Source of the DNA: Bdellovibrionota bacterium
Lineage (GTDB): Bacteria; Bdellovibrionota_C; UBA2361; JAAYZI01
Direction: 5' to 3'
Assembly: GCA_050950765.1 (NCBI GenBank)
Contig: JBMNIF010000003.1
Span: 288,001 to 352,000 of the forward strand
DNA length: 64,000 nt
The notes beneath the pieces are model-generated. The model did no database searches and was not told the origin of the DNA. It saw nothing but the letters and a program-made list of their open reading frames with translations. Positions 1 to 64,000 of the stretch are shown here, piece after piece. The position numbers and the translations under genes were made by a program. Within the stretch, counting starts at the first letter, position 1, and every line of letters starts with the position of its first letter.

Positions 1-385
1 CGCTCATTTCTCTTTACAACGCCTTTCCCAAGTTCTAAGAATTCCACTTCTACCATCCTATTTTTCAATTAATATTTTTTCTCCGTCTACAAGACTACCC
101 CCTATACTACCCCCAGATAATAAGTATAGTCAAAATCATTGTTTTATTTTTCACAATTTTTTAATGGCACCTAATTTTGAGGAGATCTGCCCTCCATTTT
201 TAAATCCTTGTTCTAAAAAACCGATTTCACCTATAAAAAAGACATTCCTAGAAAAAACTTTGTGTATTTCCATTATTTTTCATTAAAAACACTAAAGAAA
301 TTTTGTAGAAGACGCCGATTACCTCCCTGACGGTGAAGCACAAGAAGTTTTTTGCTGAAGTTCAGAACAAGGAAGGGAGGAGAAT

Positions 386-1951
386 ATGCCTTTACAAGTG
401 ACAATCATCTCTATCGATATAGATGACATGATATCCAGTCCGGCTATTAAGATTTTTGATCAAGAAATTATTAATTTCGGAAGAAATCCTGCCTGTAATA
501 ATGTGGTTTTAGATCGTCCTGAAATTTCCGGTAAGCATATGCGAATCCGTGTCGAAAAAGACGAAGATAATACACAGAAAATTTTTGTAAGCGATCTTGG
601 AAGTTTAAATAAAACGACCATAGAGGGAGAGGAGTTAGAGCCTAATGTAGAATACGAACTACGTCCAGGGCAACGTATCAGTTTAGGATCATATATTGTT
701 AAACCGGTTCTGATCGAAGATAACAACACCCTCTCCTCTATTAGTAGCCCTTTCGACCAAAACGGCTCTCTTACCACACAGGGTAGCGAATATAAATCTA
801 TTGATACCAGACACCCTGAAGATGAAGGCTTTCAAAGTCTCAGCACTTTTGATGTCGAAAGTGTTTCTCAAGAAGGATCTCTAGTTCAAGCTGAAGTGAC
901 CTCTCACCATGAAAGTGTTGATTTTTTAAGTAGCTCCTGCGATGAGTGTTCAGACAAAAATCCGTTTTTATCTTACGACGAACTATCATGTGAACCTCAA
1001 GCAGATAGCGCCATACAGGATTCCATAATACCAGAACCAACAGATTATATCCCTGACTTTGAACCTGAAGGAGAGATAACGGATCTTAATAACTTTACAC
1101 AGTTAAAAGACGACGACGAAGATGAAGAAATAGTTGCACCTGAAGAAGATAGTGAAGAAGTTATCCGTACGCCTCGCATATTTTCTAACATAGAAACAGA
1201 TGACGATGAGATAAGTGCTACTGAAGAAGTTGAATCAGTTGTCACTGAAAGTACTATTAACGAACTAAACTTTGATGCTATCCAAGTTTTTAAAATCAGC
1301 GGCAAGGTTTTGCACAAAGGCAAACCTTTAGCAGGCGTTAAGATTGAGGCTGCCGAGCTAGGCGAATGTCAGACCAATGCCAAAGGAGTTTTTTCTTTTG
1401 ATGAGGTGGACGAAGATACAACATATAAAATCATCCCTTCAAAAGCACAATTTATCTTTAGTGGTGATAATTCCGAAGGAACTTTACAAGATAATGTTCA
1501 TATTGAATTTACTGCAACTCGACTTTTTAAGATCCACGGGAAAGTCGTTGATAAAAATGGTAACGGCATTGAAGATGTTAAGGTAAATGGAGGTGACTTA
1601 GGTGTTGTTAACACCAACTCTAACGGCTCCTTTGAATTCTCAAACATTCCAGATGGAACAACTTACGATATCTCCTTTGAAAAGGAGAACTATCTCTTTT
1701 TAGAAAAGAATTTGAGCGGCACTTTAGAAAAGGATAACGAAGTGACAGTTGCTGCCACAAAGATGTTAAAAATTGAAGGTATTATCAGACATAAAGGCAC
1801 TCCTTTAAGTGATGTTCAGGTAGATGGCGGTCCCTTAGGAAAAACAACAACAGATGAAAAAGGGTATTACTGTTTTGGAAATGTTCCTGAAGGCACGGAA
1901 TACTCCATCACTCTTTCAAAAGAAGGTTACAGGTTTGGAAAAAGTAAATAA
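386..1951 (+). CDS. FHA-domain protein with acidic linker and three C-terminal carboxypeptidase-regulatory-like beta-sandwich repeats
   Basis: FHA motifs FGR..ISGKH..DLGSLNKT; D/E-rich linker; three ~79-aa repeats (KIxGxV..G.PL.GV.V...G..T...G.F.F..V.EGT.Y.I..SK..Y.F). Confidence 0.8.
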   Translation: MPLQVTIISIDIDDMISSPAIKIFDQEIINFGRNPACNNVVLDRPEISGKHMRIRVEKDEDNTQKIFVSDLGSLNKTTIEGEELEPNVEYELRPGQRISLGSYIVKPVLIEDNNTLSSISSPFDQNGSLTTQGSEYKSIDTRHPEDEGFQSLSTFDVESVSQEGSLVQAEVTSHHESVDFLSSSCDECSDKNPFLSYDELSCEPQADSAIQDSIIPEPTDYIPDFEPEGEITDLNNFTQLKDDDEDEEIVAPEEDSEEVIRTPRIFSNIETDDDEISATEEVESVVTESTINELNFDAIQVFKISGKVLHKGKPLAGVKIEAAELGECQTNAKGVFSFDEVDEDTTYKIIPSKAQFIFSGDNSEGTLQDNVHIEFTATRLFKIHGKVVDKNGNGIEDVKVNGGDLGVVNTNSNGSFEFSNIPDGTTYDISFEKENYLFLEKNLSGTLEKDNEVTVAATKMLKIEGIIRHKGTPLSDVQVDGGPLGKTTTDEKGYYCFGNVPEGTEYSITLSKEGYRFGKSK

Positions 1952-2036
1952 CTGACAGCCGTAAACTTTTCTTTTATTACAAATAAGCAAAACTTTTCTG
2001 CAGAGACCTTAAAAGTGGTATAAAATTTTTATATCA

Positions 2037-2597
2037 TCAAGGGGTAGCTCGCATAGTATATATAGCTGGGAGCGAACGCCATAAATCTGCGCTATCCATT
2101 CCATACCCAACGAACCAATCACTACCTTGATAACGCATCGCCACATAATCCGGCTCTAACGGTGTTTCTGTATCAGACTCTCGTTTAATACAGACAGCAG
2201 TTTTTACTTCACGAGCTCCAACCTTCTTAAACTCCGTTATTAACTTCATTAAGGTTCGTCCTGTATCACAGATATCATCAATCAAGAGAATAGCTGCACC
2301 TTGCAACTCAACATCATCACAAATAGTTACAATAGAAACCCCTTGCTCTGAAAGATGACCATCACAATCATAAGCAGTTGTACGAATAGGAACTACCTTC
2401 ACCGGATAGGAAATTTCACGTAATAGATCGGCAGCAAAGAAAAGAGCTCCCCTCAGAATCGGCATCGCGATAACTTCCTGTTTTGATTCTTCACACACTG
2501 TACCGACCCAAGAAGAGATCTGAGATCCCAATTCTTTAACACATGCAGCGATCTTTTCAGAGTCACAAAATAGTTTAAAATCGGAAGGTACTCTCAT
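2037..2597 (-). CDS. hpt: hypoxanthine phosphoribosyltransferase-like protein
   Basis: ILRGALFFAADL, PRPP motif ILLIDDICDTGRT, FVGYGMD; ATG at 2597 preferred over the track start 2639. Confidence 0.8.
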   Translation of the reverse strand: MRVPSDFKLFCDSEKIAACVKELGSQISSWVGTVCEESKQEVIAMPILRGALFFAADLLREISYPVKVVPIRTTAYDCDGHLSEQGVSIVTICDDVELQGAAILLIDDICDTGRTLMKLITEFKKVGAREVKTAVCIKRESDTETPLEPDYVAMRYQGSDWFVGYGMDSADLWRSLPAIYTMRATP

Positions 2598-2660
2598 TTT
2601 TTTCTCTGCCACACATATCTTAAGACCTCTCAACCGCAAAAAAACGGCGAAGAGCGATCT

Positions 2661-3050
2661 TTATCTTTTAAAAACTAGCTCTATCTCCAGATCTGGAATT
2701 AACGCCTTTTTAACTGGGCACCCCTTTGCCGCCGCAGTTAACTTTTGCTGATCTAGATCCGAGACCGGATTAAGAAAAGTGACCGTTAAAACTATCTTTT
2801 GAATCTGATGAGTAGCTTCATTCATAATCCGTTCTACGAACATCTCCATTCCATCGATATCAATCTGATGATTTTTTGCAAACATCCCCATCATACTGGC
2901 AGTACAAGTTGCTAAAGAGGCGGCGAGTAAATCAGTAGGAGAGATCCCTTCTTGATCTTTCATAGCATCTGTAACAAAGGTAGCTCCTGAAGGCGTGTGT
3001 GTTGCTTGGCAACGTAGATCTCCAAGATATTTAACAGAAAAATTAGCCAT
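2661..3050 (-). CDS. OsmC/Ohr family protein
   Basis: SPTDLLAASLATC ... CPV two-Cys pattern. Confidence 0.85.
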   Translation of the reverse strand: MANFSVKYLGDLRCQATHTPSGATFVTDAMKDQEGISPTDLLAASLATCTASMMGMFAKNHQIDIDGMEMFVERIMNEATHQIQKIVLTVTFLNPVSDLDQQKLTAAAKGCPVKKALIPDLEIELVFKR

Positions 3051-3278
3051 AAAGTTTTCCTTTTATAATTTATGATTAAAACCGTTCTAAAAAGCTCTTC
3101 CAACTACAAAAAACAGCTCTTTTCCCCTAAATGTTATATGATATGCCGTAACTCTGAACAAGTTCTCTGCATACCTACAAAATTACCAAGATAAGATCTT
3201 ATCTTCAATATCCCTCCTTAACCATCTAAAGTGCTCAAGACCCTTTCTATTTTCAGCAAAACATATTAAGATGTTGGA

Positions 3279-4190
3279 ATGATAAAGTTTTATTTAAAAA
3301 TATTAATTATCCTTACGCTGCTGTGCCCGACCTTCGCTCTGACCTGCCCAAAGATTGGACCCTTTATCGATTACAACTGCGATGAGGTCATAAAGATAGC
3401 CTTTACAGGCGATAGCATCACATACGGTCGTGGTGATTATGTTAATGGGGATCAGGGGGGATTTGTCAGGCGACTTGCTAATCAATATCCGGAAGAGACG
3501 ATCTCTTTTAGAAATATAGGTGTTCCAGGTTGGAAGTCTGGCGAACTGTTACGTGGATTTAAGAAAAATCTTAACAAAGAAGAGTTCGGTATAACCAAGA
3601 GACGTTCACGCGATGCTGATGCAATCATTATAAAAGTCGGTGTTAACGACTGGTGGTGGCAAAAAGAACGCGGAGTAACACCAGCACGTGTTGTAACTAA
3701 TATAAGACGCTTGGTTAAATTCTTACGAAAAAGAGTTCCTGAAATCAGTCAAACTCCTGTGGAGCCTTTCATAGCGGTCTCCACCTTAATTCCGGCGAAA
3801 CGTGAATCTCAAAATGCTTTTGTTAAAGAGGTTAATCGTCTCCTCCTTAAATATAGAAGTCATAAACTACCTGTCTATATCAGGGCTGACACCTTTCCCA
3901 TTTCGTTAATAGATGAGTCAACGGTCCATCCAACTCCACGTGGCTATCAAAGACTGGCTAGAACTATGAGAAAATTCCTAAGAAGAGGTATGCCAGCAAT
4001 GATAAGAAAACTAAAGCTACGCCCAGATAAAGATAAAGATGGTGTTTACGACTACTTTGAAGAAAATAAGTTTTTTACAGATCCGAACCTTGCTGACACT
4101 GATGGCGATGGCTATTCAGATATGGAGGAGATCTTTATTATGCGCACAGATCCACTGGATCCATTTGATCCTCCCGTAGTAATAGAATAG
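3279..4190 (+). CDS. secreted SGNH/GDSL hydrolase with C-terminal DxDxDG (TSP3-like) Ca-binding repeats
   Basis: signal peptide; GDSITYG, GVND, DxxxxHP; DKDKDG, DTDGDGYSD..TDPLDP. Confidence 0.8.
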   Translation: MIKFYLKILIILTLLCPTFALTCPKIGPFIDYNCDEVIKIAFTGDSITYGRGDYVNGDQGGFVRRLANQYPEETISFRNIGVPGWKSGELLRGFKKNLNKEEFGITKRRSRDADAIIIKVGVNDWWWQKERGVTPARVVTNIRRLVKFLRKRVPEISQTPVEPFIAVSTLIPAKRESQNAFVKEVNRLLLKYRSHKLPVYIRADTFPISLIDESTVHPTPRGYQRLARTMRKFLRRGMPAMIRKLKLRPDKDKDGVYDYFEENKFFTDPNLADTDGDGYSDMEEIFIMRTDPLDPFDPPVVIE

Positions 4191-4216
4191 AAAAATATTG
4201 TAAAATACTTTAACAC

Positions 4217-4256
4217 AAAGCCTGAAAATGGATTACTTATCTTTTTCAGGCTTTTT
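4217..4256. terminator. bidirectional intrinsic terminator
   Basis: AAAGCCTGAAAA..TTTTCAGGCTTTTT hairpin between convergent genes. Confidence 0.65.
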
Positions 4257-4293
4257 ATGTACGCACAATAAATAACCGCCAAAAACAAGGCAT

Positions 4294-5010
4294 CTATTTA
4301 AAGAGTGATCTAATAAAATATAAGGCATGACGTGGCTTTAATTTAGAACGACCACCAGTACGAAAAGCAAACTGATACCATACCTCCTCTATCTTTAACG
4401 GGCGAGGTAAGATTTTTAATAGTTCAAAGAAAACTTTATACCCACAAGGTTCAAAAGAATTTAAATGCTCTTTAATAGTCTGCTGCACTAGCGTAGTTCT
4501 TCCGCAGAAAAAACCTGACATCGGATCTGAAATTACTATCCCCTTACTCCGTAAAACCATCTTTGCAATTTTTGTAGAAATTTTCGTCATAATAACACGG
4601 TGCAACCCTTGATTCTCTTTATATGGAATTCTAGCACCTGCTACGATATCAACTCCGCTAAGAATTTTCTGCGCCATTTGAGCAAGCACCTGCGGAGGAT
4701 GTTGTAGATCTCCATCCATTACTACAAAAAACTTCGTAGTAACCATCATTACTGCATCTAGCACACTCGCTGTAAGCCCGTGTACAACTCCCGTCTTATC
4801 ACGTTCAAGCAACTGCACATCTTCAGGATAAACAGCTGCGAACTCCTTAACACACCTCTGCGTACCATCAGTAGAAGCATCATCAGCAACTATAATTTTA
4901 ATGGCAGGATATAAATTTTTAAGAGCTGTCAGCAGCATTGAGATCACAGAAGCTTCATTTAAGGTTGGAATTACAACAGTAAATTCGGAATAATTGGGAG
5001 CTTCTGTCAT
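4294..5010 (-). CDS. GT2 polyprenol-phosphate mannosyltransferase-like glycosyltransferase
   Basis: VVIPTLNE, DDASTDGT, MDGDLQHPP, DPMSGFF. Confidence 0.85.
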   Translation of the reverse strand: MTEAPNYSEFTVVIPTLNEASVISMLLTALKNLYPAIKIIVADDASTDGTQRCVKEFAAVYPEDVQLLERDKTGVVHGLTASVLDAVMMVTTKFFVVMDGDLQHPPQVLAQMAQKILSGVDIVAGARIPYKENQGLHRVIMTKISTKIAKMVLRSKGIVISDPMSGFFCGRTTLVQQTIKEHLNSFEPCGYKVFFELLKILPRPLKIEEVWYQFAFRTGGRSKLKPRHALYFIRSLFK

Positions 5011-5034
5011 TAAACTATCCTAAAAAAATAAAAT

Positions 5035-5994
5035 TTATCTGTATTGAGCTAAATTTCTAAGAACTCTTTCAGCCACATTTTCTACCTTTGCAGTAAAAAC
5101 CTCTCCTGTAATCTTCTCAAATGATGAAACATAATGCTCTGCCAGCTCCACTCTGTAATCATCACTAAAAGCGGGCGGTGTGCCGTTCCCTTTATACCCT
5201 TGTGTTAATAGCCACTGCCTGACAGGCTCTTTATCGAGCATCTTTGGAGAAACACCATTTTCAAAACACTCTTGATAAGTATCTGACAACCAAAAACGTG
5301 AAGAATCAAGGGTATGAATTTCATCTGCAAGAATCAATTTACCATCAAGAATACCGAATTCATACTTAGTATCAGCCAAAATTAGCCCCTGTTTTGCAGC
5401 TTCAGACTGTCCGAAACTGAAGAGTGCTAAAGCAGTTTCACGCACCTCCTGCCACAATTTTTTATCAACCAAGCCACTGGAAACTATTTCACCTTCAGAG
5501 ATCGGCATATCATGATCACCTTGTGCTGCTTTTGTTGAAGGGGTAATGATATTTTCCGACAACTTCTGCCAACAACGAATCCCCGCTGGTAACTGCACTC
5601 CACTAACTGGATTACCTGCTTCATAATCTCTCCATGCACTACCACTCAAATAACCACGTACTATCACCTCCACAGGAAGTATTTCGACATTTTTAACAAC
5701 TATTACATTCGGATCTGGTACTGAAATAATATGGTTTTCAACGATATCTGCTGTTTTTTTAAACCAATAAAGAGCTAAAGCATTTAAAACTTCTCCTTTA
5801 AAGGGGAGTGTTGTAACAACCGCATCAAAGCAGCTAAGTCTATCCGTTGTAATTAAGATTCGCTCTTTCCCTCTAAGATAACAGTCTCGAACCTTTCCGC
5901 CGTAACGTTCTCCAAGAAAATCAATATCCGTAGTATCTAACACATTTTTAAGTTGTGCATAAAAGATATCTTTTGATAGTTGCTTTACTTCCAT
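5035..5994 (-). CDS. purC: SAICAR synthetase
   Basis: GKVRD, TDRLSCFD, EVIVRGYLSGS, TPSTKA, DTKYEFG, DEIHTLDSSRFW. Confidence 0.95.
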   Translation of the reverse strand: MEVKQLSKDIFYAQLKNVLDTTDIDFLGERYGGKVRDCYLRGKERILITTDRLSCFDAVVTTLPFKGEVLNALALYWFKKTADIVENHIISVPDPNVIVVKNVEILPVEVIVRGYLSGSAWRDYEAGNPVSGVQLPAGIRCWQKLSENIITPSTKAAQGDHDMPISEGEIVSSGLVDKKLWQEVRETALALFSFGQSEAAKQGLILADTKYEFGILDGKLILADEIHTLDSSRFWLSDTYQECFENGVSPKMLDKEPVRQWLLTQGYKGNGTPPAFSDDYRVELAEHYVSSFEKITGEVFTAKVENVAERVLRNLAQYR

Positions 5995-6004
5995 TCTTTC
6001 TCCT

Positions 6005-7150
6005 TTAAATATTGGATCTTTCCTTTAACGTTTTACTTTTCTTTAAATTCCTTTTTTTCTTCTTAAAAAGCTTACCTTTCTTTTTTAATTCTTTCCTTTT
6101 AGATGTCGCAATAGCTAAATTTTTTCTTGCAACCTTAATAGCTGCTTTTTTTGCGGCGCACATTTTTTGCACTTTCCGTAAGTTGATCGCCGAACCCCAA
6201 GTCTTTTGCGCAAGTTGACGAAAGTTCTTGCTGCCTCGGGCGATCCCTTTAAGATGTAACGCTACGGCTAAGTTATTATAGAGCGCTATCGAGAGTTCAG
6301 GATCTGTTTTCTTATTAGAATACAACAAAGCACGACTATAAACAGAAATGGCACACTCTAAATAAGCTGCTTGAAAATTACCATCTTTAAACGCTTTTTG
6401 TAGATAACCGTTCCCTAATAAAAGTAACGGTAAAGCCTTATGTTCTCCCGATATCCACAAGGTATTTCTACTTGCAGCATAGTGCAACTCCTGCTCGGCA
6501 TAGCCAGAGAAGGAACCATCTGCATTAATCTCTTTTAATCCACTTAAAAAAGCAGCAAGAAACTTTGCTGTATCAATCCGTGGTTGATACGGGATCTTCT
6601 GACGTGAGACTCCTCCGATTAAAGTAAACCCAAGAATTTGATGGTGTGGTACTTCAACAAAAGAGAGGTTTATCCATTTCTGATCTCCCCAAATAATAGT
6701 TCTTTGAGAAGAGAGTGCTTCTTGATGATTTTTATAAACTCGATAGAAGCGCTTAGAGCTTACAACGCCTCGATACTTTAAGAGTTTATTCAACTCACTC
6801 CAAAACTCACGAGATTCATTTTCTATATCATCCCCAACTAAGGTTGCAACAAAAACAGCTTCACGATTAAAGGATAGATAAGGAATTAAAAAAACAGCTA
6901 CGGCAAAAAGAGCGCTAACTAATATTAATTTTAACGGAAAAAGTTTTCCTTTAATTCCGATATAAAACAACCAACACAGAAGAAAAGGGAAGATAGAGAT
7001 CTGTGCATATTGAATTTGAAATCCAAAAACAGTACGCAAAAGATAAAAGACCAAAAGAATAGGTAGAAAGGCGAGCACGGCCCACAACATCTTTTTCTTA
7101 CAACACGGAATTTCCGCCATAAAGCCCATCTTACAAAATATATCCATCAA
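6005..7150 (-). CDS. hypothetical membrane protein with TPR-like C-terminus and Lys-rich tail
   Basis: about three N-terminal hydrophobic segments; TPR-like ALYNNLAVAL; start uncertain. Confidence 0.55.
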   Translation of the reverse strand: MMDIFCKMGFMAEIPCCKKKMLWAVLAFLPILLVFYLLRTVFGFQIQYAQISIFPFLLCWLFYIGIKGKLFPLKLILVSALFAVAVFLIPYLSFNREAVFVATLVGDDIENESREFWSELNKLLKYRGVVSSKRFYRVYKNHQEALSSQRTIIWGDQKWINLSFVEVPHHQILGFTLIGGVSRQKIPYQPRIDTAKFLAAFLSGLKEINADGSFSGYAEQELHYAASRNTLWISGEHKALPLLLLGNGYLQKAFKDGNFQAAYLECAISVYSRALLYSNKKTDPELSIALYNNLAVALHLKGIARGSKNFRQLAQKTWGSAINLRKVQKMCAAKKAAIKVARKNLAIATSKRKELKKKGKLFKKKKRNLKKSKTLKERSNI

Positions 7151-7266
7151 TCGCCGAAAGGTGGGGTCGATCTTAGTCTTATGAAAGAAAATATATCAAG
7201 TCCCCATAGTATTTTCCGTATCTTACGGCTCTTCCTAGCTTTATTTTCTTATGATATTCTCAAAAT

Positions 7267-7791
7267 ATGGACAAGTTAAAGATTTTGACATACCCGAACC
7301 CGTTACTTGCACAAAAAGCTGAGCAGGTTACACACTTTGATGATGAGCTAAAAGATCTAGTCAAAAAGATGTTTGAACTGATGTACACAGAGGAAGGTGT
7401 GGGCTTGGCAGCTTCTCAAGTCGGGATCCTTAAACGTTTCGCCGTAATTGATATCTCTCCTACTCGCACGGAACCACTTGTCCTGATCAATCCCGAAATT
7501 ACAGAGAGAAGCGGAAGCGTTACTTGTAATGAAGGGTGTTTAAGCATCCCTGATTATAGAGAGACGGTTAAGCGAGATAAAGAGATCACAGTTGTTGCCC
7601 AAGACCTTGAGGGTGCACAATTTGAACTTAAAGCAGATGATTTACTTTCTCGTTGCATTCAACACGAAATGGATCACATGGATGGAGTGCTTTTCGTAGA
7701 TCGAGTTAGTGCATTAAAAAAACAGATTTTTAGGAAGTGGCGTAAAAAGCACGTTTTTGTTGAAGCCGATGTAGAGGAGAGTGATGAGTGA
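7267..7791 (+). CDS. def: peptide deformylase
   Basis: GVGLAASQ, EGCLS, QHEMDH motifs; adjacent to fmt. Confidence 0.97.
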   Translation: MDKLKILTYPNPLLAQKAEQVTHFDDELKDLVKKMFELMYTEEGVGLAASQVGILKRFAVIDISPTRTEPLVLINPEITERSGSVTCNEGCLSIPDYRETVKRDKEITVVAQDLEGAQFELKADDLLSRCIQHEMDHMDGVLFVDRVSALKKQIFRKWRKKHVFVEADVEESDE

Positions 7792-8770
7792 TTCTAAATT
7801 ACGCATCGCTTTTTTCGGTACTCCTGATTTTGCTGCAACGGCACTCTCTGCTCTGTGCGAAACAGAAAATACCACACCGATCTTAGTTGTTACGCAACCA
7901 GATCGCCCAGCAGGACGAGGTGGACACCTAAAAGGAAGTCCTGTTAAAGACGTTGCGCTATCTTACGATATACCACTTTTACAACCTGAAAGTATTAGAA
8001 AAGACCGAACATTCCTTGAAACTTTACACACCTTTGCCCCTATCGATATCGCAGTTATTGTAGCTTTCGGGCAGATTATCCCAGAGCCTATCCTCTCTCT
8101 TCCAAAAGCGGGCTTTGTTAATGTACACGCCTCACTACTACCACGTTGGCGTGGCGCTGCTCCGATACAACGCGCCATTCTCGCTTCAGATGAAGTGAGT
8201 GGCATCTCCTTAATGAAACTAGAAGCTGGACTTGATACAGGGCCGGTCTACTGCAAAGCTGAACTTCCCCTTGCGATTACAGATGACTTCGGTACTGTTC
8301 ATGACAAGTTGGCGCTACTGGGGGCTGATCTCTTGCGCAATAATCTTTATGACATTGCACGAGGTGATCTTTTAGCAATACCACAACCGATAGAGGGCAT
8401 CACTTATGCTAAAAAGATAGAAAATCATGAAGCTGAGATTGATTGGTCAAAAAGTGTACAAGATATTTATGCACAAATTAAAGCATTCTCTCCGTCTCCA
8501 GGGGCATTTTCATCATTTATGGGGAAACGCTTAAAAATCCTTAAAGCGCTACCGAAGCAGAACACTCTGCAAGCGGCACACTTTGCACCTGGTCAAATAT
8601 CTTTTTGTGACAAAAAAAATATTTTAGAGATAGAATGTTCAAACGGCTCATTGGCGCTACAAGAGATCCAGCTTGAAGGGAGAAAGCGAATGTCCGTTGC
8701 GGACTTCTTACGCGGAAATCGTGTTAGTGTCGGAACATTTTTAGGTACAAAAAAAACGGCTAACGATTAA
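7784..8770 (+). CDS. fmt: methionyl-tRNA formyltransferase
   Basis: FFGTPDFA, TQPDRP, NVHASLLPRWRGAAPIQ. Confidence 0.97.
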   Translation: MSDSKLRIAFFGTPDFAATALSALCETENTTPILVVTQPDRPAGRGGHLKGSPVKDVALSYDIPLLQPESIRKDRTFLETLHTFAPIDIAVIVAFGQIIPEPILSLPKAGFVNVHASLLPRWRGAAPIQRAILASDEVSGISLMKLEAGLDTGPVYCKAELPLAITDDFGTVHDKLALLGADLLRNNLYDIARGDLLAIPQPIEGITYAKKIENHEAEIDWSKSVQDIYAQIKAFSPSPGAFSSFMGKRLKILKALPKQNTLQAAHFAPGQISFCDKKNILEIECSNGSLALQEIQLEGRKRMSVADFLRGNRVSVGTFLGTKKTAND

Positions 8771-8787
8771 TTTTACGGAGTTGAGTT

Positions 8788-9446
8788 ATGGGCAGCATAG
8801 GGACAGAGGTTATTATCGCACCGTCGTTACTTTCGGCAGATCTCGGAAGTTTAACAACCGAGATTCAAGATATAGAAGCGGTCGGTGCCAAGTGGTTACA
8901 TCTTGATGTAATGGACGGTGCTTTTGTGCCACCTATTACTTTTGGAGATAACGTTGTAAAGTTGGCGAGATCTGTTTCAAAGCTTCACCTTGATGTTCAT
9001 TTAATGATTGAAAAACCGGAAAAACATCTTGATGCTTTTATCAAAGCAGGTAGCAACACCATCACCTTTCATCAAGAAGCAACGCCGCACGCTCATAGGT
9101 TATTACATCAGATTAAATCTGCCGGTGTTTTAGCAGGTATTTCAATCAATCCTGCCACCCCCGTTTCAATGGTCTTTGATGTGTTAGACGTTTGCGATCT
9201 AGTTTTAGTAATGAGTGTTAACCCAGGTTGGGGCGGACAGAAGTTATTCAAAACTCATTGCAAAGAATAGCAGCTTTAAAAGAAGAGATTACGCGCCGAA
9301 ACTTAAATACCCGCATTGAGGTAGATGGCGGAATAAATAGCGTAACAGCTAAGGAGGTTAAGGCTGCAGGCGCTACCATCTTAGTGGCAGGTAACGCCAT
9401 CTTTGGAGAAAAAGATAGAAGAAGCGCTTTTAACGCTCTTAAATAA
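8788..9446 (+). CDS. rpe: ribulose-phosphate 3-epimerase, split by a 1-nt frameshift near 9245 (probably a sequencing error)
   Basis: IAPSLLSAD, HLDVMDG, MSVNPGWGGQ in the first frame; EVDGGIN, LVAGNAIF in the next; one added T restores GGQKFIQNS. Confidence 0.9.
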
Positions 9447-9450
9447 TGGA

Positions 9451-10315
9451 AAAACTGGTGCCACCCTTCAGGGACGGTTGGGCGGGCTGATACTACAAAA
9501 CAAGTCAGCTAGATCTGAACGGAGGTTAAAAAACTGGTGCCACCCTTCAGGGACGGTTGGGCGGGCTGTAACTGCAGAACGAGTCAGCTAGATCTGAACG
9601 GAGGTTAAAAAACTGGTGCCACCCTTCAAGAAACTGGTGCCACCCTTCAGGAAACTGGTGCCACCCACCAGTGCTACTAATAATATCAGGGCGTTAGCAA
9701 AAGTTAGAATTCGGCAGTTTTGGTGCCACCCACCAAGGACAGCAGAGCCCACTAGGACGATTAAGCGGGCTGATACTACAAAACAAGTCAGCTAGATCTG
9801 GACGGGGGTAAAAAGTGGGTGTCCTAATTGAAAAAAGAAAACTGGTGCCACCCTTCTTTGTTGCAGGCTGTCGCTGGTGCCACCCACCAGTGCTACTAAT
9901 AATATCAGGGCGTTAGCAAAAGTTAGGGCTTGGCGAATTTGGTGCCACCCACCAGTGCTACTAATAATATCAGGGCGTTAGCAAAAACCTCGAGCTTGGC
10001 GAATTTGGTGCCACCCACCATGCTGCTAGGACGGGCTGCAACTTGCAGATCGAATCGGCTAGATCTCTACGGGGGTTAAAAATTTGGTGCCACCCTTTAG
10101 GGCTGCAGACGCTTTGCAAATAGGACATCCAAAATCTAAAATTACAACATCAATAATATCAGGGCGTTAGCAAAAGTTAGAATTCGGCAGTTTTGGTGCC
10201 ACCCACCAAGGACGGCAGAGCCCACTAGGACGATTAAGCGGGCTGATACTAAAAAACGAAGTGGCTAGATCTGGACGGGGGTAAAAAGTGGGTGTCCTAA
10301 TTGAAAAAAGAAAGC
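9451..10315. repeat. modular REP/BIME-like repeat array built on TGGTGCCACCC
   Basis: 12 copies of TGGTGCCACCC (9456, 9535, 9614, 9635, 9656, 9721, 9843, 9875, 9940, 10006, 10085, 10194) with reused linker modules. Confidence 0.9.
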
Positions 10316-10342
10316 ACTTTAGGGCTGATCGCGGGGGTATCC

Positions 10343-10676
10343 TCTAAAGAACGACGGGGGTTAAAGCTTCGCTTTTTTACCCCCTCGCCTCGTATCCTTT
10401 AAACTTCGTCTCTCTTTAAAGAACGACGGGGGTAAAAAAAGCTACCGCTTTTTTACCCCCTCGCCTAAACATCTCTTTTAAAAAGCGACGGGGGTAAAAA
10501 AAGCTTCGCTTTTTTACCCCCTCGCTTCCTCTTCCAACAATCTCACATACCTCTAAAGAACGACGGGGGTAAAAAAAGCTTCGCTTTTTTACCCCCTCGC
10601 TTCCTCTTCCAACAATCTCACATACCTCTAAAGAACGACGGGGGTAAAAAAAGCTTCGCTTTTTTACCCCCTCGCT
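10343..10676. repeat. five tandem ~40-bp palindromic REP-like hairpins
   Basis: CGACGGGGGTAAAAAAAGC-TTC-GCTTTTTTACCCCCTCG, or variants, at 10352, 10424, 10486, 10561, 10636; the last three have a 75-bp period. Confidence 0.9.
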
Positions 10677-10690
10677 TCGTAAATAAGATA

Positions 10691-12400
10691 TTACTTATTT
10701 TCCATCTTCTCTCTAAGTAAATCGCCAAATGTAATCGGCGCGCTTTTATCTTCGATAAACTCGCTACCTGCATCGACCTCGTCTCTTTGGTCTCCGGACC
10801 TCAAGCTTAGGCTGATGCGTCTTTCATCTCGATCAACATTTGTTACATCAGGCTCAACCACATCACCAACATGGAAGACATCACTTACACTTTGGTCTTT
10901 CTCAAGTCCGAGTTGTGAAGTATGGATCAAACCTTCAACCCCCTCCTCTACTTCAACGAAAACGCCGAAGTCAGCGATAGAGGTGATTGTTCCCTTAACT
11001 TTAGAGCCAACAGGATAACGTTGTGAAATAGTATCCCACGGATCCGCTTCAAGTTGCTTAATGCCAAGGCTTAAACGCTCATTTTCAACATCGATATCGA
11101 GCACAATGGCATCAACCTCATCACCCTTCTTAAAGAGCTCCTGAATCTCTTTAGGATCTTTAATCTTCTTCGTCCAAGAGAAATCAGAAACATGAACAAG
11201 TCCATCAATTCCATCTTCAACCCCGATAAAGATACCGAAATCAACGATCGAACGAACTTTGCCGTGAACCTTAGAGCCCACAGGATGACGCTCATGTAAT
11301 GAATCCCACGGATTCGGTGTAAGTTGTTTAAGTCCAAGATTGATGCGCTGCTGTTCGGTATCAATACCAAGAACAACCGCTTCAAGCTCTGTACCTTCAC
11401 TATATACTTTGCTCGGATTACGAACTTTTTTGGTCCAGCTCATATCGGAAACATGCACGAGACCTTCAATCCCTTCTTCAAGCTCAACAAACACACCATA
11501 ATCAGTAGTGTTAACAACTTTACCTTGAACTTTATTACCGATCAGATACTTCTCATCAACAGACAACCAAGGATCTTCAGATAACTGCTTCATGCCAAGG
11601 CTGACACGCTCTTTTTCAGGATCATACTTAAGAACAACGACAGGAACGACCTGACCAACTGAAAGCTTTTCAGCAGGATGATTAACACGTCCCCAAGAGA
11701 TGTCCGTGATGTGCAACAAGCCGTCAATACCACCAAGATCAATAAACGCACCGTAATCCGTAATATTCTTAACGGTACCTTCCATGACCACGCCTTCACT
11801 TAAGACCTTCAAAGTCTCGCCACGCAACTGGTCACGCTCCGACATCAAAACGGCACGTCGTGATAATACGATATTGCCCTTCTCTTTCGTAATTTTCAGA
11901 ACCTTAAAATCAAACTCCTCACCAAGGAATTTATCAAGGTTACGATGCGGACGAATATCTATCTGAGAACCTGGTAAAAACGCAGGTATTCCGATATCAA
12001 CTTGCAAACCACCTTTAACTTTCTGCACGATACGACCGTGTAAGATCTCATCGTTTTTAAAGGCATTCTCAACAGCATCCCAAATCTTCTTCTGATATGC
12101 TTTTTCACGTGAAAGAACGATCTGATTTGATTCGTTCTCCAAAGTAACGATCATGACATCAACTTTATCACCGCACTTGACCGAAACCTTGCCATTAATA
12201 TCTGCAAATTCCGCAATTCTAATGACACCGCTTGATTTAAATCCGATATCAACAGAAACAGTCTCTTTATTAACCGCTACAACTGTACCTTCAACAATAT
12301 TGCCAACCTTAAGTTCATCAAGGTGACCACTGTTTAAATACTTCTCAAATTCACTAGCGAAAGACCCACTACAAGGCTCGCTTACATTATTTTCATTCAT
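10691..12400 (-). CDS. rpsA: 30S ribosomal protein S1
   Basis: six S1 repeats (e.g. GAFIDLGGIDGLLHITDISW); downstream of cmk. Confidence 0.97.
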   Translation of the reverse strand: MNENNVSEPCSGSFASEFEKYLNSGHLDELKVGNIVEGTVVAVNKETVSVDIGFKSSGVIRIAEFADINGKVSVKCGDKVDVMIVTLENESNQIVLSREKAYQKKIWDAVENAFKNDEILHGRIVQKVKGGLQVDIGIPAFLPGSQIDIRPHRNLDKFLGEEFDFKVLKITKEKGNIVLSRRAVLMSERDQLRGETLKVLSEGVVMEGTVKNITDYGAFIDLGGIDGLLHITDISWGRVNHPAEKLSVGQVVPVVVLKYDPEKERVSLGMKQLSEDPWLSVDEKYLIGNKVQGKVVNTTDYGVFVELEEGIEGLVHVSDMSWTKKVRNPSKVYSEGTELEAVVLGIDTEQQRINLGLKQLTPNPWDSLHERHPVGSKVHGKVRSIVDFGIFIGVEDGIDGLVHVSDFSWTKKIKDPKEIQELFKKGDEVDAIVLDIDVENERLSLGIKQLEADPWDTISQRYPVGSKVKGTITSIADFGVFVEVEEGVEGLIHTSQLGLEKDQSVSDVFHVGDVVEPDVTNVDRDERRISLSLRSGDQRDEVDAGSEFIEDKSAPITFGDLLREKMENK

Positions 12401-12402
12401 AT

Positions 12403-12441
12403 AAAAAAAAAGCTCCTTAAATTAATACTCAAAAGGAGCTT
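12403..12441 (-). promoter_or_regulatory. hairpin occluding the rpsA Shine-Dalgarno, followed by a U-tract
   Basis: minus strand AAGCTCCTT-N14-AAGGAGCTT, then a T-run and ATATG. Confidence 0.5.
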
Positions 12442-12447
12442 GCGGTT

Positions 12448-13137
12448 CTAAGCCGTCACCCCCCTTTTGGCGACGGCATCATACATATATTGTACGACAT
12501 CGGTCAACGTTTTTGCTGAATTATCTACTAAAATCGCACCTTCTGCCGCTACTGTTGGTGCCACCTTGCGAGTACTATCGCGCGCATCACGCTCTAAAAT
12601 TTCAATTTCAATATTACGTTTAATTTCATCAATAGATTCAGTGTGTTGATTATCTGAAAGCCCCAATTGCTGTAAGCGTCTGGCAACACGTACTGCACAA
12701 TCTGCTTGAATAAAGAACTTCAAATCGGCATCAGGAAAAATCACCGTTCCCATATCACGTCCCTCTGCTACAAGCCCTTTTCCTGCAAAAACATTGCGCT
12801 GCACATCAACTAACTTTTGGCGCACCTCCGGTAGAACCGATATAGTGGAGGTCGCTTCTGAAATTTTTGGCTGATGCAGAAAATCAGCAGTAATCTTTTT
12901 ATCATCAATAGTGACATCTCCATCCGTGCTTAAATCTATCTTATGTCGTTCCATCAACTGTACAATTCGTTCAGAATCATCAAACGCCACCCCATTTTCA
13001 AGCACAAGGTACCCGATAGCACGATACAACAACCCAGAACTGAAATGCATAAAGCCAAGTTTCTCAGCTAATAAACGTGATATCGCACTTTTCCCTGAAC
13101 CTGCCAAACCATCAACTGTAATAACTTTTCTTTTCAT
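12448..13137 (-). CDS. cmk: cytidylate kinase
   Basis: ITVDGLAGSGKS, EGRDMGTVIFPDA, ERDARD; ATG at 13137 preferred. Confidence 0.95.
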   Translation of the reverse strand: MKRKVITVDGLAGSGKSAISRLLAEKLGFMHFSSGLLYRAIGYLVLENGVAFDDSERIVQLMERHKIDLSTDGDVTIDDKKITADFLHQPKISEATSTISVLPEVRQKLVDVQRNVFAGKGLVAEGRDMGTVIFPDADLKFFIQADCAVRVARRLQQLGLSDNQHTESIDEIKRNIEIEILERDARDSTRKVAPTVAAEGAILVDNSAKTLTDVVQYMYDAVAKRGVTA

Positions 13138-13349
13138 GTTGAAGATAGTGACAGGATTTAATACTTCCCGCAAGAATATCTCCACTTCAAAAATATTATC
13201 TAACACCTGATAAATTAATATTTTTAATGTATTGACTCATACTGATTAATCCACACCAAATCTTTGCAATTATCAGAAGATAGTGCTATCTAGCTCCTAT
13301 CAATTGCCGTTCAGCCGTTTTCATAAAATAAAATATAGAGATAGTTATA

Positions 13350-14582
13350 ATGGACACTAAAAACTTAAAAAGAAAAACTCGCATTCCTTTGAGTCGTACC
13401 CTTTTAATCATCTCTTCTCTCTTTATACACTCCTATGCTGTTGCTCAAACCGCAAAACCTGAACAAGCAGTTCTTATTACTATGGACGATATGCGTCCTG
13501 ATGATATGCAATATATGAAGAACCTTGCCAAGTTTACAGAGCAGTACGGTGTTGATGTAGATAGAGCTTTTGTTTCGTGTCCCCTTTGTTGCCCCAGTAG
13601 AGCAACTATGATGACTGGACTATACGCTTCTAATCACGGAGTTATTGGGAACTCCATTCCACTTAATAAACAAACGATCTTTCAAACTTTCAAGCAAGAA
13701 AAGCCTGAAATAAAAACAGGAATCATCGGCAAATATTTAAATTCTCACGATGGTGAATATAAACCTGAGTTTGACAAATGGAGCGTCTACCCCCGTGGAA
13801 TGATCTACAACTGGTTTAATTTCCCCCTTAACCAAAATGGAGAATGGTCCTACGTTAAAGAATATGTTTCTGATTATTTCCTTGCTCAAGCAAATGAATT
13901 TGTAGATACCTACATTGATGATCCGTATTTACTCTATTTAAATTTTACAGCTCCGCACTTTCCAGCGCAATCACCGAAATCTTTTAAATTCAGTTGCGCC
14001 AACGTTAAACTCCCCCCAACGTTCAACAAGATTGATAAGAAAGCTCCTCTAAAATACAAACGCTTAACAGAGCTAGATCGTCGTCATATGCAGAAATACG
14101 CTTGCAGACGTGCCCGATCGATGGCTTACATAGACAGTATTATTGTGCCATTTATCGAAAAATTAATGAATAGAGGTGTGAAGGTTATCTTCGTATCGGA
14201 CAACGGATTGATGATCGGTGACTATCGCCAAAAAGAGAAGAGCTTGCCTTATGAATCTGTTATTCGCACACCTTTTTTAGCTTTTAATATTGATATAGAT
14301 CCGAAACGCTTAACTAGCCTAACAGACTTAGCAGTTAATTTTTATCAAGACTATGAGGTTACACCACCATACGACTTGGATGGACTGCCGTACAACTTAG
14401 ATCGCGAATCTTTATTAGTAGAGAGCTTTGCAAATCACAACAATCGCAAGATTCCGTTTACTGCCATAGTAACAAGAACAGATATTAATGTGTTTTACCA
14501 GAATCCACGAAACACAAAGGTGCTGCTAAAGCTAAAACGAAATAAAAATAAAGGCTCTAAAAATAAAGGTTCTAAGAAATAA
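13350..14582 (+). CDS. sulfatase family protein, probably exported
   Basis: ITMDD, CxPxR motif CCPSRATMMTG, GKYLN, APH, SDNG. Confidence 0.85.
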   Translation: MDTKNLKRKTRIPLSRTLLIISSLFIHSYAVAQTAKPEQAVLITMDDMRPDDMQYMKNLAKFTEQYGVDVDRAFVSCPLCCPSRATMMTGLYASNHGVIGNSIPLNKQTIFQTFKQEKPEIKTGIIGKYLNSHDGEYKPEFDKWSVYPRGMIYNWFNFPLNQNGEWSYVKEYVSDYFLAQANEFVDTYIDDPYLLYLNFTAPHFPAQSPKSFKFSCANVKLPPTFNKIDKKAPLKYKRLTELDRRHMQKYACRRARSMAYIDSIIVPFIEKLMNRGVKVIFVSDNGLMIGDYRQKEKSLPYESVIRTPFLAFNIDIDPKRLTSLTDLAVNFYQDYEVTPPYDLDGLPYNLDRESLLVESFANHNNRKIPFTAIVTRTDINVFYQNPRNTKVLLKLKRNKNKGSKNKGSKK

Positions 14583-14796
14583 TTTTTTTAAGAACTTAAA
14601 GAATATCGAACTCTAAAAACAATTTAGCACGCCGCTTTACCTGCTACTTGTTAAGGCGTAGGATCTCTGCTAATTTTCCTCGCCCCTTATATAGGAAGAT
14701 CTCTTGCTTGGTGCATCTTCAATTAAGCAGGCTTATTTTATCGAGAGATTTTTTAGTAACGACTATAACGGATAAAAACGGTTGTAATTAAATAAG

Positions 14797-15480
14797 ATGA
14801 GCGATCTAATCCCCCTTTGTATTTCAGCATTTATAGTTGGTATTTTTCATGCCTTAGAACCAGGTCACTGTAAAGCTGCTATGGTAGGAGCGCTGCTAAC
14901 CAGTAAGCACCCCTATCTAGATCCGATTCGTTTAGGACTAGCTTCAGCGTTCGGTCATATGCTGGGGATAGTTTGTTTTGCCTACCTCTCATTCATATTT
15001 GCCCATGAAATTTTAGAAGAGGGCGTCTTACCGAAAGTGGAAAATATTATAGGGATCGTTATCATCAGCATAGGGCTCTATATGTTTTATCTGATTACTA
15101 AGAAACGCCACGATTCCAAGTGTTCATGTTGCTGCCAACACCACCATCATGAACATAGTAATGATTATTTTTTACCGGGAGTTGGTTTTTTAATCGGGCT
15201 AGTACCCTGCCCTACTGTCTTAGCTCTTTCACTTTCAGCGGTAAATGTAAAAACGCATCTCGGAGTTGCTGCTTTATCGGCATCTTTCGGAATAGGCGTG
15301 GCGATCTCTTTAATTGTACTCGGTGTTATCGTAGTTCAATCTAGTAAGGCACTGGCAGAGCTTCCAATTTTTCAACGAGTTTCTAAGTTTAGTGCCTATA
15401 TTCCACCAATAATCTTTATCCTAATCGGTATCGTTATGCTTTCTCACTTTACGTCTGAACATATCCACCACGTGCATTAA
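14797..15480 (+). CDS. RcnA/NiCoT-like nickel/cobalt transporter
   Basis: HALEPGH, His/Cys-rich loop, GLVPCP, multiple TM helices. Confidence 0.8.
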   Translation: MSDLIPLCISAFIVGIFHALEPGHCKAAMVGALLTSKHPYLDPIRLGLASAFGHMLGIVCFAYLSFIFAHEILEEGVLPKVENIIGIVIISIGLYMFYLITKKRHDSKCSCCCQHHHHEHSNDYFLPGVGFLIGLVPCPTVLALSLSAVNVKTHLGVAALSASFGIGVAISLIVLGVIVVQSSKALAELPIFQRVSKFSAYIPPIIFILIGIVMLSHFTSEHIHHVH

Positions 15481-15509
15481 ATTTTTATGGACATTTAAAA
15501 AGGTATTTT

Positions 15510-16091
15510 TTAGTTTCCCCCCAATCCGGTGAACCCCATAAATGACATTGAAAGGATACTTGCCACTAGCAGAGTTAACCCTGCGCCCTTTAATAATGAA
15601 GGGACATCCGCCAATTCAAGATCTTCTCTAAGCCCTGCCATAATTACAAGAGCTAATGTAAATCCAACACCACCGCCCAATGCAAATACTAAACACTCAA
15701 TAAAAGAATATCCTTTACTAGTCTGCAAGAGCGCAACCGCCAACACTGCACAGTTAGTTGTGATTAGTGGTAAGAATATCCCTAAGGCACGGAACAGAGC
15801 AGGGCTATATCTCCTTATAACCATCTCAAGGAGTTGCACAACTGAAGCGATAACAATAATAAGGGTTATTATCCCCAGATAGTTAGCGTCAAAATAAGAT
15901 AAAATCTTATGAATTCCGAAGGCACAAACTGAACTGACCAGCATCACAAAGGTAACGGCTACACCCATTCGAAAAGCCGTATCCAATTTTCCAGAGACCC
16001 CTAAAAACGGACAACATCCCAGAAAAGACACCAAGACAAAATTATTAATCAAACACGCACTGATAAAGATAAAAATTAATGAGTTATCCAT
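15510..16091 (-). CDS. rnfA: Rnf complex subunit A
   Basis: NNFVL..FLGCCPFLGVS, LPLITTNCAVL. Confidence 0.93.
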   Translation of the reverse strand: MDNSLIFIFISACLINNFVLVSFLGCCPFLGVSGKLDTAFRMGVAVTFVMLVSSVCAFGIHKILSYFDANYLGIITLIIVIASVVQLLEMVIRRYSPALFRALGIFLPLITTNCAVLAVALLQTSKGYSFIECLVFALGGGVGFTLALVIMAGLREDLELADVPSLLKGAGLTLLVASILSMSFMGFTGLGGN

Positions 16092-16703
16092 TTACGCCTC
16101 TTTGCTTTTTAGATTTTTTGTAATCCAAGCAACACATATTAGAAGACACCCCAATACGATGAAGCCACCTGCCGGTAAGATAAAAATTCCTATCGGTTGA
16201 AAAGATTCCCCAAAGAGCTTAATACCAGCAAAACTTCCGGCACCGAGAACCTCTCTGATACTACTCATCAAGAATAGACTAAAGGTAAAGCCGAGCCCCA
16301 TCCCCAAACCATCCAAGATAGAAAGCCACACACTATTTTTTGAAGCAAAAGCTTCTGCACGTCCCAGAATAATACAATTTACCGTTATCAGAGCGATAAA
16401 CGGCCCTAACGCTTGATGCACCTCCAAAGTGGTTGCTTGCAAGATATAGTCAACGATCGTGACAAACGTTGCTATAATTAAGATGTAACAAGCTATCCTC
16501 ACCTCTTTAGGGATAAAAGACTTAAGCAACGACACTAAGATATTTGAACAGACTAGAACAAAAGTTGTTGAAAGCCCCATACAGATACCGTTTATAACGG
16601 ATGTCGTTACAGCCAACGTTGGGCAGATCCCTAGCATCTGCCGTAAGACGGGATTTTCATTCCACAAGCCTCGTATAAAAACACCTTTACTACTTTGTGA
16701 CAT
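16092..16703 (-). CDS. rnfE: Rnf complex subunit E
   Basis: ENPVLRQMLGICPTLAVT, LITVNCIILGRAEAFA. Confidence 0.93.
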   Translation of the reverse strand: MSQSSKGVFIRGLWNENPVLRQMLGICPTLAVTTSVINGICMGLSTTFVLVCSNILVSLLKSFIPKEVRIACYILIIATFVTIVDYILQATTLEVHQALGPFIALITVNCIILGRAEAFASKNSVWLSILDGLGMGLGFTFSLFLMSSIREVLGAGSFAGIKLFGESFQPIGIFILPAGGFIVLGCLLICVAWITKNLKSKEA

Positions 16704-17391
16704 TAGAGCCCTCCCCTCTTTTTAAGATATCTAAATTCTTTTTGATTAACGGAAGTGCCTGATCAGCACTGTTACTTAAGATAGTACCAACAGCACGAGA
16801 AGAGATCGTTGCTCCTGCAATAGCAGAGACCTGCCACGCTTCTTTTTTACTCCCCTTAACAACCTCTATTTTATGCAACAGTCCATTATCATCACTAGCA
16901 AGTGGCATATCTTTAAAGTTTGCAAGGAACTCTGGATCGTACGCTATCTTATCCCCCAATCCAGGAGTCTCTTTACTCTCAATAACATTAATCCCAAGTA
17001 AACTTTCATCATTATGATTATACCCAAAAAGGATCTTCACCTTACCGCCATACCCCTCACCGACCCCTCTAAAAGCTACTCCTTGCAACTCTCCCGCTTC
17101 GTTGTAAGCAGCGTAATACTTTCTAGTATTAGATTTAGCATCAGCTATTTGTAGGGTACCGTTTGCCCCCTCTTCAAAGACAAGCATCTTATCAGCAGTC
17201 GGGATAACCTCAAGCACAGCACGACGTAAACCTTCTTCCTGATTTTTTCTGATCGGCTCTTTTGAAACCTGCACAGCTACTGCGATTAATAAACCGCAGA
17301 TAGTAGCAAGTCCCGTCAGAGCAGAGACGATCTTTAATGTCGAATTCGGTAAATTTTTAGGCGTAATCTGCACTAAATCACTATCTGTCAT
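16690..17391 (-). CDS. rnfG: Rnf complex subunit G
   Basis: N-terminal TM, GYGG, ETPGLG, AIAGATISS FMN site. Confidence 0.92.
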   Translation of the reverse strand: MTDSDLVQITPKNLPNSTLKIVSALTGLATICGLLIAVAVQVSKEPIRKNQEEGLRRAVLEVIPTADKMLVFEEGANGTLQIADAKSNTRKYYAAYNEAGELQGVAFRGVGEGYGGKVKILFGYNHNDESLLGINVIESKETPGLGDKIAYDPEFLANFKDMPLASDDNGLLHKIEVVKGSKKEAWQVSAIAGATISSRAVGTILSNSADQALPLIKKNLDILKRGEGSNVTK

Positions 17392-17455
17392 AACACATCC
17401 TCGCTATCTGACACTGCAAAATATCAGCAATACAACCTTGCATCTTTCTACAAAA

Positions 17456-18559
17456 TTACTCTTTCTTAACACCATCACGATCCGTTGACTTTACGGCACC
17501 AAAGATCTTCGGCTGTGTCACTCTATTTAAAAGTGGAGTAACTGCATTTCCAATTAATATTGCATACATTACCCCTTCCGGCAGAGCACCGAAGGAACGG
17601 ATCACTACCACTAAAACACCGATTAACACGGCATAGATCCAAGTCCCAAGAGTAGTAACAGGGCTAGTCACCATATCAGTCGCCATAAAGACACCACCAA
17701 AAACTAAACCTCCCGAAAACAACATAAAGAATGGAGGAGGACACTTCTCCGTAACAAACCCCAAACAGAAGCTAAGCAATAGTGCGGTGCCGAAAATTCC
17801 TACTGGAATTCGCCAGTCCACAATCCTTTTAATTATTAAAAACAATCCGCAAAGTAAGATCACAAGCGCCGAAGTCTCTCCAACGGCTCCCGAAACTTGC
17901 CCCAAAAAGAGATCAAGCGTCTCCGCCACCTGCCCTCCACTAAATTTAAAAGCAGCAAGGGGCGTTGCTCCGGCAACAGCATCAACCGTTCCCTTCAAAG
18001 CAGAAGTAGCGCCAGCTACGGCATCTGTTTTCTGATAAAAGTTCGGTACGATATTAGTAAAAGGGATAGTTAATGAAGATGAGATAAAATGAAAAAAACG
18101 GTCTTTAGCTAACGGTTCCGACCACGTTGTAATAGCGACAGGGAAAGCAGCTTGCAAAAAAGCCCTCCCCACCAGAGCAGGATTAAAGGGATTAAAGCCG
18201 AGTCCACCAAAGATTAATTTACCTAACAAGATCGCTACAACACCGCCAAGAGAAGCGATCCAGAGCGGAAATCCAGGGGGTAACGTTAAAGCCAACATTA
18301 TTCCTGTAATAACAGCAGAGCAATCATTAATAGTTGAAGGTTTTTTGGTGCATTTGCAAAAAAGATATTCTGTAAAAACGCAACTCAACGTTGTAACAAC
18401 AACCAACGCTAAAGCGCTTAATCCGAAATAATAGATAGAGGCTGCCACAACCGGTAATAACGACCACACCACTGTGCGCATCACACCTTTGATACTAACA
18501 CCACGCCAAATGTGTGGAGAACTTCTGAGCGCCACCCCTCCCAAATAATTTTCCTTCAC
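17456..18559 (-). CDS. rnfD: Rnf complex subunit D
   Basis: SSPHI, FGGLGFNPFNPALVGRAF, GATPL, GETS, FMATD. Confidence 0.93.
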   Translation of the reverse strand: MKENYLGGVALRSSPHIWRGVSIKGVMRTVVWSLLPVVAASIYYFGLSALALVVVTTLSCVFTEYLFCKCTKKPSTINDCSAVITGIMLALTLPPGFPLWIASLGGVVAILLGKLIFGGLGFNPFNPALVGRAFLQAAFPVAITTWSEPLAKDRFFHFISSSLTIPFTNIVPNFYQKTDAVAGATSALKGTVDAVAGATPLAAFKFSGGQVAETLDLFLGQVSGAVGETSALVILLCGLFLIIKRIVDWRIPVGIFGTALLLSFCLGFVTEKCPPPFFMLFSGGLVFGGVFMATDMVTSPVTTLGTWIYAVLIGVLVVVIRSFGALPEGVMYAILIGNAVTPLLNRVTQPKIFGAVKSTDRDGVKKE

Positions 18560-19893
18560 TATCTCCTCCTTTCACGTAATACCTGTTTTGCAATTCTAAA
18601 CTGCTGAACAAGTGGAATCTGAGCAGTACAGGTAAACGAACAGCAACCACATTCAAAACAATCGTTAAGATGGTACTTATCCGCCATCTCTTCGTACCTA
18701 TTTTTTCTACCAAGTCGTCCGAGTTGCGATGGATTTAATTTCATCGGACACGCCCTTAAACAATCACCACACCTGATACATGGATGAATTTCATTGTAAA
18801 CAATCTTTCCGCCAAGTTTAGGTCTCGTTAAAACAACGATCCCCGAAGTGCCTTTAGTAGTCGGCGTTCCTAAGTATGAAACAGTTTTCCCCATCATAGG
18901 ACCGCCAAAAATTACTTCGTAGGTATCAGCTGTTAGACCAACGTGTTCCAAGATAAAACTTAGCGGTGTTCCAACTGGAATAATATAATTTCCAGGACTT
19001 TCAACGCCTCCACCAGTTACAGTTACCACCCTTTCAAAAAGACCTCTTTTAGCAGGCACCAGACTGGCTATCTCAGCTAACGTTGTAACGTTTGCACAAA
19101 CCACTCCGACATCAGCAGGAAGTCCACCTGACGGCACTTCACGTCCTAAAAGGGCTTTAATCAACATCTTTTCTGCCCCTTGCGGATATTTCGTCTTACA
19201 AACTTCAACACTAATTCCGTCTACTCCAGCCACTGCTTTTCTCAACGCTGCTATGGCTTCAGGCTTATTATCTTCAATCCCGATAATAGCGCGAGCAACC
19301 CCCAACGCCTTCATTGAATAGCGCACACCAAGAATCACATCCTCAGGACGCTCCAACATAATTCGATAATCCGAAGTTAAGTACGGCTCACACTCGCAAC
19401 CGTTAGCGATAAAGGTATCGACCTTTTTCCCTTCAGGAATGGTGTATTTCACATGCGTTGGGAAAGCTGCACCACCCAAACCAACAAGACCCGCCTCTCT
19501 TATCCGTTTTATAATCTCATCTACTGAAAGATCATCGAGGGCATCGAGTTTAAAATCATCAAATTTTTTTGCAGGCTCTGCGCTCGGCTCAATAAAAATA
19601 GCGGGTGCTAACTTGCCATCCTGATCTAAAGCGTTAGCAAGCGCCTTAACAACACCATTAACAGGAGAAAAAATAGGCGCAGAAACAATCCCATCCGCTT
19701 CCGCTACCATCATCCCTTGCGTAACTTCATCACCGACATTAACAACTGCCTTTGCAGGTTTGCCGATATGTTGTGATAAAAATAAGATAATACGTGGCGG
19801 ATAAGGGAGCCTCTCTATCGCCTTATCAGCCGTTATCTCTTTTTTATCTTCCGGATGAATCCCGTGTGAAAATGTCTTTGTAGTCATAAGCAC
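18559..19893 (-). CDS. rnfC: Rnf complex subunit C (short form)
   Basis: GLGGAAFPTHVK, NGCECEPYLT, GGPMMG, two 4Fe-4S Cys motifs. Confidence 0.95.
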   Translation of the reverse strand: MLMTTKTFSHGIHPEDKKEITADKAIERLPYPPRIILFLSQHIGKPAKAVVNVGDEVTQGMMVAEADGIVSAPIFSPVNGVVKALANALDQDGKLAPAIFIEPSAEPAKKFDDFKLDALDDLSVDEIIKRIREAGLVGLGGAAFPTHVKYTIPEGKKVDTFIANGCECEPYLTSDYRIMLERPEDVILGVRYSMKALGVARAIIGIEDNKPEAIAALRKAVAGVDGISVEVCKTKYPQGAEKMLIKALLGREVPSGGLPADVGVVCANVTTLAEIASLVPAKRGLFERVVTVTGGGVESPGNYIIPVGTPLSFILEHVGLTADTYEVIFGGPMMGKTVSYLGTPTTKGTSGIVVLTRPKLGGKIVYNEIHPCIRCGDCLRACPMKLNPSQLGRLGRKNRYEEMADKYHLNDCFECGCCSFTCTAQIPLVQQFRIAKQVLRERRR

Positions 19894-19933
19894 AATCTTC
19901 TTTTTCTAAAAGAATAATATTTAGATAGTGGAG

Positions 19934-20824
19934 CTACGCTTTCTCACCACCTAACGGAAGTGGTGTTTCACGCTCTATCTTCTTCGCCTTAGCGCCTTTT
20001 TTAAACTCGCCATCTTCCGTATACCAACCGATAGCACCTGTCGGACACCTTTGAATCGCCTCTTCAGATGCCTCTGCCCTCATAGCCACATTCACCACAG
20101 CTAAATTATCTTCAATAGAGATCAAACCTGCCGGTGCATCTTTAACACAGATTCCACACCCTAAACAGGCAACAGCGCACTCCTTCATAGCGTCTGGACC
20201 TTTCGCCTTGTTATTGCACGCAACCCACAATTTATTACTAATAGGTTGTAATGAGATTAATTGTTTAGGACACGCTCTCACACAGGCACCACACCCGACG
20301 CATAACGCTTCATTAACAACAGGCAGGGCGTGGTCATTAATATTGATAGCATCAAATGGACAAGCTTCCACACAATCACCGAAACCGAGACACCCCCACG
20401 GACATCCTTTAGAAGCACCTGCTATTTTAGCAGCTCTGCAACCGTGCAACCCTTCATATTCGGCGTATCTAACAGCTACATTATTTCCACCAGCACAAGC
20501 AACTCGAGCTACCTGTCGTTCAGTTTCTTCAATTTCAATACCAACAATTTTTCCTATCTCAACTAATGCAGCACCTTTTGTAGCAGGACACAGTGTAGGT
20601 TTTTTATCCCCTCTTACAATAGCATCCGCCAAAGCGTGGCAACCGGCTTCGCCGCAACCTCCGCAATTTGCACCAGGTAGGAGAGCCTCAATTTCACCAA
20701 CTCTATGATCTTCTGCTACGAAAAACTTTTTACTCGCGTACGCCAATCCTATGGCGAGAAAAGCTCCTAGAATTAACATCAGCCCCCCCGAGAGGAGCAC
20801 GACATTCCAGTCCATAAAAAGCAC
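19934..20824 (-). CDS. rnfB: Rnf complex subunit B
   Basis: N-terminal TM, LPGANCGGCG, ferredoxin Cys motifs; operon order BCDGEA. Confidence 0.93.
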   Translation of the reverse strand: MLFMDWNVVLLSGGLMLILGAFLAIGLAYASKKFFVAEDHRVGEIEALLPGANCGGCGEAGCHALADAIVRGDKKPTLCPATKGAALVEIGKIVGIEIEETERQVARVACAGGNNVAVRYAEYEGLHGCRAAKIAGASKGCPWGCLGFGDCVEACPFDAININDHALPVVNEALCVGCGACVRACPKQLISLQPISNKLWVACNNKAKGPDAMKECAVACLGCGICVKDAPAGLISIEDNLAVVNVAMRAEASEEAIQRCPTGAIGWYTEDGEFKKGAKAKKIERETPLPLGGEKA

Positions 20825-21313
20825 CTACATTAAAACAAAAAAAAATCGTTAAAGATAAGATTGTGTTTGATTTTTCAATCTTTTCTCCAACAAGATCCCT
20901 AAAAATACTAAGTCGCAAATTAGTATTACAATAGAAGCATTTACACCCTGCCGCAATATCTCTACCTCTCCTCCGCGCATCCAAAAAACCACACTGTTCA
21001 GGTATAAAACACCTTTTCCTAAAATCGTTTCCCCCCGCCTTCCCCCGTCGTTTTTTCACCTTTTTCAGAATCATTTTCGATGACAAGCGTATCGTAATGA
21101 CGTAATATCTCCCCTTCATCAAAGGTTTGGTTGTTGTATAAGCCCCACGCTGATGGGTTACGCGGTTTAAACGTATATATTGTATAACGTGCCATCACGG
21201 TAAAAGGATTCATAAATATTTTTATTACAAACAATGTTTAAAATTCTAAAGATCAATTCAAACACCTATCACACTAAGCAACCTGTAATACATGACCATT
21301 TTGCAGCTAACAT

Positions 21314-22708
21314 TTGGAAGATACTCCTATGAAACAGATTGCTCTACGTATCATTTTACAAATCCTTATTCTTATCGTTCTACCTGCCTGTTCTACCAAA
21401 ACCTCCGTTGTTCCAACAGGAATGCAAGATGATATCTTTCGACCGGATAAAAAGCAGATCGCTAGAGAGGTCGCTAAAGGGTATGAAGCACCACCAATTT
21501 TACACGCTAAAAATATTTTAAGTAGGAACCTTATAAAAAGCTCTTTATATGAGGTACAAGACACTGTCTATAACGACGGTTTTTTAAATCACTACACCAT
21601 CAAAACGGAATGGGGTGATTTTTATGCGGGTGGCACCCAGAAATTAAAGGTTAGACTGAATGAAATTATTGCGATTGATGCGCTAAAGAAGATTTCAACT
21701 CGTGAAGCTGTTGTTACGAGTGCTAAGCAGAGCGGGAAAGCTATCATTATGGCACCGATCAAAACTGTTAAAACGGTGGGGACAGCTATTTTAAATCCTG
21801 CCGCTACGGCTAAAACCGTTATTAGCATCCCTCTTGGGATTGTAGATTTTTTTAAGGGAGCATCAACAAAAGTTTCCAGCAAAATTGATGATGCTAAAGA
21901 AGAATTAGACGAACTAGATGAGAAAGATACTTCAGACTCTAACATTCGGGAGAAGATAATTGATGCGGGGACGAGTTATGCTAAAGATTTTACCGGTTAT
22001 AACAAGCAAGTAAACGAGATTGAAAAACATTTTGGTTTAGATCCTGATTCAGACAATGAGGTCTTGCGCGATGAGATCGAACGGGTGGCAGGTATAAAAA
22101 CCAGCGTAAGCTTTTCAACGATCCTAATTCCGAAGATCCCCATGATATCTGCCATCAGTCAAACTAGCAGCATTATAAAACGTGTTAATAAAATTTCAGT
22201 TTATCAAAACAAGATAATTCAAGCTCAAAAAGTTCATAAAAAGCTATTAGAGATCGGGATAGATGAAGAGACGATTAGAAGGTTTCAGCGATCATCTAAA
22301 TTAACCTCTTCAATGAAAACCAAGATCACGAACAACGTCCTCTTTCTTGATCACGTAGAAAACAGGATTGAAATTATTAGAACGGCGACTTCATTACAGG
22401 ACTATGAAAGCGCTTGGGTTTATTTACAGATAATTGAAGCTTTACCGGCGCTGCATGAACAGAACCGTTTTGTCAGAGTCCTCTCAGGCTTTCCGACTTT
22501 CGTTACTGCCTCTGGCAAAGCTATTATTCCTTTTCCGACAGATTATCTTTTCTGGACGGAGACGTTAGCAACCATCATTAATAATATTGAAAAGCGTATA
22601 AAGAAAGACCGCACTATTACTTCAGTTGAGGTAAGAGTAAGTGGGAAAATTTCTTCACGAGTCTCAAAAGAGCTAAAAAAGAGGGGGATAATCATCAGAT
22701 CGCTTTAA
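21314..22708 (+). CDS. hypothetical lipoprotein
   Basis: hydrophobic signal ending in lipobox-like LPAC; long ORF. Confidence 0.6.
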   Translation: MEDTPMKQIALRIILQILILIVLPACSTKTSVVPTGMQDDIFRPDKKQIAREVAKGYEAPPILHAKNILSRNLIKSSLYEVQDTVYNDGFLNHYTIKTEWGDFYAGGTQKLKVRLNEIIAIDALKKISTREAVVTSAKQSGKAIIMAPIKTVKTVGTAILNPAATAKTVISIPLGIVDFFKGASTKVSSKIDDAKEELDELDEKDTSDSNIREKIIDAGTSYAKDFTGYNKQVNEIEKHFGLDPDSDNEVLRDEIERVAGIKTSVSFSTILIPKIPMISAISQTSSIIKRVNKISVYQNKIIQAQKVHKKLLEIGIDEETIRRFQRSSKLTSSMKTKITNNVLFLDHVENRIEIIRTATSLQDYESAWVYLQIIEALPALHEQNRFVRVLSGFPTFVTASGKAIIPFPTDYLFWTETLATIINNIEKRIKKDRTITSVEVRVSGKISSRVSKELKKRGIIIRSL

Positions 22709-22877
22709 TACCTCTCCCACTCCAAGCCTTTTAGTTTTTGATAAATATATCAAGTAAATATGTTATCATTATAAAGACGTTAATTTTTCCCGTTAAACGG
22801 TTTCATATTTAATTATTTTCTGCTATCCTCTCCCGCGCGCTTTGCACCTATCAGGTGCAAGTTGTGACTTTCTTTAT

Positions 22878-22954
22878 GGTGGCTGTAGTTCAATTGGTAG
22901 AGCACTGGATTGTGGTTCCAGGCGTTGTGGGTTCGAGCCCCATCAGCCACCCCA
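22878..22954 (+). tRNA. tRNA-His(GTG)
   Basis: GGTGGCTG..TGGAT-TGTGGT-TCCA anticodon arm, GTTCGAG T-loop, encoded G-1 and CCA; 77 nt. Confidence 0.97.
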
Positions 22955-23187
22955 TTCATCACCCCGCAGGATGCACTGGATGCAGGTTTGTGATTCTCTC
23001 TTAAAAATCCCCGCAAAAAGCAGGTAATTCGTTAGTCCTGTTTGTGTTTTTGGGTGTCGGCTGTGCATCCACCGAATTCTTGAATCCTCATTAAATTTCA
23101 GGAAATTTCAGAAATTGGATGCAAAATGGCTGCATGTGCATCAGGGGTGTTTTCTAAAAGTGGGTGCAGAGGATGCAAGCGGGGGGA

Positions 23188-23736
23188 TTAACCCTTTCCA
23201 CCCAGTTTTTGCGGTAGATTCTCTCTTAGCAGCTCAAACTCTTCAGGGGTGAAGGTAAGCTCGATTTCAACCCCTTCTTGTTTACCAGCGTCAGCTTCAA
23301 GAATCTTAGCTTTGAGACTGCTCTCAATCTCTTTCTGTTTTACTGACGGTTTCTCGCGCTCAGGCGCTTTAAGGCGAGTATAAACCGACCAGATCGCATC
23401 AAGCGGTATAGAGTCTGGGTTATTGCGAATTTCAGGGGGTAAAACAGACCAGAATTCTTCATTGTCGGGGTAGACCGTTATGAAGTTGGTAATGACCTTC
23501 TTAATGCGGTTTTTATCAAGGTGCGGTCGCTCTTCGTCTCTGGTCAGCTCAAAAAAGAAGTATTGAACAAGCTGATCTATGACCCTGGCAGAGGGTACTA
23601 CATCAGGGTGGTTCACTAGCCTCGATAGAGCGTTCTTATCGCACCCGCTACCCGCTGAAACCTCTTTCAGGGTGTATTTTCGACCCTTCTGAGCATGTAA
23701 ATCATCTAATAATTTCAATATGTTAAGGCGAATCAT
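23188..23736 (-). CDS. Cro/C1-type HTH regulator (putative element repressor)
   Basis: N-terminal HTH YTLKEVSAGSGCDKNALSRLVN; divergent from xis-int. Confidence 0.65.
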   Translation of the reverse strand: MIRLNILKLLDDLHAQKGRKYTLKEVSAGSGCDKNALSRLVNHPDVVPSARVIDQLVQYFFFELTRDEERPHLDKNRIKKVITNFITVYPDNEEFWSVLPPEIRNNPDSIPLDAIWSVYTRLKAPEREKPSVKQKEIESSLKAKILEADAGKQEGVEIELTFTPEEFELLRENLPQKLGGKG

Positions 23737-23765
23737 AGTATTTCAAGAAATTTTAAAACAATGTC

Positions 23766-23870
23766 TTGACAACAACCTATAAATGAGATATTATAATAAT
23801 AGAGGTTAAAACAAAGCAAATGAGAATAACCTCTAATATAATGATAATATCATAGAACATGATTTGTCAA
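23766..23870. promoter_or_regulatory. promoters for the divergent repressor and xis-int genes, with candidate operators
   Basis: TTGACA(23766)-17-TATTAT on +; TTGACA on - at 23865-23870; inverted repeat TAGAGGTTA/TAACCTCTA (23800/23827); direct repeat AAATGAGA. Confidence 0.5.
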
Positions 23871-23895
23871 GGGTTAAAAACTGAGGTTGTTGAAG

Positions 23896-24072
23896 ATGGA
23901 AACAAAAGAACTGCTGACCGCACAAGAAGCCGCAGACATGCTCTCAATGAGCGTCAATGCGTTTCGCATCTTTGTTCACCGCTACGGTAACAAGATTAAG
24001 CGGGTCAAGCTCGGTAAGCGAAAGACCTACTACCTGCGAGACAGCATTCTCGCTCTTCTCGAAGTGGTCTGA
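23896..24072 (+). CDS. excisionase-like HTH (HTH_17/AlpA-like)
   Basis: LLTAQEAADMLSMS..KLGKRKTYY; directly upstream of the integrase. Confidence 0.75.
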   Translation: METKELLTAQEAADMLSMSVNAFRIFVHRYGNKIKRVKLGKRKTYYLRDSILALLEVV

Positions 24073-24119
24073 TCTTTCGCTGGTTTTTGTTCTGGTTTTT
24101 TTGAAGTGAGGTTTTGATT

Positions 24120-25196
24120 ATGGCAATTCGAGCGATTAAAAAAGATGGAAAGACAGTCGGGTATGATGTTCAGGTTTCAGCGCGTCATCCGCTGACCAAA
24201 GACCGCAAATTCTTACGACGAAGAGCAAAGAACAAATGGGAAGCAAGTCAGCTTGAGACTGCTCTGAAGCAAGAGCTTCACGACAAAATCAACGGCATTG
24301 AAATGCCGACCTGGAGTGAGCTGGTAGCTGCTTACGAAGCACACTGTCTCATTAATAAAGCAGCGTCAACCAGACACAACGAGCTTTCAATTCTCGGTCA
24401 TCATGCAAACCCGCATCTGCATCTGAAGTTCGTTGATAAGATCACCGAAGCAGATGTCCGCGAGATTCTCAGTCGGGTGGATTCTGACAAGTCTCTTAGT
24501 CTGAAGCACAACATCAGAAAGTGTTTAGCGAATGTTTTCAGCTACGCAATTGATTGCCGATACATTACTGACAACCCATGCCGAAGAGTAAAGCTACAGA
24601 AGATACCAGAACCAACGCTTAATATTCTTACCGACGAACAGATCAAGATCTTTCTGAAAAAAGCTGAAAGCTCTGGTGCTGAGTGGTTTCCAATTTGGGC
24701 GATTGCAATTTACACAGGTTTAAGAAGCGGCGAGCTGATTGCTCTTCGCTACCGACACATTGACCACAATGCTGGAAAACCAGTTATCAAAGTTCAAGAG
24801 AGCTGGACAAAGCAGGGTGGTTATAAACCCTATACCAAAAACAAGAGAGTAAGAACTGTACCAATCAATAAAGAGGTTCAGAGAATCATCGATCAGCTAA
24901 AAGCTGCTAATCCGAACGACTGCGGTCCTGATGACTTTGTCCTGCCGCAGATACCGACCTGGAAACAGGGTGATGCTGCTAAAGACCTGAGAGCATTTCT
25001 TCAGGGCTGCGGTCTGCCAGCAATAAGATTTCATGACCTTCGTGCTTGTTTCATTTCTCAGTGCTTGCTGCACGGCATTCAGCCGTCAGTGGTAATGAAA
25101 ATGGTCGGACATGGGGACATGAAAACCATGATGAGATATTGCCGACACACTGGTTCTGATGTGATTGGTCAGACTGATGTGTTGGATTTTTCGTGA
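24120..25196 (+). CDS. tyrosine recombinase/integrase
   Basis: catalytic R (GLRSGE), K, HDLR, GH, Y (TMMRY); N-terminal arm-binding-like region. Confidence 0.95.
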   Translation: MAIRAIKKDGKTVGYDVQVSARHPLTKDRKFLRRRAKNKWEASQLETALKQELHDKINGIEMPTWSELVAAYEAHCLINKAASTRHNELSILGHHANPHLHLKFVDKITEADVREILSRVDSDKSLSLKHNIRKCLANVFSYAIDCRYITDNPCRRVKLQKIPEPTLNILTDEQIKIFLKKAESSGAEWFPIWAIAIYTGLRSGELIALRYRHIDHNAGKPVIKVQESWTKQGGYKPYTKNKRVRTVPINKEVQRIIDQLKAANPNDCGPDDFVLPQIPTWKQGDAAKDLRAFLQGCGLPAIRFHDLRACFISQCLLHGIQPSVVMKMVGHGDMKTMMRYCRHTGSDVIGQTDVLDFS

Positions 25197-25214
25197 TAAA
25201 CTTTTGGAGTTAAA

Positions 25215-25526
25215 ATGATGAATACTAAATCTGATTTGAAATCATTTATTGAGCACATTGATTCCCAAGCTGACTGTGTTGTTGACGCTGTTTCTGTCGT
25301 TATAAATCTGTGCATTAAGGCGACCAAGGAAATCTATGCGATGAGCGACATAGAGATTGATGATAAGCAGTGTCTATTAATACTTCGAGCATCTGGTAGC
25401 GATGCTCATGGAATCATATATGCTTACAATCGTTTCAGTAATTATCTGTTGGCTTGTAGTAAAGAAGAGCTTTTGGCTCTCAAAGAGAAAGTTGAAAGCC
25501 TCTTTCCAACAATCGCTGAAGGCTAA
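25215..25526 (+). CDS. hypothetical protein
   Basis: GGAG RBS; co-oriented with int. Confidence 0.5.
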   Translation: MMNTKSDLKSFIEHIDSQADCVVDAVSVVINLCIKATKEIYAMSDIEIDDKQCLLILRASGSDAHGIIYAYNRFSNYLLACSKEELLALKEKVESLFPTIAEG

Positions 25527-25889
25527 TTCAAACAGATACGAACAGATTATTTTCGCAGATATCTTATGAAGATAGATGCACAAGAAGAAGTAATGTTCTT
25601 TTTGAGGGCACAAAGGAAAGAATGGGAAAAGACATTGAAGTTCTCTTTGTTTGCCTATCAAGAAGCGATTGGCTATGACGACGGTCGCTTTTTATGCTGA
25701 CTGTGATTGCGAGTGTGAATCTGGGGAGCTTTGTGATGAATGCGGCTTATACCATGACTGAGAAGAGTGCATTTCTTGAAAAATATTACTTATGTTTTGA
25801 ATGAAACAGGGGGAAATGACTGAGATCTCATGTCCCGTTTGTATAAATAATGTATAAAAACAAATTCATAAAAAAGGGGTATCCGTTCC

Positions 25890-26504
25890 ATGTCTGATGC
25901 ATATTCCGATCTGCCGGTTCGTGATTTCCTCGTTGAAGCCAAGAGACTTGATCCAAACGACACGCGGCTTGAAATATACGATGCTATTCAAGCCGCCGTG
26001 TCGAAAATGGTTCCATGGATCCATTTGACGATTACAACATCCACAGGCTCGGCGGATGAAGTCCTGATGGAAAGTCTTTGCCGCCGTTTTGCTCATCAGC
26101 TCCAACGGACAGTTCTCGGCATGAGAAAAAAAAGTAAGATTCCAATACTTACAGTTCTGGAAAAAAATCCAAACGGTGCATGGCATGCCCATTTCCTGAT
26201 TGGAAAAATTGAAGGCAGCCAGCGATTGCGAAATGCCACAACTTTTAAACATTACATTCAGAAACAACCATTGTCCGCCGTGGTCAAAATTTTAAATCGC
26301 CTGACTTATTATGACAGCAGCAGAAAAAAGCCGGGAAGAATTGGTAAATCTTATATTAATCCAGTGTATTTTAAGGAGGGCTTAGTTGATTACTTACTAA
26401 AGAAAAGCAAGCTCAATCTTCTTAATGTAGCATGGATGGCTTGCAATATCCGATTTCAAGTGTACGAGGTTTCCGTTTATCCGATATGCGAGAAACTTCC
26501 GTGA
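25890..26504 (+). CDS. HUH-superfamily Rep/relaxase-like endonuclease
   Basis: motif 1-like HLTIT, motif 2 E..PNGAWHAHFLI, motif 3 DYLLK. Confidence 0.6.
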   Translation: MSDAYSDLPVRDFLVEAKRLDPNDTRLEIYDAIQAAVSKMVPWIHLTITTSTGSADEVLMESLCRRFAHQLQRTVLGMRKKSKIPILTVLEKNPNGAWHAHFLIGKIEGSQRLRNATTFKHYIQKQPLSAVVKILNRLTYYDSSRKKPGRIGKSYINPVYFKEGLVDYLLKKSKLNLLNVAWMACNIRFQVYEVSVYPICEKLP

Positions 26505-26600
26505 TCTTGCTGGTGTAACCGTCATATCCAACATTTAGCACGGCTCATTATTCCATAGAACTTGAGTGAGAGGGTTGGAGAATGGATTTTTTTAAAGGTG

Positions 26601-26629
26601 ACGAGTCCCTTGTTGGACTCGTTTTTTTT
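26601..26629 (+). terminator. intrinsic terminator after the rep-like gene
   Basis: ACGAGTCC-CTTGTT-GGACTCGT followed by a T-run. Confidence 0.7.
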
Positions 26630-26724
26630 GCGTCTGGGTATTTGGGTAGATAAGAAGATAAACAGTATAGCCAACAGAATGATCCGCTAAATACAGATGA
26701 GATACATAGTGCCAACAAAGGTAA

Positions 26725-26970
26725 ATGACGATGCAAAAAGCCAAATCAAATTACACACAGATCAGATTATTACTTCCAGAGGAATGGGTGCCAGAGCTTG
26801 ATAATCTTGCAGCCTCCAGATTCTTAAGCCGTTTGGGTCTCATACGCTTTTATCTCAGAGCCGGACTGGATGAAGATCTATCACAATTTGCCGAGCACCT
26901 GCGACTTAAAGACGAGCAAAAGCGGATTCATGCACATATCGCCGAACAATTGGAAGATCGGGAGTGGTAA
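26725..26970 (+). CDS. ribbon-helix-helix/CopG-like small protein
   Basis: TQIRLLLPEEWVPELDNLA...SRLGLIRFYL pattern. Confidence 0.5.
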   Translation: MTMQKAKSNYTQIRLLLPEEWVPELDNLAASRFLSRLGLIRFYLRAGLDEDLSQFAEHLRLKDEQKRIHAHIAEQLEDREW

Positions 26971-27170
26971 AGATGTCCAAAAGAATTTCCAAATCAGATG
27001 CACTTAGAATACTCAATGCCGCAGATGCTCTTGAGGTAATTCAAGAGACAGTAGATCGGAAGGAAACTTCAGCAGCTAAAAAATCCAAACTCAACCGTTT
27101 TGCCGCCGATGTCCAAAAACAAATTAATGAAGAGAGAGATGTGATCCTGATATCCATAAAGGTAAAGTAG
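26964..27170 (+). CDS. hypothetical protein
   Basis: operon-like overlap with neighbours. Confidence 0.45.
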   Translation: MVKMSKRISKSDALRILNAADALEVIQETVDRKETSAAKKSKLNRFAADVQKQINEERDVILISIKVK

Positions 27171-27171
27171 T

Positions 27172-27531
27172 ATGAAAAGCCTCCAGCAGTATATCACAGA
27201 TTTAGAAAATAACGGCGCCGGCGTCATTCAAGAAAGCATTGTCGGCAAGGGGTATGCGATTTCACAGAACCGGGCGCATGGTGCTAGCAAAAATAAACTA
27301 CAGAGTATCGCTTCCAAAATTCAGTCCGAAGCCAGAAAAGGAATATCAGAAGATGATCCTGAAAAGCGCCAGCAGATTGTCTTCACTCTCTTTATTGAAC
27401 TCGGAAACGCGCTTAAAGTTTTGGCAGAGATGTCCCGTAATACAATAAATGTCAGCACTGCCGGAGTGCTTGACCAGGAGAGCATTAAGAAAGCCCTTGA
27501 GCCCATCACCCGGAAAGCCACACGCCGCTAA
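27172..27531 (+). CDS. hypothetical protein
   Basis: starts 1 nt after the previous stop. Confidence 0.5.
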   Translation: MKSLQQYITDLENNGAGVIQESIVGKGYAISQNRAHGASKNKLQSIASKIQSEARKGISEDDPEKRQQIVFTLFIELGNALKVLAEMSRNTINVSTAGVLDQESIKKALEPITRKATRR

Positions 27532-27715
27532 GCCTTCAAAGAATCAAAAACCGCATTATTTCGGCATATTACATCTTCAAAGCGCCGGTAGTCCGAGGCT
27601 TATGCTGCTATAACCCACTAAATCCATTGACTTTTCCATAGTACGATGCTTCAATTAAGCCCAATTCAGTTCTACTAAGATCAATTAGACAGAACCAACA
27701 AAGATAAGGGCATTA

Positions 27716-27922
27716 ATGAAAGCCAAAGACACAGCCGAGCAGTGGGTGTCGGTCGAGCAGATTGCAGAGCATTTGGGCGTTAAGTCTTTCACCATCTACA
27801 AGTGGCTTGAGCGCAAGAATATGCCGGCGCATAAAGTCGGAAGACTCTGGCGCTTTAAGATTTCTGAGGTTGATCAGTGGGTTCGGGATGGTGGAGCTGC
27901 TGAAGATAAGGAAAGGGATTAA
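27716..27922 (+). CDS. excisionase-family HTH_17 DNA-binding protein preceding hsdM
   Basis: WVSVEQIAEHLGV..TIYKW...PAHKVGRLWRF..SEVDQW. Confidence 0.85.
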   Translation: MKAKDTAEQWVSVEQIAEHLGVKSFTIYKWLERKNMPAHKVGRLWRFKISEVDQWVRDGGAAEDKERD

Positions 27923-27924
27923 GT

Positions 27925-30072
27925 ATGGATTATGGGCAACACTCTTCAATTGTAAGTTTCATCTGGAACATAGCGGATGATGTTTTGCGGGATGTTTATG
28001 TCCGAGGCAAATATAGAGATGTCATTTTGCCGATGACGGTTCTAAGGCGTCTGGATGCGGTGCTTGAGCCCACCAAGCAAGCTGTCCTTGACATGAAAAA
28101 AAAGCTCGATGATGCCAAAATTGCAAATCAAGAAGCCGCATTGCAGGAAGCTGCTGGTCAGGCATTTTATAATACTTCACAGTTTTCCCTTCGTGACCTG
28201 AAGGCGAGAGCAACACAGCAGAAACTTAAATCAGATTTTGAAGATTACCTGGACGGTTTCTCCTCTAATGTCCAAGACATTGTTGAAAACTTTGAATTCA
28301 GAGCACAGCTAACAAAACTTTCCAAAGCTGATGCACTTGGATCGCTGGTTGAAAAGTTCACTGATTCCTCTATTAATCTCAGTCCGAATCCAGTCTTAAA
28401 TTCTGACGGAACTGTTCGCCTGCCAGGGCTTGATAATCATGCCATGGGGACGGTTTTTGAAGAGTTAATTCGAAAATTCAATGAAGAGAACAACGAAGAA
28501 GCCGGAGAGCACTTTACGCCGCGAGATGTTGTAAAGCTTATGGCTGATATGATCTTTTTGCCGGTTGCAAAGGAAATTCGATCTGGAACTTATCTTGTGT
28601 ATGACGGTGCCTGCGGAACTGGCGGAATGCTGACAGTTGCCGAAGAGCGGCTAAAAGAACTGGCAAAAGAGCATAAGAAGGATGTCTCGATTCACCTCTT
28701 TGGACAGGAGATCAACGCTGAAACCTATGCCATCTGTAAAGCCGATCTGCTCCTAAAAGGTGAAGGTGTGGCTGCTGATAACATTATCGGCGGCAGTGAT
28801 AAGTCAACTCTTTCCAACGATGCCTTTCCTTCAAAAGAATTTGACTTCATGCTTTCAAATCCACCTTATGGGAAAAGCTGGAAAACTGACCTTGAACGAA
28901 TGGGCGGCAAAAAAGATATCCGTGATGCACGCTTTGTTATTGAGCATAACGGTGATCCCGAATTCAATATGCTGACCCGCTCAAGCGATGGGCAGTTGAT
29001 GTTTCTGGTAAACATGCTTTCTAAGATGAAGCACAAGACGCCGCTTGGAAGTAGAATCGCGGAAGTCCATAACGGTTCATCCCTGTTTACAGGGGATGCC
29101 GGTCAGGGTGAAAGTAATATCCGCCGCTGGATTCTTGAAAATGACTGGCTTGAGGCTATTGTGGCTCTGCCGCTTAATATCTTTTATAACACCGGCATTG
29201 CCACCTACATCTGGATCTTAAGCAATAAGAAAGCCCCGGAGCGTAAAGGCAAAGTCCAGCTAATTGACGCCACAAACTGGTTTAAGGCGCTTAGAAAGAA
29301 TCTTGGAAAGAAAAACTGCGAACTCGGTGCGGAGGACATTCAGCGAATTAACGATGTATTCTTAGGCTTTAAAGAAACGGAAGAATCGAAGATCTTTAGA
29401 AACGAGGATTTTGGCTACTGGAAAGTTACAGTCGAAAGACCTCTTCGGCTTAGTGTATCGCTTGATGAGGAAGCTCTTTCTGCTTTCGAAAAAGCCTGCG
29501 CCGATGCAAAAGAGAAGAAACTATATGAACTGATTGCCGGGGTTGCTAAGAATCTTGGCGCAGGTCCGCATAAGAATTACAATCTCTTTCTTGACGAAGT
29601 TCAGGAAGCCGCGAAAGCGGCAGACATTAAACTTTCCGCTAAAGCAATAAAGCTCATTCAAACTTCTCTTGCCGTAAAAGACGAGACAGCCGAGCCGGTA
29701 ATCAAGAAGATTCACAAAGCAGGCAAAGCAGAGCCAAATCCGCTGGAGGGTCGCTTCGGGATAAAGATCGCTGGAAAGGATACGGTTGTTGAGTATGAGC
29801 CTGACAGTGATCTGCGTGATACAGAGCAGGTGCCTTTACTTGAAGAGGGTGGAATTGAAGCATTTATCAAACGAGAAGTGCTGCCGCATGTTCCCGACGC
29901 CTGGGTTGATATTGACGGTAAAAAGATCGGTTATGAGATCAATTTCAATCGGTATTTTTATAAGCCACAGAAGTTGAGGACACTGGAGGAGATTAAGGCG
30001 GATATTTTTGCTCTTGAGCGGGAGACGGAAGGTTTGTTGCAGCAAATTGTAGGGGAGGCATCAGCGTCATGA
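27925..30072 (+). CDS. hsdM: type I R-M methyltransferase subunit
   Basis: FIWNIADDVLR, GEHFTPR, YDGACGTGG, NPPY. Confidence 0.95.
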   Translation: MDYGQHSSIVSFIWNIADDVLRDVYVRGKYRDVILPMTVLRRLDAVLEPTKQAVLDMKKKLDDAKIANQEAALQEAAGQAFYNTSQFSLRDLKARATQQKLKSDFEDYLDGFSSNVQDIVENFEFRAQLTKLSKADALGSLVEKFTDSSINLSPNPVLNSDGTVRLPGLDNHAMGTVFEELIRKFNEENNEEAGEHFTPRDVVKLMADMIFLPVAKEIRSGTYLVYDGACGTGGMLTVAEERLKELAKEHKKDVSIHLFGQEINAETYAICKADLLLKGEGVAADNIIGGSDKSTLSNDAFPSKEFDFMLSNPPYGKSWKTDLERMGGKKDIRDARFVIEHNGDPEFNMLTRSSDGQLMFLVNMLSKMKHKTPLGSRIAEVHNGSSLFTGDAGQGESNIRRWILENDWLEAIVALPLNIFYNTGIATYIWILSNKKAPERKGKVQLIDATNWFKALRKNLGKKNCELGAEDIQRINDVFLGFKETEESKIFRNEDFGYWKVTVERPLRLSVSLDEEALSAFEKACADAKEKKLYELIAGVAKNLGAGPHKNYNLFLDEVQEAAKAADIKLSAKAIKLIQTSLAVKDETAEPVIKKIHKAGKAEPNPLEGRFGIKIAGKDTVVEYEPDSDLRDTEQVPLLEEGGIEAFIKREVLPHVPDAWVDIDGKKIGYEINFNRYFYKPQKLRTLEEIKADIFALERETEGLLQQIVGEASAS

Positions 30073-31445
30073 AACTAGCGCCTTATTCCCGTTATTCGCA
30101 GGTTGGTCTTCCGTGGCTGAAGCAGCTTCCAGAAGGATGGGAGCTTCGGCGAGCCAAGTTTGTTTTTGATGCAATCGATATTCGTTCAGAGACAGGAGAA
30201 GAGGAAATCTTAACTGTATCTTCAAGCGATGGAGTGGTCCCGCGTAGTCAGAAAAATGTTACAATGTTTATGGCAGAGTCATATGTGGGGCACAAGCTAT
30301 GCTGGGCGGGTGATTTGGTGATTAACAGCCTTTGGGCTTGGGCTAAGGGTTTAGGCTTTGCTCGACAACACGGGCTTGTAAGCTCAGCATATGGCGTCTA
30401 TCGCTTGAAAAAGCCGTATCAGGCATATGAAAACTTCCTTCATTATGCTTTGCGTTCTATGGCATATGACTGGGAGTTCCGTGTGCGTTCTAAAGGGATT
30501 TGGACATCGCGTCTCCAATTAACGGACGATTCTTTCTTTAATATTCCAATTATTCTCCCCCCTCCCGACGAACAACAAAAAATCGTCAACTTCATCCAGC
30601 AGCAAGACCGCCGCATTCGGTGGTTTATTCGGAATAAGCGGAGGTTGATTGAGTTGTTGCGGGAAAGAAGGAGAGGTGTTTGCAGCAAGGCGACTGGTAA
30701 AGGGGTAAATTCGGAAGCCCCCATGATACAGAGCGATTTTCCGTGGATTGGAGAGGTGCCAGCCCACTGGAAGATTACACGAGTAAAGAATGAGTTTTTG
30801 TGTTTGAACAATAAGAGAGTGCCGTTAAGTGCAACCGTTCGAGGCGAAATGACATCCCGTAATTACGACTATTACGGAGCCTCCGGCGTTATTGATAAAG
30901 TTGATGATTATCTCTTTGACGATGAACTGTTACTTGTCGCAGAAGATGGCGCCAATCTTGTTCTGAGAAATTTGCCTTTGGCAATAATTGCCAAGGGGAA
31001 ATTTTGGGTTAACAATCATGCTCATATTCTAAAACCCAAGGATGGGAACCTTGAATACCTAGCACTTGTATTGGAGCGATTGAACTATCTGCCATGGATT
31101 ACAGGTGCTGCCCAGCCAAAGCTAACCAAAGATCGACTACTTGCTATTCCTATCGCCCTTCCTGATTCGAGAGAGCAAATGTTGATAATGGATAGCATCA
31201 AAGGAGAACTAGAACCGTTAGATGCCAGCATAAGTCAAGCCAACTCCGAGTTAAAGCTAATGGGTGAATACCGCTCCCGCCTCATCGCCGATTCCGTTAC
31301 CGGCAAAATAGATCTTAGAAGTGTATCCCTCGAAGCTGCGGCAGACGAAATCGAAGAAGACCTGACCGAGATCTCAGAAAACGGCTTTGAGGATATGCCG
31401 GAAGACGAGGCGGAGCTTGAAGAGGAGACTGCTTATGCCAACTGA
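30069..31445 (+). CDS. hsdS: type I R-M specificity subunit
   Basis: two TRDs with conserved PPPDEQQKI and WIGEVPAHW regions; VTGKID. Confidence 0.92.
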   Translation: MKLAPYSRYSQVGLPWLKQLPEGWELRRAKFVFDAIDIRSETGEEEILTVSSSDGVVPRSQKNVTMFMAESYVGHKLCWAGDLVINSLWAWAKGLGFARQHGLVSSAYGVYRLKKPYQAYENFLHYALRSMAYDWEFRVRSKGIWTSRLQLTDDSFFNIPIILPPPDEQQKIVNFIQQQDRRIRWFIRNKRRLIELLRERRRGVCSKATGKGVNSEAPMIQSDFPWIGEVPAHWKITRVKNEFLCLNNKRVPLSATVRGEMTSRNYDYYGASGVIDKVDDYLFDDELLLVAEDGANLVLRNLPLAIIAKGKFWVNNHAHILKPKDGNLEYLALVLERLNYLPWITGAAQPKLTKDRLLAIPIALPDSREQMLIMDSIKGELEPLDASISQANSELKLMGEYRSRLIADSVTGKIDLRSVSLEAAADEIEEDLTEISENGFEDMPEDEAELEEETAYAN

Positions 31446-34377
31446 TACCACCGAAAAAGGTCTTGAATCAATGATAGTAGCCTCACTGGTATCAGAGGCT
31501 GGCTATATCCAGGGTTCGCCAGAGGATTATGACCGTGACCATGCTGTAGACCTGAAGCAGCTTTTAGCTTTCATCGAAGACACCCAGCCGGAAAAGTTTG
31601 CTCAACTTTCTATCTCAACCGATTCACCTGAACGCCAGAAATTCTTAAATCGTTTGCAAGGGGAAGTTGCTAAGCGCGGAGTTATTGATCTCCTGCGAAA
31701 CGGAATCAAGCACGGTCCGATTTCTCTTGATCTTTATTATGGATTACCAACTCCGGGTAATGCAAAGGCTGAAGAGCGGTTCAGGGCGAACCGTTTCAGT
31801 GTTACCCGCCAGCTCTGTTACAGTAAAGACGAATCCAGACTAGCTCTGGACATGGCAATTTTTATCAATGGCTTGCCGTTTGCCACCTTTGAGCTAAAAA
31901 ACAGCCTTACCAAGCAAACCGTCGAAGATGCTGTGCAGCAGTATAGAAGAGACCGCGACCCGAAAGAGCTTATCTTTCAGTTTGGGCGCTGTGCTGTGCA
32001 TTTTGCTGTTGATGATGCAGAAGTAAAGATGTGTACCGAGCTTGTCGGGAAAGGCTCGTGGTTTCTTCCATTCAACAAAGGCTGGAATGATGGTGCTGGA
32101 AATCCGCCGAATCCTGATGGGTTGAAAACAGATTATCTCTGGAAGAATATTCTTAAAAAGCGAAGTCTGGCGGATATTATAGAGAACTATGCCCAGATTG
32201 TTGAGTTAAAGGACGAAAAAGGCAGGAAGAAACGAAAACAGATCTTTCCCCGTTATCATCAACTGGATGTAGTTCGTCACCTGCTTTCAACATCTAAAGA
32301 GCTTGGAGCCGGTAAGCGATACCTGATTCAGCATTCCGCCGGCTCTGGAAAGAGTAATTCAATAGCCTGGCTTGCCCATCAGCTTGTTGGGCTTGAAAAA
32401 GACTCGTCACAGGTCTTTGATTCAATCATTGTTGTTACTGACAGACGCATCCTTGATAAGCAGATCAGAGATACCATCAAGCAGTTTGCCCAGGTTTCAG
32501 CCACAGTCGGACATGCCGAGAGATCTGGAGATCTAAGAAAGTTCCTGGCTGCTGGTAAGAAGATTATTATCTCCACCGTTCAGAAGTTTCCATTCATTCT
32601 TGACGAGATCGGCGAAGAGCATCGGGGAAGCAAGTTTGCAATTCTGATTGATGAGGCGCATTCCAGTCAGGGTGGCAGAACTGCTGCCAAGATGAACATT
32701 GCTTTGGCAGAAAACGGCGGTGAAGACGAAGAGGAATCAACTGAAGATAAGATAAACCGCATCATGGAAGCCAGAAAGATGCTTTCAAATGCTTCTTACT
32801 ATGCTTTTACGGCAACCCCGAAGGGAAAGACTCTGGAAATCTTCGGCGAATCCGGTAAAGAAGGCGGGGATACCCAGTTTAGACCCTTTCACTCTTACAC
32901 CATGAAGCAGGCGATTCAGGAAGGTTTTATTCTGGATGTTCTTAAGAGCTATACGCCAGTAGAAAGCTACTATCGGTTGATGAAAACCATAGAAGATGAT
33001 CCAGAATTTGACAGCAAGAAAGCCAAGAAGAAGCTCAGGCGATATGTTGAATCACATGATCATGCCATACGCCAGAAAGCTGAGATTATGATCGACCACT
33101 TCCACGAGCAGGTCTATCAGCGGAGAAAAATAGGCGGTCAGGCTCGTGCCATGGTGGCTACAAGCGGTATCCAACGGGCAATTCAGTATTACCATGCCTT
33201 TCAGGATTACCTGAAGGAATCAAAGAGCCCGCATAAGGCAATTGTAGCGTTCTCCGGTGAACATGAATATGGAGGTGTTAAGGTAACTGAATCTTCATTG
33301 AACGGATTTCCAAGTAATAATATTCCAACTGTCTTTGTTGAAGACCCGTATCGCTTTTTAATTGTTGCCGACAAGTTTCAGACCGGTTACGACGAGCCGA
33401 TGCTCCATACCATGTATGTGGATAAACATCTTTCAGGGATAAAGGCAGTTCAAACGCTTTCCCGCCTGAATCGCGCTCATCCAAAAAAGCATGACACCTT
33501 TGTTCTGGATTTTATGAATGACACGGCAACGATTGAAGCAGCCTTTTCCGATTACTACCGCACTACAATTTTGAGTGATGAGACTGATGCCAATCGCCTG
33601 CATGACCTGTTAGCGGAGATAGAAGGTTATCAAGTTTATACAGAGGAACAGCTTGACGATTTTGTAAGTCTTTACATCCAAGGCGCAGAGCGCGAGAGAT
33701 TAGATCCGATTCTGGATGCTTCAGTAGCCATTTACAAAGATACTTTAGATGAGGATGGTCAGGTTGATTTTAAGAGCCGCGCCAAAGCGTTTGTGAGATC
33801 ATATAACTTCCTTTCTTCCATTTTGCCGTATACAAACGCGCACTGGGAGAAATCATCCATATTCTTAAGTTTCCTGACTCCAAAACTGCCAGCACCAAAG
33901 GAAGAGGATCTATCCAAGGGTATCCTTGAAGCCATTGATATGGATTCCTATAGAGCTGAGGTAAAAGCCACAGTTCAGATTGCACTGGCTGATTCCGACG
34001 GTGTTCTTGATCCAATTCCACCTGAAGGAGGTGCCTCGGTCAGAGAGCCTGAAGTTGATTATCTCAGCAATATTATCCGCTCATTTAACGATCAGTTCGG
34101 CAATATCGAATGGAAAGATGCGGACAAGATTAAAAAGATTATCAGTGAAGAGCTGCCTGAAAAAGTAGCCGCCGACCCTGCCTATCAGAATGCAATGAAG
34201 AACTCTGACAAGCAGAACGCCCGAATCGAACACGACAAAGCCCTGGCAAAAGTTATGGTGGATTTACTCTCAGACCACACCGAGCTGTTTAAACAGTACA
34301 GCGATAATCAGAGTTTTAAGAGATGGCTGGCGGACACAATCTTTGGGGCGACTTACAAGGAGCGGGATGCGGCATAG
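31435..34377 (+). CDS. hsdR: type I R-M restriction subunit
   Basis: D..ELK nuclease motif, QHSAGSGKS, DEAH, FTATP, KFQTGYDEP; ATG at 31435 with GAGGAG. Confidence 0.95.
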   Translation: MPTDTTEKGLESMIVASLVSEAGYIQGSPEDYDRDHAVDLKQLLAFIEDTQPEKFAQLSISTDSPERQKFLNRLQGEVAKRGVIDLLRNGIKHGPISLDLYYGLPTPGNAKAEERFRANRFSVTRQLCYSKDESRLALDMAIFINGLPFATFELKNSLTKQTVEDAVQQYRRDRDPKELIFQFGRCAVHFAVDDAEVKMCTELVGKGSWFLPFNKGWNDGAGNPPNPDGLKTDYLWKNILKKRSLADIIENYAQIVELKDEKGRKKRKQIFPRYHQLDVVRHLLSTSKELGAGKRYLIQHSAGSGKSNSIAWLAHQLVGLEKDSSQVFDSIIVVTDRRILDKQIRDTIKQFAQVSATVGHAERSGDLRKFLAAGKKIIISTVQKFPFILDEIGEEHRGSKFAILIDEAHSSQGGRTAAKMNIALAENGGEDEEESTEDKINRIMEARKMLSNASYYAFTATPKGKTLEIFGESGKEGGDTQFRPFHSYTMKQAIQEGFILDVLKSYTPVESYYRLMKTIEDDPEFDSKKAKKKLRRYVESHDHAIRQKAEIMIDHFHEQVYQRRKIGGQARAMVATSGIQRAIQYYHAFQDYLKESKSPHKAIVAFSGEHEYGGVKVTESSLNGFPSNNIPTVFVEDPYRFLIVADKFQTGYDEPMLHTMYVDKHLSGIKAVQTLSRLNRAHPKKHDTFVLDFMNDTATIEAAFSDYYRTTILSDETDANRLHDLLAEIEGYQVYTEEQLDDFVSLYIQGAERERLDPILDASVAIYKDTLDEDGQVDFKSRAKAFVRSYNFLSSILPYTNAHWEKSSIFLSFLTPKLPAPKEEDLSKGILEAIDMDSYRAEVKATVQIALADSDGVLDPIPPEGGASVREPEVDYLSNIIRSFNDQFGNIEWKDADKIKKIISEELPEKVAADPAYQNAMKNSDKQNARIEHDKALAKVMVDLLSDHTELFKQYSDNQSFKRWLADTIFGATYKERDAA

Positions 34378-34408
34378 GAAGTGAAGAGTTGATTTTGAGA
34401 ATAAGTTC

Positions 34409-36721
34409 GTGATTGAAAGAATTGAATTTGTTAAGAACTTTGGAATATTTCGTGCTTTTGACGGGAACGCTATTCAGCCTTTCGGTAAATACAATTTGAT
34501 ATATGGGTGGAACGGTAGTGGAAAGTCCACTTTGTCCTTAGTATTTGAGAGCCTTGAAAAGCGCGAATGTGTTGCGAGTGGGCGTTTTCCGCGAGGAGAA
34601 TTTAAAATTAAGTGTGCCGATTCAACTACCTTCGACAATAATAGTATTCAGTCCTGCAATCTGAACATCAGAACTTTCAATGCAGACTTTATTAAAGAAA
34701 ATATTGACTGGAGTTCTCATACAAAGAGCCTATTAATGGTCGCAAAAGAGAAGATTGAGGAGCGAAAGGAACTTGATTCTTTAAGGGCTGCGCAATCTGA
34801 AGATGCTATGAGACTGAATAGCCTTCGCAATGAGTTGCAGACTGAGGAAAAGGCTCTTTCCAAGTTTTTGTCTGATTCTGCAAAGACAATTAAAATTAAT
34901 CTGAAGATCATTGATACTAGCGATAACCGATTCCTAAATTATGATAAGACTAAGTTTGAGACTTTTTTGCAGCAGAATGAACATACTGTAAAAGATTCTG
35001 CTTCGATAGTGGGAGAAGAAGAACTTCTTTCGCTTACAACAGCAGCAAAGCCTGATAAGAAGGAGTCGATTCCCTGGGTAGTGTCTGAGTTGTCATTTGC
35101 AGATTTATCAGGCACAAAGGAAAAGATTGCCAAGATACTGGCAAAAAGTATTGTCAATAAAACAATTGAGCGTCTTGCAGGCAATTCTTCTTTACAGACT
35201 TGGGTTGAAACGGGGCTTAGCCTTCATGGTAAAGAGGGGAATGTAGCCTGTGAATTTTGTGGCAATATTGTTTCATCTGATCGTTTGAAGGATCTCGAAG
35301 GACACTTCAGTAAGGAATATGTTGAGTTCAAAGATGAATTGACACGGGCTCTTGGATGGATGAACGAAAAAGGGATATCCTTGCCTGATTTGCCAGCAGC
35401 GGAGAAGTTATATCCTGAGTTGGTAAACAGATATAGCGCGGCAAAGGAGGAACTTGAACTTAGTGCGAAAAATGTAAATGCCATAATTAATAGTTGGATA
35501 GTTCATCTTCAAACAAAGCAAACAAATCCTTTCGAGACCAATTTCCAGCTTTCCGAGATCGCGGAGAATGAGATTCAGGAGTTCAATTTAAAACTTAATA
35601 ATCTCACTGCAATTATTTCTGAACATAACCTAAAGACCGCTGATTTTGAAAAGAGTGTTGGCGATAGTAAGAAGAAAATTGAATTACATTATGCCGCTGA
35701 TGCTACATCCAAATTCGACTATTTCAGTAGGAAACAGGGTCTTGACGCTCTTAGTCAGGAAATTGAGACGCTTAAGAACGCGATGGAGGAAAAAAAGGGA
35801 AGAGTCAAGTCGCTTGAGGCATCTCTGGTCAATGAAGAAAGGGGAGCAAAGAATCTGAACGATGCGTTGCATCGATTTTTAGGAAGAGAAGATATCTCAC
35901 TAGTTTTTAACAAAGATAAACTGGGATATGAAATTCATAGAGGAGAGGACAATCGGCACTCTGAGGATTTAAGTGAAGGGGAAAAGACAGCCATAGCTTT
36001 TGTTCTTTTTGTGCTTAAACTGGAAGAGAACAACAATCATCTGAAAAAGACAATTGTGGTTATCGATGATCCGGTGTCGAGCTTCGATTCGAATCATTTA
36101 TTTCATGCGTATTCATTTTTAAGGAAGAGGTGCGAAGAATCTGAGCAGATATTTGTGATGACTCACAACTTTACTTTTTTTAGGAGAGTTTGTGATTGGT
36201 TCTATGGCGTTAATAGAACCCGCGAAGGGAAAAAACCACCTAAAAGTAAGAATGCGTTTTTCTATATACTCGAATGTTGCGATTCGGGAGGTCGATCAAG
36301 TAAGTTGGTTGAGGCTCCAGACAATCTGGTAGCTTACCACTCTGAGTATCATTATCTTTTTAGTCGTCTGTGTAGATTCATAGAAAACGAGTCTATTTCC
36401 TTGGAAGAGAGTTATGTTATTGCGAATTTGAGCAGACGAATCCTTGAATCATTTTTGGCGTTCAAGTTTCCAAAATATAGAAGTGATTTCGCACAGCTTT
36501 TGGATAAAGCGCGAGATAATTGCGAAGGCGTTTCTGCTGAGATGATGGAAAGGTTAAAAAGGTTTACAGATCGATATTCACATAGTAATGTTTTTGAAGT
36601 TGATTCGGAATCTATCGGAAACTTGGTCAGCGAAGGTCCGCAGGTGGTAAGTACGGTTTTGAAGGTGATGGAAGAGCTTGATCCATTGCACTACAAAGAG
36701 ATGTTAGAGGTTGTTCAATAG
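34409..36721 (+). CDS. RloC-like (AAA_13) ABC-ATPase/HEPN anticodon nuclease
   Basis: GWNGSGKS, coiled coil with zinc-hook CEFCG, LSEGE, IDDPVSSFD, THN, HEPN-like RRILE..RFTDRYSH. Confidence 0.8.
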   Translation: MIERIEFVKNFGIFRAFDGNAIQPFGKYNLIYGWNGSGKSTLSLVFESLEKRECVASGRFPRGEFKIKCADSTTFDNNSIQSCNLNIRTFNADFIKENIDWSSHTKSLLMVAKEKIEERKELDSLRAAQSEDAMRLNSLRNELQTEEKALSKFLSDSAKTIKINLKIIDTSDNRFLNYDKTKFETFLQQNEHTVKDSASIVGEEELLSLTTAAKPDKKESIPWVVSELSFADLSGTKEKIAKILAKSIVNKTIERLAGNSSLQTWVETGLSLHGKEGNVACEFCGNIVSSDRLKDLEGHFSKEYVEFKDELTRALGWMNEKGISLPDLPAAEKLYPELVNRYSAAKEELELSAKNVNAIINSWIVHLQTKQTNPFETNFQLSEIAENEIQEFNLKLNNLTAIISEHNLKTADFEKSVGDSKKKIELHYAADATSKFDYFSRKQGLDALSQEIETLKNAMEEKKGRVKSLEASLVNEERGAKNLNDALHRFLGREDISLVFNKDKLGYEIHRGEDNRHSEDLSEGEKTAIAFVLFVLKLEENNNHLKKTIVVIDDPVSSFDSNHLFHAYSFLRKRCEESEQIFVMTHNFTFFRRVCDWFYGVNRTREGKKPPKSKNAFFYILECCDSGGRSSKLVEAPDNLVAYHSEYHYLFSRLCRFIENESISLEESYVIANLSRRILESFLAFKFPKYRSDFAQLLDKARDNCEGVSAEMMERLKRFTDRYSHSNVFEVDSESIGNLVSEGPQVVSTVLKVMEELDPLHYKEMLEVVQ

Positions 36722-36847
36722 GAGCAGCGTTGATTCTTTCAGGAAGTTTCCGGAAATTTCAAAGTTGTTCAAAAGTTGGATGCAAAAAGGCTGCAACGGA
36801 AATAAAAAGCGAATAATATCAATATATTAGCCTAGTTCAGATACTAC

Positions 36848-37241
36848 ACCCCACTCTAAATCCCCCCCTAATGCTTCATAAATAGCGCATTCATAATTTT
36901 TCACTATCCTCGCAAGCGGAATTATTACGAATCCACTTTGACACTGTTGGTGCTTGGTATTTGAGAATGTTTGCTAACAGGTCGTGACCTGTTGTGGCTG
37001 TAAGTAGCATCTCTCGGTGTTCAATTCGCATAAAGCCTTCAGTGACCCCACTCTAAATCCCTCCCTAATGCTTCATAAATAGCACCTCATAAATTTTCAC
37101 TATCCTCGCAAGCGGAATTATTACGAATCCACTTTGACACTGTTGGTGCTTGGTATTTGAGAATGTTTGCCAACAGGTCGCGACCTGTTGTGGCTGTAAG
37201 TAACATCTCGCGGTGTTCAATTCGCATAAAGCCTTCAGTGA
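36848..37241. repeat. imperfect 197-bp tandem duplication of the LOG gene 3' end and downstream flank
   Basis: units begin ACCCCACTCTAAATCC at 36848 and 37045, with scattered differences. Confidence 0.9.
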
Positions 37242-37722
37242 CTGTATGATCCAAGAAGTTTAGGAGTTCGTCATAATAACCGTTAACATTGAGCAATCCG
37301 CACGGCTTCTGACTTTCGCCGAGTTGTGCCCATGTAAGCACCTCAAAGATCTCTTCAAGTGTTCCGTATCCTCCAGGGAGTCCGATAAAGGCATCGGAAA
37401 GTTTGAACATTAAAGCCTTCCGTTCATGCATTGTATTAGTGAGGTAGAGTTTCGTTAGTCCTTTGTGTCCGACTTTATCTGCGATTGAATTCGGTATAAC
37501 GCCGACCACTTCTCCACCTAATTGAAGAGCGGTATCAGCGATCTTACCCATTAACCCGACAGCAGCTCCGCCGTAAACAATTTTTATCTTATGTTGTGCG
37601 AGGTATTGAGCAAGTTCAACAGCAGCTTCTAAATAGACATCGCCTCGTCCGCTATTAGAGCCGCAATTAATACATATGGAGCTAATTGATTTCACGTTCA
37701 TCTCCCTTAGCAACAATCCCAA
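37087..37722 (-). CDS. LOG family (TIGR00730-type) nucleotide phosphoribohydrolase
   Basis: VYGG..GLMG, MHERK, PGGYGTLEE; true start probably near 37695-37701. Confidence 0.92.
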   Translation of the reverse strand: MGLLLREMNVKSISSICINCGSNSGRGDVYLEAAVELAQYLAQHKIKIVYGGAAVGLMGKIADTALQLGGEVVGVIPNSIADKVGHKGLTKLYLTNTMHERKALMFKLSDAFIGLPGGYGTLEEIFEVLTWAQLGESQKPCGLLNVNGYYDELLNFLDHTVTEGFMRIEHREMLLTATTGRDLLANILKYQAPTVSKWIRNNSACEDSENL

Positions 37723-38176
37723 ATCCCTCCCGCACCAGATACCGCTCCCACCAAATCACTACTTCACCAAATTCTTCAATCCATTTCCAGCAAAATCTTT
37801 TCCCCCGCCGCCAGCACTTTCAATAAAACGCTTCTAGTGGTTAGGGTGTTAAAGGGGTGTAGGAAAAAGGCATTCAATAATCTAAACACGAAAAACAAGC
37901 TTGTAGAGGTTTTTTCAGGATATTTTGAAATTATCTTTTAAAAAGTGACCCATTCTCTAACCCTGCAAATCCATTGACCCTTCTTTCCTTTGGTGGTCTA
38001 ATACGACAGTTTTGGCTCTTTTAAAACCGCTCACACCTCGCCAAACACTTAAGTGTTAACACATACCCCCACTCAGGGCTCACACCCTTCAGAGATTTAA
38101 GATTTCTAGAGTGGTGGGATGGATGAGAGCAGGAAATCCTATTAAAAAAGTCAAATGACCACGGATGATAAATAAA

Positions 38177-38335
38177 ATGGCAGAAGCACACTCTGAAGAA
38201 TTTGAAGAAGAACAACTTATCGTCTCACGTCAACGCGTTACTGATCACGGTGAAGTTTATACACCTAAAGCAATCGTTAATCAGATGCTCGATCTGGTCG
38301 CTCAAGAAACTGAACGCATTGATTCTCGCTTCTTA
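38177..38335 (+). pseudogene. 5' fragment of a DNA methyltransferase gene
   Basis: SRQRVTDHGEVYTP..VNQMLDLV..ETERIDSRFL breaks off where the SAM-binding motif would follow. Confidence 0.7.
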
Positions 38336-38563
38336 TTAAATGCCCCTACGATTCAATCTCAAACAAAAATCGCTCTGAGTATATTTTCCAAAATGAGAAA
38401 AATGAATATCTTTCTATGGATATGCTTGTTCGGTTGTGTAAAAGTCTCGCTTACTAGATAAGCGATATCGTGGAGTTGAGAACATTGGGTGCAAAAAAAG
38501 ATCTCTCCAATAAATGGAAGGATCGTAAAAAGTAAAAGTAATCTACAGGAGTAATTTGAGGAC

Positions 38564-41074
38564 ATGACAGTAAAAAAATCAGAATTATATTCAGTTCTTT
38601 GGGAAGCATGTAATAAATTAAGAGGTGGAGTAGAACCATCAAGATATAAAGATTATGTGCTAGTTTTGCTTTTCTTCAAATACGTATCAGATAAATACAA
38701 AGGGGAAAGATTCGCAGAGTTCACAATAGGCAAAAACGCCTCCTTTGATGATCTTGTAAAATTAAAAGGGAAGGAAGACATAGGCGAAAAAGTCGATAAG
38801 ATTCTTCAGAAATTTTTAGAAGATAATAAACTTAAAGGTCTTCTTCCCGATGTTAGCTTTAACAATTCAGACGAACTTGGCAAAGGCAAAGAACTAGTCG
38901 ATAAAGTCTCCGGGCTTATTGCAATTTTTGAAAATCCCGCAATCGACTTTAAAAGCAATGTAGCAAGTGGTGATGATATCATCGGCGATGCTTACGAATA
39001 TTTTATGATGAAATTTGCCCAAGAATCTGGAAAAAGCAAAGGGCAATTTTATACCCCAAGCGAGGTTTCTAGAGTTATCGCTAGACTTATAGGAATAGGA
39101 GATATAAAGCTAGAAAGGGGCAGACGTTGGACTTTACACGACCCTGCAGCTGGGAGTGGTTCACTTCTTATTCGTGCGGCAGATGAGGCTCCTTTAAATG
39201 ATAGTGGTAAATCTGTGGTAGATATATATGCCCAAGAAAAATACAGGGATACCGCCGGTCTTGCAAAGATGAATTTTATTCTTCATAACAAAGGCACGAG
39301 CGAGATCGTTAGCGCAAACACGTTATCAGATCCGCAATATACTGACAACTTCGGAGAGCTTAAAAAATTTGATTTTATTGTAATGAATCCTCCATTTTCC
39401 GATAAAGATTGGAGTGATGGTATTATTCCAAGCAATGATCAATTTGGTCGCTTTGGCAATGGTGAAGATGACTTTGGTATACCACCTGAAAAAAACGGTG
39501 ATTACGCTTGGTTTTTACACGTGCTAAAAGCTTTAAAGAGCACTGGTAAGGCTGGAATTATTTTGCCTCACGGTGTTTTATTTAGAGGTAATGCAGAAGA
39601 AAATATTCGTAAAAAAATCTTACAAAAAAAATATATTAAAGGAATCGTAAGCCTTCCTGCAAACTTATTTTATGGAACTGGCATTCCTGCTTGTATTATT
39701 ATTATCGATAAAGAAAAAGCGGAAAAAAGAAAAGGAATATTTTTTATAGATGCTAGTCAAGGTTTTAAAAAAGATGGCAATAAGAACAGACTAAGAGAGC
39801 AAGATATAGAGAAGATAGTTCAGACTTTTAATAATAATATTGAAATTGAAGGCTATTCTAGATTTGTAAGTAATGAGGAAATTGAAAAAAATGAATGGAA
39901 TCTAAATGTGCCACGATATATTCAAAAAATCGATGATTCTCTTTCTCAAAATATCGCTTCACATCTTAAAGGTGGTATACCCAAACAAGATATAGATGCA
40001 CTTTCAAAATTGTGGAGCGTTTCACTAGAGCTTAAAGATAAAATTTTTAAACTAATAGATAAGAAAAAGGAAGTTTATAAATTAGCCATCAGCCCTGAAA
40101 TGATAGAAGATGCCGTTTTTAACGATCCAAATATCTCTAAGGAACTTAGTCGTGAAAAAGATAAGATGTTTAATAAATGGAAAGATGAGATAAGAGAAAC
40201 TCTTTTAAATATAAATAAAGATACCAATCCTAAAACGCTAATACGTGAAATTTCTCAAAAACTTCTATCAGTTTATAAAAATACTATCATTTTAGATAAA
40301 TACGAAGTTTATGATTCCTTACTTAATTATTGGAATGAAAAACTTCAAGATGATACTTATATTATTAAGTCGCTAGGTTATAAATCTGGAAGTGGGATTG
40401 ATTATGAAGAGCAGAAAAAAACAAAGGCAAAAATAAAATCTTTTGAAGGGACTCTTATTCCTAAAGAAATTATTGCAAAAGAATATTTTTCTAATGAGTT
40501 AAAAAATATTGAAAAAATGAAAGATAACGCCGAGATGCTTAACTCTAAACTTCAAGAGCAAATAGAAGAAGAGGCAGGAGAAGATAGTATTTTTCAAGAA
40601 GTATTAAATGATGCTGGAGATAGCATTAGAAAAGGCAGACTTAATAAGAGAATTAAAGAGTTGGAAAATAAACTCGATAAGTCAAAGATTAAAAACGCTT
40701 TAAAAGAATCTGAAAAATATGATGAATACGATGAGTATAAAGCTTTAATTTCTTATAAAAAAGATTCTGAAGAATTAGCAAAACAAGAAAAGGCTATTAA
40801 AGATAAGGAAACAGAGCTCGATGAAAAGGTAAAAAATAAATATGGCAAACTTTCAGTAGATGAAATTAAATATTTACTTTTTGAAAAAAAATGGATGGCA
40901 ATAATTCAAGCAGAAATCTTTGAAAAAATAGATTTAGTATTAAATGAAATTGTAGATAAAGTAGCTACTATTGCTAAGCGATATGATAAAACTTTAGGCG
41001 AGATTGAAAAAAAGACGGAGGAATCTAGAAAAGAAGTTCGCCTTGCTTTAGAAAGGATGGGATATAAATGGTAG
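38564..41074 (+). CDS. hsdM: second type I R-M methyltransferase subunit (AT-rich)
   Basis: LWEACNKLRGG, GQFYTP, DPAAGSGS, NPPF, PHGVLFRG. Confidence 0.95.
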   Translation: MTVKKSELYSVLWEACNKLRGGVEPSRYKDYVLVLLFFKYVSDKYKGERFAEFTIGKNASFDDLVKLKGKEDIGEKVDKILQKFLEDNKLKGLLPDVSFNNSDELGKGKELVDKVSGLIAIFENPAIDFKSNVASGDDIIGDAYEYFMMKFAQESGKSKGQFYTPSEVSRVIARLIGIGDIKLERGRRWTLHDPAAGSGSLLIRAADEAPLNDSGKSVVDIYAQEKYRDTAGLAKMNFILHNKGTSEIVSANTLSDPQYTDNFGELKKFDFIVMNPPFSDKDWSDGIIPSNDQFGRFGNGEDDFGIPPEKNGDYAWFLHVLKALKSTGKAGIILPHGVLFRGNAEENIRKKILQKKYIKGIVSLPANLFYGTGIPACIIIIDKEKAEKRKGIFFIDASQGFKKDGNKNRLREQDIEKIVQTFNNNIEIEGYSRFVSNEEIEKNEWNLNVPRYIQKIDDSLSQNIASHLKGGIPKQDIDALSKLWSVSLELKDKIFKLIDKKKEVYKLAISPEMIEDAVFNDPNISKELSREKDKMFNKWKDEIRETLLNINKDTNPKTLIREISQKLLSVYKNTIILDKYEVYDSLLNYWNEKLQDDTYIIKSLGYKSGSGIDYEEQKKTKAKIKSFEGTLIPKEIIAKEYFSNELKNIEKMKDNAEMLNSKLQEQIEEEAGEDSIFQEVLNDAGDSIRKGRLNKRIKELENKLDKSKIKNALKESEKYDEYDEYKALISYKKDSEELAKQEKAIKDKETELDEKVKNKYGKLSVDEIKYLLFEKKWMAIIQAEIFEKIDLVLNEIVDKVATIAKRYDKTLGEIEKKTEESRKEVRLALERMGYKW

Positions 41075-42226
41075 AATGTCCGAAAGGTTGGGATAACTCC
41101 AAACTTGGTAATTTGTTGAAGGTAGAAACGGGCGTAGGCGATTTAAAAGATAGTGTTAAAGGTGGAAAATACCCTTTTTATGTACGCTCACAAATTATAC
41201 AAAGGTTGAACACCTACTCTTTCGATTGTGAAGCTGTTTTAACTGCAGGTGATGGAGAAATAGGTAAAATTTTCCATTATATAGAAGGCAAATTCTCAGC
41301 CCACCAGAGAGTATATGTAATTTCAGGATTTACGAAAACAAAAGAGCAAGCAGTTTTAGGCAAGTATTTCTATTACTGGTTTTCATATTTCTTTTATAAT
41401 CATGTAATGAAATACACTGCTAAATCTACTGTAAATTCTATTAGAAGAGAAATGATTACTGATATGTATCTTCCTCTTCCACCCATCAAAGAACAGCAAG
41501 CCATAGCCGATACCCTATCCACTTTTGATAAGCATATAGAAAATTTAACTGAACTGATAAAAAAGAAAAAAGCCATTCGTGATGGAGCATTAGAAGATTT
41601 GCTTACGGGGAAGGTAAGAGTTGATGGAGCAAAAGGCGAGTGGGAAGAGGGTGAGTTATCAACCATTGCAAAAGTTTATGACGGAACACATCAAACTCCG
41701 ATATATACCAATAAAGGTGTGCCATTTGTAAGCGTGGAAAACATCAATAACTTAAATGAATCAGGTAAGCATATATCAGAAATTGATTTTGCAAGAGATT
41801 TTCCTGTTTATCCAGAATTTGGGGATATATTAATGACTCGCATTGGTGATATAGGCACACCGGCAATTGTAACAACAAAACGCCCTATCGCTTATTATGT
41901 AAGCCTAGCTTTGCTAAAAAACATTAGGATTAATTCAGTTTATCTGAAATATCATATTTTGAGCAGTTCCTTTAAGAAAGAACTTGATGAAAAAACTTTA
42001 CACCATGCTACGCCAATAAAAATCAATAAAAATGAAATCGGTAAATGTTTGGTGTCTTTTCCAAAGAGTTTCAAAGAACAGCAAGCTATAGCCTCTATCC
42101 TTTCTTCAATGGATAAAGAATTAGAATGTCTTGAAAAAGAAAAAGCAAAAGATTTTAGAAATTAAAGAAGGTGCTATGGATGATTTATTAACTGGAAAGG
42201 TTAGAATTAGTATAAGGAGATATTAA
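41068..42226 (+). CDS. hsdS: second type I R-M specificity subunit, +1 frameshift near 42150
   Basis: PPIKEQQAIA..DLLTGKVR; second conserved tail ILEIKEGAMDDLLTGKVRI lies in another frame after an A-run. Confidence 0.88.
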
Positions 42227-45200
42227 ATGCTTAATGTAGAAAAAGAAATAAATACACAAGAAAAAGTTAAATCTTGGATGATTGATGGTCTTGGGTATAA
42301 TTTTTTAGGAAACTTAGCATATGAAAATAATAAATGCATAAAGCCTGAACTCCTTCAAGAGAATCTTAAAAAAAGAGGATATAAAAAAGAACAAATTGCA
42401 ATAGCAATTTCGGAGCTTGAAAACGTTGCTGGGAATCAAGTAGATGGTTTATATGAAGTTAATAAAAGAGTTTATTCTCTACTTAGGTACGGCAAGCAAG
42501 GTGTAAAAGATAACGATAACAATCGTCAAACTGTTTCACTATATCGATTGGAAAAATATAGAAAAAAATGATTTTTACTTAGCTGAAGAAGTGTCCGTGC
42601 AATGTTACGATAGAAAATCGCACAAAAGACCAGACCTAGTAATTTATGTAAATGGTATAGCGTTAGCCATTATCGAACTAAAAAGGTCTTGTGTAAGTAT
42701 TGGTGAAGGTATCCGTCAAAGTTTAACTAATCAAAAAAAAGAGCATATAAAAGACTTTTTTCACACTATTCAATTAATTTTTTCTGGAAGCATGTCTGAG
42801 GGGTTAAAGTATGGCACTATTGAAACGAAAGAAAAATATTTCTTAGAGTGGCGAGAAGATAAAAATGCTAAAGATAAATTATCAAAGACTATTAAAGAAC
42901 TTCATACGGATAATAAATTACAGAATGCGATAATTTCATTATGCCATAAAGAACGTTTTTTATCATTTATACACGATTTTGTTGTTTTCGATGCTGGAGC
43001 AAAGAAAGTTGCAAGACATAATCAATACTTTGCTAACATTGCGGCTAGAGCAAAAATTAAAGCAAAAGAAGGTGGTATCATATGGAACACTCAAGGTTCC
43101 GGCAAGTCGCTCATTATGGTCTGGCTTGCTAAATGGATTATAGAAAATGTTGAAGATAGTCGTGTAGTAGTTATTACAGATCGTAAAGAATTAGATGAGC
43201 AAATTCAAAACGTTTTCTATGAGACAGGAGAAAACGCAACTCGTGCTAAAAGCGTAGATGATTTACGAGATTTACTAAATAAAAAAGAAGCAAATATCAT
43301 TTGCTCTTTAATTCATAAATACGGGTATAATTCAGATGCTAAAATAAGCGATATCGATGAATATATAAAAGAATTATCAAAAAGCCTTCCTAAAGGATTT
43401 AAGGCAAAGGGTAATATTATAGCTTTTATCGACGAGTGCCATAGAACAAACTCTGGGAAACTACACCAAGCCGTTAAAACCATCATGCCTGATGCAATAT
43501 TAATCGGCTTTACTGGCACGCCTCTCCTTAAAAAAGAGAAAAAAACGAGTCTCGAGATTTTTGGTCCCTATATTCATACTTATAAATTTGATGAAGGTGT
43601 GGCTGATGGAGTTGTGCTTGATCTTCGCTATGAAGCACGAGATATCGATCAAGATTTATCTAGTAAAGAAAAAGTAGACCTGTGGTTTGAAAATAAAACT
43701 AGAGGGCTAACTGAGCAAGCACAGATGAGATTAAAACAAAGCTGGACCTCGATGAATAAGCTTTATAGCGCAAGGCAACGATTAGAAAAGATAGCAAGCG
43801 ATATTATTTTAGATATGACTATAACGCCACGCTTAAAAAATGAACGAGGTACGGCCTTATTAGTTGCAGGCAGTATTTATGAAGCTTGTAAATATTGGGA
43901 AATATTTAATAGTAAAAATTTTTCAAAGTGTGCCGTTGTAACTTCTTATGAGCCGACTGATGAGAGCGTTAGAACTGCTACTAGTGATTTAGATAGAGAA
44001 AGTGAAGAAGAATATAAAAAAGCTATTTATGAACGAATGTTAGGAGGGCAAACGTGTGCGGACTATGAAAGAGAAGCAAGGAGAAAATTTATAAATGAAC
44101 CAGCTTCTATGAAACTTTTAATAGTAGTTGATAAGCTTCTTACAGGGTTTGATGCTCCTTCTGCTACATATATTTATATCGATAAATCGATGCGTGATCA
44201 CGATTTATTTCAAGCAATATGTCGAGTAAATAGACCAGATGGTGAAGATAAAGATTACGGTTATATAGTCGACTATATGGATTTATTTAGAAATCTTCAG
44301 AGTACTTTTAATGATTATACGGGGGAAGCATTCGAGGATTACGATAAGGAAGATGTAGAAGGACTTCTTAAAAATCGCTACGATGAAGCTAAGGCAGAAA
44401 TGGAGAGTGCAAGGGAAGCTATTAAAGACCTTTTAGAAAATGTCGGCGATAAGCCAAAAGATGAAGATCATATAAGATATTTTGTTGGCGATAGTGGCAT
44501 AAGTGAGTCAGAAGAATTCATTAAAAAAAGAGAAACTCTTTATTCTTTAGTTTCTTCCTACACTAGATCTTTTTGTAATTGTTGCGACAAATTAGTTAGT
44601 AATTATGATTATACTGAAAAAGAAATAGATAAGATTAGAAGAGAGATTGGTGTTTATAATAATATCAAAAAAATGGTTCGTATGAGTAGTTGTGATTATA
44701 TTGACTTAAAGTTGTATGAACCCGATATGCGCTATCTTTTAGATACTTATATTAAGGCAGAAGAGGCTAAAATCATTAACAATTTAAATAATATGAGTTT
44801 AGTTGAAATTTTTGCTGATAATAATACGAATGTACCAATAGATGTTTATAATGAACTTCCTGGTGACCATAACGCTAGGTCGGAAATAATAGAGAATAAT
44901 ATTAAATATGAAATAGTTAAAAAAATGCCGCATAACCTAATATATTATCAAAAATTATCAGATATACTAGAAAGCGTCATAGAACAAAGAAAGAAAGGTG
45001 CTTTAGATTACAAAGAATATTTAAACCAAATTGTAGAACTTACAAAAGCTATTCTGCACCCAGAAGAAAGTGGAAGATATCCTGATTCTATAAAAAGCAG
45101 CGGAGCGAAAAGAGCGTTCTATGATTTTTTTGAAGAGGATGAGAAATTAGCACTTTCAATCGATAAAGCAATATACGATTCCTATGAAACTAATTGGAAA

Positions 45201-45341
45201 GGGAACTTGCAAAAGCAGAGAAAAATTCAAGGTGCTATATTTAATAGCTTAGAGCAGTCTGACTACGATGAAACTAAGGCAAAGAAGCTAGTTGAAGAAA
45301 TTTTTGAAATTGCGAAAAGGCAAGAAGAATATGACATTTAA
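42227..45341 (+). CDS. hsdR: second type I R-M restriction subunit, +1 frameshift near 42535
   Basis: removing one T gives QTVHYIDWKNIEKNDFYLAEEV and joins the two ORFs; RPD..IELK, QGSGKS, DECH, FTGTP, TGFDAP. Confidence 0.9.
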
Positions 45342-46065
45342 TAATCACCTTATAGGAGGCATTCCTGTCGAGATTACAAGGAAGAAAAATATAAAAAATT
45401 TGTATATAAGAGTCGCTCCTCCTCAAGGAGAGGTAGTAGTAAGTTCTCCTAATACTTGCACTGATGAAGAAATAAAATTTTATGTCCTTAAAAGGCTTCC
45501 TGATATAATGGCAGCAAGAGAGCGTATGAAATCGCAAATTAGGCAAAGTCCTAGGGAGTACGTCTCTGGCGAGTCCCATTATTTATGGGGCAAATCTTAT
45601 ATGCTTCAAGTTATCAAAGAAGGTAAGAAATATATAATTAAACAAGTTCCTAATAAGATTATTTTTACAGTCCCTGAGGATGCTACGAGAGAATCAAAAG
45701 AACGGGCGTTTAACGAATGGTATAGAAGAGATTTAAAAAGAGTTCTTTCTAATATAGTAAAACCTATTGAGCAAAAAATAGGAGTTTCTGCTAATGAATA
45801 TTGTATAAAAAATATGAAAACAAAATGGGGAACTTGTAATATAGAAAAGCGTAGAATTTGGATAAATCTTCAACTTGCAAAGAAACCTATTGAATGTCTT
45901 GAGTATATAATCACTCATGAATTATTGCATCTTATAGAAAAGAATCATACGCATAAATTTTATGCTTTAGTAGAAAAATATTATCCTACGTGGAAGGAAG
46001 CTCAAAAGAAACTGGAGCAGATGCCTCTGGATTACTTAGAAAGCGAGACACCCACTTTGAGCTAA
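45331..46065 (+). CDS. M48/YgjP (DUF45)-like zinc metallopeptidase linked to type I R-M
   Basis: KWGTC, HELLH..NH..FY. Confidence 0.85.
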   Translation: MTFNNHLIGGIPVEITRKKNIKNLYIRVAPPQGEVVVSSPNTCTDEEIKFYVLKRLPDIMAARERMKSQIRQSPREYVSGESHYLWGKSYMLQVIKEGKKYIIKQVPNKIIFTVPEDATRESKERAFNEWYRRDLKRVLSNIVKPIEQKIGVSANEYCIKNMKTKWGTCNIEKRRIWINLQLAKKPIECLEYIITHELLHLIEKNHTHKFYALVEKYYPTWKEAQKKLEQMPLDYLESETPTLS

Positions 46066-46367
46066 AATCCAAGCCTTTACTAATATATTGATATTATTAA
46101 ACTATTACAACCTTAGCCTTTGCGTATCTGAATTGCAAAGCTCTCGGCAAGAAAGGTACCAGCAACTCTTCCCAACCGACGCATAATGAACAGTTTTTTG
46201 CTTCGCTAGATAAAGCCATACCAAGAGGAACTTCCAAAATTGACTAACAACACTGACACATTCAGTTAATTGGTGTAATGTCACTAGGTAATGGTAGATT
46301 TGTGCCTAACACTAGAGAAATTCTCTTTAGATGGTAGTATCGAATAATCCATTTATAGGAGGAATTT

Positions 46368-49300
46368 TTGAGCGAAGCCTGCATCTGCACAAGTTATACG
46401 GATAAACTTTTCACCTTTGTTACGGCGGTTCCTACGCATATTCTTCTTTTTTCACTTGCCGCACTAGTTATATTTATACTGGTCTACTACACTAACAATA
46501 AAGGATTTAATCCTTTACACCGAGCAGCAAGCAAAACTTCACTTCGCAGTTCGGTTATTAAAGAGAAGAAGAAATACTACAATCGAAACCTATCAGCTCG
46601 ATACGAAGATTTTCTTATTCTAATAAGCACACCTTCTAGGAAGTTGTTTTATCTATATTTAGCTGTTTTTATACTTTTATTCTTTATAAGCCATTCATGT
46701 ATATATATGCCATCTTGGTTAATTTGGTGTGCAGATGAGAATGCTCTTCAGAATTTTTTTGCAGCTTTGACTGGAATTGGTGCTCTGATTTTTGCGCTTA
46801 TTATCTTTATCTCAGAACTTGACCGAAAAAATATAGGCAAACTTCTCACTCGAGTTTTTCTCATCAGAACCAAACTTCTTTTTTTGCTCTCATTATGTCT
46901 TTTCTCCTTCCTCATATTTCTAGGACCAACAATTAACATAGTGGCAATTATTCTGCTGCTTCCATTGTGTATACTGACTGTTCTTGCCGTATTCCGAGTA
47001 ATTCAACTTACTCTTAGTCAGACTCAAACGCAAAGTTTGATTGACAAATTACTCCGAAGAGACTTGGTTATTCATGTTGAGAATTCGATCTCCCGCAGAA
47101 TTTCAAAAAACATTATTCGAGATTTTCTAACAGAAGAAACGGATAATATTGAATTTTGTCCATGGATATTTCGTCGGGAAGAATATGATCATGTTATTCA
47201 TCCAAACTCTGGAACGGTAATAGATATCGATCTTAAACAGCTAAGAAAAGTGTTAAACAAAATTGCTTCAAAAACAATCACACCTGCTTCAATTAAACCA
47301 GAAGGGGAAGATCTACCTCCCGACCGATATGAAAGAAAGGAAAAAGAAGTTCTAGCTTACTTGCGGAAGTGCCTCGATGATAAAATAGAGGATTCCGACA
47401 AGACTATTCTCTCGATTAAAAAAGGACACCTCACTTTGCATGAGCTGCAAGAAGTTCAACAGTTGATTAAAACTGCGTATAAGATTAAAAGAAAAACAAC
47501 AAACGAAATTGAAGAGCTTAGAAATGTCCTTAAAGAGATAAAAGATAACTTCATATTTGCATTAGCTAATAATTATGGTGGACAAGTTGATAGACTTGTT
47601 GAGACCTACACAAACCTTGCCGAGGAGTTCCTAAAAGTCCTTTCAAGATACCCAGCGCAATACGATCTCAAGGCTGCAAGAAATGAAATATCAAATAAGT
47701 TCTGGGGCGAGTCATGGGAAGAAATTAATTGGCTCGTTGATGATATTAGGGATATCACTGAATATTGTTTGAGGAACGCCGAGTCAATCTTGACAAATGA
47801 TCTTCATTCTTCACTGCATTTGCCAATTTCTATTTGCTCTCGAGCGATCAAATATTCTGATAACTTTCTGTTTCAAAGTTTTTTGCCATCTTTAACTTCC
47901 CAATTTAACTATGGTCATCGAATTACTAACAACGAGATTAGAAACCTAGTGCTCGATAACTGCGTCCGATACCCTAAAGAACTAGGCAGCTACTACATTA
48001 CGCCCCAATTAACGAAGAAACACCTGTCACAACAAGAACGAGAAAGAATAGGCGATATGATCTTATATTTATCTTCCTTTTATGCTGAATTGATCAGAGA
48101 AGCCTATTTAAATGAAGATACGATCCTCGTGAACAAATTTATTGATGGATTAAATAGTTGTGCTGATGATTTTAGACCATCTTCCGATCGTTGGAACATG
48201 AAATATCTTAAAGAACGTTTAAAGGTAGCTGCTACCGAAGATGAAAGAAAAATGCTTTCTGAACAAATTAAAGAACAGAAATTTCTGGAAGAACTTGAAT
48301 CTAAAATCTGCAGTAGAAAAAGAGAAGTATCATTTTACGTTGCAACAAAGTTGCTTGATGGAGTTTATTCTAATAATGGTGTCGATTGGAGCAAAAGTTT
48401 TAAAAAGGCTTTAGATCTCCTCCCCTCGGACTTTTTCCAACTATTTGTCATTTTTTCTGATAAAGCTAATGGGCTTGATCCTGAAAGTATAAATTCCATT
48501 GGTCCATGGCAAAGATCAATATCTGAAAAAGAAATATCTCGGACTGGGATAGATAAAAATCTTTCTGAAGTTTTTTGTATCAAACTATTGTCGAGCCCCT
48601 CCATGATCAATGATTCGATCGATCCAACCACTATTAATGCAGAGATGAGTCTACTATGCGAGCCAAATGGCGAACTTCGCAAAACACTAATTTCTATTAA
48701 ATCTAAAAAAACGCAATTAAAAAATATTTTAAGCGATGAACAGTGGTCTAGCATAAACAAAGTACAACAATTTTTCGATAAAATCGTCGAAATTAATAAG
48801 AAAAATGAGGAATTAAAAAAGCAAATATCCTCCCTTTCTGATAAGAAACTAAATAATTTTAAGGAAAATACGATAAAATTTTTTAAGCAACATTTACTGC
48901 TAAGACCAATATTGGACTCAGTTTTTAATTGTTACGTTGATAGAACAACTGAATATGAAACTAAAGATGTCGTTACCATAGGGTTAAATCAGATTAGCGA
49001 TAAAGCAATTTTCATTGAACCATGGGATGTCTCTTATCGTAGATTGGAACAGGGCTATGGACAGGCTTATGGCGAAAGTATAGCGCTTGGCGAGAATCTC
49101 TACCTCTTCCGCAAATTGAAGGAGTTTGTCGTCGCTGATCAACGAAGTAACCTGCTCAATCACATTAAAAATAATAAGAATTCGATACTGATTCTGATCA
49201 ACGTTAGTGAATATATATTATTTGAGGAGTTGGGCTTGAATTTCACGTCTAATTATAAGCTTCCTACTAGAAGAACGGAACATCGCTTTGCTGGCATACT

Positions 49301-49682
49301 TGACATTAATGGATCAGGCATTGATGTATTTTCATTGTATATGCGTAGTAAAGAATCAGGGGTTTTTATTATAAATAAGGCATTAAAAATTAAAATTGAA
49401 CAATTTGCACCTTTTGCCCCTCTTAGCCCTTCTTTTGAACAGCGCAATGAGATCGGATTTGAAATATTAGATCTTAATATTAATGATGATCGAAGAAATG
49501 AACTTATTCAAATAGCACCAGATTGGTTAATAAAAGTATCCAATGATGAAAAAGAGCAAGAAAATTACCTGCGCAGGCGTGCTCAAGTCACAGTTATTGA
49601 ACGAATGAGAATTACAAAAGCGGAGCCAGATGAAAAAGACTTCACCCCTGGATTTTGGATTCCTCTTGAAGATCTGGAGTAA
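46368..49682 (+). CDS. large hypothetical protein with N-terminal multi-TM domain
   Basis: 1104-aa ORF with AGGAGG RBS; about 5-6 hydrophobic helices, then a long soluble region. Confidence 0.7.
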   Translation: MSEACICTSYTDKLFTFVTAVPTHILLFSLAALVIFILVYYTNNKGFNPLHRAASKTSLRSSVIKEKKKYYNRNLSARYEDFLILISTPSRKLFYLYLAVFILLFFISHSCIYMPSWLIWCADENALQNFFAALTGIGALIFALIIFISELDRKNIGKLLTRVFLIRTKLLFLLSLCLFSFLIFLGPTINIVAIILLLPLCILTVLAVFRVIQLTLSQTQTQSLIDKLLRRDLVIHVENSISRRISKNIIRDFLTEETDNIEFCPWIFRREEYDHVIHPNSGTVIDIDLKQLRKVLNKIASKTITPASIKPEGEDLPPDRYERKEKEVLAYLRKCLDDKIEDSDKTILSIKKGHLTLHELQEVQQLIKTAYKIKRKTTNEIEELRNVLKEIKDNFIFALANNYGGQVDRLVETYTNLAEEFLKVLSRYPAQYDLKAARNEISNKFWGESWEEINWLVDDIRDITEYCLRNAESILTNDLHSSLHLPISICSRAIKYSDNFLFQSFLPSLTSQFNYGHRITNNEIRNLVLDNCVRYPKELGSYYITPQLTKKHLSQQERERIGDMILYLSSFYAELIREAYLNEDTILVNKFIDGLNSCADDFRPSSDRWNMKYLKERLKVAATEDERKMLSEQIKEQKFLEELESKICSRKREVSFYVATKLLDGVYSNNGVDWSKSFKKALDLLPSDFFQLFVIFSDKANGLDPESINSIGPWQRSISEKEISRTGIDKNLSEVFCIKLLSSPSMINDSIDPTTINAEMSLLCEPNGELRKTLISIKSKKTQLKNILSDEQWSSINKVQQFFDKIVEINKKNEELKKQISSLSDKKLNNFKENTIKFFKQHLLLRPILDSVFNCYVDRTTEYETKDVVTIGLNQISDKAIFIEPWDVSYRRLEQGYGQAYGESIALGENLYLFRKLKEFVVADQRSNLLNHIKNNKNSILILINVSEYILFEELGLNFTSNYKLPTRRTEHRFAGILDINGSGIDVFSLYMRSKESGVFIINKALKIKIEQFAPFAPLSPSFEQRNEIGFEILDLNINDDRRNELIQIAPDWLIKVSNDEKEQENYLRRRAQVTVIERMRITKAEPDEKDFTPGFWIPLEDLE

Positions 49683-50040
49683 CGTTGCCGGTGTTTTTAT
49701 TTAAAGTCCCCCATCCTTACCGAACGCTTTGCAACTGGGGTAGTTAAACTTTAAAAATTATAATAATTAAATAATATAAAAGCGTTGGTGAAAATTTTGA
49801 GTTTAGCTAAGTGAGTATCCTAAATTACTTTATCTCGCTTGGTACCTTTTATGGCGCTATGAGACTATTTCTTAAAATTACGATTGGTGGTTTTTTGGAG
49901 GTAAGGCCCCTTTATCGCCACCCCTTACCTCTGCCGACTTAAAGCTTTTGTTACTACCTTTAGCCATACTTTGCAGCTCTTTCTTAGTTGTTGAAGAAAA
50001 AGTTAATATTGTAACAGAATAGATTAGAACTCTACGGGCA

Positions 50041-50637
50041 GTGATTATGAATGAACTTAATCAGATCAATTCTCTTTTAAAGCGCGTTCCAAATGAAGGG
50101 GCACCAGTAGTGTGCTTAATTACCGGCTCCAGTGGTTGCGGAAAGACACACTTGGCGAAAGCTCTTGCCGCTGCTTTAGATCAAACTCGTTCCGAAGTCT
50201 GTTACTTTGATAGTAATGGAGTGCCCTCACTCAATGAAATGGTGAAAGAGTTTGGCTCACCACAAAAGTGGCAGGAGATAACCACACACCGTTGGCTCGC
50301 TCATATTGCTCAAGTGAAAAAGCCACTTGCTATCCTCGAGGGTAGCTTTAACCCTCACTTTGCCGTAGAAGGGTGCCATTTTTCCGGACTCACAACTTAC
50401 TGTATAGTTGTTCTTACCTGCGCGGAAAAAATTTGGGAAGAGCGTCTCCGTGGTCCACGCGCTCAGGAAGATCTAATCACAACAGACATGCGTAATTGGA
50501 ACCGATTTCTTGTTGAGGAAACAGTCAAACTCGGCGGAGTAGTCGTAGACACGAGCGCATCCAATGTTACTGAAAACATAATTCAGATCACACAATTGCT
50601 TATGCCCTTACTTGAAAGTAAAATCAGAAACACATGA
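50041..50637 (+). CDS. P-loop nucleotide-kinase-like protein
   Basis: ITGSSGCGKT, AILEGS, lid-like ERLRGPR. Confidence 0.7.
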   Translation: MIMNELNQINSLLKRVPNEGAPVVCLITGSSGCGKTHLAKALAAALDQTRSEVCYFDSNGVPSLNEMVKEFGSPQKWQEITTHRWLAHIAQVKKPLAILEGSFNPHFAVEGCHFSGLTTYCIVVLTCAEKIWEERLRGPRAQEDLITTDMRNWNRFLVEETVKLGGVVVDTSASNVTENIIQITQLLMPLLESKIRNT

Positions 50638-51107
50638 TACTATCACTGCACAAAAAACCGATAACTGATTTTTCTATTGAGAACACGCTACATCATCGCG
50701 ATCGCGGCTCCTTTCCCACTTGGCTTGATGCTTTTTTACGAGGTCCTGGAAACAACATCCCCTTAGCAGATGGTCTCCTTCAAGAACAGCGCTGGTGGTT
50801 AGGTCCTGAATTGTTGCCATTAAAGCAACTTATACCTAAATGCGGACCAAATTGTGAATATCACGAAGATGACGCTAGCTGGAAGAGACGCACCACCGAA
50901 ATCGCACAAGCTATTAACAACGGGACTAAACTACCTCCACTAATCGCTGAGTATCGCGATGGCAAACTCTTCCTTGCTGATGGCAATCACCGACACGGCG
51001 CTCTAGCCCTCATCGGCGAAACTCAATACTGGACAGCGATTTGGTTTAACTCAAAAGAAGATTTAGATCGTTATCGTAAAGATTTGTCTGACTTCCAAGT
51101 TTTTTAG
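50634..51107 (+). CDS. ParB/Srx N-terminal-domain protein
   Basis: LPPLIAE..LADGNHRHGAL; ATGA overlap with the kinase. Confidence 0.75.
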   Translation: MILSLHKKPITDFSIENTLHHRDRGSFPTWLDAFLRGPGNNIPLADGLLQEQRWWLGPELLPLKQLIPKCGPNCEYHEDDASWKRRTTEIAQAINNGTKLPPLIAEYRDGKLFLADGNHRHGALALIGETQYWTAIWFNSKEDLDRYRKDLSDFQVF

Positions 51108-51889
51108 CTAAATTTGTCCATTATAAAAAATCCGACTTGTTGAAATATAAGAAGAAGTTTTTTAAAGCGAAGCTTAAAAAAACTGTCTCTCAGGAAGTCA
51201 GATGAAAGCATTCATCCTGCCTTGTGAATATCACGAAGATGACGCTAGCTGGAAGAGACGCACCACCGAAATCGCACAAGCTATTAACAACGGGACTAAA
51301 CTACCTCCACTAATCGCTGAGTATCGCGATGGCAAACTCTTCCTTGCTGATGGCAATCACCGACACGGCGCTCTAGCCCTCATCGGCGAAACTCAATACT
51401 GGACAGCGATTTGGTTTAACTCAAAAGAAGATTTAGATCGTTATCGTAAAGATTTGTCTGACTTCCAAGTTTTTTAGCTAAATTTGTCCATTATAAAAAA
51501 TCCGACTTGTTGAAATATAAGAAGAAGTTTTTTAAAGCGAAGCTTAAAAAACTGTCTCTCAGGAAGTCAGATGAAAGCATTCATCCTGCCTTGTGAATAT
51601 CACGAAGATGACGCTAGCTGGAAGAGACGCACCACCGAAATCGCACAAGCTATTAACAACGGGACTAAACTACCTCCACTAATCGCTGAGTATCGCGATG
51701 GCAAACTCTTCCTTGCTGATAGCAATCACCGACACGGCGCTCTAGCCCTCATCGGCGAAACTCAATACTGGACAGCGATTTGGTTTAACTCAAAAGAAGA
51801 TTTTGATCGTTATCGTAAAGATTTGTCTGACTTCCAAGTTTTTTAGCTAAATTTGTCCACTACAAAAAATCCGACTTGTTGAAATATAA
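50852..51889. repeat. triplication of the ParB-N gene 3' half with a 71-72 bp hairpin linker (A-L-A-L-A')
   Basis: units at 50852, 51222, 51591 (periods 370 and 369). Confidence 0.95.
51202..51846 (+). pseudogene. two 5'-truncated ParB-N copies (51202-51477, 51571-51846) with linker-derived starts
   Basis: MKAFILP from the linker fused to CEYHED...DFQVF. Confidence 0.7.
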
Positions 51890-51929
51890 CCTAACCACTT
51901 CAAAAGAATTTTAACTCGCTCTTGGGACA

Positions 51930-52919
51930 CTATAAAGAAAGCTCCTTAGAGTGAATGTAGGAAATAAATTTTTTCTCATCAGTTTTTTTATAAGCCACCT
52001 CTTGATGCGATCTATCCGCAATTTCTTTAGCAGTTAACCCTCCGAGATCTCGTCTCACCAATAACAACACCTCACGTTCAGAAGTATTAAAGTTAGATAG
52101 GTCTAGCTCGCTCTTAGCAATATACCTCTCTCCTACATAACCGTTTGGATAAAAGACTTCATCCACTTCAAGCAACCCTTCTTCAACCATTGAGGCAAAG
52201 TAAAGGTTGAAATCATCAATCACAGGACCGTAATCAATTTTAACATAGCGCGTGCCAGTAATTGACAATCCGAACTCTTTGCACGCTTTAAAATCCGCAT
52301 AAAATAGAAGCTTATTTAAGTTCGTCTTTTGACAGCCGCCTTTGCAAAAAAATTGAATAACACTTTTAAGTCTATTTAAATCAAACTTTCGATAACCTGA
52401 GTACTCATCAACATCATTCTTAGTAAAAACAACTTCAAATAACTTCGATATAACTTCACTCCTACGAGGAGTCAGTGCAGATATTAAATCGCGTCTTCTT
52501 TCTGGTGAAAAACTGCCTCTGTTTTCTTTTAATAAACGCAATATATTTAATGGCTCTCTAAGTAACCCTAAAACTCTTTCGTGCGATTCACTTTGAAGTG
52601 CCCCATTTTCATATCGACTAAGTGTAGCAACGCCCCATCCAAGAAGATCAGCTAACTCAACTTGTAAAAACCCATATTGCTTTCGAAACGCTACTATCTC
52701 TTCAGGTTGAGTCCATCGATGTCTCTTCCTATATTCACGAAATGCAGAATCATTCGGATCGCTATCTGGATCATAAAAATCGGTGCCACATTTTTTACAA
52801 ACAAAAATAGTAACAGGCACATCAATTGTGTCACCTCTTACTTGAAAAGATTCTAAACACTCTTTCCGTTTGAGTTGAGTTTCTTTTTCACAGTTTGGAC
52901 AAAATCCTTTGGTTATCAT
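51930..52919 (-). CDS. MqsA-like antitoxin (CxxC Zn finger + HTH) fused to a DUF4065/Panacea domain
   Basis: CPNC..CKKCG, HTH LSRYENG, KLLFYADF..GPV..SH. Confidence 0.85.
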   Translation of the reverse strand: MITKGFCPNCEKETQLKRKECLESFQVRGDTIDVPVTIFVCKKCGTDFYDPDSDPNDSAFREYRKRHRWTQPEEIVAFRKQYGFLQVELADLLGWGVATLSRYENGALQSESHERVLGLLREPLNILRLLKENRGSFSPERRRDLISALTPRRSEVISKLFEVVFTKNDVDEYSGYRKFDLNRLKSVIQFFCKGGCQKTNLNKLLFYADFKACKEFGLSITGTRYVKIDYGPVIDDFNLYFASMVEEGLLEVDEVFYPNGYVGERYIAKSELDLSNFNTSEREVLLLVRRDLGGLTAKEIADRSHQEVAYKKTDEKKFISYIHSKELSL

Positions 52920-52930
52920 ACTAACCTCCT

Positions 52931-53293
52931 TTATCGATATACGTTCCTAAGAGGATATTCTGCTTCGTGAAACGAAATACATATAACTGCTTGGTGCGTA
53001 CCTGTCTTAACAACCTTCACTTTAATATAAACCGGTCGCTCACAGATCTTTTTACCAAAAGTCCAAACGTTCCCTTTAAACTTTAGATCAAGATCTGCAT
53101 CTGGTTCTGAACAGTAGTCTTCAACCTTTAAGTTCATGACCTCTTGCCTGCAATTTTTGATAGTGAACCCCATCCTTAGTAAAGCATCGCGGTTCTTTTC
53201 TCTGGGGATGAGATAGAACTTGCCGCCTGCTTTAAGTATCTGTCTGAGATCATCAAAAAAGATCTTAACTGCCTCTTTGTCAGCCATAACCAC
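52931..53293 (-). CDS. MqsR-like toxin
   Basis: REKNRDAL, VWTFGK..VYIK, CISFH; upstream of the antitoxin. Confidence 0.75.
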   Translation of the reverse strand: MVMADKEAVKIFFDDLRQILKAGGKFYLIPREKNRDALLRMGFTIKNCRQEVMNLKVEDYCSEPDADLDLKFKGNVWTFGKKICERPVYIKVKVVKTGTHQAVICISFHEAEYPLRNVYR

Positions 53294-53321
53294 TTTAAAA
53301 ATTAACTCCCTTTATATTTGT

Positions 53322-53351
53322 AGTTTATATATCAATTGATATATTTGTCAA
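53322..53351 (-). promoter_or_regulatory. TA promoter with an 18-bp perfect palindromic operator
   Basis: ATATATCAATTGATATAT (53327-53344) between the minus-strand TTGACA (53346-53351) and a -10-like box. Confidence 0.7.
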
Positions 53352-53797
53352 TTAAAAGTTACCAATTGATTAGTTGTGCTTCTTATAACTATATGAAATT
53401 ACTATATGAAATTATTAGCAAATAATATTTTAGCGGGATGCTAATTTTATGGGTAGCACCACTCCAAAGAGGGAAATTCACTTTCTTGATACCTCGAATG
53501 TTATGGTGTCCTGCCTCTGATAAAAATGGACTTTTGTTATGTCACAATAGAGCGATCGCCCTGATCTGATTCAAGCTCTCCCCAGAAAACAATCCTCTTC
53601 CCAAAAACAATCCTTTTTATGTTTTTGCCACCCTTCAACTTCAGAAACATTCGGAGTGCTCTCTTATTTTGCGTTGAGACTAAAATCCAATAATGCATAA
53701 CTCTCCTCTCTTTTTAAAAAATCCATATCTCAAACCTCAAAAACAAGCAGCAAAAAAGACGGATTGCAAAATCGATTAAATCTGAGAATATTGCCCT

Positions 53798-54628
53798 ATG
53801 AAAGGAGAGATAAATTGGTATTATTTACTTAATGGAAAGTCGATTGGTCCCTTCTCTAAGAAGCAGTTACTAGCGATGGCTTCCTCAGGAACTATCCAGA
53901 AGAACACACTCGTTTGGTGTTCTGACGATACTCAAGGGTGTGCCCCGTTAGAACAAGCCTTCGCATTTAAAAAAGAATCACCATCAGCGCCTTTAAATAC
54001 ACCCTCAAGCACCCCCTTAAATGACACCCCTACGGAAGAAGTGCTAACTCAAACTACGGAAGAGTTTAAGGAGCAAAAGATACCTTTTTTCTACCATTCA
54101 TTACGACGCTACTTTGCCAGATGCTTGGATTACACTATTTGTGAATACCTAATAAAAATAATATTCTTTGCATTAAATCCGATTGCTGCAAAGGAATTTT
54201 TTACTTACATTGAGAAATCAGAACTCTCATTTGTAGTCTTATTTTTTATTTATGCTATAACCTTATTTCTCAACGCAGCCTTGATCGGTTATACAGGAAC
54301 AACCATTGGTAAGTGGCTTTTTGGGATAAGAGTTGTAGATTCAACGGGCTCTCCTATCAGTTACAAACGTGCCCTTCATCGAGAATTTTTAGTCTGGCTA
54401 AGAGGAGTTGGGCTTGGCATCTTCCCGATAATTTTTGGCACCTTATTGTACCAATCTCATCAATTTGAAAAGAATAACAGCACATCTTGGGATCGAGATC
54501 TAAAGCTATCAGTAGTTTACCGAAAGCCAGATTTTCGCCAATTTTTTCTTGGACTTATTGCATACGACATAATAAGTATTTTATTAACACGACTTCATAA
54601 AGCATTACTTGACGTTGTTGATATGTAG
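53798..54628 (+). CDS. GYF_2 (DUF4339) + RDD family membrane protein
   Basis: WYY..NG..IGPFS..TLVW; RRYFARCLD, TIGKWLFGIRVV. Confidence 0.85.
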   Translation: MKGEINWYYLLNGKSIGPFSKKQLLAMASSGTIQKNTLVWCSDDTQGCAPLEQAFAFKKESPSAPLNTPSSTPLNDTPTEEVLTQTTEEFKEQKIPFFYHSLRRYFARCLDYTICEYLIKIIFFALNPIAAKEFFTYIEKSELSFVVLFFIYAITLFLNAALIGYTGTTIGKWLFGIRVVDSTGSPISYKRALHREFLVWLRGVGLGIFPIIFGTLLYQSHQFEKNNSTSWDRDLKLSVVYRKPDFRQFFLGLIAYDIISILLTRLHKALLDVVDM

Positions 54629-54834
54629 ATGTTGGCACATAAATTATAATAACTAGAAAACCACAAGGCTCTTTTACCACTACACAAACAAATTAAAACC
54701 TTAATTGAAGAAAACAAGCTGAATAAGAAAGAAGCTTCACTGACTTCTAAGCCTAAACACTTTTTAAAAGTTCCTAGCTGAAGGGCGGCACCAGAAATCT
54801 CACGTGAGAGCTTTCATAATATCTTTATAAAATA

Positions 54835-55566
54835 TCACTCATGAAAATACGCCCAATCACCAATCAGTTCATACGATCCACAGAATTTAGAGTCTTGCTC
54901 CATAATACGACCAGCGACCTCACAATAATTCTGTTTTGGAAGGTAATAAAACTCATCGAACATAAATACCCCACTAACCGATAGCTTCCAACGATTCCCT
55001 TTCCAATAAGGAGATTGACTTAAAACTTCATATTTATACTCGTTATAAGCGGCCAATCCTGGAGTTGGAAGTGTTGCAAAGTATTTAGGCACAAGCGCTT
55101 CTAAATTAGGGGGTGGTGCATCGTTTTCAACTTCAAAAGTCTTGATAGCGTGTATAAGGTCTTTACTTTTTAGAGCAAGACGTTCTAAACCTGCAAATTG
55201 CAATTTAATTGCAAAGGAAGATCCGTGTATTAACACCAGACCTATTATTGCCGCACTAAACATCTTTACAACTCGATCTCCCCTGTTAGGACCTGTTAGA
55301 AACTTAATAAAATTGAGCAGTATAGATATAAGTATAAAACAGATCAAACCTCCCATTACTGCACTAGAAGCAAAGTGTACTGTTCCACTTAACGTTGCTT
55401 TAAGCGGTGACCAAGGTAATACTGCCACCGCATTTACGATAATAAAAATAACTGTAACAACCAAAGCAAAGAAAAATAATCCAAAAAACTTTATTAGAAA
55501 CTTTATTAGAGATCTGCGATCTAATGACCTACCACTTAAAAGTTTTGATATTATCGATAAATTCAT
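54835..55566 (-). CDS. array paralog A: 3-TM protein with GspG/pseudopilin-like C-terminal domain
   Basis: AIKTFEVENDAPPPNLEALVPKYFATLP; NYC..CG..IGDW. Confidence 0.7.
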   Translation of the reverse strand: MNLSIISKLLSGRSLDRRSLIKFLIKFFGLFFFALVVTVIFIIVNAVAVLPWSPLKATLSGTVHFASSAVMGGLICFILISILLNFIKFLTGPNRGDRVVKMFSAAIIGLVLIHGSSFAIKLQFAGLERLALKSKDLIHAIKTFEVENDAPPPNLEALVPKYFATLPTPGLAAYNEYKYEVLSQSPYWKGNRWKLSVSGVFMFDEFYYLPKQNYCEVAGRIMEQDSKFCGSYELIGDWAYFHE

Positions 55567-55568
55567 AG

Positions 55569-55814
55569 CTAACCCTTCGCACCATCTTTTTGGCTAAACT
55601 TCTCTGCAATCCACATCTTCACCAACGACTGCCTAGCAGCTCCAAAACGTCGAGCTTCCTTGTCTAAACTTGCAATTACCCAAACAGGAAAGTCAATATT
55701 GACCCTCTTAAGTTCAGTGTTAACTCGTCGAGCTTTTGATTTATCAAGGTATTGAGTAACATCATCACCACGCTTAAAAGTAGCATCAAAATCTTTGGCT
55801 TTAATTTTCTCCAT
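55569..55814 (-). CDS. CopG/BrnA-like antitoxin with no toxin in view
   Basis: KAKDFD..F..GDDV..YLD.SKARR..KRVNIDFP.W....LDKEARR.G..RQSLVKMWIAE. Confidence 0.8.
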   Translation of the reverse strand: MEKIKAKDFDATFKRGDDVTQYLDKSKARRVNTELKRVNIDFPVWVIASLDKEARRFGAARQSLVKMWIAEKFSQKDGAKG

Positions 55815-55903
55815 ATAGTTCTACACTATTATACACATTCACCTTTTAACGAAATTAACATTTACATATCTCTTAGCGATATTCTAGAAATTTTTTCAAG
55901 AGA

Positions 55904-56693
55904 TCAATCACGAAAATACACCCAATCACCAATCATTTGATACGATCCGCAGGATTTTGGGTTTTGATCCATAGTAGATCTTTTAGTTCGACAATAGTTC
56001 TGGTTTGGGATGTAAAAAAACTCATCCAACAGAAATACCCCTTCAACTGATAGCTTCCAATAACTCCCATTCGTAGCAGAATTGAAAACATTATAGTCGT
56101 ACTCACGATACCTTGCCAACCTTGGAGTTGGAAGTGTTGCAAAGTATTTAGGCACAAGCGCTTCTAAATTAGGGGGTGGTGCATCGTTTTCAGCTTCAAA
56201 AGTCTTGATGGCGTGTATAAGGTCTTTACTTTCTAAAGCAAGACGTTCTAAACCTGCAAATTGCAAATTGACCGCAAAGAAACCTCCAAATATTAATATT
56301 ACAACCATCATTGCTGCGCCAAACATTGTGGCAACCCCATGCCACCTATCTGGGCCTACCAAAATCATAATTAAACTAATCGGTATAGATAAAATCGCGT
56401 AAAACACCAAAACTAGCAAACCTACCCCCCATAAAAGAGAAAGCAAGAACCACTCCTTCACTAATTAACGGTGCTTTTAGGAATGACCAAGATGATACTG
56501 CCAACGCATTTACAATAATAAAAATAACTACAACAAATAAGGCAATTAGAGATAGTATAGAAAAGCACTTTAAAGGAGAAAGGTCGTCTTTCTCCTTTTT
56601 TAGCCACCATTCATTTTCATCTGACTTATCAAGACACGGAGTGGCACCGTCATCATGCTTAAAAGTGTTATCAGAATCTATGTCTTTTTCCAT
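55904..56693 (-). pseudogene. array paralog B, frameshifted at a G6 tract (56425-56430)
   Basis: ORFs 56376-56693 and 55904-56461 join if one G is removed. Confidence 0.75.
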
Positions 56694-56781
56694 ATAATTC
56701 TACGTTATTATACACATTCACTTTTAAACAAAATCACCTCTATATATCTCTTAGCGATATCCTAAGGAGCATTCCAAAGAA

Positions 56782-57576
56782 TCAATCAACACTATAAAAC
56801 GCCCAATCACCAATTAAGAGATATGATCCGCAGGATTTAACGTTTTGCCTCATGGGAGAATCCGCGATCTCGCAATAGTTCTGTTCCGGAAAGTAAAGAA
56901 ACTCACTGGACAAAAGTGGTAATTTGACTGATAGCTTCCAACGATTCCCCTTCCAATAAGGAGATTGATCTAAAACTTCATATTCATACTTGTTATAAGC
57001 AGCCAATCCTGGAGTTGGAAGTGTTGCAAAGTACTTAGGCACAAGCACTTCTAAATTAGGGGGTGGTGCATTGTTTTCAACTTCAAAAGTCTTGATAGCG
57101 TGTATAAGGTCTTTACTTTTTGGAGCGATACGTTCGCAAGCTACGTATGGTGATTCAAGTACAAATCCCATTGCATACATTGGCAACATAAACGTCATTG
57201 CTGCGCTCAACATTATGGCAACTCCATGCCACCTATCGGGACCTATTAAGATCATAATTAAACCTATCGGTATAGCTAGCATCGCCAAAAACAGCAAAGC
57301 CACCAGCAGCATGATTAAAGGATACATTAAGTATTGGTTGCTCAGCACTCCTTTGATTGGTGACCAAGGTGATACTGCCATATCAGCCACGATAATGTTT
57401 ATAGCTGCAATAAATAGAAAGGTGAGACATATTATAAAAAACAACTTTAAAGGAGAAAGATGATTTTCCTCAGCCTCCTTTTTTAGCCACCATTCATTTT
57501 CATTTGACTTATCAAGACACGGAGTGGCACCATCACCATCCTTAAAAGTGTTATCGGAGCCTATATCTTTTTCCAT
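56782..57576 (-). CDS. array paralog C
   Basis: same core as A, B and D. Confidence 0.75.
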   Translation of the reverse strand: MEKDIGSDNTFKDGDGATPCLDKSNENEWWLKKEAEENHLSPLKLFFIICLTFLFIAAINIIVADMAVSPWSPIKGVLSNQYLMYPLIMLLVALLFLAMLAIPIGLIMILIGPDRWHGVAIMLSAAMTFMLPMYAMGFVLESPYVACERIAPKSKDLIHAIKTFEVENNAPPPNLEVLVPKYFATLPTPGLAAYNKYEYEVLDQSPYWKGNRWKLSVKLPLLSSEFLYFPEQNYCEIADSPMRQNVKSCGSYLLIGDWAFYSVD

Positions 57577-57622
57577 ATAATTCTACGTTATTATACACAT
57601 TCACTTTTTAACAAAATCACCT

Positions 57623-58444
57623 CTACATATCTCCTAGCGACATCCCAGAAGCTTTCCTAAGAGATCTCTCATAAGAATGCACCCAATCACCAATCAATAT
57701 ACGTGGTCCACAGAATCTAGAGTCTTGATCCAAAGTATAAATAGTGTCATCACAATAGTTCTGTTCTGGAAGGTAATAAAACTCATTAAACAACATCTCT
57801 ACTTCGATTGATAACTTCCAACGATTTCCTTTCCAAGCAGGATCTAAAACTTCATATTTGTACTCGTTATGGGCAGCCAAGTTAGGTCTCGGAACTGTTG
57901 CAAAGTATTTAGGCACAAGCGCTTCTAAGTTAGGGGGTGGTGCATCGTTTTCAGCTTCAAAAGTCTTGATAGCGTTTATAAGGTCTTTACTTTCTAGAGC
58001 AAGGCGTTTTAAACCTGCAATTTTCAATTCAGTTGCAAAGAAACCTCCAAACGTTAATATTACAAACACTATTGCTGCGCCAAACATTGTTGCAACCCCA
58101 TGCCACCTATTGGAACTTATCAGAATCATAATTAGACTAAGAGGTATAGCTAGCATCGCAGAAACCGGTAAAGCTCTCTGCAGCAGGATTAAAAGAAACA
58201 CCACATAACGGCTACTCAGCGCTCCTTTAATTGGTGTCCAAGATGATACTGCTATATCAGTCAAGATAATGTTTATAGCTGCAAAAAATAGACCAGCTAG
58301 ACATATTATAAAAAACCACTTTAAGGGAGAAAGATCGCCTTCCTCATTTTTTAGCCACCACTTATTTTTATTTGACTTATCAAGACACGGAGTGGCACCG
58401 TCACCATCCTTAAAAGTGTTATCGGAGCCTATATCTTTTTCCAT
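57623..58444 (-). CDS. array paralog D, C-terminus reading through into the spacer
   Basis: same core; extra tail RSLRKASGMSLGDM comes from the conserved spacer. Confidence 0.75.
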   Translation of the reverse strand: MEKDIGSDNTFKDGDGATPCLDKSNKNKWWLKNEEGDLSPLKWFFIICLAGLFFAAINIILTDIAVSSWTPIKGALSSRYVVFLLILLQRALPVSAMLAIPLSLIMILISSNRWHGVATMFGAAIVFVILTFGGFFATELKIAGLKRLALESKDLINAIKTFEAENDAPPPNLEALVPKYFATVPRPNLAAHNEYKYEVLDPAWKGNRWKLSIEVEMLFNEFYYLPEQNYCDDTIYTLDQDSRFCGPRILIGDWVHSYERSLRKASGMSLGDM

Positions 58445-58800
58445 ATAGCTTCACCCTTCATCTTTTTAAAAGCATTGTACAGAGATTAACCTGTCTCTAT
58501 CTTCACAACAAGTAGTAACCTACCCCCCTGCTACTATCCTTTACCTTTTTCAAGCAGCAAAAAGCACGAACCCACACCCTCGCTATGGCTTTAATTTTGT
58601 TTTTCAGTGGATATCAAGATCTCTAACTCATACACCTAAGCGCCTCTACATACTTTTCAAGCACCATTTTCAGTTTAAGGGAATATTTTCTAAGTTTGAC
58701 AGGAATAACCTTAAGACGCTTCCCAGATAGACAAATCTTCAGAGCATTGAGCGCCATTTCTAAAGTAAGAAAACGAAAAGGATCGACACTCCCTCTCTCG

Positions 58801-59280
58801 TTATCTGTCAGCCTTGTTTATAACACACTCTCCGTTAAAAACGGCTCCCTCATGTACTTCAAAACTAGGAGAGATAACTTTTGCCGCAATCTGTGCCCCC
58901 CGATATGCAACAAGCTTTTTTCTAGCAAACACCTCACCTTTTAACTCCCCATACACTTCAAAAACATCAGCTTCCAAAACCCCCGCCAAGACACCTTGCT
59001 TCTCCACCACCACTTGAGATGCAGAAAAGAGCTCCCCCTCTAAATTACCCTCAATCCGAACAGGCTTATCAAAATTAACCTTTCCGACAACGGTAGTACC
59101 CGCCGGAAACGGAGTCTCAAGAACGGCGTTTTCTAGATTTTTTAGAGACTCTTCCTCAAACGACGAAATCGTTCTCTTTTCTTCCGTAGTAGCAACATCT
59201 GCCACAGGCTCCGTTTCTTGCCCCCGTTCTTTTGCCTTTCCAAACCAAAAAGCCACATCGCCTCCACAACACTGACTCAA
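58801..59280 (-). CDS. bactofilin (polymer-forming cytoskeletal protein)
   Basis: G.V.F...VRIEG.LEG...V.G.LKG.V...GAVFNGEC beta-helix pattern; start uncertain. Confidence 0.85.
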   Translation of the reverse strand: MSQCCGGDVAFWFGKAKERGQETEPVADVATTEEKRTISSFEEESLKNLENAVLETPFPAGTTVVGKVNFDKPVRIEGNLEGELFSASQVVVEKQGVLAGVLEADVFEVYGELKGEVFARKKLVAYRGAQIAAKVISPSFEVHEGAVFNGECVINKADR

Positions 59281-59420
59281 CGCCCCTCATGATACTCCAA
59301 AATTCAAGCGCGACCAACCCCCTTGTAAAACAATATTTTCAATCTTAAAAAGGTAGAACTATTTTATAACATTAACACTTCATCTGTTGGCATATTTCGT
59401 TGTCATTGCTAACATAGAGA

Positions 59421-60752
59421 GTGTTTTTTCGTACACTATCTTTATTGCAGGAGGTCATAGTGGTTCGACGTTTTTTATCAAGGATTTTATTACTCTGGCT
59501 TAGTCTATCTTTTCCATTAACAGATCTCTACGCACAAGCATCAAACAGCCATAAACCTTTGACCGCTCCCCGTTATTCACTAAACCCCTCAAAAGTTCAG
59601 CTAAGCGTTATTAAAGAGACTTTCGGACCACCACTCCCCCTTCCCGCCTCCATAGCGGCACTTACACCATCTTTTCTAACCGTCAATTCACGTGGCGAAG
59701 TGTACATGAGAACTATCCCTCTCTTAAAAGACCATCGTGGATCAGTTATCGGGAGAAATCAGAGGGGCGATCTTATTATTTACTCTGTCGATCCCGCCCT
59801 ACACGCTTTAAGTAAAAAATTAGTACAACAAGCGAATGCTCCGCATGTAGCGGTTGTAGCAATGGATCCAAAAACAGGGCGCATCCTCGCCATGGCAGAA
59901 AAATCTGCTTCACTTTCGCACCCACTCTTGCACAGCGAATTTCCTGCAGCTTCTCTTTTTAAAGTAGTGACAGCCGCTGCGGCACTAGAAACGGGGTTGG
60001 TAGCTCCAACTTCCAAGATCTATTATCGCGGTGGCATATATCAGTTAAATCAGAACAACTACACCGTGAGTCCACGTTATGACAAAAACTTCATGCAGCT
60101 AGATCTCGCCTTAGGCAAATCATGCAACCCCGTTTTCGGTAGAGTTGCTCTTAAATATCTCAAACCGGCACGTCTACGCAGCTACGCTCGACAGTTCGGT
60201 TTTGATACCGATTTAGCTTTTGATATTCCGTTGTCTGATAGCCATGCCGTAATTCCAAACGACAACTACGGACTTAGTAGAACGGCTGCCGGATTTGGCG
60301 ATGTCACGATTAGCCCTATCCATGCAGCGACACTGATGTCAGCCGTAGCGAATAACGGTCAGATGACGCGCCCTTACGTTGTGGAAAAGGTAATTAGTAA
60401 AGATTCGGTTTTACGTTATGCTGCCAAGCCGAAACAACTTGGACAAGTAGCAAGACCTGAAACAGCTAGAAAGTTAATGCAGATGATGGAAACAACAACG
60501 CTACAGGGAACAGCACGTAACGATTTTACTTATAAAGGGAGGCGCCTTCTCCCTAATATTCGCGTTGCTGCAAAAACCGGTACATTACGCGGAAAAAATC
60601 CGATCGGTTTAAACAGATGGTTTATTGCTGCAGCTCCTATTGAAAATCCAAAGATCGCAGTGGCAGTGCTAGCCATAAATCCAGTCAATACAGCAGCACG
60701 TCCAGCTCAGATTGGAAAAAAATTAATTGAACAATATTTAAATAAAAAATAG
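59421..60752 (+). CDS. penicillin-binding protein, transpeptidase domain
   Basis: SxxK (ASLFK), SCN, KTGT. Confidence 0.9.
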   Translation: MFFRTLSLLQEVIVVRRFLSRILLLWLSLSFPLTDLYAQASNSHKPLTAPRYSLNPSKVQLSVIKETFGPPLPLPASIAALTPSFLTVNSRGEVYMRTIPLLKDHRGSVIGRNQRGDLIIYSVDPALHALSKKLVQQANAPHVAVVAMDPKTGRILAMAEKSASLSHPLLHSEFPAASLFKVVTAAAALETGLVAPTSKIYYRGGIYQLNQNNYTVSPRYDKNFMQLDLALGKSCNPVFGRVALKYLKPARLRSYARQFGFDTDLAFDIPLSDSHAVIPNDNYGLSRTAAGFGDVTISPIHAATLMSAVANNGQMTRPYVVEKVISKDSVLRYAAKPKQLGQVARPETARKLMQMMETTTLQGTARNDFTYKGRRLLPNIRVAAKTGTLRGKNPIGLNRWFIAAAPIENPKIAVAVLAINPVNTAARPAQIGKKLIEQYLNKK

Positions 60753-60754
60753 TT

Positions 60755-62167
60755 ATGGAACGCATTTATTTATTTAATACCTTAACACGTGAGGTTGAAG
60801 AGCTTAAACCAATTTCACCTGGTAAAGTCGGTTTATATTGTTGCGGTCCTACCGTTTATAATTTCCAACATATCGGCAACTTCAAAACATTCCTTTTTGA
60901 AGATATCCTCACGCGCACCCTTCGCTACGCTGGTTATGATGTAACGCACGTTATGAACATCACAGATGTTGGACATCTGACAGGAGATAACGATGAGGGC
61001 GAAGACAAAATGGCGCTCGCTATGCGTCGCGAAAAAAAGAAGTCTGAAGAGATCGCAGATTTTTACACCACGAAGTTTTTTGAAGATTGGGATAAATTAA
61101 ATTTAAAACGTCCTGATATCGTCTGCAAAGCAACTCAACACATCGCAGAGATGATTGAGTTAATCAAAAAGATTGAAGCTGCTGGTTGTGCTTATCAAGC
61201 AGGCGGAAACGTTTATTTTGATGTTTCAAAGTTTGAACAGTACGGCAAATTGGCAAAGCTAGATCTTGAAAAGCTGCGTGCTGGTGCGCGTGTTGATTTA
61301 GACCAACACAAACGAAATGCTTTTGATTTTGCCCTTTGGTTTACAAAATCAAAGTTTGAGAATCAGGAGATGACGTGGGACTCTCCTTGGGGCAGAGGCT
61401 ATCCTGGTTGGCATATTGAGTGCAGCGCCATGTCCATGAAGTATCTTGGTGAAGAGTTTGATATTCATTGTGGCGGAATTGATCACATCCCCGTCCATCA
61501 TACCAATGAAATTGCACAATCAGAAGCTGCCGTAGGGCATCAATGCGTTAGGATCTGGATGCACAGTGAATTCCTATTACTCGACAAACAGAAGATGTCG
61601 AAATCCACAGGTGGGTTCTTAGTCTTAAATGATATCATTGAAAGGGGTTTCGATCCTCTAGTCTATCGCATGCTTGTACTGGGCGCACATTACAGAACTC
61701 AACTTAATTTCAGTTGGGAGATTATGGAAAACACCAAACAGACTCTCGATAAATTGCGCAATAACGTTATAACGTTACGCGCCGCTGCTAAGTCAGATCA
61801 TTCTGAAAAAAGCGACCCCGCCCTTATGGCACAATACGAGTCTACTTATAAAGAGGCACTTTTTAACGACCTTAATACTCCGCAAGCCCTCGCCGTAGTT
61901 TGGAAGATGTTATCAGACCAAGCGCTTTCTCCTGCCGATAAATTAACTCTTTTGTATAACTTTGATGCAGTGCTGGGTCTTAACCTAGAAAAATGGGAAG
62001 AAGCTACGGTAGAGATTACACCAGAACTGCAGGCACTACTTGAAGAAAGACAAGCGGCGCGCCTTGCTAAAGATTGGGCTGCTGCAGATGCTGCACGCGA
62101 CAAGATCCTTGCTTTAGGATTTAAAGTAGAGGATAAAGCGGATGGACAAAAGTTACGGAAGGCTTAA
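60755..62167 (+). CDS. cysS: cysteine--tRNA ligase
   Basis: CGPTVY, HIGN, PGWHIECSAMS, KMSKS. Confidence 0.97.
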   Translation: MERIYLFNTLTREVEELKPISPGKVGLYCCGPTVYNFQHIGNFKTFLFEDILTRTLRYAGYDVTHVMNITDVGHLTGDNDEGEDKMALAMRREKKKSEEIADFYTTKFFEDWDKLNLKRPDIVCKATQHIAEMIELIKKIEAAGCAYQAGGNVYFDVSKFEQYGKLAKLDLEKLRAGARVDLDQHKRNAFDFALWFTKSKFENQEMTWDSPWGRGYPGWHIECSAMSMKYLGEEFDIHCGGIDHIPVHHTNEIAQSEAAVGHQCVRIWMHSEFLLLDKQKMSKSTGGFLVLNDIIERGFDPLVYRMLVLGAHYRTQLNFSWEIMENTKQTLDKLRNNVITLRAAAKSDHSEKSDPALMAQYESTYKEALFNDLNTPQALAVVWKMLSDQALSPADKLTLLYNFDAVLGLNLEKWEEATVEITPELQALLEERQAARLAKDWAAADAARDKILALGFKVEDKADGQKLRKA

Positions 62168-62262
62168 AGATACCTTTTCTATTTAAATAAAATAAGGGGG
62201 ATCTTTCGAGCCTCTAATTCCTCAAAACACCATAAGTTAAAAAGGATAAAGATAGATTAAAT

Positions 62263-63072
62263 ATGAAGAACATTACTATCAATCAGAAATACGCTTTCTA
62301 TCAACGTGCTGTACAAGATCCAGAATCAGAGATAGAAACTTTTTCTTGGATATACCACGATATTTTCAAGAAAAAACCCTCCCGTTTACGTGAAGATTTT
62401 TGCGGAACTTTTCTTTTGGCTTGTGAGTGGGTAAAAAGCTCCGTTCGCAATTCTGCACTGGTTTTAGACCTAGATCCAGAGCCGTTACGTTATGGAAAAA
62501 AATACAACCTCTCTCTACTAAATCAAGATCAGCAACGTCGCCTTTCTATTCTGCAACAAGATGTACGTTCAGTAACAACAGACAAGCCTCATATTATTGC
62601 TGCTTCCAACTTCTCTTTTTATATCTTTAAAGAGAGATCACAACTAAAAAATTATTTTGCAGCAGCGCACGCTTCCTTAGATAAAAACGGGATCTTACTA
62701 ATGGATATGGTGGGCGGAAAAGGCTTTACAGAAGCCCCAAGCTCCGAGCAACGTGACTACACCAAAGAGACAAAGCAAGGTAAAGAGGTGGCGTGGTTTA
62801 CATATTTTTGGAGATCTCACAGATTTGATCCAAAGACACGTCAAGGGCTTTGGGGAATAGATTTTCAACTTCCAAATAAAGAGCGTTTCAATGGTGTTTT
62901 TACATACGATTGGCGTGTCTGGTCATTAAGTGAAGTTCGTTCTCTACTGCGCCAAGTAGGCTTTAGTAAAGTTATCGTTTACCAGCAACAAGTTTCATCA
63001 GATCAATATGAGGTTATAACTCGCACACCACGCGACTATTGTTGGATCTGCTTAGTTGCCGCAGTAAAATAA
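62263..63072 (+). CDS. class I SAM-dependent methyltransferase
   Basis: LREDFCGT..LDLD motif; YDWR. Confidence 0.75.
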   Translation: MKNITINQKYAFYQRAVQDPESEIETFSWIYHDIFKKKPSRLREDFCGTFLLACEWVKSSVRNSALVLDLDPEPLRYGKKYNLSLLNQDQQRRLSILQQDVRSVTTDKPHIIAASNFSFYIFKERSQLKNYFAAAHASLDKNGILLMDMVGGKGFTEAPSSEQRDYTKETKQGKEVAWFTYFWRSHRFDPKTRQGLWGIDFQLPNKERFNGVFTYDWRVWSLSEVRSLLRQVGFSKVIVYQQQVSSDQYEVITRTPRDYCWICLVAAVK

Positions 63073-63177
63073 TACTTCTTTAAAAATTTCTCTTTACAGC
63101 GCTCACTAAAGCGATCAAGCTTTAATACCACCAAGCGCAAATTTATAATCGCTTTAATCGAGTCGGGGCACTATACC

Positions 63178-63219
63178 AAAAAGGCGGCTTGCACATCCGT
63201 GCAAACCGCCCTCTCTTTT
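63178..63219. terminator. intrinsic terminator between convergent genes
   Basis: GGCGGCTTGCAC-ATCC-GTGCAAACCGCC with a flanking A-run. Confidence 0.7.
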
Positions 63220-63244
63220 AGTATTTTACTCAGTTAAACAGGTG

Positions 63245-64000
63245 TTACTTTGATAAAATACCGTATTCGCCCTTAATGGCTGCTTGAGCAGCGGCAAGAC
63301 GAGCGATCGGAACACGATACGGACTGCAAGAAACGTAGTTCAAACCAACCATATGGCAGAACTCTACGCTGCTTGGATCTCCACCGTGCTCTCCGCAGAT
63401 TCCGAGTTTGATATCAGATCTGGCGGAACGACCTTTCTTGGTGGCGATCTTCATCAACTCACCAACACCTTCTCTATCAATAACTTGGAACGGATCATAC
63501 TCGTAAATACCAAGTTCAACATAATGAGCGAGGAATTTACCAGCATCGTCACGGCTAAATCCGCAACCCATCTGCGTCAGATCGTTTGTACCAAAGCTAA
63601 AGAACTCAGCTTCTTTAGCGATCTGATCTGCTGTAATAGCACCACGTGGTACCTCAATCATTGTTCCGATCTTGAGATAATCAAGAGCTTTGCCTTTTTC
63701 AGCCTTAACCTGCTCGTAAACATCCAAGCAGATCTTCTTCTGATTGATAAACTCTTTCACATCTCCAACAAGTGGGATCATGATTTCAGGTTTTGAGCCT
63801 GGTACTTCATAAGCAGCTTCAATCACGGCACGTGCTTGCGTTTCTGTAATCTCAGGATAGTAAATCCCTAAACGACAACCACGATGACCTAACATCGGAT
63901 TGAACTCATGCAGAGAATCCACAAGCTCCTTGACGTGCTTCACTGAAGTTCCCATAGCTTTTGCCATCTCTTCCTGTCCGGCTTGATCGTGCGGCACAAA
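63245..64000 (-). CDS. ppdK: pyruvate, phosphate dikinase (C-terminal part; runs off the window)
   Basis: [51 protein letters not shown]. Confidence 0.95.

Follow-up and report, generated by a model that had tools for sequence, protein, structure and literature searches.

A decayed brnTA cassette as the probable source of the start codons and N-termini in a tandem membrane-gene array of a Bdellovibrionota bacterium

The analyzed window, by which we mean the whole stretch of 64,000 nucleotides from a Bdellovibrionota bacterium, holds on its minus strand four tandem units in the order D, C, B and then brnA together with A. Unit D (57623..58444) was delimited by its open reading frame (ORF) and by alignment as an intact chimeric gene of 273 aa, in which a BrnA-derived tail (approximately codons 1-24) and a linker precede three membrane helices and a conserved C-terminal domain; its ORF is 14 codons longer than usual because the usual stop position reads AGA. 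Unit C (56782..57576), defined by the same means, is an intact chimeric gene of 264 aa. Unit B (55904..56693; ORFs and alignment) is a chimeric gene broken by a frameshift, with a 105-aa ORF at 56693-56376 and a 185-aa ORF at 56461-55904. The break, which we read by eye from the alignment row as a 1-nt insertion after a run of G, is found in identical letters and free of gaps in contigs from runs of two studies. In the initial annotation units B to D shared the start of the tail and read in frame into the membrane part, which holds in full for C and D; B has the same start but is broken by the frameshift. The gene brnA (55569..55814), recognized by a family-model match, is an intact orphan antitoxin gene of the ribbon-helix-helix (RHH) type encoding 81 aa, and unit A (54835..55566; ORF and profile) is an unfused membrane gene of 243 aa with the short N-terminus typical of its family. 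Unit A starts at 55566, 2 nt past the brnA stop, and the two ORFs (55814-55569 and 55566-54835) confirm the intact CopG/BrnA-like gene with a membrane gene 2 nt further on that had been reported earlier.

The product of brnA matched the BrnA model NF047399 over residues 4-72 (E 5.6e-30; 103.3 bits, cut-off 60) and the CopG_antitoxin model PF12441 with 28.4 bits (cut-off 28), and is 75-85% identical to many BrnA proteins; by these matches, the RHH gene is a true BrnA antitoxin. In 119 homologues, the residues in whose place the local protein has F57, A59 and A60 are 97%, 85% and 96% conserved; A59 and A60 occur in none of the 119, and the other core residues are mostly kept. With these substitutions, DNA binding by the local BrnA may be altered. 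The first 26 codons of brnA are nearly unchanged, a pattern which hints at a remaining function of the gene. Searches of the bacterium's own genome, which is 94% complete, found this brnA as the only PF12441 match and returned no match at E<=1 to the BrnT toxin model PF04365, in agreement with the earlier statement that no toxin gene is present. Only remnants of ~75 nt, with stops and frameshifts, are left in place of the toxin gene, and with no BrnT in the genome the locus therefore cannot act as a toxin-antitoxin pair.

Complementary examination of 14 related loci in public genomes showed a brnT of 87-90 aa directly upstream of brnA in eight, with the two genes overlapping by 14 nt in seven of these and by 20 nt in the remaining one (L014); in the closest related loci brnT ends in VELYE-E-(N/S)-stop. 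A close brnA is carried by 11 of 60 relatives. Nine of the relatives' loci were fetched and eight parsed (L038 was left out), resulting in six intact brnT-brnA pairs and two loci (L032 and L034) with a decayed brnT beside an intact brnA. In this bacterial order brnT-brnA cassettes are common. One genome (G043) gave a 28-residue BrnA match, which was rejected as a second truncated fragment because the contig ends there.

The first 78 nt of units B (56616-56693), C (57499-57576) and D (58367..58444) form a module homologous to brnA codons 1-26, aligning with the first 84 nt of brnA with a single in-frame gap of 6 nt. Identity to brnA amounts to 56/75 for B, 54/75 for C and 53/75 for D (71-75%), and in this nucleotide alignment the homology between tail and antitoxin that had been proposed earlier is significant, with z values over 2000 shuffles of 10.5, 9.7 and 8.7, respectively; the observed score was reached by none of the 2000 shuffles and by none of ~2800 random 78-nt windows from the whole 64 kb. 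Conservation of this N-terminus throughout the BrnA family (16-row alignment; 119 homologues) sets the direction as from brnA to tail. Furthermore, the copying was local, since the local RHH protein and all three tails have in common the rare residues E2 and K14, present in none of 119 other BrnA proteins, and T12, present in 3%. The tails of B, C and D were thus copied from the brnA of this locus. Since the split, as counted by eye, the brnA branch changed at 1 of 26 residues and the tail branch at 11, with two codons lost; the reading frame was kept, as each of the two indels in tail and linker has a length divisible by 3. The tails alone went unrecognized by family models, the first 45 residues of each unit matching no Pfam family at E<=10. 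They are BrnA fragments rather than members of the BrnA family, and what links them to BrnA is their DNA homology with the local gene.

A spacer of 88-89 nt is repeated before brnA, B and C. The spacer between C and B (56694..56781, 88 nt) and that between B and brnA (55815..55903, 89 nt) are both mostly brnT-derived and contain TATAAT, in the latter 13 nt before the ATG, and a brnT-derived stretch with TATAAT also precedes unit C (57577..57651), its upstream part overlapped by the extended end of D. Identities between these spacers are 73/94 (brnA-B), 45/53 (brnA-C) and 51/53 (B-C), and ATTATACACA is found on the plus strand at 55828, 56707 and 57590 (57590-57599 before unit C). The conserved spacer of ~90 bp carrying ATTATACACA described in the initial annotation is thus present before brnA, B and C, but not before D, where the upstream sequence agrees with the other spacers at 17-19 of 35 aligned positions (~50%) and is not repeated as such.

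In the brnT frame, the spacer between B and brnA encodes VELYGEN and a stop, a reading that runs past the start of brnA; the VELYG frame before the ATG, earlier likened to a BrnT tail, was correctly read and extends to this stop, as compared with the brnT ends of the closest related loci. A DNA profile of brnT only, run over the whole window with nhmmer, gave its best match directly abutting the ATG of D (profile positions 178-248 of 250, E 0.052), where a decayed brnT 3' end with stops and a frameshift occupies 58447..58519 of the minus strand. When the 75 nt before each ATG were scored at fixed position against a null of 2791 random windows, z was 6.5 for D, 3.95 for brnA and 2.5 for both B and C, with as high a score in 0 of 2791 null windows for D, 1 of 2791 for brnA and 16 of 2791 for C. 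Detection of the remnant required the DNA profile combined with this fixed-position test; a translated-frame profile search reached only E 0.017-0.3, and tblastn recovered only the 7-residue end. These matches show that the stretch upstream of every unit is the decayed 3' end of brnT, and a weak tblastn match before D (58569-58537, E 18) is a weak hint that the remnant there may reach ~58569. The idea of one shared truncation point of the relic in three genomes was abandoned because L034 and D show degenerate similarity farther upstream. With a brnT relic before every unit, an N-terminus conserved among BrnA proteins, rare residues common only to the local RHH protein and the tails, and no tail in the distant relatives checked, the proposed origin from a decayed toxin-antitoxin operon is borne out.

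The membrane part of the units belongs to a family without any Pfam or NCBIfam model, for which a profile search resulted in 958 related proteins at E<=1e-3, 327 of them at E<=1e-10; among the 148 that were fetched, the median length is 218.5 aa. In a 74-row alignment, identity to unit C was 62% for D, 50% for A and 21-33% for 71 distant relatives, and the alignment of units A-D with the family spans both the helices and the C-terminal domain and takes in the invariant P, L, P, W, P and W columns. Because the family already exists, with its 958 relatives, the earlier term "gene birth" is overstated: only the front end was replaced. Neither the tails (best E 2) nor the whole RHH protein (best E 0.14) gave a significant match among the 148 relatives, and no distant homologue carrying the tail without an antitoxin link was found among them; a search of proteins of 150-478 aa in a database of 5.8 billion recovered the tail only in D, C and one strain variant. 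Additionally, a single-sequence search for the membrane family in 60 relatives gave a match in one (G047, E 2.9e-4), and the 74-row profile, run on 40, matched five of them and those only in part, with no family-level homologue found there.

A first model, built from six sequences, was poor (pLDDT 54). The AF2 model of unit C (pLDDT 86.7) has low confidence at residues 1-40 and is confident beyond them, where it shows three long helices ahead of an alpha/beta domain; as modeled, the BrnA-derived piece would form an acidic, disordered tail, which the positive-inside rule, applied by eye, places in the cytoplasm. Foldseek comparison of this model with the PDB returned nothing at E<=0.001, its sole match being a type IV pilin (E 2.9), and a wide structure search yielded nothing beyond generic helical bundles covering residues 40-143. 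The nearest named cluster in the Atlas is GspG (feature score 0.84, TM 0.44-0.50), which is a lead only, and the C-terminal domain gave no Pfam match, the GspG-like type II secretion pseudopilin family (PF08334) included. The predicted complex between a BrnT from a related locus (L007) and residues 1-45 of unit D scored 0.02 (mark 0.34) and carries no weight either way. Reading by eye from the tail ATG of unit D to its first helix revealed no in-frame ATG, GTG or TTG, and the brnA-derived ATG is the only start codon able to give C and D their first membrane helix. We infer that the tail is translated without a specific function, and nothing suggests a function for it.

We consider it probable that the locus is the evolutionary scar of a decayed brnTA cassette which gave three paralogues their start codon and tail, rather than a working toxin-antitoxin system. 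In the order of events that we infer, a brnT-brnA cassette would have landed directly upstream of a membrane-protein gene, in the arrangement still seen at unit A, and the toxin gene would have decayed, its last ~75 nt being kept together with the intact brnA; toxin-first loss is also seen in relatives (L032 and L034). The block of brnT remnant, brnA and membrane gene would then have been duplicated in tandem, and in one copy brnA codons 27-81 and approximately the first 20 codons of the membrane gene would have been swapped for ~45 nt of untraceable sequence, an exchange that would have put the first membrane helix in one reading frame with brnA codons 1-26. Further duplication of the fused unit would have produced B, C and D, after which recombination between units would have homogenized parts of them, with B breaking later. 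Identity between the units ranges from 43% to 100% across 30-column windows, and this mosaic fits recombination between units. The ~50% identity of the D remnant to the three spacers, despite their common origin in brnT, needs either old divergence or fast spacer change. The intermediate, a repeated unfused unit of brnA and membrane gene, was not found, and no related locus turned up in metagenomes scanned with unit A or with the paralogue alignment. It further counts against this account that B, C and brnA show, as read by eye, no recognizable Shine-Dalgarno sequence before the ATG. The linker of ~45 nt matched the 236 nt specific to unit A no better than shuffles did (314-747 of 1000 scoring as high) and is therefore untraceable to unit A, so that a single clean deletion, and with it the simple deletion-fusion of the initial annotation, is unsupported. 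A source of the linker in the BrnA C-terminal helix was dropped because the similarity is not significant.

The same picture would also arise by gene conversion of paralogues already in place: an existing four-gene membrane array could have been overwritten at its N-termini from a segment comprising the brnT remnant and the brnA 5' end, with neither whole-unit duplication nor internal deletion. The units are mosaic, identity changing sharply from block to block, and the linker has no source in unit A, as this course would allow; moreover, the tails of C and D are identical at 74/75 positions whereas their second and third helices agree at only 70%, and conversion therefore clearly acted on the tail segment. 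As the origin of the whole arrangement, however, conversion needs homology on both sides, and downstream the brnA core and membrane helix 1 share none, while spacers, tails and membrane gene make up one contiguous repeated block, as tandem duplication predicts. We regard overwriting of an older array as unlikely and retain duplication and fusion of the decayed cassette as the preferred course.

The antitoxin's promoter had also been described as co-opted along with its 5' end, but the spacer is former brnT coding sequence and not that promoter. A related proposal has every spacer contain an operator for the surviving RHH protein, which would control all four units from a promoter carried with the antitoxin 5' end. 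Consistent with this, the brnA ORF is intact with a strong BrnA match, its first 26 residues have changed little since the split, all three spacers have an identical 16-nt block including a perfect TATAAT, B and C have a 6-nt inverted repeat (TATAAT/ATTATA) on either side of the 8 nt that precede the ATG, and, in the available text of PMC11980606, BrnA controls brnTA transcription in Brucella abortus. In intact loci, however, the corresponding stretch is internal to the operon and follows its promoter, and the order of the operon implies that an operator should be expected upstream of brnT. The TATAAT has no -35 partner, stands just 13 nt before the ATG, was not called as a promoter in a consensus scan (13 sites vs 13.1 expected from shuffles), and is missing both upstream of D and in the relatives' brnT sequences; at ~80% identity, shared runs of 16-17 nt are nothing out of the ordinary, and F57, A59 and A60 at conserved RHH positions may alter DNA binding. 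Additionally, no operator-like inverted repeat is common to all three spacers, and neither a promoter-like site nor a repeat was found upstream of the brnT remnant of D. Control of the array by BrnA is thus improbable. Very improbable is a domestication of toxin-antitoxin leftovers in which the orphan BrnA, conserved since the split, serves as an anti-addiction factor or array regulator and the tails, which come from the non-RHH end of BrnA, act as membrane-tethered decoys or sensors for BrnT from mobile elements.

Read as the scar of a decayed brnTA cassette, the locus is a clear though probably ordinary case in which duplication and fusion gave genes a new front end. Most steps of the replacement are still legible in the DNA, including the donor cassette, the toxin remnant, the full-length donor beside the unfused recipient, the fused copies and a decaying copy. 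Selfish cassettes can thus give host genes start codons and N-terminal peptides, and a membrane protein with a short antitoxin-like N-terminus does not necessarily have toxin-antitoxin function, which serves as a warning for annotation. The wider importance is limited, as the array is confined to one uncultured lineage and the mechanisms (duplication, fusion, conversion and decay) are already known.

Orphan antitoxins remain after toxin loss, and the intact antitoxin beside a decayed toxin gene described here, a state also seen in L032 and L034, is of this kind; here the first 26 codons of the orphan and the toxin remnant were also copied three times and are now the front end of another gene. 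Chimeric genes that arise by duplication and fusion borrow a start codon and an N-terminus, and here too a duplicated segment gives its translation start and N-terminal peptide to an unrelated coding region, with tandem amplification and decay of copies following; what differs is the donor, a toxin-antitoxin cassette. The literature searched contained no report of a fusion between an antitoxin N-terminus and a membrane protein. The locus resembles the brnTA type II operon of Brucella abortus (BrnT/BrnA), as presented in the available text of PMC11980606, in its NF047399 BrnA, its toxin-then-antitoxin order and its overlapping ends, a geometry that the remnant keeps, and differs from it in that the toxin is a ~75-nt remnant with no BrnT in the genome. 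The same text describes single-gene BrnT-BrnA fusions which join whole toxin to whole antitoxin with the RHH or HTH domain kept (PMC11980606); brnTA parts share one reading frame in both cases, whereas here only 26 antitoxin codons are joined, and to an unrelated membrane protein. Finally, units A-D have the helices and C-terminal domain of an uncharacterized three-helix membrane family, but in contrast to its relatives (~218 aa median, with short unrelated N-termini), B, C and D carry a BrnA-derived tail.

The array lies entirely on the minus strand and reads, in transcription order, as a bactofilin gene (59280-58801; PF04519, with a terminator-like hairpin), unit D (58444-57623, 273 aa), unit C (57576-56782, 264 aa), unit B (56693-55904), the ribbon-helix-helix (RHH) gene (55814-55569, 81 aa) and unit A (55566-54835, 243 aa), which begins 2 nt after the RHH gene; the 356 nt between the bactofilin gene and unit D hold no long ORF. 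Whole-genome searches with unit D matched only four copies, the array units, and the single match to the RHH protein was the array's own RHH gene. A frameshift, which the initial annotation overlooked, splits unit B into two ORFs (105 and 185 aa); two separate studies supplied runs whose contigs have the same letters across the break. Unit A carries a perfect 12-nt tandem duplication in codons 19-27 (55480-55510, minus strand; LIKF twice), just ahead of the first membrane helix. The array has another toxin-antitoxin locus as a neighbour, 1.5 kb away (51930-53293, minus strand), which comprises an MqsA-family antitoxin of 329 aa with a long C-terminal extension (TIGR03830, 80.6 bits, cut-off 61.8) and, upstream of it, a 120-aa ORF with a weak MqsR match (PF15723, E 0.0063); between the two toxin-antitoxin loci is a GYF_2 and RDD domain membrane protein (53798-54628, plus strand; PF14237, E 2.8e-12; PF06271, E 9.2e-19).

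The RHH protein scored 103.3 bits against NF047399 (cut-off 60) and just over the cut-off against PF12441; on this profile evidence it is a bona fide BrnA antitoxin. The initial annotation had aligned the starts of units B-D with the antitoxin N-terminus, and this held: MAFFT paired the opening 78 nt of each of these units with the opening 84 nt of the RHH gene across one in-frame 6-nt gap, with identities of 56/75 (B), 54/75 (C) and 53/75 (D). Global alignment scores of these tails were 8.7-10.5 standard deviations above 2000 shuffles, none of which reached the observed scores, nor did any of ~2800 random windows. Since the N-terminal 27 residues of the RHH protein, which is 75-85% identical to many proteins of diverse bacteria, are as conserved as the remainder, the segment is original to BrnA and was acquired secondarily by the membrane genes. 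The array's RHH protein and all three tails also have in common E2 and K14, found in none of 119 BrnA homologues, and T12, found in 3%; because these rare residues are shared, the tails were copied from the array's own RHH gene after the changes had arisen. Counted on the alignment, the RHH gene has since altered 1 of the 26 residues of the shared segment, and the tails have altered 11 and lost two codons. At a variable A/V position, where the window's tails have A, the BrnA state V occurs in P0002, a strain variant from another assembly, and as a variant letter at 57527 in sequencing run X8.

The 88-89 nt before the start codons of the RHH gene, B and C have pairwise identities of 78-96%, and each of these spacers holds TGTGTATAAT; the sequence before D differs, matching at only 17-19 of 35 aligned positions. 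The conserved ~90-bp spacer described initially is thus real at three of the four sites and lacking before D. Among 14 related loci from public genomes (four of the six closest labelled Bdellovibrionota), eight have a toxin gene, brnT, of 87-90 aa directly upstream of brnA, overlapping it by 14 nt in seven of the eight and by 20 nt in L014. Among the closest of them, brnT ends in VELYE-E-(N/S)-stop, and across the RHH start the window reads VELYGEN-stop, so the earlier suspicion that VELYG is a BrnT-like ending was well founded. With a DNA profile of brnT alone, from which the portion overlapping brnA was excluded, the top match in the 64-kb window was 58519-58447 (profile positions 178-248 of 250; E 0.052 in the window, 1.6e-4 in a 396-nt region), abutting the ATG of D exactly. 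In a fixed-position test, the 75 nt preceding each start codon were scored against the final 75 nt of brnT (eight loci). D gave z 6.5, and none of 2791 null windows did as well; the RHH gene gave z 3.95, equalled by 1 of the 2791, and B and C gave z 2.5, each equalled by 16. Translation of the remnant before D shows stops and a frameshift, and a RIISV-like core persists. In unit D, moreover, the stop codon of A, B and C reads AGA, and the frame runs 14 codons beyond it, into brnT-derived spacer (57623-57664, minus strand).

No BrnT gene is encoded in the genome (94% complete), in agreement with the toxin's reported absence. Nine relatives' brnTA loci were fetched and eight parsed; six are intact pairs, and in the other two, L032 and L034, brnA is intact and the brnT next to it has decayed. 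This state is the same as the window's: toxin lost, antitoxin kept. L032 (genome G007) and L034 (G012) come from the same order, and the last ~26 brnT codons are still readable ahead of brnA. Taken together, the brnT remnants before start codons and the rare residues common to RHH protein and tails strengthen the proposed origin of the tails in a decayed toxin-antitoxin operon.

Two regulatory proposals fared less well. The first was that a promoter had been co-opted with the antitoxin 5' end; by comparison with intact loci, where its counterpart is coding DNA within the operon, the spacer is a toxin-gene remnant rather than a promoter region. Its TATAAT, 13 nt from the ATG, has no -35 partner and was not called by a consensus scan (13 sites, 13.1 expected); as it is missing from relatives' brnT and from the remnant upstream of D, it would, if a promoter at all, be new instead of co-opted. 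The second, control of all copies by the RHH protein, is possible yet unsupported, because no inverted repeat common to the three spacers was found and the protein has substitutions, F57, A59 and A60, where conservation is 97%, 85% and 96%. Nor was an inverted repeat found upstream of D. The conserved orphan brnA may act against incoming BrnT or as a regulator.

The tail is probably translated, because the brnA-derived ATG is the sole in-frame start of C and D that includes the first helix, and because both indels in tail and linker are multiples of three. An AlphaFold2 model of unit C, built from a 74-row alignment, was confident (pLDDT 86.7, pTM 0.77) and shows three long helices after residue 40, the last extending out of the membrane, and a final alpha/beta domain with two cysteines conserved among paralogues; residues 1-40, the BrnA-derived tail and linker, have low confidence and one short helix. 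The positive-inside rule, judged by eye, predicts a cytoplasmic tail and an external C-terminal domain. The tail is probably an acidic, disordered extension into the cytoplasm that has no specific role. The model had no significant match among solved structures, and resemblance to a pseudopilin (GspG) is no more than a lead.

The term "gene birth" overstates the event, in which a pre-existing gene gained a new front end. A single-sequence search returned six proteins, all of the window's lineage; a paralogue profile recovered 958 at E<=1e-3 and 327 at E<=1e-10, a family with three hydrophobic helices, a conserved C-terminal domain and a median length of 218.5 aa (148 fetched relatives). Judged by sequence comparison, the membrane gene is old. 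The window's units and eight sampled relatives had no Pfam match, and units A and C none in NCBIfam. Unit A has a short, family-typical N-terminus, and the tails had no significant match in the 148 relatives (best E 2), so distant homologues already carrying this N-terminus did not appear among those examined; a 5.8-billion-protein database held the tail only in D, C and P0002 (proteins of 150-478 aa). The membrane gene may itself have been acquired, since no full-length member was found in the same-order relatives searched, where the profile matched only partially in 5 of 40 genomes.

The simplest account would have six steps: insertion of a brnTA cassette upstream of the membrane gene; brnT decay; tandem duplication of a block that begins with the brnT remnant and ends shortly after the stop codon of the membrane gene; in-frame fusion in one copy; a second duplication, of the fused unit; and inter-unit recombination and decay. 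It has three weak points: the remnant at D is only about half identical to the spacers, no intermediate was found, and no source of the ~45-nt linker was detectable. Identity among units swings from 43% to 100% across 30-column windows, C and D agree at 74 of 75 tail positions and over helices 2-3 are only 70% identical, and P0002 and P0005, from other assemblies, join a D-like or C-like front to an A-like rear, with the switch inside the central, almost identical block of the C-terminal domain; these patterns fit inter-unit recombination. As for the hybrids, either the array has genuinely contracted in other strains or the assemblies were joined across the repeat, an artefact that short-read assembly could produce. 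In run X8, one contig each departs from the window at 55487 and 57943, with unlike letters beyond, and other contigs match across brnA, which points to a second strain whose arrangement ahead of unit A differs. Chimeric gene formation is a known process; the unusual part here is the donor.
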